Shown here: piece by piece, positions 1-64,000 of the stretch
Position numbering within the stretch: the stretch's first letter is position 1
Layout: the number at the start of each line of letters is the position of its first letter
Source of the DNA: Ignavibacteriae bacterium HGW-Ignavibacteriae-4
Lineage (GTDB): Bacteria; Bacteroidota; Ignavibacteria; Kapaibacteriales; UBA2268
Direction: 5' to 3'
Length of the DNA stretch: 64,000 nucleotides
NCBI GenBank assembly: GCA_002839765.1
Contig: PGYR01000008.1
Location: 2,541 to 66,540, forward strand
Made by a program: the position numbers and the translations under genes
The notes under the pieces: model-generated
Seen by the model: only the letters and a program-made list of their open reading frames with translations
The model's database searches: none
What the model was told of the DNA's origin: nothing

Positions 1-780
1 TGACATTATGTGAACTAACCCAGTAGGATGAGTCATATCATGTAATGATGCATTTTGTAAGCTTTTCATTGATTTCAAGTTACCTTCTAAATCTAAAAAT
101 TTCAACACTATCGTATTACTATACGAATCTGCATTTTCCCCAACTTTAACAGTTTTAGCCTCTGGGTTACTTGGGTCCCCTTTAAATTCATCAATTAATT
201 CAAGCTTAAAAGCCGCTTCTTTATCTGTGAAAGTTATCCATTCTGGCTTCATTAAATAATCTATGTCTTTAGTATCTCCACCACTCATCATCTCACTGAA
301 TTTTTTCTTAAATTCATCTTTGAACTGTTGAATATATTCTAAAGGTACAGCCGAACTTGTTTTATCAATCACTTGAATATAAACAAATCTTTGTATTTCA
401 GTTTTCCCATCACTTTTTTGAACTACTTTTTCAGACCATTCTGCTCCTTCTAATTCCGCACCATCAATTACTCTATTTTCACTAAATGCATACGGACTAT
501 TCCAAGGATAAGTAGGCGCAAGGGGATCAATCGTAAAGAACCTTCCTAATCTGGTATCATCCATTCTATATGTATAATTTACACTATTTCCCTCCCCTTT
601 TAACTCATCGTCTTTCTCCTGTCCTTGGAAACCATATCGATACCATTCGCTAGACCAGTTCCGATCTGGCATAAGCATACCAAATGGATAGTAGGTATTA
701 GCAGATGATAAATCAACTTTAAATCTAGCCCCATCTTTTAATTTTAAATCGGTTATAGTTGCTCTCACATTTCCCAACAT
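1..780 (-). CDS. Orphan RHS-repeat-associated core protein with C-terminal putative toxin domain (partial, runs off window start)
   Basis: Not in the ORF track. Manual translation from ATG 780 gives MLGNVRATITD..YYPFGMLMP..YRYGFQGQEKDDE..RLGRFFTIDPLA..PWNSPYAFSENRVIDGAELEG (RHS core), then about 150 aa of variable tail ending HDMTHPTGLVH. Frame is open to base 1; in-frame stop upstream at 799-801. Confidence 0.88.
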   Translation of the reverse strand, partial: MLGNVRATITDLKLKDGARFKVDLSSANTYYPFGMLMPDRNWSSEWYRYGFQGQEKDDELKGEGNSVNYTYRMDDTRLGRFFTIDPLAPTYPWNSPYAFSENRVIDGAELEGAEWSEKVVQKSDGKTEIQRFVYIQVIDKTSSAVPLEYIQQFKDEFKKKFSEMMSGGDTKDIDYLMKPEWITFTDKEAAFKLELIDEFKGDPSNPEAKTVKVGENADSYSNTIVLKFLDLEGNLKSMKSLQNASLHDMTHPTGLVHIMS

Positions 781-884
781 TTTCCATTTGCTATAATCTT
801 ATTAGTGATTAACTTATCATATTGTTGGGAATAATGCAAACGAAGTTGAGATGTTTAAGTTTATGGTGGTGGAGTAGGGAAATT

Positions 885-1197
885 CTACTCCTAAAGGAGT
901 AGTTTTTTTTTCTAATTTTACAGCTACTAATATTATATCCCTAACGGGATATTGATTGGGATCTATTGAATTTCAATATCGTATAAATCCGTGCAATCAT
1001 TAAATCCGATTAATCCTTGATTCAGAAGTTAGTCCTAATAAACAGCAACCGACGGCTAACTGCAAAAACTCCGTAGGAGTTCAATATTAGTAGCCTGTAG
1101 TTTCCCTTAAACCAGCTACCCCGTAGGGGTAGAATAAAAAAGGAATTTTTTATACCTAAACTCTGCTAGCTACTTATATTATATCCCTTTGGGATAT
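885..1197. repeat. Cluster of REP-like palindromes (REPIN/BIME-like)
   Basis: Hairpins ctactcc-taaa-ggagtag (885-902) and ctacccc-gta-ggggtag (1116-1132). Units gctactwatattatatccc-N3/4-gggatat (923-952, 1169-1197). Inverted unit aactccgtaggagttcaatattagtagc (1067-1094). Confidence 0.75.
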
Positions 1198-1287
1198 TTT
1201 TATCGACTCTCGTCCTTTATCTATTCAATCTCACATGTCTTAGTATGTGGTATTACCAAAAGCCAATTCAAAAAATATGTAAAAAAA

Positions 1288-1316
1288 AAAAGAGACAAAT
1301 TTCCATAGGTCTCTTT
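1288..1316 (-). terminator. Probable intrinsic terminator after the DUF1573 gene
   Basis: aaagagac...gtctcttt stem next to a poly-A run (poly-U on the minus strand). Confidence 0.5.
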
Positions 1317-1344
1317 ATTTTTTCAATTCTATTTTCTTTGTTCT

Positions 1345-2034
1345 CTATTTTGTAGTACCGACCATCCCTCTTACAGGAATCTCGATTAACGGATGTTTCT
1401 TGCTATTTGTAGTTAGGACTATTTTTGTATCATAAACACCTTCTGTGCCTGTCTTCAATATACCTTCTACCGAGTTATGTGTACCAGCTTTAAAAACAAA
1501 ACCTTTTTTAATGTTAGTTTTAAGATTTTGGTCTGTGATAGATACGTTTGTTACTGTTATATCTTTATTTGTGTGGTTCGAAAGTACAATTCTTGCTGTC
1601 ATTTCTGTATTCAAATCTACAGTTCCCATATTCATAAATTTAGGGAATAGCTCAATTGGAATTTTTACATTAGCTTTTAGCAAAAAATCTATTCTATCAT
1701 TCTTTGGGTCGTTTGTTGTGAACTCTATTCCTTTGGTAATAGGGCCATTATCTTTCTCTATTTTCAAATCAACTTTTACAGTAGCTATGTCTCCTGGATC
1801 TAATAGCTTTTTATCAATTGGAGCTGTTGTACAGCCACATCCAGGTTTTACTGCGAATATTTCTAATAGTTTATCACCAGTATTCTTTATCTTGATAGTT
1901 GTTTTTAGAGGACCTTCGTTTTGCATTACTTTCCCCCAATCCTTTACGGGGTCGCCCACAAACTCAAATTTTGGTTGACTAAATGCTACAGATGTTATGC
2001 ATAATGCAATTATTATTGGTATTACTTTTCTCAT
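1345..2034 (-). CDS. DUF1573 domain secreted protein (two Ig-like domains)
   Basis: Signal peptide; IKNTGDKLLEI..VKPGCGCT motif typical of DUF1573; ATG at 2034. Confidence 0.8.
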   Translation of the reverse strand: MRKVIPIIIALCITSVAFSQPKFEFVGDPVKDWGKVMQNEGPLKTTIKIKNTGDKLLEIFAVKPGCGCTTAPIDKKLLDPGDIATVKVDLKIEKDNGPITKGIEFTTNDPKNDRIDFLLKANVKIPIELFPKFMNMGTVDLNTEMTARIVLSNHTNKDITVTNVSITDQNLKTNIKKGFVFKAGTHNSVEGILKTGTEGVYDTKIVLTTNSKKHPLIEIPVRGMVGTTK

Positions 2035-2139
2035 ATTCAATTCTATTTGTTATTTTCAATATCTACTAATGGCTAATACGATAAATATTAGTAAAAAGTT
2101 TAATTATACAAATATAACTGAAAAACACATAGGTTTACA

Positions 2140-3288
2140 ATGCTTTCATTCGAATTAAATGAACTACAAGAAACTATAAGAGATACAGCACGATCATTTG
2201 CAAACGATGTAGTAGCACCAGGTGCTTCCGACAGAGACAAAAATGCTGAATTCCCAACAGATATAATCCAACAGGTTGGTGAGCTAGGATTTTTAGGTAT
2301 GAATGTGCCCGAAGAATGGGACGGAAGTGGACTTGATAATGTAAGCCAATGTATAGTTATTGAAGAGTTTGCGAAAGTAGATGCCAGTGTTTCTGTTATC
2401 GTATCAGTTCAAAAACTTGTAAACTCCGTATTAGTCAGATCGGCATCTGATTCTATAAAAGAAAGATACCTAAAGCCAATGGCTAGGGGAGAGATGCTTG
2501 GTGCATATTGCCTTTCTGAACCAGAAGTCGGCTCCGATGCGCGTGGTATAAAGACTATGGCTATTGATCAAGGTGACCACTATCTAATAAATGGATCAAA
2601 AAACTGGATAACAACTGGTAGCAAAGCAGGTGTCTTTCTAGTTTTCGCACAGACGAATCCAGAACTGAAGCATAAGGGAATAACGGCATTCGTAATGGAT
2701 GCAAAGTCAGAGGGTGTTAGTATAGGACTAAAAGAAGATAAAATGGGACTGAGAAGCAGTGACACTGTTTCCCTTGCCTTCAATAATGTAAAAGTACCAA
2801 AAGAAAATGTTGTGGGAAAAGTCGGGGAAGGTTTCTACTTAGCAATGCAAGGACTAGCAGGTGGACGTATTGGTATTGCTTCCCAAGCATTAGGACTAGC
2901 GAAAGCAGCTTTCGACTTATCTGTAAAATACTCTAGCGAAAGGCATACTATGGGCGTTCCTATTAATCAACACCAAGCAATTCAAATCAAACTAGCTCAA
3001 ATGTCTATGAAAATATCAGCAGCAGAGCTATTAGTACAAAAAGCAGCTTGGTTAGACGATTCTGGGCAAGATGTTTCAAGACAATCATCTGAAGCAAAAC
3101 TATTTGCATCTACAATTGCTAATGATATTGCACGCGAGGCGGTACAAATTCATGGTGGTTACGGCTATGTTCGTGAATATCTTGTAGAGCGTATAATGCG
3201 TGATGCTAAGATAACTGAGATATACGAAGGTACATCTGAAATTCAGCATATAGTAATTGCAAGAGACGTGATAAAGAATGCACAATAA
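2140..3288 (+). CDS. Acyl-CoA dehydrogenase (short/branched chain)
   Basis: YCLSEPEVGSD, GSKNWIT, KMGLRSS, QIHGGYGY, IYEGTSEIQ motifs. Confidence 0.95.
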   Translation: MLSFELNELQETIRDTARSFANDVVAPGASDRDKNAEFPTDIIQQVGELGFLGMNVPEEWDGSGLDNVSQCIVIEEFAKVDASVSVIVSVQKLVNSVLVRSASDSIKERYLKPMARGEMLGAYCLSEPEVGSDARGIKTMAIDQGDHYLINGSKNWITTGSKAGVFLVFAQTNPELKHKGITAFVMDAKSEGVSIGLKEDKMGLRSSDTVSLAFNNVKVPKENVVGKVGEGFYLAMQGLAGGRIGIASQALGLAKAAFDLSVKYSSERHTMGVPINQHQAIQIKLAQMSMKISAAELLVQKAAWLDDSGQDVSRQSSEAKLFASTIANDIAREAVQIHGGYGYVREYLVERIMRDAKITEIYEGTSEIQHIVIARDVIKNAQ

Positions 3289-3970
3289 GAAAGATATAAT
3301 TCTTTTGCATGGTGCTCTTGGGACTAGTCAACAGTTCACACCATTGATTAGTCATCTTGAAGGTGAGTATAATATTCACACTTTCGATTTGCCTGCACAT
3401 GGTGAGCTTGCGTATCAGGCCGATGAGCTTTCTATGTTCAGCTTTGCTAATTATGTACGTAACTATATAATCAAGAATAATCTACAAAAGCCACTTGTAT
3501 TCGGGTTTAGTATGGGTGGTTTTGTTGCTCTTACACTTCAGTCCCAAACCAATATATTCAGTAAGATAATGACGCTGAATACGAAATTGGAATGGGATTT
3601 AGAGACGGCTGAACGTGAACAGAAAATGTTTGACCCAGAGATTATATTAGAGAAAGTTCCACACTATGCTGATCTGCTGATAGCAATGCACGGTGAAGAA
3701 AACTGGAAGAGCTTACTAGCTAAACATAGAAATATGATGTTTACAATTGCGAAATCTACACCTCTGACTGACTATGCTTTGTCGAAGATAAACATACCAG
3801 TACTACTGACAAAAGGTGATAGAGACAATATGGTGACTTCTGAGGAAACGAGAGTAGTTGTCGGTAAATTGTCAGATGCTGAATTCTATGAATTCGAGAA
3901 TACCGCCCATCCGATTGAAAAAATAGATTTGAATTTACTTTCAAGTAAAATCAAAGAATTTCTTATTTAA
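3278..3970 (+). CDS. Alpha/beta hydrolase
   Basis: LLHGALG, GFSMGG nucleophile elbow, GDRD, C-terminal His (TAHP). Confidence 0.88.
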   Translation: MHNKKDIILLHGALGTSQQFTPLISHLEGEYNIHTFDLPAHGELAYQADELSMFSFANYVRNYIIKNNLQKPLVFGFSMGGFVALTLQSQTNIFSKIMTLNTKLEWDLETAEREQKMFDPEIILEKVPHYADLLIAMHGEENWKSLLAKHRNMMFTIAKSTPLTDYALSKINIPVLLTKGDRDNMVTSEETRVVVGKLSDAEFYEFENTAHPIEKIDLNLLSSKIKEFLI

Positions 3971-4421
3971 AATATTTGCTTATCATTTCTTCTCTAAAAT
4001 CGAATATGCCATCGACTTTCTTCCCAATAAATAGCTTATCAAGTATAGGCCCCAATATACCTTTGCCTATGTCATAAGTAAGTATGTCTGTCATTTCTGT
4101 TGTATTCTCATCTACTTTACGGAAGTGATGCTCGTGATGCCACATTCTATATGGCCCAATTCTTTGCTCATCCACAAAATATTCCTTTTCACTGATTTTA
4201 GTAATCTCAGTTACCCAATTGAACTTCATTAATGGGAGAGGGGAGACCTTGTATCTGATTATCATTCCTTCATACATTTTCTTACCTTTAGTATCAGTAA
4301 GGAATTGGAATTTCATATCATCAGGAGTGATTTCGTTTAGGTTTTCGGGTCTAGAGAAAAAATCCCATACCTTATCTATGTTCTGGGGGACTATTGAAGT
4401 CCAAGTTTTTGTAGTTGGCAT
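3963..4421 (-). CDS. SRPBCC family protein
   Basis: VWDFFSRPENLNEITP..FVDEQRIGPYRMWHHEHHF. Confidence 0.88.
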   Translation of the reverse strand: MPTTKTWTSIVPQNIDKVWDFFSRPENLNEITPDDMKFQFLTDTKGKKMYEGMIIRYKVSPLPLMKFNWVTEITKISEKEYFVDEQRIGPYRMWHHEHHFRKVDENTTEMTDILTYDIGKGILGPILDKLFIGKKVDGIFDFREEMISKYFK

Positions 4422-6452
4422 TTATTTTTTTACTGGGGTAATTGCTTTTATTGTTACGGTTCTAGAGTAGAAACGTCCTTCTGGCAAATTATTGTTGTAG
4501 ATTATAATGGATTCACCGTAAGGGAAAAGCTCTTTTTTATTATTTGGGAATTGTGCCGAAACGGACTCTGTTCTCTTTTTCGAAAGAGTTTTATTGTAAT
4601 CTGATTCACCAATTTTATCAGAATAGCCTGATATTTCTAAGCTCGAATTATTAGTAATATTATCTTTTACGATATCGAGAATTTCCGAATTTTTCTTACT
4701 TAACTCGTATTTATCAAAGTCAAATAGAATTAGGCTATATTTATCTATTCGTACATCACTTATTTTGTCTCTTTCTTTTTTCTTAAGTGAGTTGATTGTT
4801 ACATTTATTCGACCAGTAACATTTTCTCTTTCTTCTTTAGCATTTATCAAATCAAATCTGTAAGTCAATTCGTTTTTATCTTTAATTTGGTAAGCTATAT
4901 CTTCTGTTATTTTAAAATGTGTTTTAAGCGGTGGATCTAATCGTCCACTCTCTTCAAAATAAGGCGAATTCTCATCGTTGAATACCTTAAAATTCCAAGA
5001 AAAGTCCTTTACATTAGTATCTAACACTGTATAGAAGTTAATTTCTTTAGTTATTGGAGTATATAGTGTGTCATTTAATAATAATGGTTCTAATAAATTA
5101 TCATCACTAGAGTAAAGCTCTACTCTCTGGTTTTCTTCTATTGATTCTAATTCTGAGCTTGTAGATGGTATAGTTGGTTTGTCAATAGATGATATGACTA
5201 ATCTTTTTTCGGCGATTCCCCAAGTATTTGTGAGATAATCTCGAACGGTTTTTGCTCTCTCTATTGGAAGAATTTTAGCTAAATCACCAATTTCATTCAC
5301 AGATTTAGTCCCAACTATATTCAATTTCGATTTGGGGTTAGCCATCATTCTTTCACCGATTATATTCAATAGATGATGATATATATCTAAAGTATTAACT
5401 TCAAATAAATTATTCGAATTGAAACTATAAGATTCTTTTTTATTCAGGGTGCTATACCTAATTGGCATAGCAGTAGAGTCTTTATCGAAGAAAATATAAT
5501 TAAGTAACGGAACCATTCTAATAGATTTCACTTCATCTATTACTACTTCATTTCGGTCTTGGCGTTTATCATTTTTATCAATTGTTACCGGACGAATTAT
5601 AACTTTTGGAGTGTCCGTTTTATTCACCGCTAAATTAGTAGTAACAGTGTCATCAATAACTATCTCTAGTAGCTTAGGTTCAATATTTTTTTCTAGAGCA
5701 ACTTCATTAGCTGATGCTCCAGCAAAATTATAAGCCCAATCCACCCCAAAGTTGATACTATTTGGAGTCAAATTCATTTCTTCGTTTGTAGAGTTCAGCC
5801 CTATATTGAAGCTAATATTTGGATTAAGGTACGTTGTTTTATTTTTACTTGTGTATAAACGATAAGCAAACTTACCAACTAGACTGTGGTATATGCTATT
5901 AGCTAAAACTCCACTGACATCTGTACGAGTTCTACTTCCAGATTCTTGGAAAACTCCATCGCTGGGAGCAAGCAAAATCTCAGTTTGGCGGTAACTCAAA
6001 TCATTTGGTAGGCCTAATCTATAACCAAATGAGGCATCGAATGATTCGAATAATTCAAATATAGCTCCTAAGCTAATACCTATAGAACTAAGTTCTGAAA
6101 CAACTTTCTGTTCAATTGTTGCGTCTTCCTTATTAGTACCAAGTAAATTTATTTGCTCTGATTCATTAATAATGAAATTAGACTTCATATTTGTATAATC
6201 TAATCCTAAAAATATCCAAGTAGTTTCGCCGACAAGATAGTTATACCCAGCGCCGAAGTTCAAACCAGTACTGAAACCAGAAGTAAACCCAGGACAACAT
6301 GTATTTGCATTTCCTAGATTCTTGAAATCAGAGCCATATAAATTCAGACCGAAGTTAGTACCTACATAAACGGTATGTTCATTAGCTTCTTCTTTAGAAC
6401 TAAGTCCAAAAGAGCCAATTATGATTAATAATATGGTGAGTATGCTTTTCAA
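4422..6452 (-). CDS. Outer-membrane beta-barrel protein with two OmpA-like domains
   Basis: Probable TTG start at 6452, just after the upstream stop, gives a signal peptide. N-terminal amphipathic beta strands. OmpA-like motifs IFFD..IVG..ERAKTVRDYL..NQRVEL and FDFDK..GYSDKIG..YNKTLSKKR. Confidence 0.8.
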   Translation of the reverse strand: MKSILTILLIIIGSFGLSSKEEANEHTVYVGTNFGLNLYGSDFKNLGNANTCCPGFTSGFSTGLNFGAGYNYLVGETTWIFLGLDYTNMKSNFIINESEQINLLGTNKEDATIEQKVVSELSSIGISLGAIFELFESFDASFGYRLGLPNDLSYRQTEILLAPSDGVFQESGSRTRTDVSGVLANSIYHSLVGKFAYRLYTSKNKTTYLNPNISFNIGLNSTNEEMNLTPNSINFGVDWAYNFAGASANEVALEKNIEPKLLEIVIDDTVTTNLAVNKTDTPKVIIRPVTIDKNDKRQDRNEVVIDEVKSIRMVPLLNYIFFDKDSTAMPIRYSTLNKKESYSFNSNNLFEVNTLDIYHHLLNIIGERMMANPKSKLNIVGTKSVNEIGDLAKILPIERAKTVRDYLTNTWGIAEKRLVISSIDKPTIPSTSSELESIEENQRVELYSSDDNLLEPLLLNDTLYTPITKEINFYTVLDTNVKDFSWNFKVFNDENSPYFEESGRLDPPLKTHFKITEDIAYQIKDKNELTYRFDLINAKEERENVTGRINVTINSLKKKERDKISDVRIDKYSLILFDFDKYELSKKNSEILDIVKDNITNNSSLEISGYSDKIGESDYNKTLSKKRTESVSAQFPNNKKELFPYGESIIIYNNNLPEGRFYSRTVTIKAITPVKK

Positions 6453-6453
6453 T

Positions 6454-9400
6454 CTATTTAGTAATAGTGAATATTTTTGTAATGATATCAGTTGGTGTTT
6501 CCAACCTGAGGATATAATTTCCGTTTGCAATATTCTTTGTATTAATTTCAGTTTGGTGCTCTCCTTTTCCCAAGTCTTTTGCAGCTAAAGTAGTTACTAA
6601 TTTGCCTTTAATATCATAGACGGATAAGTTAGTAAATCCATCTTCTACCAAATTATAATCTACAAAAAAATCTCCATTTTCTGCTATAATGTCTATTCTA
6701 TTTGGAGGACTTTCATCATACAATCGGTATTGACCATCAGAAAGACAAACACCGTCAAGTGTGAAAAGTCCGTCGTTTTCTTCTATTTTCTTTTGTAATA
6801 TTTCCTCGTCTCGGCTATTATATGCTCTAACATCTACAATATCTAAAACAGTAGTAATAGCATTGCCAATTGTTGGCAAAAAGCGGTTCTCAACTAAATT
6901 ACTCATTATCTCTTCATTGCCAATTTTAAATGTAATCTGGCGAACTTTATTAACGACAATCCCTTCGTCATTTAGGCGGAATGGCAGTAAAAGAGTTGCA
7001 TTGTATTCTAAGTCAACTTCCAATCGCGTCAAATCCAACGAGTTAGGATTATCAGTTATGTTAATCTTCACTGGAATTAAAGTCAAATTCCCAGGGAATG
7101 CACTTAAAGTGTCAATTGAAACAGTCATACGGACTGAATCTTTACTTATACCATTACCGAGTAGTTTTACTATGACGGGCTCTCTTCTAACATCTAAATA
7201 GAAATGAACTTCGGCGTTGCTAGCACCAGCAACTTTTGGTGTGTAAGTGAATTCTGATTTCAGAGTATCAAATGCATATATATGGCTCTTAGTAGTTGTA
7301 ATGTTATAACTATACTCGTTGTTTATATCATTTACAATGATCACACTATCAATTCCAATCGATGCTACACTTTTATTACGAACTACCCAATCATCTTCTG
7401 TTTTTTGGAGGGAAATATCTACGTTACCAAAATCAATAACTGGTTCTTTGTATGACCAAAGGAAAGTCGAGTTATCACCTATTTCTTCAGAAAGTAAATA
7501 AAAATAGAATTTACCTTGAGTAGTTTCAATCGTTCCTCTTGCTATGTTGCTTCCTGACATATCAGAGTTGAATCTGAATCTAACATCTATTTTGTCTTGT
7601 AAATCAACAGGCCCTACGAAATCAGTTTCATATCTTATATCGTCGATTGTAATATTAATGATAGTAACATCACCGGGTAGTACTCTAGTTATGAAGTCGA
7701 GTACTAAGCTGTCTTTCCTGCTGTTTATATATACTTTACCGAAGTCAATAGTGTCAATATAGTCAAATGAAGCTTCTTTAATAGACCAAAGTGAGTCTGA
7801 AATGTCCGAGTTGATGGTGTTATATTCCAAAGACCAAATAAACTCCTTCACATAATTAGAGTTATATACTATGTCACTTTGAAAATTATTCCCGAAATCT
7901 AGGCTGTCATTTATATTACCAGTTAGTACAACTCTATTTTCAGAAGTAAAGAGATTACCTGTGTAAACCGGCTTTTCAAGGTATCTCGTCCAATTTATTT
8001 CACCATTATATAGATTTGCAGAAGTTAGGAATATTGTGTTTGATCTACTCCTTGGTATTGTATCAGAACCAATTAATATACGCTCATTAGTTCTACCAGC
8101 TAGTATTATCGTACTATTGTCAAAAACATCTATATTCTTATCCAACATAAATTTATCATATTGTCTATCCCATAATAATTCATTATTATCATTAATTGCT
8201 AATAAACGAACTGATGATTCCTCTTCTCCCATGAATTTCGTTTCACCATCATAATAGGTAGTATCAGTAGTTCGAACTAAATAATAATTAATATCTTTAT
8301 ATGATTTATAATCCAAAGTAGTTTGATCAAAACTTTCATCGTAGGATATATAATTTTTCAATTTCAATTCTGGGTTGTTATAATCGTTTTCTACAGCCAT
8401 AACTCTGCTGAAGTTAGTGTCCAATTTCAGATGACCAGCTCCAGTTCCAGTCCCCCATAGTACAACTTTATCATCTGATATAGGTTGCATTCCTCTATAA
8501 TCAAAGCTCAGACTATCTAGCTTATAATCCCAATAATTAACTTTCTCAAAGTTCAAATCTGCATCAATTCGAGCTAAGTAATTAATACGATTATATTCTA
8601 GTCTGTTTATTACGTTAGTAGAGTCATAACTTAATTCACCATTAGTATTTCCAAATAAGTGTAATTTGTTATCAGATGCTTCTAATCCCTTGAAGTATGT
8701 AATTCCTGATACAAGTTGAAAATGATTTTCTATTAATTTATAAGAATCTAGATTTAGATTCTTATCTATTTTTAGTAATACTCCAGTAGAATAACTTGGG
8801 CGTTCATGTTTATAATTAAGATTATCAAATTCTATTGAATTAGCACTAATACATAATAGAAATATATGATCTTTAATGCTAGTCATAAGATAGTTAATCT
8901 CTTGTGTGTAAAACACGCGATGACTCACCGGATCCAAATTTTCGTCAAGTATTATCAGTACAGTTCGTAAAGCATCCTTATAATCTCGTATTTGTCCTAT
9001 TGTATCTAACTTAAGATTTCTATATTCAAACTTATCTTTAAATTTGGTTAACATTATGTATTGTTTATCACCGAATTTGATTATACTATTTACTTTAGAT
9101 TGCGAAGTTGAGTCTATTAGCCCCAAGCTATGAGTTTGAATTCTATTCTGAACTTTACTTGCCTCAGTTACCTTAAGCAAAGCTTCTTCCGTTGGTGTAT
9201 CGGGAATCTTCTCCCAGGGGAAATCTAAGGCGTTATAATTCGATACGATCTTATTCCAACTAAAACCAGCATCAGCTGAATATTCGACATTGTAACTCAA
9301 ATTACCTTCTGAATTTTCCCATCTAAGACTAGTGGCATTGCCTACATAATATTGCTCCCCACCATTGGGAATAACAACTTCCAGATTGTTTTCTTCTGGT

Positions 9401-10584
9401 ATATACTTGACTACTATATCTTGATCTTCGCATGAGTTTGATACTACTCTTATCACATCGCTAAAGTCAGTTATACCGTTCGGATTTGCAATTCTAATTC
9501 TCAATCGCTCTCCAATTGCTAGTTTAATTGGATAATCAGTTTTTGCAGGTTCCATAACCTCAAAACCTGAATAAAGCGAATAAATATCATTAATGACTAA
9601 TGTATCTTTCTTTGATAATATATTAGTATAATATACTTGAGTATTTCCTTTGTAAAATGTTATATTTTTAGGGTTAGTGTTGTATTCTATTAGTTGGTCT
9701 TTCGAAAGTATGAATCGCGTACTGTCTGAATATGTACCTTGATAGAATAAATCAATATCTCGGTCTCTTCCACAATTTTCTGAAATATAATATAGCCTAC
9801 AAACATCTAATCCAGAAGTAAGGTTAGCTAATGCTTGGAACACCGATTCTATCTTATCTTCACCCTGTAGATTATCAAAAGCAATGCCGCCTGTTTCATT
9901 AGATATTTCTACTAACTCTCTATCCATATTAGTATATATAGAAACAGCATAAAGGGTTATATCTTCATCCACAAATGATTTTAACAAATCAAACTTATTA
10001 AGGAAAGTATCTTCACCATCTGTAAGAAATACAATGATTTTCTTATACTTAGCCCCATTAGTAGATGCAATAGAGCCATCGGCATGATTAAGTGCCTTGT
10101 TAATGTCAGTTCCGCCACCGTTAAGTGGAATATCTTTGATAGTTTGCTTAGCTAGGTTTTTATCAGTACTATAATTTAGGACACGGTATGTATCTGCACC
10201 AAAGTGTGTAATTGCTATTTCTGTATCGGGATGTAGTAGATCAATAAATTTGATAGCTGCGTTTCTAATTACTTCTAATCTCGATTTACCGTTAGAAGTT
10301 AATTGATTCATCGAATTAGAATTGTCAATAGTCAAGACTACGGAAATAGGTACTGGACTTTTATGATTCTCACAGCTCAAACTATTTATTATTTGATCTA
10401 TTCCATTTTCTTTTAAGCTCATTTCACTTTTGTCTGGAGCTATTTTTTTTCCATTTTCATCTAGGACTATATACTCACAATTCAACGTAGGATATGCTTC
10501 AGTTCCAACCTTCGTTATTACAACCGATTGACTTAGCAGGGGGATAGGAAGTATGTAAAGTAAAATCAGTAAATAGAATTTCAT
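6454..10584 (-). CDS. Large T9SS-secreted VWA protein with Ig-like/ASH-like and cohesin-like domains
   Basis: Signal peptide MKFYLL (alternative start 10605). MIDAS DNSNS..GGGT..LTDG; PNGGE Ig repeat; IDFGKV/IDFGNV repeats; C-terminal VYDIKGKLV..GNYILRL..TKIFTITK sorting domain. Confidence 0.85.
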   Translation of the reverse strand: MKFYLLILLYILPIPLLSQSVVITKVGTEAYPTLNCEYIVLDENGKKIAPDKSEMSLKENGIDQIINSLSCENHKSPVPISVVLTIDNSNSMNQLTSNGKSRLEVIRNAAIKFIDLLHPDTEIAITHFGADTYRVLNYSTDKNLAKQTIKDIPLNGGGTDINKALNHADGSIASTNGAKYKKIIVFLTDGEDTFLNKFDLLKSFVDEDITLYAVSIYTNMDRELVEISNETGGIAFDNLQGEDKIESVFQALANLTSGLDVCRLYYISENCGRDRDIDLFYQGTYSDSTRFILSKDQLIEYNTNPKNITFYKGNTQVYYTNILSKKDTLVINDIYSLYSGFEVMEPAKTDYPIKLAIGERLRIRIANPNGITDFSDVIRVVSNSCEDQDIVVKYIPEENNLEVVIPNGGEQYYVGNATSLRWENSEGNLSYNVEYSADAGFSWNKIVSNYNALDFPWEKIPDTPTEEALLKVTEASKVQNRIQTHSLGLIDSTSQSKVNSIIKFGDKQYIMLTKFKDKFEYRNLKLDTIGQIRDYKDALRTVLIILDENLDPVSHRVFYTQEINYLMTSIKDHIFLLCISANSIEFDNLNYKHERPSYSTGVLLKIDKNLNLDSYKLIENHFQLVSGITYFKGLEASDNKLHLFGNTNGELSYDSTNVINRLEYNRINYLARIDADLNFEKVNYWDYKLDSLSFDYRGMQPISDDKVVLWGTGTGAGHLKLDTNFSRVMAVENDYNNPELKLKNYISYDESFDQTTLDYKSYKDINYYLVRTTDTTYYDGETKFMGEEESSVRLLAINDNNELLWDRQYDKFMLDKNIDVFDNSTIILAGRTNERILIGSDTIPRSRSNTIFLTSANLYNGEINWTRYLEKPVYTGNLFTSENRVVLTGNINDSLDFGNNFQSDIVYNSNYVKEFIWSLEYNTINSDISDSLWSIKEASFDYIDTIDFGKVYINSRKDSLVLDFITRVLPGDVTIINITIDDIRYETDFVGPVDLQDKIDVRFRFNSDMSGSNIARGTIETTQGKFYFYLLSEEIGDNSTFLWSYKEPVIDFGNVDISLQKTEDDWVVRNKSVASIGIDSVIIVNDINNEYSYNITTTKSHIYAFDTLKSEFTYTPKVAGASNAEVHFYLDVRREPVIVKLLGNGISKDSVRMTVSIDTLSAFPGNLTLIPVKINITDNPNSLDLTRLEVDLEYNATLLLPFRLNDEGIVVNKVRQITFKIGNEEIMSNLVENRFLPTIGNAITTVLDIVDVRAYNSRDEEILQKKIEENDGLFTLDGVCLSDGQYRLYDESPPNRIDIIAENGDFFVDYNLVEDGFTNLSVYDIKGKLVTTLAAKDLGKGEHQTEINTKNIANGNYILRLETPTDIITKIFTITK

Positions 10585-10611
10585 ACTTTTCCAACTTTTG
10601 TACATCTACTA

Positions 10612-10644
10612 TATATAAAGACACATGAAACGCAAAAACGTCTC
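10612..10644 (-). promoter_or_regulatory. Putative ECF-sigma promoter, class GAGAC-N15-GTGTCT
   Basis: Minus strand gagacgtttttgcgtttcatgtgtctttatata; near-identical copies at 37673-37705 and 41444-41478. Confidence 0.6.
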
Positions 10645-10662
10645 AAAAATAGTGAAGTTTTT

Positions 10663-11016
10663 TTAGTCGCGGAACTGACCGCACCCTAGAAATTTATCAC
10701 CATTGAGCCGAATTATGACTTGAAAAGTCTCAGTTTTCTCTTTTGTATAGTTGTGACATTCTCTTTCTAGTATATTGAACTCCAATAATGTATTGCCTTC
10801 TTGGTGCTTATGCAATGACTCCGTATATTTTTCATCGCCCATATTATATACTATTTCTTTGTCCATTCCTTTCATCGAGAAACGTACATCTTTTTCTTTC
10901 GAAATAGAAAGGTTCCACATCGGATTATCACCCGACGCGCTGAATGATTGGTCAATATTTTCGCTACAACTTGCTAATAATAAAGTACTTATAATTATCA
11001 ATAATACTCTTTTCAT
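10663..11016 (-). CDS. Small lipoprotein (COG3650-like)
   Basis: MKRVLL..LLLASC lipobox; ASGDNPMWNLSI and C..FLGCG motifs. Confidence 0.7.
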   Translation of the reverse strand: MKRVLLIIISTLLLASCSENIDQSFSASGDNPMWNLSISKEKDVRFSMKGMDKEIVYNMGDEKYTESLHKHQEGNTLLEFNILERECHNYTKEKTETFQVIIRLNGDKFLGCGQFRD

Positions 11017-11017
11017 C

Positions 11018-12116
11018 TTAAACTTCTCCACTTAATAATACAGCTTTTATCAATTCATCTAGGTCGCCATCCATCACAGACGTAATATCTGATGTTTTGT
11101 ATTCTACTCTTGCGTCATTCACCATAGTATATGGTTGGAATACATACGAGCGAATTTGGCTCCCCCATTCTATTTTTTTCTTAGCCCCTTCTATCTTGGC
11201 TTTCTCAGCATCTTCTTCTTCTGTTCTCTTTTTGTAAAGAGCAGATTTTAGCATTTTCATGGCTAGTTCTCTATTCGCTAATTGCGAACGTTCTTTCTGA
11301 CAAGCTACAACTATGCCCGATGGTTTATGTCTAAGTCTAACAGCTGTTTCTACTTTGTTGACGTTCTGTCCACCTTTACCGCCAGCTCTGAAAGTGTCTA
11401 ATTCTACATCTGCTGGATTTATCTCAATCTCAACATCATCTTCTACTTCTGGATATATATATACACTAGCAAATGAGGTGTGTCTTCGTGCATTCGAATC
11501 GAAAGGGGAGATACGAACCAATCTATGGACACCATTTTCAGCTTTCAAATACCCATAAGCATAGTTACCTTCAATCTGGATAGTAGCCGACTTTAGACCT
11601 GCTACCTCGCCTTCTTGCTCGTCGAGCAATCTAGTAGTAAATCCTTTTCTTTCTGCCCAACGTAAATACATTCTTAATAACATATCCGCCCAATCGCAAG
11701 CCTCTGTACCGCCCGCACCAGCGTTAACTGTTAGTATCGCGTTGCTCGGGTCATCTTTACCAGAAAGCATATTGATTACTTCTAACTCATTTACGGTTTT
11801 TATCGCTTTGTTTAGCTCCTTATCTATATCATCAGATAAGCTCTGATCTGATAGTTCATCAGCTAAACTTACTATTGCTTCTGTGTCATCAACTGTACTA
11901 ATAGCAGCATAGTAAGTATCTATCCAATTCTTTCTTTCGGATAGTTGCTTCATTACCCGCTTTGCATTATTTGAATCATCCCAAAACCCAGGAGTCTCGG
12001 ACATATCTTTTAACTCTTTAAGCTCACGCTCTTTGACCTCTACGTCAAAGATACCTCCTTAAATGCTCCACTTTCTCTTTTAGCTTACTTAACTCTTCTT
12101 TTTGAACATCAAACAT
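11018..12116 (-). CDS. prfB: Peptide chain release factor 2, expressed via programmed +1 frameshift
   Basis: GGQ and SPF motifs. Upstream [26 protein letters not shown] from ATG 12116 ends AGG AGG TAT CTT TGA C; the +1 frame continues into the 11018..12004 ORF. Confidence 0.97.
12044..12059 (-). other. prfB programmed +1 ribosomal frameshift site
   Basis: Internal SD AGGAGG (12054-12059) plus slippery CTT-TGA-C (12044-12050). Confidence 0.95.
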
Positions 12117-12324
12117 GTTTTTCTCGTTATATGATTAGGTATAATGTGTAATTTAACGTATTTGTTACCTTTTAAAAAGTATTGTTGTTGAAAACTAATC
12201 AACGTTTTTTTAATCTAAAACTTGAATTCGTTAATATGTAATTTTATATTACATTTATTGCAGCAAATAATAGAAATAAATACTCGTCTATATTAATACC
12301 TAAGGAAAAAAATTGCATTTTTTT

Positions 12325-12356
12325 GTAACTGTTTCCTATTAAAACGGTCTATATAT
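12325..12356 (+). promoter_or_regulatory. Putative ECF-sigma promoter upstream of clpC
   Basis: GTAAC-N15-CGGTCTATATA, with the same spacing as the GAGAC-class motifs. Confidence 0.45.
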
Positions 12357-12385
12357 AAAAGAGAAAAACCAAGAAGGTAAATAAA

Positions 12386-14968
12386 ATGGAAGGAAATTTT
12401 TCAAGTAGGGTCAACGACGTAATCAAGCTAAGTAGAGAGGAAGCTCTCCGACTAGGACACGACTACATCGGCACCGAACACCTTCTGCTAGGAATTATCA
12501 GAGATGGCGAAGGAATCGCAGTTAAAGTCCTTAGAAATTTGGATGTTGATTTGTATAAGCTAAAAAAAGGTATAGAGGAGACTGTCAGACCTAGCGGTTC
12601 GACTATTACTTCGGGGAATATACCACTGACTAAACAAGCAGAAAAAGTTTTAAAAATTACATATTTGGAAGCTAAACTGTATAAATCTCAAAAGATTGGT
12701 ACTGAGCATTTACTTCTTTCTTTACTAAGAGATGAAGAAAATATAGCTGCTCAAATATTAGAGCAATTTAATGTTAATTACGATTTGGTAAGAAACGAAC
12801 TAGATAGCATTATCAAAGGTGAGAAACCTACTGATAGTGGTGAATCCTCGTACATACCTCGTAAAACAGAGAAAACTGCTCAATCGAAACAAAAAGAAAG
12901 AGCTAAAACTCCGGTACTAGATAACTTTGGTCGCGATTTGACTAAAATGGCTGCTGAAAAGAAGCTAGATCCAGTAATAGGAAGACAAAAAGAAATCGAA
13001 AGATTATCTCAAGTTCTATCTCGAAGAAAGAAAAACAACCCTGTACTAATCGGTGAACCTGGTGTTGGTAAAACAGCGATTGTAGAAGGACTTGCACTTC
13101 GTATAGTTCAGAAAAAAGTATCTCGTGCATTGTACGAGAAGCGAATAATAACTCTCGATATCGCTTCGCTTGTGGCTGGTACTAAGTACCGTGGCCAATT
13201 CGAAGAGAGAATGAAAGCAGTCATCAATGAGCTTGAAAAAGCTGATGACGTTATATTATTCATCGATGAGATACATACTATAGTCGGTGCCGGTGGAGCT
13301 TCTGGCTCGCTTGATGCATCGAATATGTTCAAACCGGCTTTGGCTAGGGGAGACATACAATGTATTGGTGCTACTACTCTCGATGAGTATAGAGAAAACA
13401 TAGAGAAAGACGGTGCTCTAGAGCGTAGGTTCCAGAAAATATTAGTAGAGCCACCTTCTGCACTTGAAACTCTCAAAATAATCGAAAAAATAAAGGATGC
13501 TTACGAGAAGCATCACCACGTTATCTACACTGATGAAGCAATTCAGACAGCTGTTCGCTTAGCAGATAGATATATCTCGGAAAGAAATTTCCCAGATAAA
13601 GCTATTGACATAATAGATGAAGCTGGAGCGAAAGTCCATCTGGAGAATATTGACGTTCCTATTAGTGTTATCAATCTTGAAAAAGAAATCAAGAAGATAA
13701 ATGAAGAAAAGAATATAGTAGTCAAAAAGCAAAATTTCGAAGAAGCTGCTAGATTACGTGACTTAGAGAAAAACAAGCAACAAGAACTAGTTACTGCCAA
13801 AGAAGAATGGGAAAAACAATCAGATAAACTGGTATTCCCAGTAACTGAAACAGACATTTCGGATGTAGTTTCTATGATGACTGGTGTTCCAGTTTCAAGA
13901 GTTGCAGAATCTGAGTCTATCAAACTTCTCTCTCTAGCAGATGAGCTAAAAGGCACAGTAGTAGGACAAGAGCAAGCTATTGAGCATTTAACAAGAGCTA
14001 TCAGACGTGCTAGAGCTGGACTAAAAGATCCTAAGAGACCAATCGGGTCATTTATGTTCTTAGGCCCAACGGGTGTAGGTAAAACTGAGCTTGCAAAATC
14101 GCTATCGAAAGCTATGTTTGACACTGAAGATGCAATTATCCGTATAGATATGAGTGAGTATATGGAGAAATTCTCTGTATCTAGACTAGTCGGTTCGCCT
14201 CCGGGTTACGTTGGCTATGAGCAAGGTGGTCAGCTAACTGAGAAAGTTAGAAGAAAGCCATACTCTATCATATTGCTTGATGAGATAGAAAAAGCTCATC
14301 CGGATGTTTATAATATCTTACTTCAAGTATTTGATGATGGTATATTGACTGATGGATTGGGAAGAAAGATTGACTTCAAAAATACTATTATAATAATGAC
14401 TTCTAACGCTGGTACTAAGGATTTGAAACCGGGCGGTAGAATTGGGTTCACTGATATAGAATCAGAAAACGATTACGAAGAGCTAAAAAGTTCAATCGAA
14501 GAGTCAACTAAATCTATATTTAGTCCAGAGTTCATCAATAGAATAGATGATTTCATTATCTTCCGTAAGCTGACTAAAGAAAACATCAAGGAAATTATTG
14601 ATATCCAATTGAAGTTAGTACAAGAAAGAATGAACCTGCACCAAATGACTTTAGAGATAAACGATGCAGCGAAAGATTTCATTGTTGAGAAAGGATTCGA
14701 CGAGAAGTATGGTGCTAGACCACTGAAACGTGCGCTCCAAAAGTACGTGGAAGACGAGCTAGCAGATGAGATACTGAAAGGACATCTTTTGAACGGTGCT
14801 GTAGTCAAAGTTCAATACGACAAGAAAAACGAGAAGCTGAAATTCAAATTCGTTGGTGGAGAAAAGAAAATCGACGAAAAAGAATTGGTAAAGCCGAAAA
14901 TAGATATCGATGACGAGATAGACGACAACCCAGAAATCAACATTGACGAGGACGTTAGCAACAACTAA
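12386..14968 (+). CDS. clpC: ATP-dependent Clp protease ATP-binding subunit ClpC
   Basis: Two Clp-N repeats (GTEHLLL); Walker A GEPGVGKT and GPTGVGKT; UVR-like AARLRD middle domain; IGF loop. Confidence 0.95.
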
Positions 14969-14994
14969 TGTCTGATTGAGATAAGAATAAAATC

Positions 14995-15023
14995 AAAGCC
15001 AAGTGGAAACACTTGGCTTTTTT
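14995..15023. terminator. Intrinsic (likely bidirectional) terminator after clpC
   Basis: aaagccaagtg-gaaa-cacttggcttt followed by a T run. Confidence 0.85.
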
Positions 15024-15041
15024 GGTTTTGAATACAGTATT

Positions 15042-16793
15042 TTATTCCTCTAAATTAAGTTTATAATTTCCAAGTTTTAATAATGCTGTGATAAGCAAAA
15101 GCATAGTACTAGCTAAATAATTTTTTGTTTGATAAAAACAATGAGCAACATTATTTCTTAAATTCATCCCATCAGATGTAAAAAGAAATTTAAAAAATGC
15201 AATGTCATCTTCAGGAATAATTTCATTAAGCTTGACGTTATCTAATAACTTTTCGAATGATATTCTCTCTTGAGTAGCATTCTCTTTAATCTCAATAGTT
15301 TGTGCACCAATATGTTTTGAAAATTCTCTTAGTAGTCCTTCAAATTTTATTACCAATGAATCTATTGGTAGTATATAGCCTATACTACTATTTTTATTTT
15401 GTTTTATATCAATTTCAATTTGGTTGAAAAAGCTAAAAAGTGAAGGAGATAATAATTCAATCCAGTTAAAACCTTCCACTTGACCTTCAGTATTTACGGA
15501 TGTAAAATCTTGACCATACCAAGAATTCTCTTTTAAGAAATCAATTATTGTGTTGAGAGTCACTTTTCCTTTTTTGAAACCCTTTGAAATTATCATCCAA
15601 AGATAGTTTATAGAAAAACTTTGAATATAAATTGAATAAGGATCAATTCCACTTTTCTTATTGCCTGTGACATTCTTATTAATATCAAAATTCATTACAC
15701 TTACAAGATCTAGTGCAACTGGTCGTATTTCTTCATACAGTACTGCTGCATTAGGGAATATTTTATCACAAAGTATTAAGTATGTATATATTCCCTTGCT
15801 ATCATATTTATCTATTATTTCATCAGTTTCTTTATTAAATAAATCCCAAATTTTTTGGAATTCTTCATCTGTATTTTCAACTTCTAATAATTCGAAATTT
15901 AAGTTCTTTTTAGCCTTTTCAATTAATACTGTGACATCTTCAATTTTTTCTTTATTACCAGCTTTTTTATACTGTACCAATGCTTTTAAATAAAAGTCGT
16001 GGACAATAAAGCTTCCTTTATGTTCTTCTGATTTAGTGATATAAAATTCAGCAAGTCTATTATGAAATGGTTTAGGGGGAACACTTATTTTTTGACTTAG
16101 AATAATTTGTAAACCTAAGTATTCTTCTAATAATTCAGGATAGGTTTTATTTTCAATTATGCATTTAGAATATTCAAAAAAAGTGTTAAAATTAGAAATA
16201 TCTATTTTTTTTCCTTTCTTGACAATGAAATTCACTAATGAATATTCTGTATAGCTATTTATAATATACTTACCTAAATGAGAAATTAGAAATTGTATTA
16301 CCTCATCTTTTTTAAAGTTTGAATATTGTGAAAGAATAAAAAGATTTTGAAAATAACTTCCAAAGGATTGATTTGATAAACTATCCTGATAATTAAATGA
16401 TACAGTTTTTAGAAAAGCTAAATAGTTATCTATTGCCAAGGTAGCGAAAGAGCGATGTTTGTGTTCACTATTCCAAAGTAGATGATTGTATTTTGCTTTG
16501 TATTTGGGATTTACTGTTTTCTCTGCGCGTATTTTTATATAGTCTAAATCGTCATTAAATAAATCTAAATTTGGATAGGATGATCTGTCTATATCATGAT
16601 ATTTGGGATTTGAATTTCCATCTCTAAATATGTAATCGTTAAAAAATAACTCATAAGAACAATATTTTTTTAGATCAGCATCCTCAATTTTATCCCTTAG
16701 TTCTAATAATGAATTTGAGATACTAATATCAATGATCAAACTATTATCACTTTCGAGATAATTATAATATTCGTCTAAGTTTTCAAACTTCAT
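15042..16793 (-). CDS. DUF4209-like protein with C-terminal HEPN-like RxxxxH motif
   Basis: C-terminal KFEGLLRE..FFKFLFTSDGMNLRNNVAHCF; helical N-terminal region; very AT-rich. Confidence 0.7.
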   Translation of the reverse strand: MKFENLDEYYNYLESDNSLIIDISISNSLLELRDKIEDADLKKYCSYELFFNDYIFRDGNSNPKYHDIDRSSYPNLDLFNDDLDYIKIRAEKTVNPKYKAKYNHLLWNSEHKHRSFATLAIDNYLAFLKTVSFNYQDSLSNQSFGSYFQNLFILSQYSNFKKDEVIQFLISHLGKYIINSYTEYSLVNFIVKKGKKIDISNFNTFFEYSKCIIENKTYPELLEEYLGLQIILSQKISVPPKPFHNRLAEFYITKSEEHKGSFIVHDFYLKALVQYKKAGNKEKIEDVTVLIEKAKKNLNFELLEVENTDEEFQKIWDLFNKETDEIIDKYDSKGIYTYLILCDKIFPNAAVLYEEIRPVALDLVSVMNFDINKNVTGNKKSGIDPYSIYIQSFSINYLWMIISKGFKKGKVTLNTIIDFLKENSWYGQDFTSVNTEGQVEGFNWIELLSPSLFSFFNQIEIDIKQNKNSSIGYILPIDSLVIKFEGLLREFSKHIGAQTIEIKENATQERISFEKLLDNVKLNEIIPEDDIAFFKFLFTSDGMNLRNNVAHCFYQTKNYLASTMLLLITALLKLGNYKLNLEE

Positions 16794-16823
16794 TCTTACT
16801 CATTTATTTTGATTTATTGTTGT

Positions 16824-18083
16824 TTATCTTTTCATAACTTTTTGCAGACTTTCAATTTTTGTATTCAACTCGTCAAAAGTTAAGATTTCAACATCTCTAC
16901 TATTACTTCTATATAATTCAAAACTATATCTTTGTTCGTTGGAAAGTGTTTTTAAAGTTCCAACTAATACTACACATTTTGAATTAAATGTTTCGACAGC
17001 TGTTTTACTTTTTCCTTTTAGTGCCCAAAATTCTTTCTGAAAGTTGTCTCTTTGGTTTAGAACTTGATTTATACTTCCTGTTAAGTCTTTTCCAACACTA
17101 AAAACGTCAGAACCTCGATAGGTTGTTTTTTCCATTAGTTTTGTCTTATGAGTCTTAATTTCTAAAAATGAAACATTATCACTTAAACTATTCTGTATCA
17201 GAAAGTCGTTAAACTTTCCATTTTTATTGTCGATTGTTTTTCCTCCTACATAAGCTTCGTTTTGATATAAAATTACAGGTTGAGCAAATATTGATGAAAA
17301 TATCCAACTATTGTCTTTTAAAAACAATTGCCATAACTTTTCAAGACTTTCACTACTTGTTTTAAGGGACATTAATTCCTTGTATCTTTTCAATGTCTGC
17401 TGAATATATCTATTATCAACAATCTCTTTAGTCTTTGCTAATGCATCTTTGGTAAAAAAATCTTGTGTAATCGAAAGTTTATCAAATAAATCTTTAATCG
17501 CACTTTTATCAGAATCTGAAAATTCATCTATTGAATTCCCCCAACTAGATAAAGATACTGCCAAAGCGTTTGGAATAAATGTTTTTTCAGGTTTTGTTAT
17601 AACATTCGGAAATAGAGAATATAGGTTTAATTTCAATACAAAATTGACTTCTTCTTTGTTCTTTTTGAAAATGACTGTAAAAGCATTTAAAAGATCTTTT
17701 AGACTTTTTTCATTCAAGAATAGTTTTTTATTTGATAAATCTAATTCAACTTTTCCAGTCTTATTTATTATTACTTCTTCAATTTCATAATTATCATTAA
17801 TATGATATGCGAATGGATTGAGTGTTTTCGTAAATCCCCAACCAAAATTTACAGACTTCACAACACCAACAGGTAATTTCCCATTAAAGCCATTATATAT
17901 AAATTTTTTAATAGTTTTATACTTCTGACCACCTTCAAAACCTCTTGGATAGTGAATGATACGGTCATTATTTTTATATATCTCACTTGAAATTTGCTTT
18001 ATACTATTTTCGGTATCATAAAAAAACAATACTTTTTTAGTTGGTAATTCACTTTCTAATTTTTCACCTTTAAAAACTGTCAT
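16824..18083 (-). CDS. sduA: Shedu anti-phage nuclease (DUF4263 / SduA-like)
   Basis: EKLWQLFLKDNSWIF, AYVGGK, DFL..LEIKT PD-(D/E)xK core, INQV, FELYR..ILTFDEL. Confidence 0.82.
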   Translation of the reverse strand: MTVFKGEKLESELPTKKVLFFYDTENSIKQISSEIYKNNDRIIHYPRGFEGGQKYKTIKKFIYNGFNGKLPVGVVKSVNFGWGFTKTLNPFAYHINDNYEIEEVIINKTGKVELDLSNKKLFLNEKSLKDLLNAFTVIFKKNKEEVNFVLKLNLYSLFPNVITKPEKTFIPNALAVSLSSWGNSIDEFSDSDKSAIKDLFDKLSITQDFFTKDALAKTKEIVDNRYIQQTLKRYKELMSLKTSSESLEKLWQLFLKDNSWIFSSIFAQPVILYQNEAYVGGKTIDNKNGKFNDFLIQNSLSDNVSFLEIKTHKTKLMEKTTYRGSDVFSVGKDLTGSINQVLNQRDNFQKEFWALKGKSKTAVETFNSKCVVLVGTLKTLSNEQRYSFELYRSNSRDVEILTFDELNTKIESLQKVMKR

Positions 18084-18202
18084 AATCTTCTAATATTGAT
18101 TTAAGTAAAATTTATGTACTTTCCGAACCCAAAATACAAAAAAATCTCTCCTTACATCAACTAAAAAACAAAAAGGACCGCTCAATAATATAAAAAACAT
18201 TA

Positions 18203-18263
18203 TTTGTTGTTAATATATTAGTAAAAGAGATAAACAAATTAGTTTGTTGTTAAAGTATTAACA
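18203..18263. promoter_or_regulatory. Tandem 18-bp direct repeats (possible operator pair) upstream of the Shedu operon
   Basis: tttgttgttaatatatta (18203-18220) and tttgttgttaaagtatta (18243-18260), 40 bp apart; the second overlaps the palindrome TGTTAA-N4-TTAACA. Confidence 0.35.
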
Positions 18264-18325
18264 TCAAAAGTCGTTGTCGCTCATAATTATGAAAATGTGA
18301 GCAACAAAGGTTAAGGGATGATACC

Positions 18326-19084
18326 CTACTTCACATTAATCAAAAACTCAGATGCTACTTTCTGGCAAAGTTCAACGTCGATAGCATTCTCCCAAAATAA
18401 TATTACTTGTTCTCCATTCGCATCTTTTATTCTGTAATCCGTTCGTAGATTAGATGGTACTTCACCTGTGAATTTACCAACAAAAAGACAAGCATTTAGG
18501 AAAGCTCCTAGATCGTTTTGATGGCTTCCGTCTGGCATATATAACCCAATATCTGGTCTAATCGTTCGAGCTAGTTTCCAAGCTTCTCCTACCATAATAA
18601 GATCACATTTGTTTTCTTTGGCTGCTTCTACGTATGTACTAGTTATATAATCTTGAATATGTTGGTATTTTTGACGCGACCATGTAACGTATAAATAAGG
18701 TGATGCACCAGATTCTTTAACAAGGTCGCAAAGCAATTTCGAATACTTAAGAAAGTCATTCTTATTCTCAATCGTCTCTAAACTATGACCTTGTATTACT
18801 ACTTTATCGTATAAGCCGTTACAGATAATATCTTTTGTTTTTAGTTCCTTTTCTCCATTCCAATGGTTGCTTAGAGTAGCTCCACCTGCTGTACTTTTTG
18901 AAGTTATTAATTTTACTTTAGTACTGTCCGATATCAGAGATGCCAGATGAGGCATATTAGAAATCGATGTATAGCTATTGCCAACAAATAATATACGTAA
19001 AGTGTCTTTTCCAGACTGGGCGATACCTTCACTATATATACCGAAAATGAAGAGAATAATTAGTAGATTTTTGATGGATTTCAT
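18326..19084 (-). CDS. Secreted SGNH/GDSL-like hydrolase (DUF4886-like)
   Basis: Signal peptide; ILFVGNSYT block I; DGSH catalytic motif. Confidence 0.78.
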   Translation of the reverse strand: MKSIKNLLIILFIFGIYSEGIAQSGKDTLRILFVGNSYTSISNMPHLASLISDSTKVKLITSKSTAGGATLSNHWNGEKELKTKDIICNGLYDKVVIQGHSLETIENKNDFLKYSKLLCDLVKESGASPYLYVTWSRQKYQHIQDYITSTYVEAAKENKCDLIMVGEAWKLARTIRPDIGLYMPDGSHQNDLGAFLNACLFVGKFTGEVPSNLRTDYRIKDANGEQVILFWENAIDVELCQKVASEFLINVK

Positions 19085-19166
19085 TAATTTTTTTAAATAA
19101 AGCTAGTGATAAAATATAAATTCAAACTACAAAAAATAATATTTAAATTAATCGCCATATTCCAAC

Positions 19167-19204
19167 AAAAACAAAAGGGCTGCTCATTTATTTGAACAGC
19201 CCTT
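19167..19204 (-). terminator. Intrinsic terminator after osmC
   Basis: Minus strand aagggctgttca-aataaa-tgagcagccctt followed by a U-rich tail. Confidence 0.75.
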
Positions 19205-19230
19205 CGGTATATTTAGTGTTTAATCTTACG

Positions 19231-19647
19231 TTACTTAAGTGTAGCAGTTAATGTAATATCCGCGTTTAATAATTTTGATATAGGGCAAACAGCTTTCGCG
19301 TTGTTCGCTATTTCTTCAAACGTAGATTGATCAATACCTTTAATTGATCCTACTAAATCTAAATTGATACTAGTAACACTTCCATCTTCAAAATTAACTT
19401 TTGCGTCAGTAGTTAGGTCTTTATCATTGAATCCTTTTTCGTCTAATAAAAAACTCAATTGCATAGTAAAACAACCAGAAAGTGCTGCGCCAATAAGCTC
19501 TTCTGGATTAGTGCCCGCTGCATTTTCGAAACGTGTTGAGAATGAATAGTGTGAATCTTTTAGTACAGAGCTATCTGTTGTTAATGTTCCTGTTCCTTCT
19601 TTACCAGTACCTTTCCAATTTGCGTTTGCGTTTCTTGAGAATTTCAT
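19231..19647 (-). CDS. osmC: OsmC peroxiredoxin
   Basis: YSFSTRFE..GTNPEELIGAA..GCF and CPISK cysteines. Confidence 0.92.
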   Translation of the reverse strand: MKFSRNANANWKGTGKEGTGTLTTDSSVLKDSHYSFSTRFENAAGTNPEELIGAALSGCFTMQLSFLLDEKGFNDKDLTTDAKVNFEDGSVTSINLDLVGSIKGIDQSTFEEIANNAKAVCPISKLLNADITLTATLK

Positions 19648-19746
19648 TTTTTTATCCTTTAATATTGAGTGGTTAATGTCGTGAAATAAACGAAATGATA
19701 AGGAATTTGTTGTTAGTAGGGGAGGGAATGATATTAGACTTTGTTC

Positions 19747-20142
19747 TTATTTACTTTCTTCATTATTCAATCTCAAAATCTCTTGAATAATATTATCTTT
19801 GCTTTATGAATAATTCCAAGAGTTCCTGTTATTTTTAAATTCAATTTATTAGCTAATTTTCTGGCTTTCATATCATCAAGTAACAATAAAACATCGTCAT
19901 ATTCTTTTGCTAATGCAATTGCACTTGCCTCTCCTATTATTTACCTGAGTTTCAAGGAGCATTTGATATTTTTTATCATTAACTGATTCTACTTTAATCC
20001 AATTAGGAAGCTCTTCTCCGTATTCTTCAGCTATCTCTGGAGTGGTTACAAGTTCTATATAAAGTTTCTGCAACAGGTCAAGTTGTTCAATTTTCTGAAG
20101 GATTATTAATGTACTTGTATCTGATATTACAATTTTAGGCAT
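19747..20142 (-). pseudogene. DUF3368 PIN-domain toxin pseudogene
   Basis: MPKIVISDTS.. frameshifts near 19935-19944. Another frame continues GEASAIALA..LLDDMKARKLA..ITGTLGII. A further break near 19800 precedes DNIIQEILRLNNE. Confidence 0.82.
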
Positions 20143-20362
20143 TTTCTATATCTGATTGTAGGTCTGTAACTGAACTGCTAAAAATGGAAACGCCATATTT
20201 CCCAAGTAATTCTATAAATGTTCTTTTTGTTATTCCTACCATTTTAGCGGCTTGACCTAGGGAGAGTTTTTTTTCCTCATACAATTTTGATGCAATCATC
20301 ATTGAAAAATCGTAATCAGACATTTCGACACTATCAGGTATATTCAAATGTAATGTTCTCAT
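20135..20362 (-). CDS. UPF0175 family antitoxin-like protein
   Basis: KLYEEKKLSLGQAAKMVGI..FIELLGKYGV; overlaps the DUF3368 start. Confidence 0.85.
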   Translation of the reverse strand: MRTLHLNIPDSVEMSDYDFSMMIASKLYEEKKLSLGQAAKMVGITKRTFIELLGKYGVSIFSSSVTDLQSDIENA

Positions 20363-20488
20363 AGTATAATTCTATTTTATATAAGTTATAATATATTAAC
20401 GTAAAGCCTTTGAAATCTATTGTTTTCTAATAATTATTTGTGCTTTATATTCTTCAATTTACAATAAATATACTTAATATTAAAACTT

Positions 20489-20887
20489 TTAGAACTCCCT
20501 AATCACATTCCTTACTACACCCCAGATGGAGAATTCATCGAGGTCGGTGATTCGTATGTCTTCGTAGTCTTCGTTTTCAGAGTGGAGAATTGTTCTATCG
20601 TCTGTGAATAATATTCTTTTCACGAATGGTTTCCCGTTCAATGCACCTACGACAATTGATTCATTCGAGATTGGGTAGTTGCTATTCACAAGTACTTTAT
20701 CCCCCGAATTAATTCCGATATTTATCATCGAATTACCCGAAACTTCAACTAGAAATACATAACCATCATCGCCTAGAATCTCTTCGTTTAGGTCGAATTT
20801 CGTACGGCTCAATCTTTTCAGAAAGTCCGTGTTATTAAGTATTTTAGAAGAGTTGTTGCGTTTTTGCAACCTCGAATACAATGTCAT
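20489..20887 (-). CDS. S24 peptidase, UmuD-like
   Basis: DLNEEI..FLVEVSGNSM..GINSGDKVLV..VKR..ENEDY..IWGVV; no LexA DNA-binding domain. Confidence 0.8.
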   Translation of the reverse strand: MTLYSRLQKRNNSSKILNNTDFLKRLSRTKFDLNEEILGDDGYVFLVEVSGNSMINIGINSGDKVLVNSNYPISNESIVVGALNGKPFVKRILFTDDRTILHSENEDYEDIRITDLDEFSIWGVVRNVIREF

Positions 20888-21047
20888 AAACACATAGAAA
20901 AATAGTAAAACATACTAGCTTAACTACATTTACTATGCCATTTTTAACTATTGGGGATTCATAGGATTATGGGGGAGACTTTATTACATTAGAGTAAGTA
21001 AGTAATAAAAACCAACTTTTAGTTTCTAAAATTTTATAATTTGCATT

Positions 21048-21428
21048 ATGAAAACAATCCAATATATAACGCATATACTTTTTTATATCAGCTGTGTATT
21101 AGTGGTACTACCTTTTTGGAAAGATCTATTTAGTGAAACTGGGTATGAATTAAATACATGGTTTTTCAACTTTAGTATTGTTATGCTCTGCCTAGTGAAT
21201 ATGGTAGATTGGTTTTCAGTTGATAAGAAAGTATTCAGAATATCTGCTATTTCACTCTTTGTTGTGTTAGTATCAATGATTATTGAGTTCTTTTCTTCAC
21301 CAGGAATATTAGCAAGTATATCAATAACGATGAAGTCATTATCTTTTATTGTTATGACTTTCTATTTCTTTAATATGCTATACGTTAGAACTAAAAGTGA
21401 AATGGCAATTACATACCGCTCTAATTAG
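21048..21428 (+). CDS. Hypothetical 4-TM membrane protein
   Basis: Four hydrophobic segments; clean ORF. Confidence 0.6.
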   Translation: MKTIQYITHILFYISCVLVVLPFWKDLFSETGYELNTWFFNFSIVMLCLVNMVDWFSVDKKVFRISAISLFVVLVSMIIEFFSSPGILASISITMKSLSFIVMTFYFFNMLYVRTKSEMAITYRSN

Positions 21429-21568
21429 CCCAAGACTTCTTAAATCTGCATTTATAAACTTGAAGTTCTTAAGATTGTTGATATCTTAAACCTCGTATTT
21501 ATTACATTTTCGTATCTTATATTGAATGTATCCGTACATTAGCATTGAAAACTATGCTAAATTTTTTC

Positions 21569-21576
21569 TAATTTTG
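21569..21576 (+). promoter_or_regulatory. Bacteroidota-type -7 promoter element upstream of glmS
   Basis: TAATTTTG matches TAnnTTTG about 35 nt before the ATG. Confidence 0.45.
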
Positions 21577-21609
21577 CGTATTGCAATAATATAAAACAAG
21601 AGCAAACAA

Positions 21610-23442
21610 ATGTGTGGAATCGTAGGTTACATAGGTAAGCAAAAAGCATCTCATATATTACTAAATGGTCTGAAGCGTATGGAGTACCGAGGGTACGACT
21701 CTGCTGGATGGGCTATGATAGAGAATGAGAAACTAAATCTATTGAAGAATATCGGTAAAGTAGCTCACCTAGATAGACTTACTCCACATGATATGCTAGA
21801 GGCAACTGTTGGTATAGCACATACTAGATGGGCTACACATGGTTTCCCAAATCATCTCAATGCTCACCCGCACTTAGATAATTCGGAAAATATTGCTGTA
21901 GTTCACAATGGAATCATCGAGAACTATACTGCATTGAAAACGAAATTACAAAAGGATGGATATTTCTTCAATTCAGATACAGATACCGAAGTCCTTGCTG
22001 TCTTTATTGGTGCTATATACGAGAAAGTCCATGATTTAGAGAAAGCAGTTAGAATAGCTCTATCAGAGATAGATGGTACTTTTGGTATTGCAGTGCTTTC
22101 CTCTTATGAACCAGAGAAGATAATATGTGCCCGTCACGGTAGCCCAATGGTATTGGGAATAGGTGAAGGTGAATATATAGTAGCTTCGGATGCAGCTGCT
22201 ATTATTCAACATACTAATCAAGTGGTTTACCTAAACGATAAAGAAATGGCAATCATCACTAGAGATGGTTTCATAACTAAAACAATCGATAATGAAATTA
22301 CAGATCCAATAATCGAAGAGATAAATTTCGATTTGGCACAAATAGAAAAAGGTGGTTACGATCACTTTATGCTAAAAGAAATACACGAACAGCCCGAGAC
22401 TGTCTTTAACTCATTCCGTGGTCGATTACTTGCTGATGTGGGTAATGTGAAACTAGGTGGTTTGAATAATATGATGGATAAGTTACGTAAAACAAAACGT
22501 ATTATCATCACGGCTTGTGGTACTTCGTGGCATGCTGGATTGGTAGGTGAGTATATGATAGAACAGTTGGCTCAAATATCTGTTGAGGTTGAGTATGCGT
22601 CTGAGTTCAGATATCGTAACCCAATTATAGGGCCAGATGATGTAGTATTTGCTATCTCACAATCTGGTGAAACACTAGATACTTTAGCTGCAATCAAAGA
22701 AGCTCGTCAGAAAGGTGCAACTGTAATAGGTATAGTCAACGTAGTTGGCTCTACAATAGCTAGGGAAACAGAAGCAGGTGTTTATATACACGCAGGCCCA
22801 GAGATTGGTGTTGCCTCTACAAAGGCGTTTACATCGCAAATAACAGTGCTTGCACTTATTGCTCTACTATTGGGTAGAATGCGAAATCTATCACAACCAG
22901 AAGGACAAGCTATAGCAGAAGCTATGATGGAGCTCCCTGATAAAATCCGTCAAGTATTAGCAACCGAAAAAGAAATAAAAGCGATAGCTGAGAAATATTA
23001 CGAAAATAAAAATTTCCTCTACTTGGGTCGAGGGTTTAATTATCCATTGGCGCTAGAAGGTGCATTAAAACTAAAAGAAATATCATATATACATGCAGAA
23101 GGTTATCCTGCTGCGGAAATGAAACACGGGCCAATAGCTCTTATAGATGAGAATATGCCAGTAGTTTTCATAGCGACAAAAGATACAATCTACGATAAGG
23201 TGTTTTCAAACATAGAAGAAGTAAAAGCTCGTAAGGGTAAGATAATAGCAATAGCTACAGAAGGTGATGAACGTATCAAGAGAGTTGCTGACCACGTTAT
23301 CTATGTACCTGAAGTTATGCCGATGCTAAACCCTATATTGTCGGCAGTGCCATTGCAATTGCTAGCATATCACATTGCTCTTAAACTAGAGTGCGATGTG
23401 GATCAACCTCGTAACTTGGCCAAGTCTGTTACTGTTGAATGA
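21610..23442 (+). CDS. glmS: Glutamine--fructose-6-phosphate aminotransferase
   Basis: MCGIVG, EYRGYDSAG, HTRWATHG, SQSGET, C-terminal PRNLAKSVTVE. Confidence 0.98.
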   Translation: MCGIVGYIGKQKASHILLNGLKRMEYRGYDSAGWAMIENEKLNLLKNIGKVAHLDRLTPHDMLEATVGIAHTRWATHGFPNHLNAHPHLDNSENIAVVHNGIIENYTALKTKLQKDGYFFNSDTDTEVLAVFIGAIYEKVHDLEKAVRIALSEIDGTFGIAVLSSYEPEKIICARHGSPMVLGIGEGEYIVASDAAAIIQHTNQVVYLNDKEMAIITRDGFITKTIDNEITDPIIEEINFDLAQIEKGGYDHFMLKEIHEQPETVFNSFRGRLLADVGNVKLGGLNNMMDKLRKTKRIIITACGTSWHAGLVGEYMIEQLAQISVEVEYASEFRYRNPIIGPDDVVFAISQSGETLDTLAAIKEARQKGATVIGIVNVVGSTIARETEAGVYIHAGPEIGVASTKAFTSQITVLALIALLLGRMRNLSQPEGQAIAEAMMELPDKIRQVLATEKEIKAIAEKYYENKNFLYLGRGFNYPLALEGALKLKEISYIHAEGYPAAEMKHGPIALIDENMPVVFIATKDTIYDKVFSNIEEVKARKGKIIAIATEGDERIKRVADHVIYVPEVMPMLNPILSAVPLQLLAYHIALKLECDVDQPRNLAKSVTVE

Positions 23443-23485
23443 TGTAACCCATTGGTGCAAGAGCGATTAGTGAAAAAAATACATC

Positions 23486-23517
23486 ATAAAAGGCAAGAGG
23501 TAATTCTTGCCTTTTAT
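23486..23517. terminator. Bidirectional terminator between glmS and the S8 peptidase gene
   Basis: ataaaaggcaaga-ggtaat-tcttgccttttat. Confidence 0.8.
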
Positions 23518-23520
23518 GGT

Positions 23521-25155
23521 TTATTCTTTAACTATTTTCTTTGAATATATTATGTTACTCATCATATCAAAAAGATTAACTATATAAACCCCTTTTGGTA
23601 ATCTTTCAAAATTTATAGTATGTGTGCTATTATCATTAAATTCTTTCTGTTGATGCACTTCTTGACCTAATAAATCAAAAACATTAATTGAATTTATTTT
23701 CTTATCTGTTTTAATAATAATATTAGAATGAGTTGGGTTCGGGAAAAATGAAATACTACTTTCATCTATATAATCTTCAACAGAACTAATTGAATATTTT
23801 AAAGCATTGAAGGCATTTACTCTACCATAACCATGATATATATCAAACCCAGGAGTATCCTCAAAACTTCTCCCAACTTGATCTTCAGAAGAATTTCTTA
23901 TGATAGTTCTTATTTCATCAGGAGACCTATTAGGATTCTGAGCAAAGAGCAGTGCGCATATACCCGAGACTAGTGGCGTAGCTTGTGATGTACCTCCCCA
24001 ATAAGTATTGTAATTGACATCCGAACTATAACTCAAACCATATATATAATTACCAGGTGCAACGACATCTATATGTTGACCAAAGCAACTTCCACTAGTC
24101 TTACTCCAGAAAAATGGGCTTGAGCGTTGATCATTTGCGTCGGTAGAGCCTACTGCTATAGTAGTCTCATATCCAGCTGGATAATACGTAACATCATTAT
24201 TCTCATTCATCATACATGCAACTACTACAACACCATGATCATAGGCATATTTAATAGCATCTCGAAAAGTTATAGATTGTCCACTACCTCCAACCGACAT
24301 ATTTATAACATTGGCTCCATTGTCAACGGCATAATATACTCCTTCTGCGAACCATGTATAACTACCAGAATTGCTACTATTTAATATTTTTCCTACCATT
24401 AACTTGCAATGCCAATCAACACCCGCATAACCTATACTATTATTAGCATTTGCACCAATTATACCAGTTACATTAGTCCCGTGCCCATGGTCATCAGTGG
24501 GGTCATTGTTATTGTATGAGAAATTCCAACCGTAAATATCATCTATATATCCGTTTTGATCATCGTCTATTCCATTTGCAATTTCAGCTTTATTCTGCCA
24601 GATTCGTCCGTTGAATTCAGGATGTTTGAATCTAAGACCAGCATCTAAAATAGCAACTACAATTGTAGAATCACCTGTTTCTATATCCCAAGCTAATTCC
24701 ATATCTGTATCAGCATCTGTTAGTGCTGGAGAAAGTGAAAATGAACCATCATTATAAAGTCCGTATTGACGAGAGAATAAAGGATCATTTGGAAATGTTT
24801 CCAAACTTCCCATTCCACCACTACCACTTCCGATATAGTTAGGTTCTACATATTCGAATAAGCCAGTTTGCATGTATGTATCAACTAATAGACCTATATC
24901 TTGAGTCTGATTAAATCGAATTAGATATGTATTATTTAATTTCTTATTCCCAGTTAGAGTTATACTGCTTACTTTGAATTCTTTGTTCAAGGAATCAAAT
25001 TCTGATAAATTATGTTTATTACTAGTGTAATTATTGAGGTTAGTAATAGAATTAAATTTGACTATTAATTCATCTTGTATATAATTAATTGGCTCAACCG
25101 AATATGATATTTTCAGAACAAATAGAAATATTATTGAAATATAAATGCTTTTCAT
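23521..25155 (-). CDS. S8 subtilisin-like serine peptidase with T9SS sorting domain
   Basis: Catalytic triad VAILDAG / HGHGT / GTSQATP; propeptide; C-terminal FPNP..GVYIV..KKIVKE. Confidence 0.93.
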   Translation of the reverse strand: MKSIYISIIFLFVLKISYSVEPINYIQDELIVKFNSITNLNNYTSNKHNLSEFDSLNKEFKVSSITLTGNKKLNNTYLIRFNQTQDIGLLVDTYMQTGLFEYVEPNYIGSGSGGMGSLETFPNDPLFSRQYGLYNDGSFSLSPALTDADTDMELAWDIETGDSTIVVAILDAGLRFKHPEFNGRIWQNKAEIANGIDDDQNGYIDDIYGWNFSYNNNDPTDDHGHGTNVTGIIGANANNSIGYAGVDWHCKLMVGKILNSSNSGSYTWFAEGVYYAVDNGANVINMSVGGSGQSITFRDAIKYAYDHGVVVVACMMNENNDVTYYPAGYETTIAVGSTDANDQRSSPFFWSKTSGSCFGQHIDVVAPGNYIYGLSYSSDVNYNTYWGGTSQATPLVSGICALLFAQNPNRSPDEIRTIIRNSSEDQVGRSFEDTPGFDIYHGYGRVNAFNALKYSISSVEDYIDESSISFFPNPTHSNIIIKTDKKINSINVFDLLGQEVHQQKEFNDNSTHTINFERLPKGVYIVNLFDMMSNIIYSKKIVKE

Positions 25156-25246
25156 AATTTAAAACCCCACTAGTTAATTTTCTTGCCTTTCTTGTTTATA
25201 TAGTAGATTCCAATTTACAGTTTATTACTAGTAATAATAGTTCTTC

Positions 25247-25975
25247 CTATACTTTACCACTAAGGTGATTATAGTCTGTAAGTAGAGTAGAGAGGAATTC
25301 GACTGGTGACATATCACTTTTTATACTAAGTTTTTTAAGATATATATTCTTTAGCTTATTAGTAGCATCTATTAGTTGATAAGTAAGTTGATCACCATTA
25401 TTCTTAGCTAATAATTCTCTTATTATATTAGCATCTTTGTCGGTCAAATATCGTGCTTGTGGGAACACAGGAATATAATTCTCGTCAGTAGCTACATAAA
25501 TTGTATCTTCCAATTTTAATTCTTTCTCAAGTTTCACGACTGAAGTTTTCCCAATCATATCTCCAATTCTTTGTGATTTACTTGATACTAATATAGTTAT
25601 AAGTGCTACTACTCCGCCAGTCATAGTAATCTCAACTAACCCCAAAAGCCAACGTGAAAAATAATCAATAACAGATGGCCTAGTTCCATCGACTTTTATT
25701 ACTTTAATTTTCCTTGCTTTTTTACCAATACTTTGACCACCTAGAAATAATTCACATAGAAAGTGGTAGAATATAAAAGGGATGTAAAGACCAACAAGTA
25801 TCCAAAGTGGAGGGTAAGTATCTTTAAATGTAAATGCTATGAATATCATATACCCGAATAGGATAAGTATATCAATTATATGAGCTAATATCCTATCACC
25901 TACACCCGCAATCTTATATTGTATGTCTATATTCTGTGTGGTTTCTATATTTAGTAGTTCGTAAGAATTATCCAT
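25247..25975 (-). CDS. RDD family protein
   Basis: RILAHIID, GQSIGKK, QRIGDM. Confidence 0.9.
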   Translation of the reverse strand: MDNSYELLNIETTQNIDIQYKIAGVGDRILAHIIDILILFGYMIFIAFTFKDTYPPLWILVGLYIPFIFYHFLCELFLGGQSIGKKARKIKVIKVDGTRPSVIDYFSRWLLGLVEITMTGGVVALITILVSSKSQRIGDMIGKTSVVKLEKELKLEDTIYVATDENYIPVFPQARYLTDKDANIIRELLAKNNGDQLTYQLIDATNKLKNIYLKKLSIKSDMSPVEFLSTLLTDYNHLSGKV

Positions 25976-26067
25976 AATCGTATGATTTTAGTAGAAAATT
26001 TTCAAAAAAGTATTATCTTTACCAATACAAAGGTATCAATAAAAATTAAATTATAGCAACTTGATTA

Positions 26068-27057
26068 ATGAAAGAAGTTCAGTTTCTAAATAATAATTCA
26101 GATAAATGGAAAAAATTTGAATCACAACTATCTCGCAAATCTGACCCAAAGAGCGATGAGAACTCTGATACTTTCATAGAAATACTAGACGATTTATCTT
26201 ACGCTAAGACCTATTTTCCCAAAGGGAAAACGCATCATTACCTAAACTCAATATCAGCAAGAGTACAACAAAAGATATATAAAAACAACAAGGAAACTTG
26301 GAAAGGAATAGTCGAATTTTGGAAACGAGATTTGCCTTTGATCTACTCATCTGTTCAGAAAGAATTGCTGATTTCACTTTTGATTATGGTCTTTGGGGTT
26401 GGAATTGGGTTTATATCTTCATTGAATGATGATACTTTTGTTCGGCTTATACTTGGTGATGGTTACGTTAATATGACTGAAAATTTTATTGAGGATGGAA
26501 ATCCTATGGCTGTGTATGAGAAAAGCAGACAAAGTGATATGTTCTTCGGCATTACATTCAATAATATAATGGTGTCGTTTTATGCTTTTATTCTTGGTAT
26601 CTTTTTCTCTTTAGGTACGGCTTATATTATATTTTCGAATGCTATTATGTTGGGCTCATTCCACGCCTTCTTTTATCAGAAGGGAATGTTCTGGGAGACT
26701 TTTCTCACGATTTGGATACATGGTTCACTTGAAATATCTGCGATAGTTATAGCAGGTGCTGCTGGCTTTGTGTTAAGTAGGTCGTTTATGTTCCCTGGTA
26801 CTTATAGTAGAAAAGAAGCATTCGTATCAGGTGGGAAGAAAGGAATAAGGATGATATCTGGATTGATACCCATATTTATAATGGCTGGGTTTCTAGAATC
26901 TTTCGTTACCCGATATCACGAAATGAGTATAATAATTAAATTGATTATAATAATAAGTTCTCTGTCTTACATAGCTTGGTTTTTTGTGATAAACCCAAGA
27001 AAGGTAAGAGCAAGAATAGATATTCAAGAAATTATAGAAACTAATAACTTAATATAG
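26068..27057 (+). CDS. SpoIIM-like membrane protein (DUF95)
   Basis: DDLSYAKTYFP, NNIMV, IWIHGSLEI, AGFLESFVT. Confidence 0.88.
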   Translation: MKEVQFLNNNSDKWKKFESQLSRKSDPKSDENSDTFIEILDDLSYAKTYFPKGKTHHYLNSISARVQQKIYKNNKETWKGIVEFWKRDLPLIYSSVQKELLISLLIMVFGVGIGFISSLNDDTFVRLILGDGYVNMTENFIEDGNPMAVYEKSRQSDMFFGITFNNIMVSFYAFILGIFFSLGTAYIIFSNAIMLGSFHAFFYQKGMFWETFLTIWIHGSLEISAIVIAGAAGFVLSRSFMFPGTYSRKEAFVSGGKKGIRMISGLIPIFIMAGFLESFVTRYHEMSIIIKLIIIISSLSYIAWFFVINPRKVRARIDIQEIIETNNLI

Positions 27058-27069
27058 GACTAAAGTAAT

Positions 27070-27924
27070 ATGGAAAATTTTGGCAGAATTAATTTCAAGC
27101 AGGAGAGAGATTTCTCTAGCTTACTGAACGCTACCTTTGAGTTTCTAAAGCAAGAATTCAAACCATTGTTGAAGCTTTTGCTAATTAGATTAGCTCCATT
27201 TCTTATTCTTATTGGTGTCTTTAGTGCTTTGAGTATGGATAATATTGCAAATAATATGGGCTCTAATCCATTTGCTATATTCTCTTTCTATTACATTGCA
27301 CAAATGCTACTCACTGTATTTGCTATGGTTTACCTGCAATCATTAACCCTCCACTATATCAAGCATTATAATTCTGACTCAATGGAATCTAGAGAAGAAT
27401 ATGTGAAGAACAATGCGTTGTCAAAAGTAATTGAATTGATTGGAGTAAATATTGGTTATGGTTTCCTCGTTGGATTAGCTACACTTTTATTTATAATTCC
27501 AGGTATTTATGTATTTGTTATATTCTCATTAGTATATGTGATAACAGTGTTAGGGGATGGAGAACCGGGTGTATTTAAAAAGTCATCCACTCTAATTAAA
27601 AATCATTGGTGGGAGACATTTGGTGGTCTTATTGTTGTTTTCATAGTATATTATATAATAACTTTAATTTTCGCTCTTCCAAATTCAATGATATTTTTAT
27701 TTGATGCTTTTACAGGTGCTTATGATGGAGCTATTTCAACTAGTAATAATATAGTTTTAGACATAATACTCAATATAATTGCTGCATTTGGCATACTATC
27801 AGCAATCATAATGTATATTTATCTTTCTTTCAATTATTATAGTTTGATGGAGCAAAAAGAAGCTACAGGATTGTTGGATCAGATTGATCAAATGGAGCAA
27901 GATCTTTCTGAGGATAATGCCTAA
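27070..27924 (+). CDS. Conserved multi-pass membrane protein
   Basis: About six TM segments; ERDFS N-terminus; LFIIPGIY; conserved position in the MoxR cluster. Confidence 0.72.
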   Translation: MENFGRINFKQERDFSSLLNATFEFLKQEFKPLLKLLLIRLAPFLILIGVFSALSMDNIANNMGSNPFAIFSFYYIAQMLLTVFAMVYLQSLTLHYIKHYNSDSMESREEYVKNNALSKVIELIGVNIGYGFLVGLATLLFIIPGIYVFVIFSLVYVITVLGDGEPGVFKKSSTLIKNHWWETFGGLIVVFIVYYIITLIFALPNSMIFLFDAFTGAYDGAISTSNNIVLDIILNIIAAFGILSAIIMYIYLSFNYYSLMEQKEATGLLDQIDQMEQDLSEDNA

Positions 27925-28699
27925 ACTTATATTATATATACTGATATTCACTTTTTCGACGTATTTGCATAGCGAAGAAGATACTACCTCAATTGATTCA
28001 GTTGAGATGATATATCTAGATACAGCTAATATTGAGATTGACTCTGCATTAACAATCAATTATGATACGACTGATGTTGAAGTTCTATCTATTCCACAAG
28101 TAAAAATTGACTCTCTGAAAGCTACAGGTGATTACATATACCTAACTGATGAAGAAAGAGAGAATATGGGTCTATGGGATTGGCTGAAAATGAAGTTTCT
28201 GCAATGGTTCTACGGTATATTTAATACAATAGGTGAATATGGCTTATTGGATTTACTTGGTTTGATTTTTGGTGTTATAGTTATTGGGTTTATCATATTT
28301 AAAATTGCAAATCGAGGACTCAGTTTTGGATTTGTTGGTTCTGGTGAAGAAAGGTCAGATGGCAATTTGGTAGTTTCTATAAAGAAAGATGAATTCGATA
28401 AGTTGATAGAAACGGCTAGAAACAATGGTAATAGGAACGAAATAATACGACTTTCTTTCTTGAAAATAATATCAGAACTCAACAACAAGAACATAATAAA
28501 ATATTCGGAAGATAAAACCAATAGAGACTATTACTACGAGATAAGTGATGAGAATATAAAGTCTCAGTTCAAAAAAGTATCAAATATATTTGACTATACA
28601 TTCTATGGTGAATTTGAAATAACGGATTCACATCTTAATCAATATGAACCAATCTTTCTTAACTTGTATAACTCTCTTCCGAAAGGAGTTATCAAGTGA
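27917..28699 (+). CDS. DUF4129-like protein
   Basis: ATG 27917 gives a signal peptide; one TM; C-terminal KTNRDYYYEI..FDYTFYG. Confidence 0.78.
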   Translation: MPKLILYILIFTFSTYLHSEEDTTSIDSVEMIYLDTANIEIDSALTINYDTTDVEVLSIPQVKIDSLKATGDYIYLTDEERENMGLWDWLKMKFLQWFYGIFNTIGEYGLLDLLGLIFGVIVIGFIIFKIANRGLSFGFVGSGEERSDGNLVVSIKKDEFDKLIETARNNGNRNEIIRLSFLKIISELNNKNIIKYSEDKTNRDYYYEISDENIKSQFKKVSNIFDYTFYGEFEITDSHLNQYEPIFLNLYNSLPKGVIK

Positions 28700-29886
28700 A
28701 AAAGAATAAGAATATATTAGTTTTCGTATTGATTCTAGTTGTTATATTTTTGATTGAGGTATCGAATAGAGATATGACGGATTGGACTGCTACTTTCAAC
28801 AAAGAAGACAAAATTCCTTTTGGAACTAAGGTTTTAGATGAGCTTTTACCCGAGTTATTCAGTAATAGTAAAATCACATATAATGACGTAAGTTTATATG
28901 AATTATTAGATACTAATAAGACTAATCAAACATTAATTATCGCGTATGATAATTTGTACGGAAGAGCTAAAGTAAATATTGACTTTAAAAGTTTGGAAAG
29001 ACTAATAGCTTGGGTAAACAATGGAAATACCGCCTTTCTCAATATATGTGGACAGGTAGAGTTTGACACATTAAACTTAGGTATTAGTACGACTTATGTT
29101 TTTAACGAGACTAACAAAAAGAATATAAATTTTTATAATGAAAAACTTCAGTTTGATAAGGATTTGAAATTAGACAAAGGTTCATATTCTTCTTACTTCT
29201 CTACAATTGATACAAGTAATGTAGAATTAATTGCTCATTATGATAACCAGGCTCGTTTTATCAAACAGAAAATTGGAAAAGGCAATATTTATATATCGAC
29301 AATTCCTTATGCTTTCACTAACTATAATTTACTTTACGGAAGTCCGGAGTTAGCTATCAAAATGCTATCGTATTTACCGAAAGACAATGATATAATAGTT
29401 GATGAATATTATAAAATTGGTTCAGATAAATCAAGCCACCACTTACGATATATACTATCGCAAAAGTCACTCAAATGGGGTTATTATACTCTCTTGATGA
29501 CAGTATTCTTCGCAATAGTTATCAATCTAAAAAGAAAGCAGAAAGCTATACCAGTCATTAGAAAGAAGAAGAACTCTTCTCTGGAATTTATTAAAACTAT
29601 AAGTAATCTATACTTAGAAGAAAATGATAATAAGTTCATAGCAGACAAGAAAATAAAGCATTTTAGAAATTATCTTAGACAGAAGCTAAATCTAAAAGCA
29701 AATTCTTTTGAAATAGATATTATGGAATATATAGCAAAAAGAACTGGCGTTGATGTAGAGCTTTTAGAGGAAATATTCAGACGAATAAGAGCAGTAGAAA
29801 TAACAAATGATGTCAGTTTTCAGCAATTAGAACAACTAAATTCATGTATTGATAAATTTTATTTGAAGGTAAGAAATGGAAAATGA
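28696..29886 (+). CDS. DUF4350-like membrane-anchored protein
   Basis: DKIPFGTKVL, FTNYNLL, KRKQKAIPVI..NSSLEFIKTISNLY. Confidence 0.78.
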   Translation: MKKNKNILVFVLILVVIFLIEVSNRDMTDWTATFNKEDKIPFGTKVLDELLPELFSNSKITYNDVSLYELLDTNKTNQTLIIAYDNLYGRAKVNIDFKSLERLIAWVNNGNTAFLNICGQVEFDTLNLGISTTYVFNETNKKNINFYNEKLQFDKDLKLDKGSYSSYFSTIDTSNVELIAHYDNQARFIKQKIGKGNIYISTIPYAFTNYNLLYGSPELAIKMLSYLPKDNDIIVDEYYKIGSDKSSHHLRYILSQKSLKWGYYTLLMTVFFAIVINLKRKQKAIPVIRKKKNSSLEFIKTISNLYLEENDNKFIADKKIKHFRNYLRQKLNLKANSFEIDIMEYIAKRTGVDVELLEEIFRRIRAVEITNDVSFQQLEQLNSCIDKFYLKVRNGK

Positions 29887-30859
29887 GAATATGGAATTTC
29901 AATCAAGAGTTGATTTGACTAAGATACAATCGAAAGTCGAATTGATAAAAAAAGAAATATCGAAATCGCTAATTGGTCAAGAACAGATGGTGGAGCTAAT
30001 ACTCACTGCTATTCTAACTGGTGGGCACGTACTAATAGAAGGTGTACCAGGAGTAGCTAAGACATTGACCGCTAAGCTAGTATCTAAAGTAATCAATGCT
30101 GATTATGGTAGGATTCAATTTACTCCTGATCTTATGCCTTCTGACATATTAGGAACATCAATTTACAATCCTAAATTAGGTGAATTTGAGTTCAAGAAAG
30201 GCCCTATCTTCAAAAATCTAGTCCTGATAGATGAGATTAATCGTGCCCCTGCTAAAACGCAGTCGGCTCTTTTTGAAGTTATGGAAGAACAGCAAATCTC
30301 AATGGACGGTGTGAAATACACTCTAACACCTCCTTTCTTTGTTATGGCGACTCAAAATCCAGTAGAACACGAAGGTACATATAGATTGCCAGAAGCACAG
30401 CTCGACAGATTCCTATTTAAGATAAATGTTGATTATCCGAGCATGGAAAATGAACTAAACATTCTGAAAAACAAATCACAGAATAAGTTTGATAATCCGA
30501 TGACAGCTGTTAATCAGGTAATTAGCTCACAAGAAATAGAAGAGTTCAAAGCACTATTAGATGATGTTGTTGTAGATGATGTGATCTATAAATACATTGT
30601 AGAGATTATTCAATTATCTAGAAATTTCCATTCTGTGTATTTAGGAGCTTCTCCTAGAGCTGGTATTATGCTTTTACGTTCGGCGCAGGCCTTTGCTATA
30701 CTCAATGGGCGTGATTTTGTTACTCCTGAAGATATACAAACTCTATGTGTGCCGTTACTTTCGCATAGATTAATACTTACTCCTGAGAAAGAAATGGAAG
30801 GTATAACAACAGCTGATGTAATCAAAGATTTACTGCACGCGGTAGAGGTACCTAGATGA
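29876..30859 (+). CDS. moxR: MoxR family AAA+ ATPase
   Basis: EGVPGVAKT, IQFTPDLMPSD, DEINRAP, ATQNPVE, AQLDRF, GASPR. Confidence 0.93.
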   Translation: MENENMEFQSRVDLTKIQSKVELIKKEISKSLIGQEQMVELILTAILTGGHVLIEGVPGVAKTLTAKLVSKVINADYGRIQFTPDLMPSDILGTSIYNPKLGEFEFKKGPIFKNLVLIDEINRAPAKTQSALFEVMEEQQISMDGVKYTLTPPFFVMATQNPVEHEGTYRLPEAQLDRFLFKINVDYPSMENELNILKNKSQNKFDNPMTAVNQVISSQEIEEFKALLDDVVVDDVIYKYIVEIIQLSRNFHSVYLGASPRAGIMLLRSAQAFAILNGRDFVTPEDIQTLCVPLLSHRLILTPEKEMEGITTADVIKDLLHAVEVPR

Positions 30860-32190
30860 TAAAGCTGTATAAATCTTTATTTCTAAATAAACGATTTTAT
30901 ATACTTATCTCAATTATTACTGCTCTTTTCTTTATAGGGCAGTACATTGGATTTCTGTTTTATGTTGCGTTAAGTATGCTTATACTGTTCGTAGGTGCTG
31001 TACTTTATGATATTATCCTTCTCTATGTTAACAAGAATAGGTTAGAGGTGAGTCGCGAACTGGGGGGCAGACTGTCAAATGGTGACGACAATCCAATAAT
31101 CATAAAAGTAAGAAACAACGCTGACCAAAATTTTGATTGTATAATCATAGATGAGATTCCTGAGCAATTTCAGATGAGGGAAAATGAAATTAATTTTCAG
31201 ATTGCTTCTAAAGAATCATTGACTCTGACTTATCTATTGCGACCAACAGAGCGAGGGGAATACAAGTTCTCTAATATTAACCTTTTCATTTCTTCAAAAG
31301 TTGGATTAGTACAATGTAAGATTGTATTCCAAGCCGAGCAGAGCGTTGTAGTACTCCCATCGTTCTTACAATTGAAGAAGTTTGCTTTTCTAGCTATATC
31401 AAATAGATTAGATGAATATGGAGTAAAGAAAATAAGAAAAAGAGGTCGCTCACTAGAATTTGAACAGATTAAAGAATACACGACTGGTGACGATTATAGA
31501 GCGATTAACTGGAAGGCATCTGCTAAGCGAAGTAACCTCATGATAAATCAATATCAAGACGAACGATCGCAAAACATAATCAATATAATAGACAAAGGCA
31601 GGAATATGGAAATGCCATTCGAAGGTATGTCGCTGATGGATTATGCCATTAACTCATCATTGATTTTGTCTAATATTGCGGTTCAAAAACACGACAATGC
31701 TGGGCTAATTACATTCTCAAAAGAAATAGATACTATTCAACTACCAAGCAAGAAAAAAACTCAGATTTCGAATTTACAACATAGTTTATATACTCAGAAA
31801 ACAGATTTTCAAGAGCCAAATTATGAGAAGCTATTTCTTGCTTTGAGGCATTATATAAAGCAACGTAGTTTGTTATTGATATATACTAACTTCGAGACAG
31901 TTTCGAATATGAAACGAAATCTGAAATATATACAAGCAATTGCTAAGTACCATGTAGTAGTGGTTATAATCTTTGAGAATACTGAAATATCAAGAATATT
32001 GACGGAGAAAGCTGAATCTAAGAGTGAGATATACCGCAAAGTAACAGCAGAAAAGTATGCTCAAGAGAAAGCAAATATTGTTGAGCTTTTCAACTCAATG
32101 GGCATACATACGGTTTTAACTAAGCCAAACGACCTAACCGTAAATACTATAAACAAGTATTTAGAGATTAAATCTAAGCGATTAGTTTAA
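30856..32190 (+). CDS. DUF58 domain (VWA-related) protein
   Basis: EFEQIKEYTTGDDYRAINWKASA..QYQDER. Confidence 0.9.
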   Translation: MIKLYKSLFLNKRFYILISIITALFFIGQYIGFLFYVALSMLILFVGAVLYDIILLYVNKNRLEVSRELGGRLSNGDDNPIIIKVRNNADQNFDCIIIDEIPEQFQMRENEINFQIASKESLTLTYLLRPTERGEYKFSNINLFISSKVGLVQCKIVFQAEQSVVVLPSFLQLKKFAFLAISNRLDEYGVKKIRKRGRSLEFEQIKEYTTGDDYRAINWKASAKRSNLMINQYQDERSQNIINIIDKGRNMEMPFEGMSLMDYAINSSLILSNIAVQKHDNAGLITFSKEIDTIQLPSKKKTQISNLQHSLYTQKTDFQEPNYEKLFLALRHYIKQRSLLLIYTNFETVSNMKRNLKYIQAIAKYHVVVVIIFENTEISRILTEKAESKSEIYRKVTAEKYAQEKANIVELFNSMGIHTVLTKPNDLTVNTINKYLEIKSKRLV

Positions 32191-32224
32191 ATATAAGATA
32201 AGTTATAGAGTAATCTTTTATTAT

Positions 32225-33142
32225 TTACGCTTCTACTGACTCTTGAGATTTGCTCCATTCTGCAATTGCAGCTTTCACTTTTTCCAAGTACCATTGTGGA
32301 GTAGATGTAGCGCCAGTTATACCAACTATATTACAACCTTCAAACCAGTCCCATTCAATTTCTTCTACATCTTCTATATAGTGCATATTCTCATTGAATT
32401 GCTTCATGTGCTTGAATAAACTCTTACCATTCGATGAGTTACGACCAGCTACGAAGATTACTATGTCATTGTCTTTTGCAAATTGTACTACTTCTTCGTC
32501 TCTTCCCCAAACTTCTTTACAAAGTGAGTTCTTGAATTGAAAATGATCTTTGGTGTCTCCACCTTCGACGAAGTTTCGGACTTTACTTTCTATCACATCA
32601 CGAATTTTGTGATATACGTATTTTTCCATTGTAGTTTGTGAGAACAGTACTGTTGGCTTAGTAAAGTCAACTTTCTCCAAAGCTTCTTCTTCAGTTAGGA
32701 TTATAACGCAATTATCATTTACCATACCACGCAATCCGATTACTTCCGCGTGATTCGGCTTTCCGTATATTACTACTTGATAACCCTTGTCATAGTATCT
32801 CTTTACTCGGTTTTGTAAACCAGTAACAAGAGGGCAAGTTGCATCTACTAACCTTACTCCCAAATCTTCTGCCATTTGAAATGTAGCAGGCGGCTCACCG
32901 TGTGCTCTGATAAGTACAGTTGCCTTTTCGTCAGTTTTTGCTAACTGCTCTATACCCAAGTGGTCTATTGTTTTTAGACCTTTAGCAGCTAATCTTTCTA
33001 TTTCTTTTGGGTTATGGATAATATCACCTAAGACATAAACCGTCTCATTCTCAGTAGCTGCAGCTAATGTTTTCTCTGTGATATCTATTGTTCTTACTAC
33101 GCCCCAGCAAAATCCAGCTGAGTTATCTATTTTTATTTGCAT
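32225..33142 (-). CDS. ispH: 4-hydroxy-3-methylbut-2-enyl diphosphate reductase
   Basis: GFCWGV, IIHN, RAHG, DATCPLV, SSN, GITGATSTP. Confidence 0.95.
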   Translation of the reverse strand: MQIKIDNSAGFCWGVVRTIDITEKTLAAATENETVYVLGDIIHNPKEIERLAAKGLKTIDHLGIEQLAKTDEKATVLIRAHGEPPATFQMAEDLGVRLVDATCPLVTGLQNRVKRYYDKGYQVVIYGKPNHAEVIGLRGMVNDNCVIILTEEEALEKVDFTKPTVLFSQTTMEKYVYHKIRDVIESKVRNFVEGGDTKDHFQFKNSLCKEVWGRDEEVVQFAKDNDIVIFVAGRNSSNGKSLFKHMKQFNENMHYIEDVEEIEWDWFEGCNIVGITGATSTPQWYLEKVKAAIAEWSKSQESVEA

Positions 33143-33197
33143 TTTCGACCTAAGTTTTTTCTTTTTTGACGTAAAGCCAAGTTTTTCTATTGCAAAT

Positions 33198-33869
33198 TTA
33201 TGAGTTAATTATCTTATTTGCTAAATCAATTACTAAATTTGTTTGTTCTTCAATAGTGATATTCGATGTATCAATTACTTGAGCATCATCTGCTTTTCTA
33301 AGTGGGCTAATCTCACGACTACTATCGAAATCATCTCTATCTGATATTAGCTTTGCTATTTCTTCGACGGTAACTTGCGAACCAGCGGCTATCAGTTCTT
33401 TTGTTCTACGTTCAGCCCTTGCTTCTATAGATGCGTGCATATACAGCTTCAAATCCGCGTTAGGGAATACGACAGTACCAATGTCACGTCCATCCATAAC
33501 AACACCGCCTTGCTTGCCTAACTCACGTTGTTGGTCAACTAATTTCTCTCTGACTATACCAACAGCAGCTACAGGACTTGCTAATTTCGTAACTTCAGCT
33601 GTTCTTATTTCCTTGCTTACATCTTCACCATTGAGCAAAGTACGTTGACCCGACTCACTTGGTTCTAGTTCTATTTTGATATTACTCATTAGAGAGTCAA
33701 AATCGAATCCTTCTAGCTCTTTACCACTCCTGATGTATGCTAGAGTGGTAGCTCGGTACATAGCACCAGTGTCTATGTATATATAATTCAATTTTTTTGC
33801 GACTTCTCTTGCAGTAGTTGTCTTACCTGACCCAGCTGGTCCATCTAGTGCGATTATTATTTTTTTCAT
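33198..33869 (-). CDS. cmk: Cytidylate kinase
   Basis: DGPAGSGKTT, DTGAMYR, DGRDIGTVVFP. Confidence 0.97.
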   Translation of the reverse strand: MKKIIIALDGPAGSGKTTTAREVAKKLNYIYIDTGAMYRATTLAYIRSGKELEGFDFDSLMSNIKIELEPSESGQRTLLNGEDVSKEIRTAEVTKLASPVAAVGIVREKLVDQQRELGKQGGVVMDGRDIGTVVFPNADLKLYMHASIEARAERRTKELIAAGSQVTVEEIAKLISDRDDFDSSREISPLRKADDAQVIDTSNITIEEQTNLVIDLANKIINS

Positions 33870-34570
33870 CAGTTATATATCCTTTCCATCTCATTATAAA
33901 ATTGATCTATGTCTAAAAAGTCCGTAATTAATGAATCTGCATTCTGCTCTTGAAAAGCAGGATAATCTTCAATCTTTGCTATTATAATTGCTTTCATATT
34001 ATTGGTCTTTGCGGCTAGTAAATCACTGTTTGTATCGCCGATTATTACTGTGTTGTTGTTCGAGTAAATTGAATCACCAACTCGGTGATTTACTCTGTCC
34101 AAAGCGATAGGGGGGAGCAAGTTCCTATCCGAATTATCATTACCGAAAGCCCCATCAGTGAAATATCTATCTAGTTGATATGACGATAACTTCTGAAATG
34201 CATTTTTAATACTATTGCCAGTTACTAATGATAACTCATACTCGTCATTACTTTTGAGTGATTCTAATAGCTTATCTATACCTGGAATAAGCTCTATAAA
34301 CTCTGTCGTGCAGTACTGCTTGAATCTATCTAATTTTAAATTCCAAAAGTCTTCTACTTTCTGAGCTACTAATTCTCTGTCAAATCCAATTGCATCAGCC
34401 ATCTGGTTAAGGATTTGCAAATCCGTATTACCAGAAAAACGAGGCATTTGTTCTATCGAAATAGATTGCCCATATATATCAAAAAAAGTGTCAATGAAAA
34501 TATTCTTTGACACTCCCATTTTCATGTTAAGTATAGTACCGTCTATATCAAAAAGTAGTAATCTTTTCAT
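33869..34570 (-). CDS. HAD family hydrolase
   Basis: LFDIDGT, LVTGN, IGDT..D. Confidence 0.9.
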   Translation of the reverse strand: MKRLLLFDIDGTILNMKMGVSKNIFIDTFFDIYGQSISIEQMPRFSGNTDLQILNQMADAIGFDRELVAQKVEDFWNLKLDRFKQYCTTEFIELIPGIDKLLESLKSNDEYELSLVTGNSIKNAFQKLSSYQLDRYFTDGAFGNDNSDRNLLPPIALDRVNHRVGDSIYSNNNTVIIGDTNSDLLAAKTNNMKAIIIAKIEDYPAFQEQNADSLITDFLDIDQFYNEMERIYN

Positions 34571-35017
34571 TTAGAACGGAACATCGTCATCAAATTCTTC
34601 GCTCGAATCTTTATCATCAAAGCTATCATAGTTCGGAGAAGATTCACCAGCATGACTAGGGCCACTATTACCACCGCTACTCATAGCTGAATCAATTAGA
34701 ATAATATTATTACCCAAAACTTCAGTTATATACTTAGTAGCGCCAGATTGATCTTCATAAGAGCGAGTTTTCAGCTTGCCTTCGATCATTACTTTGCTAC
34801 CTTTTTTCAGATGCTTTTCTGCTGTATCTGCTCTGAAATCCCAAAGAACAACTCTATGCCAATCAGTCGTTTCTTGCCACTGGCCTGATTTGTCTTTGTA
34901 GTTTTCAGTAGTTGCAAGATTAAGTGTACATACTTTCTTGCCTTGGGGAGTTGTACGAATTTCCGGGTCTCTACCCAAGTTACCCAATAGTGTTACTTGA
35001 TTATAACTTCTTGCCAT
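34571..35017 (-). CDS. ssb: Single-stranded DNA-binding protein
   Basis: LGNLGRDPE, WHRVV, acidic DDDVPF tail. Confidence 0.97.
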   Translation of the reverse strand: MARSYNQVTLLGNLGRDPEIRTTPQGKKVCTLNLATTENYKDKSGQWQETTDWHRVVLWDFRADTAEKHLKKGSKVMIEGKLKTRSYEDQSGATKYITEVLGNNIILIDSAMSSGGNSGPSHAGESSPNYDSFDDKDSSEEFDDDVPF

Positions 35018-35037
35018 GATTTATGTCCTAATTTATT

Positions 35038-35973
35038 TTAGAAATAATAGATTTGTGTACCAATACCAATATAAGAATCTTTTTGATTAAAAAACATACC
35101 GTGCATAGATAATCCATCATAAAGATATACACCTACGAATATAGCTCTGTTTTTAGTAAAGTTATATAATATACCGGCTTGACCTGAATTTACACCATAA
35201 TAAGTGTCGTCAAGCCCTTTGAGTGTGAAGTTATAACCAGCTTCTATACTAATATTATCAGTTAACCCCTTTCTATATTCTATACCTGATATCAGCTCAA
35301 AACTTTCAATATTTCTCGGAATTTTTGAGAAAATGTAATTAACACCAATATATGGTGAAATGCTTGTATAATTGGTATAATAATCATGATCTACTTTATA
35401 AATGACTTCAAGAAATTCTCTACTATACACAAAAGGGGGGGTAATGAATTCATTATCTGTAGTATAACCATCTATAAGGTGTGATGATATATGTGCTAAC
35501 CTAATTCTAAGTTTTTCAACCCCATTAAATATTCTTCCAAATATTGCATCTCCATAAAAACTAAATGCCGAGTTAACACCAAAATAATAGTCTGTTGTTT
35601 CAACGGGAAATTTGAACCGACCTTCACTTCTCAGGCGAGTATAGGTCATCATATCTATACCAAAAGTACCTTGCTTACTCAATTTGAATAAATCAAACGA
35701 TGCACCTATATCCATTCGTAATCGTTCTTCGGAGGGTTGACCTATAAAACCAATTCTTGCCTCATAAGGATTCGCAATAAGAGGATTAAAATTTAATCGT
35801 GAAATTACATTAATTTTATTTTCTTCCCGTATTTCAGGGGCATAATATTGATTTCCCCAACAACCAACAAATTGATTTCCTGAATCTAATGAATCCATTT
35901 CATTTTCTTGTGTACCATCTTGAGCAAAAGAAAAGCTTGCAGAAAGTATCAATATTGCGATGACTATTCGCAT
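35038..35973 (-). CDS. DUF1207-like outer-membrane protein
   Basis: Signal peptide; PLIANPYE; RLAHISSHLIDG; YSREF; C-terminal aromatic residue. Confidence 0.65.
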   Translation of the reverse strand: MRIVIAILILSASFSFAQDGTQENEMDSLDSGNQFVGCWGNQYYAPEIREENKINVISRLNFNPLIANPYEARIGFIGQPSEERLRMDIGASFDLFKLSKQGTFGIDMMTYTRLRSEGRFKFPVETTDYYFGVNSAFSFYGDAIFGRIFNGVEKLRIRLAHISSHLIDGYTTDNEFITPPFVYSREFLEVIYKVDHDYYTNYTSISPYIGVNYIFSKIPRNIESFELISGIEYRKGLTDNISIEAGYNFTLKGLDDTYYGVNSGQAGILYNFTKNRAIFVGVYLYDGLSMHGMFFNQKDSYIGIGTQIYYF

Positions 35974-37449
35974 TTACCCACCCTTACCAGTGATTACTAC
36001 TTTGATAGTTTTAGCTAGTATATATAGATCCAAGAACATAGACCAGTTTCTAATATAATAAATATCGATCATTATTCTTTCTTCGAAGCTGCTGTCGTTT
36101 CTATCTGTTACTTGCCACAGACCACTGATACCTGGCTTTACCTGCAATATCATCTCGTCATTGCCGTTCATCTTGATTTTTTCCCAAGGGATATACGCAC
36201 GAGGGCCAATTAGTGACATCTCACCTTTGATGACATTCCAGAATTGTGGTAACTCATCGAAGCTATACTTACGTAGGAACTTACCGATTTTAGTCATTCT
36301 GGGGTCATCGTTCAGCTTATGATATATCTCATATTCCGCTTTGAGCTTAGGATTCTTCTCTAACAATTCTGTTAGCCTTTCTTCTGCATCAGTATGCATA
36401 GTTCTGAATTTGATAATCTTGAATCTGCTATCTTTAATACCCATTCTTGTTTGTTTGAATAGTATTTTTCCTTTTGAATCTAGCCATATATGCACGGCTA
36501 ATACACCGAATATAGGAATAGCTAAGAATGTAAGAGCTGTTGCTAATACAATATCAAATACTCTTTTCTGTAACTGGGCAGTTTTTCTTAGTAATTTTTG
36601 TTTGACTTCTAACCCTAGGATACCACCGAATTCACGAGAAGATACCCATATAGTTGAGATACCAAATAAATAGGGAATAACGATTGTATTTTCGAAATAC
36701 TTAGAGTACTTCAATATTATCTTTCTTTGTAACTCTGATTGTACATTAGGCATTGCAACTATCGATTGCTCTATATTCAATTTCTTCTGTAATTCGGGGA
36801 TTACATCTAATCCACCAATAACAGGTATATCTTCTATATAGCCCCAAGTATCTACATTATCATCAACAGCGAATATAGGTCTAAGTCCCAGCTTCTTATT
36901 CTTACGTAATGAGTTTATGACTTCCTTACCGGCATTCCCAGCTCCTATTATCACCACAGGAATTCCCCACCAAGACTTTTCACAAAGTATCTTCTTAACA
37001 ACTGAGCGGCCCAGCGGTATCATAGCAAAAGTAATACCCCAAGATAACAAGAAGGATAATCGAGAAAAATCCCAAAAATCATTTACAAAGAAAGTGAATC
37101 CAGCCATTAGCCCATAGATTAAGGAATTAGTATAGAATATATTTCTTACTTCCTCTATGGCATCTACACCAAATCCGGGGTAAAGCCCCCTCATGTAGAA
37201 TGCTAATAAGAATAGTGGCACTATAACCGGAAGTATCTTGAGATATAAATCAAAAGAAGCTAGCGGAGTAAAGAAAAGATTTCGAATAAAAACAGAAGCT
37301 AACACTGATAGTACAATCATCAATGAATCAGAACTCATAAGAATAGCAGACGCTATGAGCTTACGAGGAGCAACTTTCTTTATTGAATAACCATTTTCCT
37401 GATTTGACTTCAGAAGTTCTGATAATTCGTTAAGTGTTGGAGTTTGCAT
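35974..37449 (-). CDS. Undecaprenyl-phosphate sugar-1-phosphate transferase (WbaP/WcaJ family)
   Basis: KRVFD, KFRTM, DDPR.TKIGKFLRKYSFDELPQ, GPR, KPGISGLWQV; ATG 37449 (TTG 37458 alternative). Confidence 0.93.
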   Translation of the reverse strand: MQTPTLNELSELLKSNQENGYSIKKVAPRKLIASAILMSSDSLMIVLSVLASVFIRNLFFTPLASFDLYLKILPVIVPLFLLAFYMRGLYPGFGVDAIEEVRNIFYTNSLIYGLMAGFTFFVNDFWDFSRLSFLLSWGITFAMIPLGRSVVKKILCEKSWWGIPVVIIGAGNAGKEVINSLRKNKKLGLRPIFAVDDNVDTWGYIEDIPVIGGLDVIPELQKKLNIEQSIVAMPNVQSELQRKIILKYSKYFENTIVIPYLFGISTIWVSSREFGGILGLEVKQKLLRKTAQLQKRVFDIVLATALTFLAIPIFGVLAVHIWLDSKGKILFKQTRMGIKDSRFKIIKFRTMHTDAEERLTELLEKNPKLKAEYEIYHKLNDDPRMTKIGKFLRKYSFDELPQFWNVIKGEMSLIGPRAYIPWEKIKMNGNDEMILQVKPGISGLWQVTDRNDSSFEERIMIDIYYIRNWSMFLDLYILAKTIKVVITGKGG

Positions 37450-37672
37450 ACTTATCAATCAAATTAATGAAACTTACCTATTTATTAGGTATAAACAGTG
37501 CATGTAATAGCTCTTGGATAAAGTTAGACAATTCTTGTGCCTAAATATAAATCAACTTTGCTTTCACAATTTAAAAGCTCGCAAGTTAATATATTTTAGA
37601 CATTAATTCAATAGAAATGAGTTAATAAGAATTCCAGATTTTGGTTAGTTTTTTATTCCTGTCATAGACCTA

Positions 37673-37705
37673 TATATATAGATACTTGAATAACAAGAAC
37701 GTCTC
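37673..37705 (-). promoter_or_regulatory. Putative ECF promoter, GAGAC class, upstream of the wbaP-like gene
   Basis: Minus strand gagacgttcttgttattcaagtatctatatata. Confidence 0.5.
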
Positions 37706-37775
37706 CTGCATAGCAAAGTTTTTTGCTATGTATATAATACGCATCTGGAAATAAAAGGTTCAAAAAATGTAAAAA

Positions 37776-38549
37776 TTATCTGAGAATTCCACGCTTGGAA
37801 TTATTAATAAAGTCTATACATTCTTGTATTTCTGGAGTTACTTCGTTGTTTTGAGAATATTTTGAAATACCATCACGGTTATTGTACCCAGAGAAAAGAA
37901 CTATATTGTAGAAGTTCTGTATTTCTTTTATTTTCTCTTGAGTGAATCCACGGCGACTAAGACCGACTTTGTTTATACCTTCTACTTGGGCAGGTATTCT
38001 ACCAAGTAAACAATATGGTGCAACATCTTTTGTTATTTTAGCATCTGCACCGAGCATAGTGTGCTTACCTATTGTACAGAACTGAGTTATCTTCACAACT
38101 CCGCCTATTACTACCCAATCATCAATACTAACATGACCAGCTAGCTGAGTAGCGTTCGCCATTACTATATTATCACCTAACTTACAGTCATGTGCTATAT
38201 GACAGTACGCCATGATTAGGTTATTACTTCCTACTGTTGTTCTCTCAGTAGCAGTAGTACCACGGTGTATAGTAGCGTATTCGCGGATTACGTTATCGTT
38301 ACCGATATATGTTTTTGTGGGCTCATCATTATATTTCAAATCTTGGGGAGCAGCAGATATAACAGCACCAGGGAAAAATCGGTTATTATTTCCGATTCGG
38401 GCACCATTGTATATTACTACATTAGCATGAATATCTACATTGTCACCTATTATTACATCGTCATATATTACGACATAAGGTCCAATCTTTGCATTTTTAC
38501 CAATCGTTGCTTTATCTGATATTATTGCAGTAGGATGTATCATACTCAT
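37776..38549 (-). CDS. lpxA: Acyl-ACP--UDP-GlcNAc O-acyltransferase
   Basis: IHPTAII, PQDLKY, IHRGT, HIAHDC hexapeptide repeats. Confidence 0.96.
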   Translation of the reverse strand: MSMIHPTAIISDKATIGKNAKIGPYVVIYDDVIIGDNVDIHANVVIYNGARIGNNNRFFPGAVISAAPQDLKYNDEPTKTYIGNDNVIREYATIHRGTTATERTTVGSNNLIMAYCHIAHDCKLGDNIVMANATQLAGHVSIDDWVVIGGVVKITQFCTIGKHTMLGADAKITKDVAPYCLLGRIPAQVEGINKVGLSRRGFTQEKIKEIQNFYNIVLFSGYNNRDGISKYSQNNEVTPEIQECIDFINNSKRGILR

Positions 38550-38555
38550 CTAAAC

Positions 38556-39953
38556 TTACCTTTTTACTAATGCTGCAGAAAATTCTGCTTCTGTTGCTAA
38601 TTTACCATCTACATAAGCTTTACCTTCGAAAGAGTAAACGCCCATTCTTGAATTTATTATCTTTACTTCTATTACTAACTGGTCACCAGGAACTACTGGT
38701 GCACGGAACTTTGCATTCTTGATACCAGAGAATAATCCAATTTTTTCTTCTGGATTGACATTATCTGCAAGCATCATACATAAGCCACCAATCTGTGCCA
38801 TTGCTTCTGCTATTAGAACTCCCGGCATAATCGGTTTCCCAGGGAAATGACCATTGAAAAAAGGCTCATTTATGGTTACATTCTTGTATCCAAGTATTCT
38901 TCGTTCTTCTGCGTCAAACTCAACTACTCTATCTACTAATAGGAAAGGATATCTATGAGGAAGGAAATCCATAATTTGATTAATATCTAGACTATAGTTC
39001 TTATTCTTTTTCATATTATACTTATCAGCAGCTTTCTTTTTCAGATAGATAGCACGAAGTTTTTTTGCTAATTCTATATTCGCCGCATGACCGGGTCTTG
39101 CAGCTAATATCTGTGCTTTCATTGGTGCACCAACTAGAGTTAGATCACCTATCATATCTAATAATTTATGACGTGCTGGCTCATTTTTATAACGTAGAGT
39201 ACGATTGTCTAAAATACCAGAATCACCACGTTTTGGTTTAGTATCTAATTTGAATATTTCTTGTATTTTCTCTAAATTTTCATCCTGTAAATCTTCGTCA
39301 ACTATTACTATCGCACTTTCTAAGCTACCACCTTTAATAAGGTTTTGGCTATGAAGTTCGAATAATTCATGCGAAAAACAGAAAGTACGAGCCGGAGCAA
39401 ATTCTGCTCTAAATTCTTTTTCAAAATCAAAAATACCGGTATGTTGACTTCCCAAAGCTGGGTTAGCATAGTCCACTAGCACAGTTAATCGGTAATCATC
39501 ATTAGGCAAGGCAACCAAATCAACTCCACGAGCATCTTCGGTATAGCGTATATTTTCATCAACTATGAAGTACTCACGTTCTGCTTCTAGTTCTACTATT
39601 TTTGTTTGGTCTAGTACATCGACATACGGCTTTGAACTACCATCGCCAACAGGCGGTTCATTATTAGTTAGCTCTATACGGCAATTATCAATTCGCAATC
39701 CAACAAGTGCAGCTAAAACATGCTCTACAGTATGTACCTCAACTCCATCTATTCCAAGTGTAGTACCACGAGAAAGATCAACTACATTTTCAACAACAGC
39801 TTCAATTTCCAGCTCAGGATTCACATCCATACGTATGAACTTATAGCCGTAATCAGCAGGTGCTGGGCAGAATGTAATTTTACTTTTGTTACCCGTGTGA
39901 AGCCCTATACCTTCTAGGGAAACTGGGTTTGTTATTGTTGTTTGCTTTTCCAT
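38556..39953 (-). CDS. lpxC-fabZ: Bifunctional LpxC/FabZ
   Basis: GIGLHTG, TVEHVLAAL, HKLLDMIGD (LpxC); LPHRYPFLLVD, GHFPGKPIMPGVL (FabZ). Confidence 0.96.
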   Translation of the reverse strand: MEKQTTITNPVSLEGIGLHTGNKSKITFCPAPADYGYKFIRMDVNPELEIEAVVENVVDLSRGTTLGIDGVEVHTVEHVLAALVGLRIDNCRIELTNNEPPVGDGSSKPYVDVLDQTKIVELEAEREYFIVDENIRYTEDARGVDLVALPNDDYRLTVLVDYANPALGSQHTGIFDFEKEFRAEFAPARTFCFSHELFELHSQNLIKGGSLESAIVIVDEDLQDENLEKIQEIFKLDTKPKRGDSGILDNRTLRYKNEPARHKLLDMIGDLTLVGAPMKAQILAARPGHAANIELAKKLRAIYLKKKAADKYNMKKNKNYSLDINQIMDFLPHRYPFLLVDRVVEFDAEERRILGYKNVTINEPFFNGHFPGKPIMPGVLIAEAMAQIGGLCMMLADNVNPEEKIGLFSGIKNAKFRAPVVPGDQLVIEVKIINSRMGVYSFEGKAYVDGKLATEAEFSAALVKR

Positions 39954-39971
39954 CAACTAAGTGCCGTAATT

Positions 39972-40004
39972 AAAAAAAAAGGGATTGATAAAATACCAAT
40001 CCTC
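39972..40004 (-). terminator. Intrinsic terminator between the T9SS gene and lpxC-fabZ
   Basis: Minus strand ggattggta..tatcaatcc followed by poly-U. Confidence 0.6.
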
Positions 40005-40064
40005 AAAAATAAGTAAAAATACTTAAAAGGCGATAAAGTGGGGAATATTTAGTAGTTAGTTTGT

Positions 40065-41426
40065 TTATTTCTTTACAAATTTATCTATGATTACTTCACC
40101 TGCAGTCGTTTTTATTTCTATAACATACACATCATTAGGGATGTTGTCAATATTTATTGAAATAGATCTAGTGGGTATTATAAATTCCCCAAAAAAGAGT
40201 TTTCCTTCTGAATTCAATATCTTGTAACTATTAGCCAATTTATTTTTATGAAGGTTTATGTTAATTGAAGCTGTTGCTGGATTAGGGAATAGTGAATATT
40301 GAGATTTTGGGACTAGGTTTACACCACTAACTTCTGGACGGAAATAACGAATTCCAAACATATTATAATTCCCCGATACTATGAATAAATCGTGCCATTC
40401 AGAGTAAAGTACGTTCATTTCCAGAGGAAGTGTAGAACCCCAGGGTTTAAAGTACTCACTGCTATCAGCATCAAGATTAAATATATTCAAGATTCTTTCA
40501 TTAAATCTTAGTATTCGTTTCTCGTTATCAAAAAACATTAGCTTCTGAGTATCTATTTCTAAACCTTGTGATATCTCCTTTATTATATCATTTTCACTTA
40601 TACTGTATTTGAATATACCTCTTCTTTGATTTGATTGATAACCCCGCATCCCTAGTATATAAATAATATCTGAGTCAATAGTCGAGAACTTGACATCAAC
40701 AGGGGTTGTGAAATTGTTTAGTGAGGTTTGCCTGCTTTTTGGAGGGAAACTTGTAACTAACTCCATCGTATTCAAATCCCAGACCTTAATATACTCAAGA
40801 CCAGTGGAATAAGTGACAATTTGAGATTCATCAGGCGAAAGAGCAATATTAACTTTCTCGTTATTCCCGAATTCGTAGGGGATGCGATTTATTTCTTTCC
40901 CTGTCTTTATATCATATACGACAACGACTGATGTATCTATACTGAAATCATTTTTTATTACTGTATATAATTTCTCATTTTTAGTATCAATAATTGAACG
41001 TATGAAATTGATAAGTCTTTTTTCAAATAATGAATCAGCTATATTAGTATCATATAAAAAATGTTTTTGCTCTATTAAATCTAGTTTACCAGTATCATAA
41101 TATTCGAGATAAAACCCAGTATTGTTTGTATCACCAGTCATATAGATAATAATATTATCATCGATAGTTTTTAGTAATGTATTAGTATGACTATACCATT
41201 TCGGATTTGGTTTTACCGATCTCTCTGCTTCTATAATACCGGTCGAAGAACTAATTTTTGTCAATGTACCAGCAGTACCATTGGTGAAATAAGCAATAAC
41301 ATAATCGTCATTCTCAACGAATACCATGTCCTTCGGGCTGTAACCTTTCTCCCATTGTTTATAAATGGATTGAGAAAAACAGAAGAAAGTGGTAGTGAAA
41401 AATATTGCAATTAAAATAGTTTTCAT
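40065..41426 (-). CDS. T9SS-secreted beta-propeller-like protein
   Basis: ATG 41426 (MKTILIAIFF) gives a signal peptide; WD-like ALSPDES..IKVWDL; C-terminal LFPNPA..VYVIEI..KFVKK. Confidence 0.8.
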   Translation of the reverse strand: MKTILIAIFFTTTFFCFSQSIYKQWEKGYSPKDMVFVENDDYVIAYFTNGTAGTLTKISSSTGIIEAERSVKPNPKWYSHTNTLLKTIDDNIIIYMTGDTNNTGFYLEYYDTGKLDLIEQKHFLYDTNIADSLFEKRLINFIRSIIDTKNEKLYTVIKNDFSIDTSVVVVYDIKTGKEINRIPYEFGNNEKVNIALSPDESQIVTYSTGLEYIKVWDLNTMELVTSFPPKSRQTSLNNFTTPVDVKFSTIDSDIIYILGMRGYQSNQRRGIFKYSISENDIIKEISQGLEIDTQKLMFFDNEKRILRFNERILNIFNLDADSSEYFKPWGSTLPLEMNVLYSEWHDLFIVSGNYNMFGIRYFRPEVSGVNLVPKSQYSLFPNPATASININLHKNKLANSYKILNSEGKLFFGEFIIPTRSISINIDNIPNDVYVIEIKTTAGEVIIDKFVKK

Positions 41427-41443
41427 AAATATGTAATCTCCAT

Positions 41444-41478
41444 ATACTCTAAAGACACATGAACACGAAAAACGTCTC
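41444..41478 (-). promoter_or_regulatory. Putative ECF promoter, GAGAC class
   Basis: Minus strand gagacgtttttcgtgttcatgtgtctttagagtat. Confidence 0.6.
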
Positions 41479-41528
41479 AAGAAAAGTGAAAATAAATTGA
41501 AAATTAAGTATTTGATTTGTTATTATTC

Positions 41529-42422
41529 TCACTCACCAGTATAAAATCTAGTAGTAGGATATGCGAATTTGATATTTGGGTCGGCATTGTATTGTTCTAG
41601 TATGGACTCTGATATAGCTGCTTCGCTAGCTGTGCGGTTGTATATACTACAGAAGTAGCGGACTCTCAGCTCTACGCCGTTTTCTACTATTCTAGTGAAA
41701 ACTGTTGGTTCAAATTCTACATTGAATATTTCGTGGGCGCGTAGGGTCTTGTATGCATCGAACGTAGCTTGTGTATCTTGATAATTGCTGTTTTCTTTAG
41801 CTATTTCAAGAAGTATTTCCTTAGCTTTTTTCCAATCACTTTCGAAAGTGACAGTAACTTTGGTTTCGTTCCATATAGATTTGTAACCAGAACTATAGTT
41901 GGAGTTGGCGAAATTGAATACTTTTGCATTCGGTATGGAGATTATCCTACCTGTGTATAGGTCGCCATCTATCCAATTTCGAATTTCGAACATATCAAAA
42001 TGGAAAGGTGTTAGCTCTATCACATCACCATAATGGTTGTCTATTTCTATTCGGTCGCCTGTTTTGATAGGGCCTCGCCATACTATATATACCCACCCGA
42101 ATAGGTTGACTATCGGCTCTTTGAGCGCGAAGGCAATACCAGCTGCTATTAGCCCAATTAAGGTTAGTACATTGTTGAATCCTTTGAACCAAAGGTCAAA
42201 TATTATTATTAGGGAGATACCAAAGAAAACATAGTAGCTGTATTTATTCCAAACGAATTTAGTACGTTCTTTCGTAGCTTTTTTACGAACAAACCTTAGA
42301 ACGATTTTCCTGATAATCCAGACAATAGAAATGAAAAGAATAGTAAAAAACATTCTTTCGGCAAGTTCAATACTTGCATTTTCTATAAGTGCTTGTAGAT
42401 ATTTGGAATTATCCCCGAACAT
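41529..42422 (-). CDS. Small-conductance mechanosensitive channel (MscS family)
   Basis: GLIAAGIAFALK, GDRIEID..GDV, IPN, FAYPT. Confidence 0.9.
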   Translation of the reverse strand: MFGDNSKYLQALIENASIELAERMFFTILFISIVWIIRKIVLRFVRKKATKERTKFVWNKYSYYVFFGISLIIIFDLWFKGFNNVLTLIGLIAAGIAFALKEPIVNLFGWVYIVWRGPIKTGDRIEIDNHYGDVIELTPFHFDMFEIRNWIDGDLYTGRIISIPNAKVFNFANSNYSSGYKSIWNETKVTVTFESDWKKAKEILLEIAKENSNYQDTQATFDAYKTLRAHEIFNVEFEPTVFTRIVENGVELRVRYFCSIYNRTASEAAISESILEQYNADPNIKFAYPTTRFYTGE

Positions 42423-43086
42423 TTTTGGTAGCTATTATCCTGTAGTATTGATAATTATGTTTGATACAATCCATCTCTTTATTAGTAGTCGGATAATCCC
42501 ATGGCTCATCCAGACTTACAGCTCGATAATCAAATTTACCGAATTTTGCGAGTGTATCCAAATGATAACGTTGAACGTCTTCTATATCTGTTTGTAGTAG
42601 TAACTCTCCACCGTTCTCTAATGCTTCGTAGCAGAAGTGCAAAAACTCCAAATCGAATGCTCTTCGTTTATAATGTTTTTTCTTGAACCAAGGGTCTGGG
42701 AAAAAGTAAAATATTTTCTTAATGCTATCTTTCTCTAAGAAATCTAATCCATTCCCAACACTATACCAGAAGATAGCCATATTGGGTAGTTCTTCGGCAT
42801 CTATAACACCTTGAGCATAAGCTACAGCTTTGTCACGAACTTCTATGCCGAGTACATTATCTTTCACTATTGAGGAAAAATCCATAGCGAACCAACCGAA
42901 ACCACAGCCAATATCTAAGTATTTAGGTGGTTTACCATCAGCATAGTACTTCTTCCAATCTACATTTTCGTAAAGTGGGGGATAGTTGAATGGTTCGTAT
43001 TTTAGTTCTTTTCTCGCAAAATAATTATTTGCCGATAGGTGATGTCTAAACCTATCGGGAAGGGGGTGTTTGTCCCAATCTATCAT
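42409..43086 (-). CDS. trmB: tRNA (guanine-N7)-methyltransferase
   Basis: DIGCGFG, GIEVR, FPDPWFKKKHYKRR, QTD. Confidence 0.93.
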   Translation of the reverse strand: MIDWDKHPLPDRFRHHLSANNYFARKELKYEPFNYPPLYENVDWKKYYADGKPPKYLDIGCGFGWFAMDFSSIVKDNVLGIEVRDKAVAYAQGVIDAEELPNMAIFWYSVGNGLDFLEKDSIKKIFYFFPDPWFKKKHYKRRAFDLEFLHFCYEALENGGELLLQTDIEDVQRYHLDTLAKFGKFDYRAVSLDEPWDYPTTNKEMDCIKHNYQYYRIIATKNVRG

Positions 43087-43853
43087 AGTAAATACCCTAG
43101 TAATGCATCTAAAATCAAAATAGTAGCTGCTGACATTGTAAATGCTCGTACAGTACTTTTACCAACGCCCTCTGCGCCGCCAGTAGTGGTGAAACCTACG
43201 TGCACACCTATTAGTGCCGTAACTCCACCGAAAATCAAGGACTTGAAAAGCCCTATAAATACGTCGAATGAGTTAAAATAAACTCTAATGGATTCGAAGA
43301 ACGTAAATGCTGAGAAATCAAATTTCGCTGCTGTTAGTATGAATCCACCAAGTATAGCCACAACATTAGAAAATACAGCTAATATTGGCATCATAACCAA
43401 TGCCGAGATAACTCTAGGCATAGCCAAATAACGGTTACGGTCTATCGCCATCATCTCTAGTGCGTCTATCTGCTCTGTTACTTTCATAGTCCCTAATTGT
43501 GCGGCCATTGCTCCCCCAACTCTACCAGCTATTACTATAGCCGTCAGTACAGGAGTTAGCTCTGTGAATACCACAGTCGCTATAGATGACCCGAGGAAAG
43601 GTGTTGCTATACCAATTAAATTAAATTTATCAAAAAGGTTTGTTGCTTGCAGTGCAGCAATTGCACCCGTGAACGATCCAATCAGCACTACCAATGGTAA
43701 TGAATCAGAACCAACTATACTCATTTGCTCTAGTACCAAAGCTCTGTCTTTACCAATTCTGGGTACATACCTTAGTATCTTACCCATTAGCAGAGTGATT
43801 TGCCCAATCTCTCGGACGAAACCTATTATTAACCTGCCTAATCTACTTATCAT
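43083..43853 (-). CDS. mlaE: MlaE-family ABC permease
   Basis: ELTPVLTAIVIAGRVGG, MKVTEQIDALE, GGAEGVG. Confidence 0.92.
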   Translation of the reverse strand: MISRLGRLIIGFVREIGQITLLMGKILRYVPRIGKDRALVLEQMSIVGSDSLPLVVLIGSFTGAIAALQATNLFDKFNLIGIATPFLGSSIATVVFTELTPVLTAIVIAGRVGGAMAAQLGTMKVTEQIDALEMMAIDRNRYLAMPRVISALVMMPILAVFSNVVAILGGFILTAAKFDFSAFTFFESIRVYFNSFDVFIGLFKSLIFGGVTALIGVHVGFTTTGGAEGVGKSTVRAFTMSAATILILDALLGYLL

Positions 43854-43862
43854 GTTCTATCC

Positions 43863-44255
43863 TTAATTTTCTACTTCTGGTGATACGAGATAAAATCGTT
43901 CTATTTTTGCTTGGAATTCAGTTCCGTCATTTCTTAGCATCAGGAAAGTTCCTTCCATAGTTCCCCACGGAGTTTCCAAAGGGCAATAGCTTGTATATTT
44001 GAATTCATCACCAGGGTTCAGTTTGGGCTGTCTTCCTATTACTCCTTCACCAATTACATTATCTGCTTTCCCTTCCGAATCTATAATAATCCAATGTCGG
44101 GAAATTAGCTGAGCTGGAATGTCGCCTTCGTTTACAATCCGTACCCTATATGAAAATAAGTATTTACCATTTGCTGAAACAAGCTCACCCGGAATATATT
44201 CTGGGTCAACAGTTACTCTTATTCCTTGCGTTATACAGTTTGAATTTTTATTCAT
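43863..44255 (-). CDS. apaG: ApaG protein
   Basis: QLISRHWII, GEGVIGRQP, YTSYC..TPWGTMEG. Confidence 0.95.
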   Translation of the reverse strand: MNKNSNCITQGIRVTVDPEYIPGELVSANGKYLFSYRVRIVNEGDIPAQLISRHWIIIDSEGKADNVIGEGVIGRQPKLNPGDEFKYTSYCPLETPWGTMEGTFLMLRNDGTEFQAKIERFYLVSPEVEN

Positions 44256-44353
44256 TATTAGGTAAAAATAGAAAATACTGTTAAAAAATGTAACAGAATT
44301 GTAAAAATATTGTCATATTAGATATTAATTAGAATATAATTTAAAAAGAATTT

Positions 44354-46084
44354 ATGAAAATGCTACGATTAGCCCTATTATTTTTATTAGTAGCGACTAT
44401 TACTTCGGCACAAGATGCTAAGCAATTTGCTATAATGATAGAATCCAAAATAGACGACACAGGGTTTGCACCCCAGGTTGTACTTAGTTGGCAAAATGAC
44501 ACTACTGCGAGTAGATATGTGGTTTACAAAAGACTCTACGAAGTAGATAAATTCGAGAAATTGGCGGAAGTAAGCGGTGGAGCAAACACATTTTCCGATT
44601 TGGATCCTATGTATGGTAAAGTAGCTGAGTATAAAGTTGAAAAAGTATTCAGTGATGGCAAACAGCTAATATCTACTTACGCTTACAAAGCATTAGCTTG
44701 GGATGCTAACCTAGTAAGTGAAGATTGGAAGACTTTGTTGATATTAGTAGATAATACTCTTGCTTTTTCAATTTCATCTAAGTTAGAAATGTATAGAAGA
44801 GAAATTGAAAAACAGGGCTGGAGAGCTATATACAAATATGTACCTAGAGTAGAATCATTCAATGCGAAAGCAGTTCTTAATAATAAAGAAATGATAAAAG
44901 CGGTATATAAGCAAACTCCTAATTTGAAGGCTATCCTTATATTGGGAAGAGTTGCAATACCTTACTCTGGTAATACTGCCCCCGATGGTCATGGAGACGA
45001 TAACCCATTGCCACACAAAGGAGCTTACCCAGCTGATGTATTCTACGGAGATTTGGACACAAGAGATTGGACAGATAATAAGGTTAGCAATGATAAATCT
45101 GCATTCCCTAGACAGCACAATTACATAAACGACGGCAAATGGGACGATTCGAATATCCCAAGTAAAGTTGAATTAGCAGTAGGAAGAGTGGACTTCTTTG
45201 ATTTGCCTTTTTTCAAAGAAAGTGAAGCCGAAATGATAAATAATTATCTCCAAAAAGATATAGACTATCGCAGTGGAGTGATGAAAGCAGATAATGATGC
45301 TATACTCTATGATGGATTTGATTCGCGTCAGGCGGGTTATGCTGCCGATGGATGGAATAATCTAACTTCGCTATACGGTAGAGACAATGTAGTAGAAATG
45401 AGAGTGAGAGAGGAAATAATTAAAAACTCTTATGAAATGGTATATGCTAACGCAAATGGTGGGATTGACAATATATCAGACGCAATATATTCAGGTGAAA
45501 TAGCTGAGAAAGGCTATAAAGGAATACATAATATGATATTCGGTTCATATAATGTGGATTGGGATTCCGAGAGCAATCTTCTCCGCTCTATAATTGCTTC
45601 TAAACCAATGGCTCTAACATCAGTATGGGCGACCCGACCTTTCTGGACATACTTCAAATTGGGATTGGGCGAGACCTTCGGTGAGGCACTACTCAGCACC
45701 CAGAACAATCGCTCGGAATACGTATATCCGTCCGTAGTTTACAATGGGGGAGTGCATATAGCTTTGATGGGCGACCCAACACTAAGTCTGATTAATGAAA
45801 ATGTTTTAGATTCAGTTGTAAGAATTTATGAAAATGACAAATTAGTTAGTATTAATGTAAATATAAAAGAAGAAACTAGAATATATGGCTATCAGATATT
45901 AGCTCTACAAAAAGTCGTGAAAACAATCTTATTTAATGAGAGCAAGGACGCAGGTTTTATTATTGACCTAACCGATATAGATTCTTCTTTTGAAAATAGA
46001 CCCTATATAGTAAGACCAATAATTAAGATTGAAAACAAATCAGGTAGATTTCTATACCTTGGTAATGGGAAAGTTATACAATGA
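44354..46084 (+). CDS. Secreted protein with FN3-like N-terminus and gingipain (C25)-like fold
   Basis: Signal peptide; LSW..YVVYKR FN3-like start; LILGRVAIPY, ADVFYGDLD, LAVGRVD, LMGDPTL resemble the C25 family. Confidence 0.6.
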   Translation: MKMLRLALLFLLVATITSAQDAKQFAIMIESKIDDTGFAPQVVLSWQNDTTASRYVVYKRLYEVDKFEKLAEVSGGANTFSDLDPMYGKVAEYKVEKVFSDGKQLISTYAYKALAWDANLVSEDWKTLLILVDNTLAFSISSKLEMYRREIEKQGWRAIYKYVPRVESFNAKAVLNNKEMIKAVYKQTPNLKAILILGRVAIPYSGNTAPDGHGDDNPLPHKGAYPADVFYGDLDTRDWTDNKVSNDKSAFPRQHNYINDGKWDDSNIPSKVELAVGRVDFFDLPFFKESEAEMINNYLQKDIDYRSGVMKADNDAILYDGFDSRQAGYAADGWNNLTSLYGRDNVVEMRVREEIIKNSYEMVYANANGGIDNISDAIYSGEIAEKGYKGIHNMIFGSYNVDWDSESNLLRSIIASKPMALTSVWATRPFWTYFKLGLGETFGEALLSTQNNRSEYVYPSVVYNGGVHIALMGDPTLSLINENVLDSVVRIYENDKLVSINVNIKEETRIYGYQILALQKVVKTILFNESKDAGFIIDLTDIDSSFENRPYIVRPIIKIENKSGRFLYLGNGKVIQ

Positions 46085-46091
46085 GGGAAAT

Positions 46092-46475
46092 ATGAATAAT
46101 GATATTATTGAAAATATAAACGAAGGACCAAAGAATGGTGGAAGGTTTGGTACAACTATAATCCTTGTAATTGATTTATTGCTTATTGCATTTAGTTTCC
46201 TAATTTTTAATACAGCTCCTAGTTTGGGATACCTTGTTATTTTATACGGTGCAATTGCAGTATTAGTACTAGGAGTAATAATTTCTTTAGCCTGCCGAGA
46301 TAAAATTAAGGAAAGAGCAATAGGCCTTATATCAATTGGCGTTGGAATCGCTATTGGAGTTGCAAGTGGAATAGATATTGACAATAATGAAGTTATCATG
46401 ACCATCGGGCAAATTGTTACTGGGGTTTCATTTTTTCTAATTTCTTACTTGATTTATATATTATGGAGAAAATAA
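46092..46475 (+). CDS. Hypothetical 4-TM membrane protein
   Basis: ATG 46092 follows GAGGGA; four hydrophobic helices. Confidence 0.65.
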   Translation: MNNDIIENINEGPKNGGRFGTTIILVIDLLLIAFSFLIFNTAPSLGYLVILYGAIAVLVLGVIISLACRDKIKERAIGLISIGVGIAIGVASGIDIDNNEVIMTIGQIVTGVSFFLISYLIYILWRK

Positions 46476-46532
46476 CTCATTCTTTATCTTTACTTCTGCC
46501 AGCTCATATCAAATAGTACATATCTGTGTATT

Positions 46533-46776
46533 GCCGTTGGCTTCAGCCAACGGATATTCAGACATCACATCCTCAAATTGGACTTCAAGTCCTATATTTA
46601 TTTAAGTCTTAGCGGAGTTGTTTTGTTATTATTCGATGTCAGTTGCTACTAATATTGAACTCCTACGGAGTTCTCCTGGACTCTTCGCTAACTTCGTTAG
46701 CTCTGAGTGACGGTTTTTTTGTTAAAAAATTAATAACCAGTGCAATCCATAAATCAGTTTAATCAATGATTCAGAA
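46533..46776. repeat. Mosaic of several REP-like palindromic repeats between convergent genes
   Basis: ccgttggct-tc-agccaacgg (46534-46553); 28-bp unit 46645-46672 that is the exact reverse complement of 1067-1094; gactcttcgctaacttcgttagctctgagtgac; gtgcaatc..aaatc..taatc..tgattcagaa, which also occurs near 991-1027. Confidence 0.72.
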
Positions 46777-46786
46777 AATCATCACA

Positions 46787-49132
46787 CTACTGAAATAAAG
46801 GCGAAGAAACGTTGATTCCAAAGCCAAAGTTCCCTTTACCCAATTCACCTATTCCCCAACGGAAGCCAGCTTCAAGTTGGATAAGTGGACTGATGAAAGT
46901 GGGAATTTTTGTAATATTGAACCCAACTTCATTGTAGAATTTCTCGCTTGTTCCACTATATAAATTGTACTCGTCTTGCTTGTAGTAACCCGCGGAGTAG
47001 TTCAGTTCTAACCCCAACCCACGTCCACGATATTTCGGCAAACCAGCTGCTCGCCATAGAAAATCTGAAAAGTCAAAACCAGTGTGCAGTTCCAGAAATT
47101 CTGAGCCACCGAATCGTGTATAATCGGGCGAAATAAATCTATCTCTGATTTTGAAAACTACTATTTGTGTATTCATACGGTAAAGTAGATGTTGGGGCAT
47201 ATTGTTTGATATTCCACTTTTCACTGTTGCGTATAAATTACCCGGTTCGAACCCAGTGCTGATAATAGGCACTGCCGCACCTAACTCCCCAAATAGATAA
47301 TCATATTTTTTATCAATCGTTAAGCTTTTGCCTGTTTGGTATTCTGCTCGTACGTGGTATTCCAATCGGCTGTGCTTTACATTACCATCATTTTTATATG
47401 CCGCTTCAATTCCATATTGCTCATATCGTCCTCCGTCTATTATGCGGTTCTCTCTCCATTTGTACTCGGAGAAAAGTTTAGGATTGTTGTTCGGGATATT
47501 ACTTATCAGTTCATTTCTATAACTAGCTCGGATAAGTAGGTTATCGTATCTGAAGTTTAGTCCACCATCAATTCTATCAGACAAATACCAATCATAGTAA
47601 TCACGAACAAATAACGATGTGGCAGTAGATAGTAGAATGTCAGAATTATTATTAACTGATAGGGGATAAGTGTTTCTTTCAAATCCGATATCAGCTTGTA
47701 AATAGTCTAATATTCTCGATTTTGCTTTAGCTCCAAAGTACAAATTCTCAGAAGTTATAGCATAAGCACCAAAGAACTCAGGATTGAAATAGCGACTAAT
47801 TTCTATTTTTGGGGATAGACCTAAAGTGAAACCATCAACTCTATTCAATCGGAAATATGGATCATAACTGAATTTGAAGCTTCCTTCTTTTACACTATCT
47901 TTAGCCGCGAACTCTTTTGCCAATGAGTCAGTTTTGGCGTAGATTTCTCGCTCTTTGTCTGTTGTATTTATTAGTGAGGTATTCGCCCAAAATTCAGTTG
48001 TAGCACTGTCAGCTTCAGGTGCAGCTACTACTCTTTGCTCTGGATTGTTGTATATAGAATCTGGTAAAGGTTGATTGATTTTCAAATCTTCAACCACAGT
48101 CATTGCACTTGCCGTAGCAGTGAAATCAAACATTCCCGATAATATTTCAACTTTTAGTTGACCAGTAGTGTTGAGTAATGTCGGATACCAATAATCTGAG
48201 TTCATCTTCTCGAATTTCTCTTCAAATTCGATATTAGATATAAACTCAATCAAATCATCGCTTGTTGGTTTTGCTTTGATATATGTTAGTTCATAGCTAT
48301 CTTCGAGTATACTCATAGTACCGACGAAGCCAGGGTATATGTTGCTTATGGATTTGAAATCAATTACATAAATAAATTTGTCATCATATAACTCACGTGA
48401 GACTAACTTGAACTCATATTCTCCAAGAGCATCCTCACTGAGTGGGCTAGTAAATTGGGTATTGTTAATACCTATTTCATCAGCATAGAAATTCACAAAA
48501 GAAGATAACGAAATAAGATTATATTGTTGTTTGAAATTGGCCGTATTTCTACGCTTTAGTATAATATCTTTTGAGATATTCTTATCGAAATCTTTATAGC
48601 TTTTCGAGTATGTCTCAGCGATTATATTCTCAAATAAATCTCGCTCTAATTCTTTGTCTTCTGTTCCAGGTAGGGGATTCTGAAATTCATAAAGCTCACC
48701 GCCCAACTCCACTTTCACCTTAGAAAAAAGTGTTTGCTCTACCGTTTTTATTTTCTGTTGATTGGCTTCTTTATTAGCAACGGCCCGCTTTATTATCTCC
48801 TCTACACTTATATCATCTGTCACAGTAGCTTCAGACATTTTCACACTTTCGGGTACAAGTTTGATTTCCAAATTCGTCACATTAGCTATAGTTATGGTCT
48901 CACTTTGGTAGCCAATAGCTGTGAATTTCAGCTTGTCTCCTTTGTTCACACCCGGTAATTTGAATATACCATCACGATTTGCATAAGTGCCTTTACTAGT
49001 ACCTACTAACCTTACAGAAGCGGACACCACTGATTCTTTCGATTTGGAATCAATGACACGACCAGTTATAACTTCGGCAGTAGTTATATTAAAAGTAAAG
49101 AATGTAAATAGGACGATAAATGTGATTTTCAT
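46787..49132 (-). CDS. Carboxypeptidase-regulatory-like domain + DUF5686-type outer-membrane protein
   Basis: ATG 49132 gives a signal peptide; ITGRVIDSKS..GTYANRDGIF..IGY; FTSPLS..YEFKL; C-terminal barrel. Confidence 0.75.
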   Translation of the reverse strand: MKITFIVLFTFFTFNITTAEVITGRVIDSKSKESVVSASVRLVGTSKGTYANRDGIFKLPGVNKGDKLKFTAIGYQSETITIANVTNLEIKLVPESVKMSEATVTDDISVEEIIKRAVANKEANQQKIKTVEQTLFSKVKVELGGELYEFQNPLPGTEDKELERDLFENIIAETYSKSYKDFDKNISKDIILKRRNTANFKQQYNLISLSSFVNFYADEIGINNTQFTSPLSEDALGEYEFKLVSRELYDDKFIYVIDFKSISNIYPGFVGTMSILEDSYELTYIKAKPTSDDLIEFISNIEFEEKFEKMNSDYWYPTLLNTTGQLKVEILSGMFDFTATASAMTVVEDLKINQPLPDSIYNNPEQRVVAAPEADSATTEFWANTSLINTTDKEREIYAKTDSLAKEFAAKDSVKEGSFKFSYDPYFRLNRVDGFTLGLSPKIEISRYFNPEFFGAYAITSENLYFGAKAKSRILDYLQADIGFERNTYPLSVNNNSDILLSTATSLFVRDYYDWYLSDRIDGGLNFRYDNLLIRASYRNELISNIPNNNPKLFSEYKWRENRIIDGGRYEQYGIEAAYKNDGNVKHSRLEYHVRAEYQTGKSLTIDKKYDYLFGELGAAVPIISTGFEPGNLYATVKSGISNNMPQHLLYRMNTQIVVFKIRDRFISPDYTRFGGSEFLELHTGFDFSDFLWRAAGLPKYRGRGLGLELNYSAGYYKQDEYNLYSGTSEKFYNEVGFNITKIPTFISPLIQLEAGFRWGIGELGKGNFGFGINVSSPLFQ

Positions 49133-49151
49133 TTTATTATGAGTTATATTT

Positions 49152-50879
49152 TTAATGTTCAACGCCAGTTATTTCACCAGTTTCTGTATTTATATCTATA
49201 TCCATAAATGAAGGGCGAGTTGCTAATCCGGGCATTGTGCTAATGCTACCAGTGAGAGGATATAAGAACCCTGCTCCCACACTTGCTCTAACCTCTGAAA
49301 TAGGTACTGTGAAGCCAGTTGGAACCCCTTTTAGACGAGCATCGTGACTTAAGCTCAAAGGCGTTTTTGCCATACAAATTGGTATTTTGTCGAATCCCAA
49401 ACGAGTGAAGTCAGCTATCTGTTTTTCAGCTTTCTCTGAGTATTCTACTCCGTCTGCTCCATACATTTTCTTAGCGATGGTTTCTATTTTCTCTTTAATC
49501 GGTATATCCAATTCATAAAGATATTCGAAATTTGAGCCAACTTCAGCTGCTTTGATAACTGCTTCAGCTAGGTTCGAAGCACCAATACCACCTTCACCAA
49601 AGTGAGTTGTACCAACTGCATCTAATGCTCCATTCTCTATCGAATACTTACGAATCATTTCAACTTCAGCTGCTGTATCTTCAGGGAATTGGTTGATAGC
49701 AACTACCACTGAGACTCCATATTGCCTTGCATTTTTAATATGTGCCCCTAGATTTGCTAAACCTTTTTCCAATAATTCCAGATTTTCAGATGTATAAACT
49801 GGATCAAGTTTGCCAGGAGTTACAGCTGGTCCACCACCGTGTAGTTTCAATGCTCTTACAGTTGCAACCATTACTACTGCATCAGGGGAAAGACCTGAAT
49901 AACGACATTTTATATTAAAGAATTTTTCCATCCCCATATCAGCAGCAAATCCTGCTTCTGTAATTACATAATCTGCTAATTTCAGAGCAATCTTATCTGC
50001 TATAATAGAAGAATTACCATGTGCAATATTAGCGAAAGGCCCTGTATGTACTAGCACTGGCTGACCTTCTAAAGTCTGCACTAATGTTGGTTTGATAGCA
50101 TTTACAAGCAAAGCAGCAACTGCACCAGCTACTTGTAAGTCTTCTAATGTGATTGGTTCTCCAGCTTTGGAAAGGGCAATAACAGCTCGACCTATTCTAG
50201 TTCTTAGGTCTTTCAGATCAATCGCAAGTGCTAAAATAGCCATTAACTCACTAGCTACGGTCAAATCGAAAAGTGTTTTTCTTGGGAATATATCACTCGG
50301 TACACCGTCTCTGGCCTCTGTATCATCTAAACCTATATTTATATTTCGCAATGAACGATCGCATACATCTACTACTCTATTCCAGATTATAGTATTTGGG
50401 TCAACGTCTAATCTTTTATTAATTCCTCGCGATTTCAAAGCTTCATCATCTTGCCTTGTCTCATGCCACATACGAGTATCGAGTGCGGCCATTGCTAGGT
50501 TATGAGCAGCTCCTATAGCGTGTATATCACCAGTTAGACCTAGGTTTATCTCATCTACAGGTATAGCCAAACTTTTACCACCACCAGCTCCACCACCTTT
50601 GATATTGAATGTTGGTGCCATGCTTGGCTGTCGGATACAAGCTATTACATTTTTATTATGCGCAGTCCCAAATGCCTGTGTTAACCCTAACAATGTAGTA
50701 GTCTTACCTTCACCTAGAGGTGTCGGGGTAATAGCCGTTACAAGAATATATTTCCCATTCTTTTTGTTTTCTAATCTTTTGTTTATTTCTAACTTAATTT
50801 TTGCTTTAGTATTACCATATAATTCCAGTTCATCTTCATTGATACCAGCCTTATTAGCTATTTCTCTTATATCTTTCAT
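49152..50879 (-). CDS. fhs: Formate--tetrahydrofolate ligase
   Basis: TPTPLGEGKTT, KGGGAGGG, HTGPFANIAHG, CMAKT, TMPGL. Confidence 0.96.
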   Translation of the reverse strand: MKDIREIANKAGINEDELELYGNTKAKIKLEINKRLENKKNGKYILVTAITPTPLGEGKTTTLLGLTQAFGTAHNKNVIACIRQPSMAPTFNIKGGGAGGGKSLAIPVDEINLGLTGDIHAIGAAHNLAMAALDTRMWHETRQDDEALKSRGINKRLDVDPNTIIWNRVVDVCDRSLRNINIGLDDTEARDGVPSDIFPRKTLFDLTVASELMAILALAIDLKDLRTRIGRAVIALSKAGEPITLEDLQVAGAVAALLVNAIKPTLVQTLEGQPVLVHTGPFANIAHGNSSIIADKIALKLADYVITEAGFAADMGMEKFFNIKCRYSGLSPDAVVMVATVRALKLHGGGPAVTPGKLDPVYTSENLELLEKGLANLGAHIKNARQYGVSVVVAINQFPEDTAAEVEMIRKYSIENGALDAVGTTHFGEGGIGASNLAEAVIKAAEVGSNFEYLYELDIPIKEKIETIAKKMYGADGVEYSEKAEKQIADFTRLGFDKIPICMAKTPLSLSHDARLKGVPTGFTVPISEVRASVGAGFLYPLTGSISTMPGLATRPSFMDIDINTETGEITGVEH

Positions 50880-51016
50880 CTAATTGGTTCTCTTTTTTCA
50901 TAATTTGAATTCACAATATAATAATTTAGACATTCAAAGTCATCATTATTCTGAGTTTAGGCTTGTGATAATACACAACCAACTATTACGTTAATAGGAA
51001 AAAAAAGATAAGTAAT

Positions 51017-52294
51017 ATGATAACAGACTTCCTTTACGAAATATATGTTCTCTTTATAGAAATGTCTCCTTACTTGATGATAGGGCTGGCGTTCGTGGCC
51101 ATCCTAAACATCTATATGACCAAAGAATTTGTTAAAAAACAAATTGGGAAAGATAGTATTTGGTCAATTTTCAAAGCTGCATTATTCGGTGTACCACTTC
51201 CTTTATGTTCTTGCGGTGTAATACCAACTACGGTATATATGGCTGATAGCAAGGCTTCGAAAGGTGCTGTAACATCGTTCCTTATTTCTACTCCTCAAAC
51301 AGGAATAGACAGCATAATAGCTACTTATGGAATGATGGGTCCAGTTTTCGGGATATTTAGACCAATATCCGCTCTAATAATGGGTATCATCGGAGGGCTA
51401 TTCATAAACGCTACAAACAAAGATAAACCTCTTCCTGAAAAGAAAAATCTTTCATTGAATGTGATTGCCGCTCCAACTAAAATGGCTGAAATAAAAGCAG
51501 ACAAACCTTTCTCAGTTAAAGCTAAATCATCATTAAAATATGCATTCGCTGATTTCCTAGATGATATAGTCGTCGAATTTTTAATAGGATTGGTCATAGC
51601 TGGAGCTATTACTTATTTTCTTCCTACTGAGTTTCTCGAAGGAACTGGGTTGAAATCTGGTATTTTAGGTATGTTGGTTATGATACTAATCGGAGTTCCG
51701 ATGTATGTATGTGCAACAGCATCTATACCAATTGCAGTATCGCTAATTTTGAAGGGGTTTTCTCCAGGTGTGGCATTTGTTTTTCTTGCTGTTGGCCCTG
51801 CTACAAATGCCGCAAGCATTGGAATCCTATCTAAGAGTTTAGGCAAAAAGCTAATTACTTATTATCTATTCGCACTTATTGTGATGTCTATTGGCTTCGG
51901 TTACCTACTAGATTTTGTATTTGCTTATACAGGTATAAACCCGCAAAAGCAATTAGCAACTCACGCTCATCACGAACATTCGGGACTAATTCCTTATGAA
52001 GTTCAATTAGTTCTAGCTACTATTTTTGCATTACTTGTGGTGTCTTCATTATATAGGAAGTACGGTGCAAAATACTTCAGAAATACCTCCAAAGTTGATA
52101 ATCGAGAATTTGTGAATGTAGAAGGTATGACATGCAACCACTGCGTAGCAACCGTAACTAATGCCGTCAATAAAATAGATGGTATTAAAGATGTTGAAGT
52201 GGATTTGTCTGCTGGAAAAGCATATTATAGTGGTGATATAGATAAATCAACAGTTAAATCTGCTGTAGAAAGTTGCGGATATACAGTGGGTTAA
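51017..52294 (+). CDS. DUF318/SO_0444-type metal permease with C-terminal HMA domain
   Basis: PLPLCSCGVIP, PMYVCATAS, HAHHEH, GMTCNHC. Confidence 0.9.
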   Translation: MITDFLYEIYVLFIEMSPYLMIGLAFVAILNIYMTKEFVKKQIGKDSIWSIFKAALFGVPLPLCSCGVIPTTVYMADSKASKGAVTSFLISTPQTGIDSIIATYGMMGPVFGIFRPISALIMGIIGGLFINATNKDKPLPEKKNLSLNVIAAPTKMAEIKADKPFSVKAKSSLKYAFADFLDDIVVEFLIGLVIAGAITYFLPTEFLEGTGLKSGILGMLVMILIGVPMYVCATASIPIAVSLILKGFSPGVAFVFLAVGPATNAASIGILSKSLGKKLITYYLFALIVMSIGFGYLLDFVFAYTGINPQKQLATHAHHEHSGLIPYEVQLVLATIFALLVVSSLYRKYGAKYFRNTSKVDNREFVNVEGMTCNHCVATVTNAVNKIDGIKDVEVDLSAGKAYYSGDIDKSTVKSAVESCGYTVG

Positions 52295-52305
52295 TATATA
52301 TCAGC

Positions 52306-53757
52306 TCAATTTACAAACGTTCTTTCGAATATTTCAAATCTCATGTCTAAATCTTCTATTAGTCTTAATTTATCTTTTTGGTTCATAAATGAATAATTAA
52401 TACTATTATAGACTATCTTTTTAAGATCCAAGTAGTTGAAATTGGAGAATGTTTGGAATAGTTTAATATACTGCTCTGTCATGTCAGTTCTTAGTACACC
52501 TGCATCATCAGTAGAGATTACTATAGGTACATTGTAATCAAAATAAAGAGATATGGGGTGAGATGATCCTTTTACTCCAAGGATAAATTCATTACTTGTT
52601 AGGTTGATTTCCACAGGTATTTGATTTTCAGCCATATATTTAAGTACACTATCAGAATTACTTTCATAAGCAATATCAACTCCGTGTCCTATTCTATCAG
52701 CCTTACCCTCAAATACTGATTCTTTGATATGCCAGGATAAATCTTCTGGCTTTACTAATCCAAGTGTTAGTTCGCCAGCGTGCATTGCCGTCTTTACGTT
52801 CTTATATTTATTCTTTAGGAATCGAAAGAATTGATTATGTAGCCAATAATCCCTCATAGAAATAGTGTTGTTCTCGGGTGCAACTATATTCACTCCTACA
52901 ATCAAATCGGAATTTGATGCAGATTCAAATGATAGAATCAAGTCTTTGAAAACAGAAGTTGGATTCAGAACTCTAACAACATAATTCTGATATCGAATCG
53001 TAAATTTATAATCATCTAGTTTTAATACTTTATGTAGTGAATCTACTTTCTGGTTGTGTGTATTTGCAATAGATTTATAAGAACTTTGACTTGAATAATA
53101 TTTAAACATTATCTCTAAAGAGTCTTGTATAGCTTTGTCTTTAGTTTCTTGAAGCTTGAAAAGTGTTGAATCAAAGATTTGATCTATTTCATATTTCGGC
53201 AGTTTACCAACACTAATAAACATAGATTCTATGTAACTAACATTTTCATTTATCGCTCTTTCCCTTAATTCTATAAGTCCTTCACTTATAGTATTTTTTT
53301 TAGGTATATCGAATTTTTCAAATGTAGCAAAAAAATGCTCATCTGTTGGCTCTGAGACATAGTTGTAATATAGGATTGACCAAGATTCTATTATCTTGAC
53401 TTTAGTATTTTGCCAATTTCCATCTGCCTTGATTGAGCTAATTTTTGACCATTCATTACTCTCAAGATTTGGAGGTGTCTGATCAATTATTTCATAATTA
53501 ATCTTATTTACCCATAGATCATTATCTTCGATATACTTGAGATATGTTTCTGCATAAATGGAGCCACTATAGTGATGATGCAAATCCCCACCTTTAGGCA
53601 TTCTTTGAAAAATCTGTCTGAGTTTGACATTATTATTTCTGTACATATTTAGAGTTGTATCTATTCTTGCAATTGATTCGAGCTCACTTCCTTCAGCTGG
53701 GATTATGACGATATATATGATAATTGTCATTAAAACTATATTATAAATCTTTCGCAT
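52306..53757 (-). CDS. Secreted adenosine deaminase (ADA2/ADGF-like)
   Basis: ATG 53757 gives a signal peptide; MPKGGDLHHH, HAGE, RIGHG, STDD. Confidence 0.88.
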   Translation of the reverse strand: MRKIYNIVLMTIIIYIVIIPAEGSELESIARIDTTLNMYRNNNVKLRQIFQRMPKGGDLHHHYSGSIYAETYLKYIEDNDLWVNKINYEIIDQTPPNLESNEWSKISSIKADGNWQNTKVKIIESWSILYYNYVSEPTDEHFFATFEKFDIPKKNTISEGLIELRERAINENVSYIESMFISVGKLPKYEIDQIFDSTLFKLQETKDKAIQDSLEIMFKYYSSQSSYKSIANTHNQKVDSLHKVLKLDDYKFTIRYQNYVVRVLNPTSVFKDLILSFESASNSDLIVGVNIVAPENNTISMRDYWLHNQFFRFLKNKYKNVKTAMHAGELTLGLVKPEDLSWHIKESVFEGKADRIGHGVDIAYESNSDSVLKYMAENQIPVEINLTSNEFILGVKGSSHPISLYFDYNVPIVISTDDAGVLRTDMTEQYIKLFQTFSNFNYLDLKKIVYNSINYSFMNQKDKLRLIEDLDMRFEIFERTFVN

Positions 53758-53904
53758 TGTCTTCTCTAAATATTTTTCTCTTCGACTCAAATCTAAATAA
53801 AAAAGTTGCTATTTCATTATTATTTGAAAATTCTGTGAACCTTTTATTCCAATTTTCGTTTTTAGAAATAAGAATATTTTTAAATAATAAATTGAGAGAA
53901 TATA

Positions 53905-54195
53905 ATGAAAAAATTAACAGTCCTTTTAGCAGCTCTAGTCATGACTAGTATATCATCATTTGCAGCAGTAAACATAAATGTCGATGCAAAGAAAAATAAA
54001 ATAGAATTACGGTCAGACAAAAATAGTATAGTCGAAGTGAATTTGAATCGATTAGATGGTGGTTTGTACGAACCAAGTTTTGTACCATCTAATAATCTGA
54101 ATATCAGTACTAAGAATTTAATTCCAGGTGTTTATAAAATAGAAGTAATTAGTTTACAAGAAGCAAAAACTGTACAGTTCTTGATTATCAACTAG
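53905..54195 (+). CDS. Small secreted protein consisting mainly of a T9SS sorting-like domain
   Basis: Signal peptide, then ..RLDG..ISTKNLIPGVYKIEV..KTVQFLII. Confidence 0.65.
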   Translation: MKKLTVLLAALVMTSISSFAAVNINVDAKKNKIELRSDKNSIVEVNLNRLDGGLYEPSFVPSNNLNISTKNLIPGVYKIEVISLQEAKTVQFLIIN

Positions 54196-54236
54196 TATTA
54201 CTATTGCTAGAAATTGGATTTAAAATTTAGCAAAAA

Positions 54237-54268
54237 AAAATCCTTTCTCAATTAAGAGAAAGGATTTT
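54237..54268. terminator. Bidirectional terminator after tRNA-Met and the small secreted gene
   Basis: aaaatcctttctc-aattaa-gagaaaggatttt. Confidence 0.85.
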
Positions 54269-54276
54269 CTGTTTTG

Positions 54277-54349
54277 TAGCGGGGACAAGACTCGAACTTG
54301 CAACCTTCGGGTTATGAGCCCGACGAGCTACCTATTGCTCCACCCCGCG
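54277..54349 (-). tRNA. tRNA-Met(CAT), initiator type
   Basis: CGCGGGGTGGAGCAATAGGTAGCTCGTCGGGCTCATAACCCGAAGGTTGCAAGTTCGAGTCTTGTCCCCGCTA; 1:72 mismatch; three G-C pairs in the anticodon stem; CCA not encoded. Confidence 0.96.
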
Positions 54350-54361
54350 ATCATTAGACTA

Positions 54362-54369
54362 CAAACATA
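54362..54369 (-). promoter_or_regulatory. TAnnTTTG -7 promoter element of the tRNA
   Basis: TATGTTTG 12 nt upstream of the tRNA 5' end. Confidence 0.55.
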
Positions 54370-54409
54370 AGGACATTTTTCCTTATTTCAAAATTATTCT
54401 ATTCATTTA

Positions 54410-56554
54410 TTATTGCACTACCAACTTCTTAGACGTATTAATACCATCTAAATTGATATTTACTATGTATATACCTTTAGCTAGCTCATTTGTAAATATT
54501 TTGTACCCAATGCTACTTGGGTTCAATCTTCCATTATAAATTGACTGCATTCTGTTTCCTAGTAAATCAACTAGTTCGATTCTAGCATTTTGAACTGTGT
54601 TTTTAATGTTCATATTCAGTTGAGAAATACCATAAGTCGAAGGATTGGGGTATAGCTCCAAATCTCCGACATAGTCTTCTATTTGCACCGATGTAATCAC
54701 TGAGTTAAGAGTTTTATGTAAGACACTAAGCGGGTCTATTTCAACTTTAGTAGGAAAGAAATCTAATTCAAAATTGAATGATTGTTCTTTTGAATTATTT
54801 ATAAATAACTCACTTAATTCGTAGTTATCATCATCTTTGTAAAGTTTGAATCTTACAGGAGTTGTGAATACTTTTGTAACATCTGGGTTTGCAGCTGTAT
54901 TCTGTTCTTGTAGCTGATTCAGAGTTGCTTTTATACCAAATTTATTTTCTTCTAATATGTCAACTCTTGTTCTAATATCATATTCTGGATGTCCAGGGCT
55001 ATAAACCCATTGGTCGAAGAATGTGTCTATATCTACTAATGGATTTTCTGCTTTCGATTTCCAAGCTGCTTTATATTCAGCAGTTGTTACTGATTGATAT
55101 CTGAATTCTGCTAGTATTTCTTTTAATACTCTAAAGAACTGCTTATCACCTAAATTGAGTCTCATTTGATGTAGAACAATAGATCCTTTATCATATATCA
55201 AGAATGCATTATCAGCAAAGAATGAGCTGATAGGTATAGCATATATAGAAATAGATGCATTATTTGGATTCCTTTTTAATACTTCTTTTACTTGTCTTTC
55301 TATTACATTTCTATAACTTTGCTTACCCTCTAGATTTTCTAGATAAATTGCTTCTGTATATGAAGCTCCACCTTCGTTCATCCATATATCTGCCCAAGTA
55401 GCACAAGTCATAGCATCACCGAACCAATGATGCCCCATTTCGTGGACAAACCCTGCGTCCTGCTCATCGTTTAGCCAATATCTATTCTGAGTTACCATAG
55501 TCTGATGTTCCATACCGCCATAAGGGAAAGGGAATACAGATACTGTACCATAACTAGAGAAAGGATATTGACCATAATTGTCTATTAGTATATCCATCAT
55601 CTGCGGATGAGTCTCAAGAGAGTTCACTGCTGTAAAATAGTCCGTGTCTCTATCTTCTGGCCAGAAATAATGAGTCGATGGTATAGTGTCGCCATCTTTT
55701 ATATAAGTCTGCTGTAAAGTATCAAAAATAGAAGTTGCAAAACACATTAAATAAGTAGCAATAGGTTCTTTGTTAATCCATTTGCTATAAATTTTATTAT
55801 CAACACTTGTACCTGATTCAAAAGTTGTATCTATAACACCATTAGAGGCTGTCGTGAACCCAATAGGTACTCCTAGTATAATTGAACTTGTTGCTTTATC
55901 ATAAGGTCTGTCGTTGCATGGCATCCAATATCTCGCTAATTCAGGTTCAGACATGGAGTATGCTATATTGTGTTCAACTATTACAGGTCTTCCAAATCTA
56001 TCTTTGTTTCCTAAATCATAGCCTTTGTGGTATATATGCATACCTCGATTTTTCCAAAAGCCATCTTCATCATCTGCAATTGAAACATATAATATTCGTA
56101 TGTCTAAAGTATCACCTTTCTTATAACCCTCAACATTTACATTAAGAATGTTATTAACAGCTTGAGGAACTTCATCAATCGGAATTTTATTAACATCAAC
56201 TTTTCTAATTGTCATATTTGCTGCATCAAATTCTATGTTCGAAACATCTTCTGTTAATAATACTTTAATTATAATATTTCCAACAAATTCCTTTCTTTGA
56301 TTAACAGTAGCATTGAGATTAGCACTTAAAGCAGAACTCAAATCGAGGAATAAATCATAATTAAGCACATCATAGTTTCTTCTTTCTACATCACCGTAAT
56401 CCTGTACTCTGTTATTCTTATGATAATAAGTACCCGAGGTAGTATTTTCTACATCGAATTGCTTGGTCTCTGCTCTAAGGTATTCAGGGAGTTCTTGCGA
56501 AGTTGAAGTGCTTATAGCTACAACTAAAAGTATAAGTATTATTTGTTTAATCAT
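54410..56554 (-). CDS. M1 family aminopeptidase with T9SS sorting domain
   Basis: ATG 56554 (MIKQIIL) gives a signal peptide; GGMEH, HEMGHHWFGD..NEG, YDKG; C-terminal LYPNPS..GIYIV..KKLVVQ. Confidence 0.92.
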   Translation of the reverse strand: MIKQIILILLVVAISTSTSQELPEYLRAETKQFDVENTTSGTYYHKNNRVQDYGDVERRNYDVLNYDLFLDLSSALSANLNATVNQRKEFVGNIIIKVLLTEDVSNIEFDAANMTIRKVDVNKIPIDEVPQAVNNILNVNVEGYKKGDTLDIRILYVSIADDEDGFWKNRGMHIYHKGYDLGNKDRFGRPVIVEHNIAYSMSEPELARYWMPCNDRPYDKATSSIILGVPIGFTTASNGVIDTTFESGTSVDNKIYSKWINKEPIATYLMCFATSIFDTLQQTYIKDGDTIPSTHYFWPEDRDTDYFTAVNSLETHPQMMDILIDNYGQYPFSSYGTVSVFPFPYGGMEHQTMVTQNRYWLNDEQDAGFVHEMGHHWFGDAMTCATWADIWMNEGGASYTEAIYLENLEGKQSYRNVIERQVKEVLKRNPNNASISIYAIPISSFFADNAFLIYDKGSIVLHQMRLNLGDKQFFRVLKEILAEFRYQSVTTAEYKAAWKSKAENPLVDIDTFFDQWVYSPGHPEYDIRTRVDILEENKFGIKATLNQLQEQNTAANPDVTKVFTTPVRFKLYKDDDNYELSELFINNSKEQSFNFELDFFPTKVEIDPLSVLHKTLNSVITSVQIEDYVGDLELYPNPSTYGISQLNMNIKNTVQNARIELVDLLGNRMQSIYNGRLNPSSIGYKIFTNELAKGIYIVNINLDGINTSKKLVVQ

Positions 56555-56634
56555 TATTATTGCCTTATTAATATTATATTTGTCATTACATACGTTATAC
56601 AAAGAAACATATTCTAACAAAAAAGTTACACAAG

Positions 56635-57462
56635 ATGAGCAATTTAAGTAAAAATAAAGATTTAGTATTGAATAATGGGGTAGAAATACCTTGGATTGGT
56701 TTAGGTACATATCAAATGCACGGATATGAATTAGAAAAAGCATTGGAAACAGCTTTAGAAGCTGGTTATAGACATATAGACACTGCTGCACTATATGGTA
56801 ATGAAGAAGAAATTGGAAATGTGCTTCAGAATACTGGAGTAAAAAGAGAAGACATATTCTTAACTACTAAAGTATGGAACGATGATCAAGGTTATGATAA
56901 TACTATGGCTGCTATAGATGTTAGCTTAGATAAACTTCAAACAGATTATGTAGATTTATATTTAGTTCATTGGCCAATCCCTGAAAAAAGAGAATCAACT
57001 TGGGAAGCAATGATTCAACTTTACGATGAGCGTAAGGCTCGTTCGATAGGGGTGAGTAACTATACGGAAAAGCATATTGATGAACTAATGAAAAAATCTC
57101 CGATTACTCCGGCTGTCAACCAAATAGAGATTACGCCATTCTTATACCAGAAAGAATTAGCTGCTAAATGCGAGTCTTATGATATAAAAATACAAGCACA
57201 TTCGCCGCTAGTTAGAGGCACTAGATTAAACAACCCTATACTTAAAGAAATAGCTGAGCAATATGTAAAATCAACAGCACAGGTTCTTATCCGCTGGTCT
57301 TTGGAGAAAGGATTTATAGTTATTCCCAAATCAGCGAACCCAGAAAGAATTAAACAAAACATTGATGTATTTGATTTTGAGTTGACTAGTGCCGATATAA
57401 GTAAAATAGATGCACTAGATAGTAAAATGCGAATTTCTTGGGATCCATCGGAGTTAGATTAA
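56635..57462 (+). CDS. Aldo/keto reductase
   Basis: GYRHIDTAALYGNE, DLYLVHWP, IGVSN, IPKS. Confidence 0.95.
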   Translation: MSNLSKNKDLVLNNGVEIPWIGLGTYQMHGYELEKALETALEAGYRHIDTAALYGNEEEIGNVLQNTGVKREDIFLTTKVWNDDQGYDNTMAAIDVSLDKLQTDYVDLYLVHWPIPEKRESTWEAMIQLYDERKARSIGVSNYTEKHIDELMKKSPITPAVNQIEITPFLYQKELAAKCESYDIKIQAHSPLVRGTRLNNPILKEIAEQYVKSTAQVLIRWSLEKGFIVIPKSANPERIKQNIDVFDFELTSADISKIDALDSKMRISWDPSELD

Positions 57463-58475
57463 TGTCCAAAGCAGGTAGAATAGATACTTCTAATAGAATT
57501 GTAACTGATAGTTACTCTTCTCGTGGTGGTAGATATTTGCCTGTAAATAATGCCCCAAAGAAAAAGGCCTCTATAAAGCTGAGGAAAGGGGAGATTGTAT
57601 TAGGACAAATCTTAGAAAAAGTTAGTAAAGAAGTTTTCAAAATCAAATTACCAAATGGTATTTTCAAAGCGATTATCCACCCAAGTTTGAAACAAGGTGA
57701 TCGACTTTACTTTCTAATAAAAGAGATAGAACCATCATTAGTTATTTCTGTTCATTCAACTGATTTGATATTAACCAATGGTAAAATAGATATAGAAGAG
57801 ATATTAAGAGTTCTGGATATCCCAGAAAGCGATGTTACAAGTAGTACAATACATGAGTATTCCCTCAGAGTCAATAGGCTACTCAGGCATGTTATAATAG
57901 ATATAGTGGAACTGACAGAGGAATACAGAAAGCAAAAGAAAAAATATAATCTAACTCACAATATAGAATTCATTCTGATTGATTTATATTTAACTGGCTA
58001 TAATATACAGGATAAGAATATACTAAACTTAGTCCTAAATTATATTTCTCCATCCTCTATCAGATTAGAAGTTGGCTCAATAATCCCAAACATTAATAAA
58101 ATAGACGAATTAGCTAAATACAATTCCTCTTTTGTTGATGCACTTTATGTTAGAAATTTGGCAGCAAAACTTAATGATGCCCAGACAGTTTACTATGTTA
58201 ATATAAAAGGGAATAATTATAGAATTGAGCTTTTCAAAAAACATAAAATCCTCCAAGCTATCATTTCGGATGAGAAAAATATAGATATAAAAATAGTAAT
58301 TAATGAGCGGGATGGAAGAGCTAAAGTTTACTATAAGAAACTCTACATAAATATCAGAAAAATTGAAAAAATCGCTAACTATGATGTTAGTTATGAGCTT
58401 TCAGATAAGATTTTCATTAATTCTTACTCCGAAAGTATGGATGGTCAAAACCAGAAAATAACCTATGTTATTTAA
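57462..58475 (+). CDS. Hypothetical protein
   Basis: TAATG-coupled to the AKR gene; N-terminal small beta domain (LRKGEIVLGQI..LKQGDRLYFLI); remainder unrecognised. Confidence 0.6.
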   Translation: MSKAGRIDTSNRIVTDSYSSRGGRYLPVNNAPKKKASIKLRKGEIVLGQILEKVSKEVFKIKLPNGIFKAIIHPSLKQGDRLYFLIKEIEPSLVISVHSTDLILTNGKIDIEEILRVLDIPESDVTSSTIHEYSLRVNRLLRHVIIDIVELTEEYRKQKKKYNLTHNIEFILIDLYLTGYNIQDKNILNLVLNYISPSSIRLEVGSIIPNINKIDELAKYNSSFVDALYVRNLAAKLNDAQTVYYVNIKGNNYRIELFKKHKILQAIISDEKNIDIKIVINERDGRAKVYYKKLYINIRKIEKIANYDVSYELSDKIFINSYSESMDGQNQKITYVI

Positions 58476-58549
58476 TATTACGTCTCACACAAATCGATAA
58501 CTTATTTCGTATATTGTAAATGAAAATTATGCAATAATCAGAATAGAAT

Positions 58550-60835
58550 ATGAAAATCAGGAAAGAAGACGCATTAAACTATCATTCCAAATCACCAGCT
58601 GGAAAAATAGAAGTCGTACCAACAAAACCATTTATAACTCAAAGAGATCTATCACTTGCTTACTCTCCCGGAGTGGCTTATCCTTGTTTAGAAATCGAAA
58701 AGAACCCCGATGATGTTTACAAATACACAAATAAAGGGAACTTAGTTGCTGTAATTACTAATGGAACAGCTGTACTTGGACTTGGTGATATAGGAGCTGC
58801 CGCTGGAAAACCAGTAATGGAAGGTAAAGGTGGATTGTTCAAAGTATTTGCAGATATAGATGTATTCGATATTGAGTTGAATTCGACTAATACCGAAGAT
58901 TTGATCAAGGCTATTGAAATGATGGGCCCTACATTTGGTGGGATTAACCTAGAAGATTTCAAAGCTCCAGAATCATTCATAATAGAAACGGAATTACAAA
59001 AAAGATTAGATATTCCTGTATTCCACGATGATCAACACGGTACAGCCATCATTTCTGGTGCCGCATTATTAAATGCCGTAGAAATAGCGGGTAAGAAACT
59101 AGATGAAATCAAAATAGTATATAATGGTGCTGGTGCAGCTGCAATTGCTTGTTCCAAGTTCCACATGGCTCTTGGCGTTAAGCCAGAGAATGTATTAATG
59201 TGTGACCGACAAGGTGTAATCTACACTGGCCGCGAAGAAGAAATGAATGAGTACAAAAAAGAATTTGAAATAGAAACAAACAAACGTTCATTAGCAGATG
59301 CTATGAATGGGGCAGATGTATTTATTGGGCTATCTGTTGGTGGAGTTGTTGATAAAGCGATGGTGAAATCTATGGCTAAAACTCCTATTATCTTCGCAAT
59401 GGCTAACCCAGATCCAGAAATTACTTATGATGATGCAAAATCTGTTCGTAAAGATTTGATAATGGCTACTGGTCGTTCTGACTTTCCGAATCAGGTTAAC
59501 AATGTATTGGGTTTCCCTTTCATATTTCGTGGTGCTTTGGACGTACATGCTAGTGCAATTAATCTAGAAATGAAAAAAGCTGCAGCTTTTGCGCTTGCTG
59601 AACTTGCTCGTGAAGAAGTGCCTGAAAGTGTTAAATCTGCTTATGGTGTAAAAGAGATGTCATTTGGACCAGATTATATAATCCCTAAACCATTTGATCA
59701 AAGAGTTCTGACTTCAGTATCTCCAGCTGTTGCGAAAGCAGCTATGGATTCTGGTGTAGCTCGTATCAAAATCAAAGATTTCGATGAATATAAGCGAAGT
59801 CTTAATATTCGTATGGGGCGTACTCAGAGCTTTATGTCGCTAATGTACAAGAAAGCTCGTACAACTCCGAAAAGAGTTGTATTTCCAGAAGGAGATAATG
59901 CTAGAATTATCCGTGCTGCCCAATTATCTGTTGAAGAGGGGATAGCAAAACCTATTCTTCTTGGTGTTGAGGAAGATATTCAAAGAGTAGCTGATCAATT
60001 TGGTTATGAATTAGATGGAATTAAAATAATAAATCCAGCTACTTCGAAGAAAACTAAAAAATATATAGATGAATACTATAAGCTAAGACAAAGAAAAGGC
60101 ATCAATAAACATGACGCTGAAAAGAGAATGATAAACCATAGAAATTACTTTGGTTCTATGATGGTAGCTATGGGTGATGCTGATTGTATGCTAAGTGGAC
60201 TTAATACTAATTATGCTTCTACTATACGTCCTGCTTTAGAAACTATAGGTCATGATCCAAGATTCAATAAAGTTGCAGGTTTGTATATAGTATCTTCAAA
60301 ACAGAAAACATTTTTCTTAGCCGATACAACAGTTAATATAAACCCGAACGCTCAAGAGATAGCAGATATAGCTATCCAAGCGGCTGAAACTGCTCAACAC
60401 TTTGAAGTTACTCCTAAGATTGCACTACTTTCTTATGGTAACTTTGGCTCTGCTCAAGGCGAGTCTCCTAAGAAAATGAGAGAAGCAAGAAATATAATCA
60501 AAACTAAGAGACCTGATTTGATAGTTGATGGGGAAATGCAAGCAGACACAGCTGTAAGACCTGACATTATCGAATCTACTTTTCCTTTCAGTGATATAAA
60601 AGGTGGGGCAAATGTTCTTATCTTTCCTGATTTGAATTCAGGTAATATCACATATAAGCTACTTTCTAAAATTGGAAATTTGAACCTGATTGGTCCTATC
60701 TTAATAGGTATGTCAAAACCTGTTCATATACTTGAACAAGGAAGTGATGTGAATGAGATATTGGATATGGTCGCTATTGCAGTAGTTGATTCACAAGAAG
60801 ATAATTTGTCTAAGCAAATTAAAAAAACAAAGTAA
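58550..60835 (+). CDS. maeB: NADP-dependent malic enzyme with PTA domain
   Basis: [30 protein letters not shown]-terminal DGEMQAD. Confidence 0.96.
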
Positions 60836-60864
60836 AAGCAATTTAAATATAGAATATTATAAAT

Positions 60865-60894
60865 AGACGATCGAATTAGGGTCGTCTTTTTTTT
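60865..60894 (+). terminator. Intrinsic terminator after maeB
   Basis: agacgatc-gaatta-gggtcgtct followed by poly-T. Confidence 0.7.
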
Positions 60895-60934
60895 AAATTT
60901 AAACTTATAGTTACTTTGTCAAGGGGGATTTGAG

Positions 60935-61138
60935 GACTGCCTAAAAAGTAATTTCAATTTACTGGACTTATATTTATATGATTAGCTGAAAGAAATAGTT
61001 AATCATTATAAACACTCCTTCAGTTACGCTTTGCGTGTCTGCCACCCCTGTTTCGCAAAACTTAGTTCTACTTAAAAAGGGGAATTAAATTGTATATTTC
61101 CCGAAAAGTTGAATATCATCCTACCTTTTTAGACAGTC
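60935..61138. mobile_element. Putative MITE / non-autonomous IS remnant
   Basis: Terminal inverted repeats gactgcctaaaaag (60935-60948) and ctttttagacagtc (61125-61138), 13/14 match; 204 bp, non-coding. Confidence 0.5.
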
Positions 61139-61176
61139 TATACAATTCTTAATGTGACACACAAAAGAATAGAACA

Positions 61177-61206
61177 CAAAAAAAGGGAACAATTTCTTGT
61201 CCCCTT
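61177..61206 (-). terminator. Intrinsic terminator after nuoN
   Basis: Minus strand aaggggacaa..ttgttccc followed by poly-U. Confidence 0.65.
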
Positions 61207-61234
61207 AGAGTTTTTCTTTTCTAAATCGGCTTTA

Positions 61235-62722
61235 CTAAAGAGCAGATTTAATGAATGAGAGCATACCACCGGGGTTAAGCCCTATTATTAATACTACCGC
61301 ACTAGTTACGAATATAAGTATTCTAGAAGCATTCCAAGGTAATGATTTACCCAATACATCTTCAGAATCTGTAAAGTACATTTTAACAATCAAACCAATG
61401 TAGAATACAACTGAGATGATAGATGAAACTACTGCTACTAATGCTAACCAAAGATGCCCTGTATTAATCACAGACATAAATAAGTAGTACTTACCGAAGA
61501 ATCCCGCCATAGGAGGAATACCAGCCAAAGAGAACATGAATATAGCCATAATAGCTGCAAGAGCAGGTTGTCTTTTGCTCAATCCAGCATAGTCATCATA
61601 TTCCAAATACTTGTCAGTATCTCTTTCTAAGAGCCCAACTATGATAAATGCACCAATCTGCATAAAAGTATATACAACCACGTAGAACATCAATGCAGAC
61701 CAACCAGCAGCAGTATTAGCTACAATACCCATTAGCATATATCCTGCATGAGCTACTGAAGAGTAAGCTAACATACGTTTTACGTTCTTCTGTACTAATG
61801 CTGTGATATTACCAACTAACATAGTAAGGGCTGATATAGCTGCAATTGCAGTTATTAGTTTGTCTGTGTTTATTGCTGATTCTAGTCCACTTGGGTCAAA
61901 GCCCATTGGGATAATTGTTTTCGCGATTATAATAAATGCAGATAATGCAGCAGCTTTACCAGCAGTACTCATGAAAGCTGTAACTACAGTCGGTGCTCCA
62001 GAGTAAACATCTGGTGCCCATTGGTGGAACGGGAACGCTGATGATTTGAAGCTAAGCCCCATTATCATAAGTGCCGCTCCAAACATTAAGTAAGCACTAT
62101 TTGCTGTTCCATTAACGATAGCTGCTGTAATTTCTGGGAAAAACATACTACCTGTACTTCCGTAAAGCATAGCCATACCATATACAAGGAACCCAGTAGA
62201 GAATGCACCAAGCAAGAAATACTTCAATGACGCTTCTACTGACAGTGCCGCAAATCTGAAATAACCTGCCATTATATAGAAAGTAATCGACATCAACTCA
62301 ATACCAATAAACAGCGTTAGCAAGTGGTTTGAGTGTGCCATTATCATCATACCAGCAAGGGCATAAAGTACTAGATTATAAAATTCGTTTAATTCAGTTT
62401 TAACAGAATCCAAATAATTACGTGCATTCAGTATTATAAGCAATGCTCCGACACAAAAAAGTAAATCGAAAAATGCAGAAAATCCACCGAATGTTAACAT
62501 ATTAGAAGTTATAAGATTAGCACCTTCAAGATTTATACCTGATATATTCAAGTAGAAATTGTTCAATGCAAATCCACCTACCGCAACTATACTTATTATA
62601 GATAGATAATAGCCACTGTTTTTGCTATTTGGATTTATTGCATCTACCAAAATTGATATAACTGACATTATGGCAACTATAATCAAAGGTAAAAGTAAAA
62701 TAAATTCTGAACTCATATTCAT
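61235..62722 (-). CDS. nuoN: NADH-quinone oxidoreductase subunit N
   Basis: EASLKYFLLG, FKSSAFPFHQWAPDVY, KRMLAYSS, SLAGIPP. Confidence 0.96.
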   Translation of the reverse strand: MNMSSEFILLLPLIIVAIMSVISILVDAINPNSKNSGYYLSIISIVAVGGFALNNFYLNISGINLEGANLITSNMLTFGGFSAFFDLLFCVGALLIILNARNYLDSVKTELNEFYNLVLYALAGMMIMAHSNHLLTLFIGIELMSITFYIMAGYFRFAALSVEASLKYFLLGAFSTGFLVYGMAMLYGSTGSMFFPEITAAIVNGTANSAYLMFGAALMIMGLSFKSSAFPFHQWAPDVYSGAPTVVTAFMSTAGKAAALSAFIIIAKTIIPMGFDPSGLESAINTDKLITAIAAISALTMLVGNITALVQKNVKRMLAYSSVAHAGYMLMGIVANTAAGWSALMFYVVVYTFMQIGAFIIVGLLERDTDKYLEYDDYAGLSKRQPALAAIMAIFMFSLAGIPPMAGFFGKYYLFMSVINTGHLWLALVAVVSSIISVVFYIGLIVKMYFTDSEDVLGKSLPWNASRILIFVTSAVVLIIGLNPGGMLSFIKSAL

Positions 62723-62745
62723 CTTTCCGTATTTAAAGTAATTTT

Positions 62746-64000
62746 CTAATTATTTTCTGTTAGTTCTTTTTTAGGTTCCATATTGATTGTGCCATTGTTG
62801 AGATCTAATTCAACTTGTTCAATCTTCTTTACTAATTGCTTAGTAGATGTTTCTGATTTACTCATAAATGTATTAGGATAAACTCCTAACCACACTATAA
62901 AGATAACCAAAGGAACTAACATAGCCCATTCTGTTTTGTTCAAATCAGATAGACCTTCATTTTCTTTGTTGCTCAATGCACCAAACATAATTCTACCGAA
63001 CATCCATAGTAAGTAACAAGCAGCGAAAATAACACCAGTTGTAGCTACTACTGCATACCATATATTATCTAATACTGTAGAAGTAAATGCCCCTAACAGT
63101 GTTAAGAACTCGCCGATAAACCCATTTAAACCAGGTAAACCTACAGACGCAAACATTGCGATCCCGAAGATTATTGTGTAAATTGGCATAACACGAGCTA
63201 AGCCACCAAACTCAGATATTTCTCTAGTGTGTCTTCTTTCATATATTATACCAACACAGATGAATAGAGCTCCTGTCGATAAACCGTGGTTTACCATTTG
63301 GATTATTGCACCTTGAATACCCGTTTCATTCATAGCAAATATACCTAAGACTACGAATCCTAAGTGAGCTACAGATGAATAAGCAATAATCTTTTTGACA
63401 TCTGTCTGTACTAGTGCAACTAATGCACCATATATAATACCAACTACTGCAAGGAAGGAAATAGGTCCAGCCCAATCAATAGATGATACCGGGAATAATT
63501 CTAAGTTGAATCTGATTAGACCATAAGTACCCATTTTAAGTAAAACACCAGCTAGTATAACTGAGCCGGGTGTTGGAGCCATCGTATGTGCATCTGGCAA
63601 CCATGTATGTAATGGGAATAATGGAACTTTAATCAAGAATGAAAGTGCAAATGCAAGGAATAACCAATTTTGTACATCTGGAGCTATTGCAGCACTGTGT
63701 TGTTTGATCAATAAGTAATCAGATGTGAAGCCAGTTGGTAATGATAATACATCGCCACCTATATGTAATCCTAACCAAACGATAGCTACTAACATAAATA
63801 GTGAACCAACGATTGTATAGACGAAGAACTTAACTGCTGCATATATTCTATCTTTACCACCCCATATACCTATAATAAAGTACATAGGAATTAGGATAAT
63901 TTCCCAGAATATATAGAATAAGAATAAGTCTAATGACAGAAACACGCCTAACATACCAAACTGCAACATAAGGAACATAAAGTAATATTCTTTATGTCTC
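62746..64000 (-). CDS. nuoM: NADH-quinone oxidoreductase subunit M (5' part beyond window)
   Basis: FYIFWE, KVPLFPLHTWLPDAH, LLKMGTYG, AYSSVAH, GLPGLNGFIGE. Confidence 0.96.
   Translation of the reverse strand, partial: RHKEYYFMFLMLQFGMLGVFLSLDLFLFYIFWEIILIPMYFIIGIWGGKDRIYAAVKFFVYTIVGSLFMLVAIVWLGLHIGGDVLSLPTGFTSDYLLIKQHSAAIAPDVQNWLFLAFALSFLIKVPLFPLHTWLPDAHTMAPTPGSVILAGVLLKMGTYGLIRFNLELFPVSSIDWAGPISFLAVVGIIYGALVALVQTDVKKIIAYSSVAHLGFVVLGIFAMNETGIQGAIIQMVNHGLSTGALFICVGIIYERRHTREISEFGGLARVMPIYTIIFGIAMFASVGLPGLNGFIGEFLTLLGAFTSTVLDNIWYAVVATTGVIFAACYLLWMFGRIMFGALSNKENEGLSDLNKTEWAMLVPLVIFIVWLGVYPNTFMSKSETSTKQLVKKIEQVELDLNNGTINMEPKKELTENN

Follow-up and report, generated by a model that had tools for sequence, protein, structure and literature searches.

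The 3.3-kb low-GC insert beside clpC probably carries two independent single-gene anti-phage modules, stacked by chance and probably co-transcribed here. It lies in the window, a 64,000-nucleotide stretch of contig PGYR01000008.1 from Ignavibacteriae bacterium HGW-Ignavibacteriae-4. By sequence, the first gene (gene 1) encodes a canonical Shedu SduA, and the second (gene 2) belongs to a divergent Bacteroidota clade related to the PADLOC candidate PDC-S39. This reading draws on the identities of the two genes, their catalytic motifs, the predicted fold and dimer of a gene 2 domain, the lack of linkage between the two families, the variable slot and the neighbourhood of DUF4209 genes.

Both genes are minus-strand entries in the ORF list of the window (Table 1). 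The GC content is 0.273 in gene 1 and 0.260 in gene 2 (GC3 0.186 and 0.178), lower than the 0.340 of the window and the 0.345-0.395 of the flanking genes. The clpC gene (12386-14968, plus strand) converges on gene 2, and the hairpin between them is the likely bidirectional terminator, common to clpC and the gene pair. The sequence-only reading had described two co-oriented AT-rich genes 30 bp apart at the clpC terminator, a complete Shedu/DUF4263 signature in the first and a near-terminal RNNVAH in a second of 583 aa, and each of these features was recovered. The shared orientation, the short gap with no hairpin and the near-identical odd composition fit joint acquisition and one transcript, and we infer that the two genes are probably co-transcribed in this genome. 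Upstream of sduA there are two 31-nt direct repeats (18190-18220 and 18230-18260). The promoter scan found 23 promoter-like sites versus 22.4 in shuffles, which is no excess. Since such sites are as common in the shuffles, the upstream region is marked by its position only and does not count as functional evidence.

Table 1. Features of the gene pair and its slot (window positions).
Feature	Position	Strand	Remarks
Hairpin, 11-bp stem, between clpC and gene 2	14995-15020	.	Sole terminator-like hairpin in 14700-18500; read on both strands
Variable slot holding both genes	15022-18325	.	3.3 kb; flanks shared with genome G081
Gene 2, probable DUF7380-type helical N-terminus and C-terminal DUF4209 (HEPN), PDC-S39-like	15042-16793	-	583 aa
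HEPN-like helical domain, ~aa 441-583 of gene 2	15045-15473	-	Domain model pLDDT 90.6, pTM 0.87
Intergenic gap between genes 1 and 2	16794-16823	-	30 nt; without terminator-like hairpin
sduA (gene 1), Type 1 Shedu nuclease	16824-18083	-	419 aa; N-terminal region ~aa 1-245 and DUF4263/SduA_C
SduA_C PD-(D/E)xK domain, aa 246-406 of gene 1	16866-17348	-	Pfam PF14082, E 2.9e-24
Upstream region of sduA	18084-18325	-	242 nt; promoter-like hexamers

The slot is bordered by the clpC terminator on one side and a DUF4886-like gene on the other. In the same-genus genome G081, whose clpC is 94% identical, the flanks align to 12386-15021 and 18326-19730 of the window, with 1050 nt of other DNA and two other small genes between them. 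The hairpin is kept in G081, and homology stops just past it. A further genome, G137, holds other cargo in the slot. Searching the slot revealed neither direct repeats flanking the insert nor an integrase inside it. Among the DNA contigs of one groundwater study, one run is the probable source of this stretch, and low-depth identical fragments from a second run extend over both genes.

The Pfam model PF14082 matches gene 1 with 86.5 bits (cut-off 27). The PADLOC SduA model PDLC00384 covers aa 68-418 (E 1.5e-69), and the B. cereus SduA structure, PDB 8TI8, aligns to aa 240-417 (E 2.1e-37) with motifs I-IV aligned. In B. cereus Shedu, these motifs are E204, D249, E264/K266 and Q295 (Gu et al., bioRxiv 10.1101/2023.08.10.552793). 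In gene 1, E248, D293, E308, K310 and Q340 fill all five PD-(D/E)xK positions, with the EIK at 17154-17162, and are invariant in 16/16 members of the SduA clade. Gene 1 has 370 relatives, and among the 120 listed all are full-length, with 61-87% identity. Its N-terminal ~240 residues are conserved only inside a Bacteroidota-rich clade.

In gene 2, Pfam DUF4209 (PF13910) is matched at aa 493-573 with 35.1 bits (cut-off 22.3). This match and the SduA_C match of gene 1 are family-level and far above chance; NCBIfam assigned neither protein and returned a chance row only. Pfam DUF7380 (PF24098) scores 22.6 bits in gene 2, below its cut-off of 27. It is carried by many close homologues, and the Atlas structure for aa 1-378 has a TM of 0.76-0.78 to DUF7380/DUF4209 clusters. 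PADLOC, which had been proposed as a check, returned SduA (PDLC00384) for gene 1 and PDC-S39 for gene 2, the PDC-S39 models matching over aa 480-564 only (E 1.2e-12 and 5.7e-12). Nine of ten gene 2 relatives match the N-terminal and/or C-terminal parts of these models co-linearly, and a DUF4209 protein from a Shedu locus (L131) matches over 76-581 of 595 (E 3.7e-25). At E<=1e-3 the gene 2 family comprises 698 cluster representatives, most of which have 580-625 aa and align end to end; the 120 homologues listed are 52-72% identical. Searching solved structures with the gene 2 sequence gave chance-level rows only (E 0.017), and with the full gene 2 model Foldseek found nothing beyond weak solenoid/TPR rows (E of at least 0.013).

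The RNNVAH (Rx4H) motif is located at aa 546-551 (15141-15158), 32 residues ahead of the C-terminus, and R546, N547, N548 and H551 are invariant in 17/17 homologues found by word search. The 54-row alignment of DUF4209 relatives also retains the motif, but this count is circular because most of its loci were retrieved by a pattern that includes this motif. According to our modeling, the C-terminal domain is, with moderate confidence, a HEPN-type helical bundle. This direction came from the wide VIA-align search only. When the C-terminal model was compared with 48,161 chains, HEPN proteins filled 13 of the top 20 rows, seven of them recognised by entry title and the rest (RnlA, LsoA, AbiA, Csm6 and SO_3166) as members of families that the literature lists as HEPN. 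The best HEPN matches have Z values of 8.2-6 (top row 1jog: Z 8.2, rmsd 3.5, 120 aligned), which are middling, as helical bundles may score so by arrangement alone. Foldseek found no match of the C-terminal model at E<=0.001, and hmmsearch with the C-terminal profile found none in the PDB. The DUF4209/HEPN reading of gene 2 is backed by motif, predicted fold and literature together.

The modeling also predicts that the HEPN domains pair, with the two Rx4H motifs at the interface. The predicted homodimer scores 0.76, against 0.00 for the best of three controls; the mark was reached by 20/30 proteins solved as one-chain pairs and by 1/23 solved as single chains. The runs have a contact agreement of at least 88% and a partner pLDDT of at least 75. 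The interface includes fragment residues 171-175 (A550, H551) and 100-111 (invariant D478, S479, K483, E485, G486, R489). HEPN dimers are already among the solved structures, and resemblance to these may account for the high score.

The sequence-only reading had put forward the two genes as a candidate co-transcribed, layered two-gene system. In that case, Shedu would cut phage DNA and the HEPN protein would serve as a coupled RNase backup, co-regulated with SduA or touching it. The 30-nt gap without a terminator and the shared composition are what such a system would have, but the two families are hardly ever found together. An SduA-type ORF occurs within up to 8 kb in 0/80 genome loci of DUF4209 relatives (71/80 with at least 2 kb upstream), and the outcome is the same with phmmer, tblastn (best chance match E 0.6) and a broad SduA HMM. 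Conversely, a DUF4209-family ORF is present at two of 86 Shedu loci, L106 and L131. Many metagenome loci are short (47 of the 86 have at least 1.8 kb downstream), so absence beside SduA is assessable in only about half. Viral contigs yielded 0/9 loci with both genes, their relatives being few or distant. Among 400 other genomes of the phylum, SduA of the window kind is found in 6 and DUF4209 in 9, with no genome common to both. In genome G401, SduA and DUF4209 genes share a contig, ~36 kb apart. Since homologues almost never co-occur, a co-evolved Shedu and DUF4209 pair is unsupported. Judged by conservation, there is no ground to claim that SduA and the DUF4209 protein bind each other.

The surroundings of both families are heterogeneous. 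Downstream of SduA, no family accounts for more than 4 of the 46 neighbours on the same strand, the neighbour clusters of SduA cover at most 6/86 loci each, and no partner is conserved on either side of the clade. At the closest SduA locus (85% identical) a DUF3024 gene comes next. On the DUF4209 side, 146 of 149 immediate neighbours were scanned; they belong to 131 families, each with at most 5 members, the commonest being ResIII, Eco57I and MmeI_Mtase. Within three genes there is an Eco57I/MmeI-type enzyme at 9/80 loci, a C5 methylase at 5/80, and an OLD-type ATPase, an integrase and a relaxase at 4/80 each. The neighbourhood of the DUF4209 family is thus one of restriction-modification and mobile elements.

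Three further observations speak for a layered system. At L106, whose SduA is 68% identical to that of the window, a DUF4209-family gene follows 263 nt after SduA, an independent adjacent pair with a very divergent protein (27% identical to gene 2); the L131 gene, by comparison, is 2.7 kb from SduA on the opposite strand. At four loci of one lineage, an Abi_C protein with RNNKSFAH (Rx6H) is encoded 45-46 nt after an SduA of the same clade; therefore, HEPN-type genes recur behind this Shedu clade. In addition, KELShedu demonstrates that Shedu may have partners (Zhang et al. 2025, PMC12577705). Against this, the L105 SduA, 97% identical to that of L106, precedes a different 209-aa gene, both families are full-length and stand-alone in hundreds of contexts, and the partner in KELShedu binds dsDNA and is encoded upstream, with no HEPN identity. 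We found no Shedu-DUF4209 system in the literature, the supplements of Gu et al. (7,687 Shedu neighbourhoods) and Payne et al. (PDC definitions) being outside the scope. We therefore regard a true layered system as improbable. A looser form, in which this Shedu clade repeatedly gains an interchangeable downstream HEPN-type RNase, with DUF4209 in the window and at L106 and Abi_C in another lineage, would make a modular layered defence of synergistic or sequential DNase and RNase action; it appears to us just as improbable.

Gene 2 might also have no anti-phage role; it could act as an RNA-processing or stress RNase, or serve mobile DNA as a selfish or addiction module in variable regions. PDC-S39 is one of 145 PDC defence candidates (Payne et al., bioRxiv 10.1101/2024.01.29.577857), eukaryotic C6orf70 relatives are predicted to function in ER-associated RNA degradation (PMC3710099), and the integrases and relaxases near DUF4209 genes would suit a mobile module. 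We consider this unlikely, though, because the distribution is patchy (9/400 other same-phylum genomes and neither of the two same-genus genomes searched), restriction-modification enzymes are the neighbours seen most often, and the gene adjoins Shedu here. At L023, the closest genome homologue of gene 2 (68%) shares 4 nt with the end of an Eco57I/MmeI-type enzyme gene. Furthermore, HEC-08, a HEPN protein of another family, defends by means of its Rx4-6H histidine (Payne et al.). The sequence-only reading had offered, as its second option, that gene 2 is an unrecognised stand-alone defence gene. The stand-alone part fits our data, but the gene was not unrecognised, as DUF4209 was placed among the HEPN families in 2013 (PMC3710099) and PDC-S39, with the same architecture, is a PADLOC candidate.

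For two independent modules, we infer the nuclease and RNase activities, their triggers and the defence role of gene 2 as follows. By analogy with B. cereus SduA, module 1 would be a homotetrameric PD-(D/E)xK DNA nuclease, whose N-terminal and linker region may hold it inactive until infection, whereupon phage DNA would be cut. In module 2, the TPR-like helical N-terminal region is presumed to be a sensor or autoinhibitor, and the predicted homodimer of C-terminal HEPN domains would join two Rx4H motifs into an RNase site. Like other HEPN defences, it would likely cleave RNA upon infection in an abortive-infection manner.

The locus is not a new kind of system. It adds a well-conserved Bacteroidota clade to the DUF4209 family of defence candidates, and it offers a compact natural construct of 3.3 kb, probably served by a single promoter region, that combines an established defence against DNA with a candidate defence that would act on RNA. 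A useful outcome would be proof that a DUF4209 protein defends, together with the way in which its helical N-terminus would sense infection.

Shedu is described as a single-gene system that is often found inside R-M or BREX (Gu et al.). Like B. cereus B4264 SduA (PDB 8TI8/8TI9), gene 1 has a C-terminal DUF4263 nuclease with the motif I-IV residues and the Type 1 architecture, in which an N-terminal region precedes the nuclease in a single gene with variable neighbours. Unlike it, gene 1 has N-terminal 240 residues with no sequence match to the B. cereus protein. In KELShedu, the DUF4263 nuclease works with a second gene product, KELA, which is dsDNA-binding, upstream and conserved, whereas the second gene product in the window is HEPN, encoded downstream and not conserved with the nuclease. 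We also considered the window locus as a KELShedu and rejected it, as the SduA clade has no conserved partner beside it and G081, a genome without SduA, likewise carries the 252-aa gene found upstream of sduA.

DUF4209 is a C6orf70-type HEPN family, whose bacterial members are described from R-M related operons and as fusions to TPR (PMC3710099). Gene 2 resembles it in its above-cut-off Pfam DUF4209 match and conserved Rx4H; in its passages on this family, Anantharaman et al. 2013 offers sequence analysis only and makes no Shedu link. The nearest tested functional analogue of gene 2 is HEC-08 (DUF3644), a single-gene HEPN in defence systems in which mutation of the Rx4-6H histidine abolishes defence (Payne et al.). 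It has no detectable sequence relation to gene 2, for which PADLOC returned PDC-S39 alone. The short stretch matched by the PDC-S39 models and the divergent Bacteroidota clade set gene 2 apart from PDC-S39. In other respects gene 2 is like this candidate single gene, with ~600 aa, a helical N-terminal region, a C-terminal DUF4209 HEPN and an R-M neighbourhood.

The two genes beside clpC are compositional outliers. Their GC contents are 0.273 (gene 1, sduA) and 0.260 (gene 2, the DUF4209 gene) against 0.340 for the window and 0.345–0.395 for neighbouring genes, with GC3 values of 0.186 and 0.178. The sequence-only reading described this locus correctly in every particular, including the ORFs, the gap between them, the clpC hairpin and the AT-richness. 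In the stretch 14700–18500, the only terminator-like hairpin is readable on both strands and lies between gene 2 and the convergent clpC; the same scan found none in the gap. Because the gap is just 30 nt, holds no hairpin, and a single hairpin follows gene 2, the two genes are probably carried on one transcript in this genome. A pair of 31-nt direct repeats spaced 40 nt apart lies 5' of sduA with cores TTAACAACAAA on the gene's strand, and the gap before gene 2 contains a similar stretch, AACAACAA. This may point to a regulator site or simply to chance similarity in AT-rich DNA.

Features of the locus and its surroundings (window positions)
Feature	Positions	Strand	Description
prfB	11018-12004		ORF, 328 aa
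prfB upstream region	12004-12115	-	putative frameshift site
clpC	12386-14968	+	convergent with gene 2
Hairpin	14995-15020	both	terminator-like
Gene 2, DUF4209 gene	15042-16793	-	ORF, 583 aa
Gene 1, sduA	16824-18083	-	ORF, 419 aa
EIK of gene 1	17154-17162	-	sequence motif
Direct repeats	18190-18260		5' of sduA
Second insert	about 19731-20494		no match in G081
UPF0175 gene and 81-aa ORF	19897-20362	-	two-gene module

Comparison within the genus places the pair in a variable position. In the same-genus genome G081, whose clpC is 94% identical, homology continues a little beyond the clpC hairpin, breaks off, and picks up again precisely at the stop codon of a 252-aa gene; the interval measures 1050 nt there versus 3304 nt in the window. 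The G081 slot (locus L175, 2906–3947) holds two co-oriented small genes of 157 and 169 aa, neither with a Pfam family. In G137, a second genome of the genus, clpC is followed by different cargo: a Schlafen-type SLFN_AlbA_2 protein (435 aa; locus L178, 451–1758), a HigB/HTH pair and a TonB-type receptor. Neither SduA nor DUF4209 was found in these two genomes, and no flanking repeats or integrase were found at the window's insert. Since both genomes carry other cargo, the insert is a small variable slot among the housekeeping genes prfB, clpC and glmS and does not belong to a large defence island. Across the genus, defence-type and toxin-antitoxin cargo accumulates in the region 3' of clpC.

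Two other features of the window were observed. A gene for a 75-aa UPF0175 protein (E 2.2e-18) overlaps an 81-aa ORF with no Pfam family, the two making up a small module arranged like a toxin-antitoxin pair; the surrounding stretch is unmatched in G081 and is therefore a second small variable insert. Upstream of prfB, a short frame from an ATG enters AGGAGG TAT CTT TGA C and the long ORF goes on in the +1 frame, which reads as a textbook site for the programmed +1 frameshift of release factor 2.

Gene 1 was proposed to be a Shedu nuclease, and homology searches bear this out. It matches Pfam SduA_C (aa 246–406, E 2.9e-24), the PADLOC SduA model PDLC00384 (aa 68–418, E 1.5e-69) and the solved B. 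cereus SduA (8TI8; aa 240–417, E 2.1e-37). The active-site motifs reported for the B. cereus enzyme, E204, D249, E264/K266 and Q295 (Gu et al., bioRxiv 10.1101/2023.08.10.552793), correspond in the 8TI8 alignment to E248, D293, E308, K310 and Q340 of gene 1, all invariant in 16/16 members of its Bacteroidota-rich clade. The protein is kept over its whole length, N-terminal region included, at 61–87% identity among the 120 matches listed of 370, and source records name several of the listed Bacteroidota relatives 'Shedu immune nuclease family protein'. By sequence, gene 1 is thus classed as an ordinary Type 1 Shedu. Like the B. cereus enzyme, it would assemble as a tetramer under autoinhibition from the N-terminal and linker region, become activated on infection and then cleave DNA. 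This parallel is drawn through homology in the nuclease domain alone, as no solved structure is related to the N-terminal region.

Gene 2 matches Pfam DUF4209 at aa 493–573 (35.1 bits, cut-off 22.3) and DUF7380 at aa 63–131 with 22.6 bits, below the cut-off of 27. DUF4209 has been assigned to the HEPN superfamily as its C6orf70 family, with a conserved Rx4-6H, TPR fusions and occurrence in R-M related operons (Anantharaman et al. 2013, PMC3710099). The family is coherent and sizeable: when 1.84 billion representatives were searched exhaustively, 698 matched at E<=1e-3, of which 470 reached 1e-10 and 186 reached 1e-30, mostly 580–625 aa long and aligned end to end. R546, N547, N548 and H551 are invariant in 17/17 homologues of the word-search set. 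The sole PADLOC match of gene 2, restricted to its C-terminal part, is PDC-S39 (E 1.2e-12), one of 145 phage defence candidates from guilt-by-embedding (Payne et al., bioRxiv 10.1101/2024.01.29.577857). Among ten relatives tested with PADLOC, nine match PDC-S39 models co-linearly in their N- and/or C-terminal parts, and the DUF4209 protein of locus L131 does so over positions 76–581 of 595. In addition, the N-terminal 378 residues of gene 2 align (TM 0.76–0.78) with Atlas clusters of proteins bearing DUF7380 and DUF4209. Because of this structural alignment and the relatives' co-linear matches, gene 2 probably has the DUF7380-DUF4209 (PDC-S39-like) architecture, as a divergent representative from Bacteroidota.

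The predicted full-length structure is almost all helical (pLDDT 80.6), and Foldseek returned weak solenoid/TPR rows only. The C-terminal 205 residues, folded from 54 sequences, reach pLDDT 90.6 and pTM 0.87; Foldseek gave no match for this domain, and in an exhaustive VIA-align search HEPN proteins rank top. Among them are 1jog (Z 8.2), the AMPylated HEPN toxin 8xdj (7.9), the AF_0298 HEPN (7.8), RnlA (7.8), SO_3166 (7.7), the HEPN-MNT toxin 7ae2 (7.4), AbiA (6.8), LsoA (6.6), sacsin HEPN (6.5) and Csm6 (6.4); 13 of the best 20 rows are HEPN by title or per the cited papers. Such Z values lie in a middling range for helical bundles, so the fold evidence is moderate. Combined with the motif and the family assignment, it suffices to uphold the HEPN identity first suggested by RNNVAH. 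A homodimer of the domain is predicted with a score of 0.76 (best of three controls 0.00), a mark reached by 20/30 proteins solved as same-chain pairs and 1/23 solved single chains, with at least 88% contact agreement between runs and partner pLDDT of at least 75. The predicted interface comprises A550/H551 of the motif and the helix with the invariant D478, S479, K483, E485, G486 and R489. Because solved HEPN dimers exist, this prediction shows likeness to them rather than proof.

The sequence-only reading further proposed that the two genes may form a layered DNase-RNase system. Linkage does not support this. Among 80 loci of DUF4209 relatives from species-representative genomes (up to 8 kb each side; 71 with at least 2 kb upstream), no SduA-type ORF was found by phmmer, tblastn (best match chance-level, E 0.6) or an HMM built from SduA relatives reaching as low as 26% identity. 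A conserved partner of whatever type was also absent from these loci: the biggest neighbour cluster within three genes is an Eco57I/MmeI-type enzyme (9/80), followed by a C5 methylase (5/80) and an OLD-type ATPase, integrase, relaxase and HTH protein (4/80 each). The immediate neighbours, 146 of 149 scanned, match 131 Pfam families, none in more than five. On one contig, two cassettes ~24 kb apart with identical search scores (L011 and L012) each combine a C5 methylase, an NgoPII-type restriction enzyme and a DUF4209-family gene, which appears to have been duplicated along with the type II R-M system.

From the Shedu side, 86 loci (80 metagenomic, six from genomes; 47 with at least 1.8 kb downstream) yielded two DUF4209-family ORFs. 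In L106 the gene lies directly downstream of SduA, 263 nt on and on the same strand, and its product is 27% identical to the window protein; in L131 it lies 2.7 kb away on the opposite strand. SduA proteins as close to that of L106 as 97% (L105) and 91% (L100 and L107) identity are followed by other genes, and in L090, the SduA locus nearest to the window's (85%), a DUF3024 gene comes next. No viral contig carries both genes (0/9 loci). In an even sample of 400 other same-phylum genomes, SduA of this kind occurs in six and DUF4209 in nine, with no genome in common; a further genome, G401, carries the two ~36 kb apart on a single contig.

Same-strand genes next downstream of SduA, 46 in all, are mixed (Abi_C 4, Methylase_S 3, PLDc_2 + HA 3, others). 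A 518-aa PLD-like, helicase-associated (HA) protein lies 12 nt 3' of a 68%-identical SduA in L101, L102 (1339–2895) and L104, a recurrent yet lineage-restricted neighbour. HEPN-type genes also recur right behind SduA of this clade: DUF4209 in the window and L106, and a 273-aa Abi_C protein, which we take to carry an AbiJ-type HEPN domain, with RNNKSFAH in four loci (L084, L091, L092 and L093), 45–46 nt 3' of an SduA 76% identical to the window's (e.g. L093, 3026–3847). The four Abi_C loci represent one lineage, since their proteins are 92–100% identical. The recurrence of HEPN-type genes could reflect a selected arrangement of Shedu with an interchangeable RNase. However, few domains are more frequent in defence neighbourhoods than HEPN, and we therefore consider such an arrangement very unlikely.

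The lack of linkage instead agrees with published accounts, in which Shedu comprises a single gene and often nests within R-M and BREX loci (Gu et al., bioRxiv 10.1101/2023.08.10.552793). Gene 2, for its part, encodes a HEPN protein whose candidate defence family had been catalogued before, and DUF4209 genes have no antitoxin-like conserved neighbour in the sampled loci. We infer its entire working: a dimeric HEPN RNase, restrained by its own helical N-terminal region, would cleave RNA on a phage cue, probably with growth arrest. Its nearest tested analogue is HEC-08, a single-gene HEPN defence whose activity depends on the Rx4-6H histidine (Payne et al., bioRxiv 10.1101/2024.01.29.577857).
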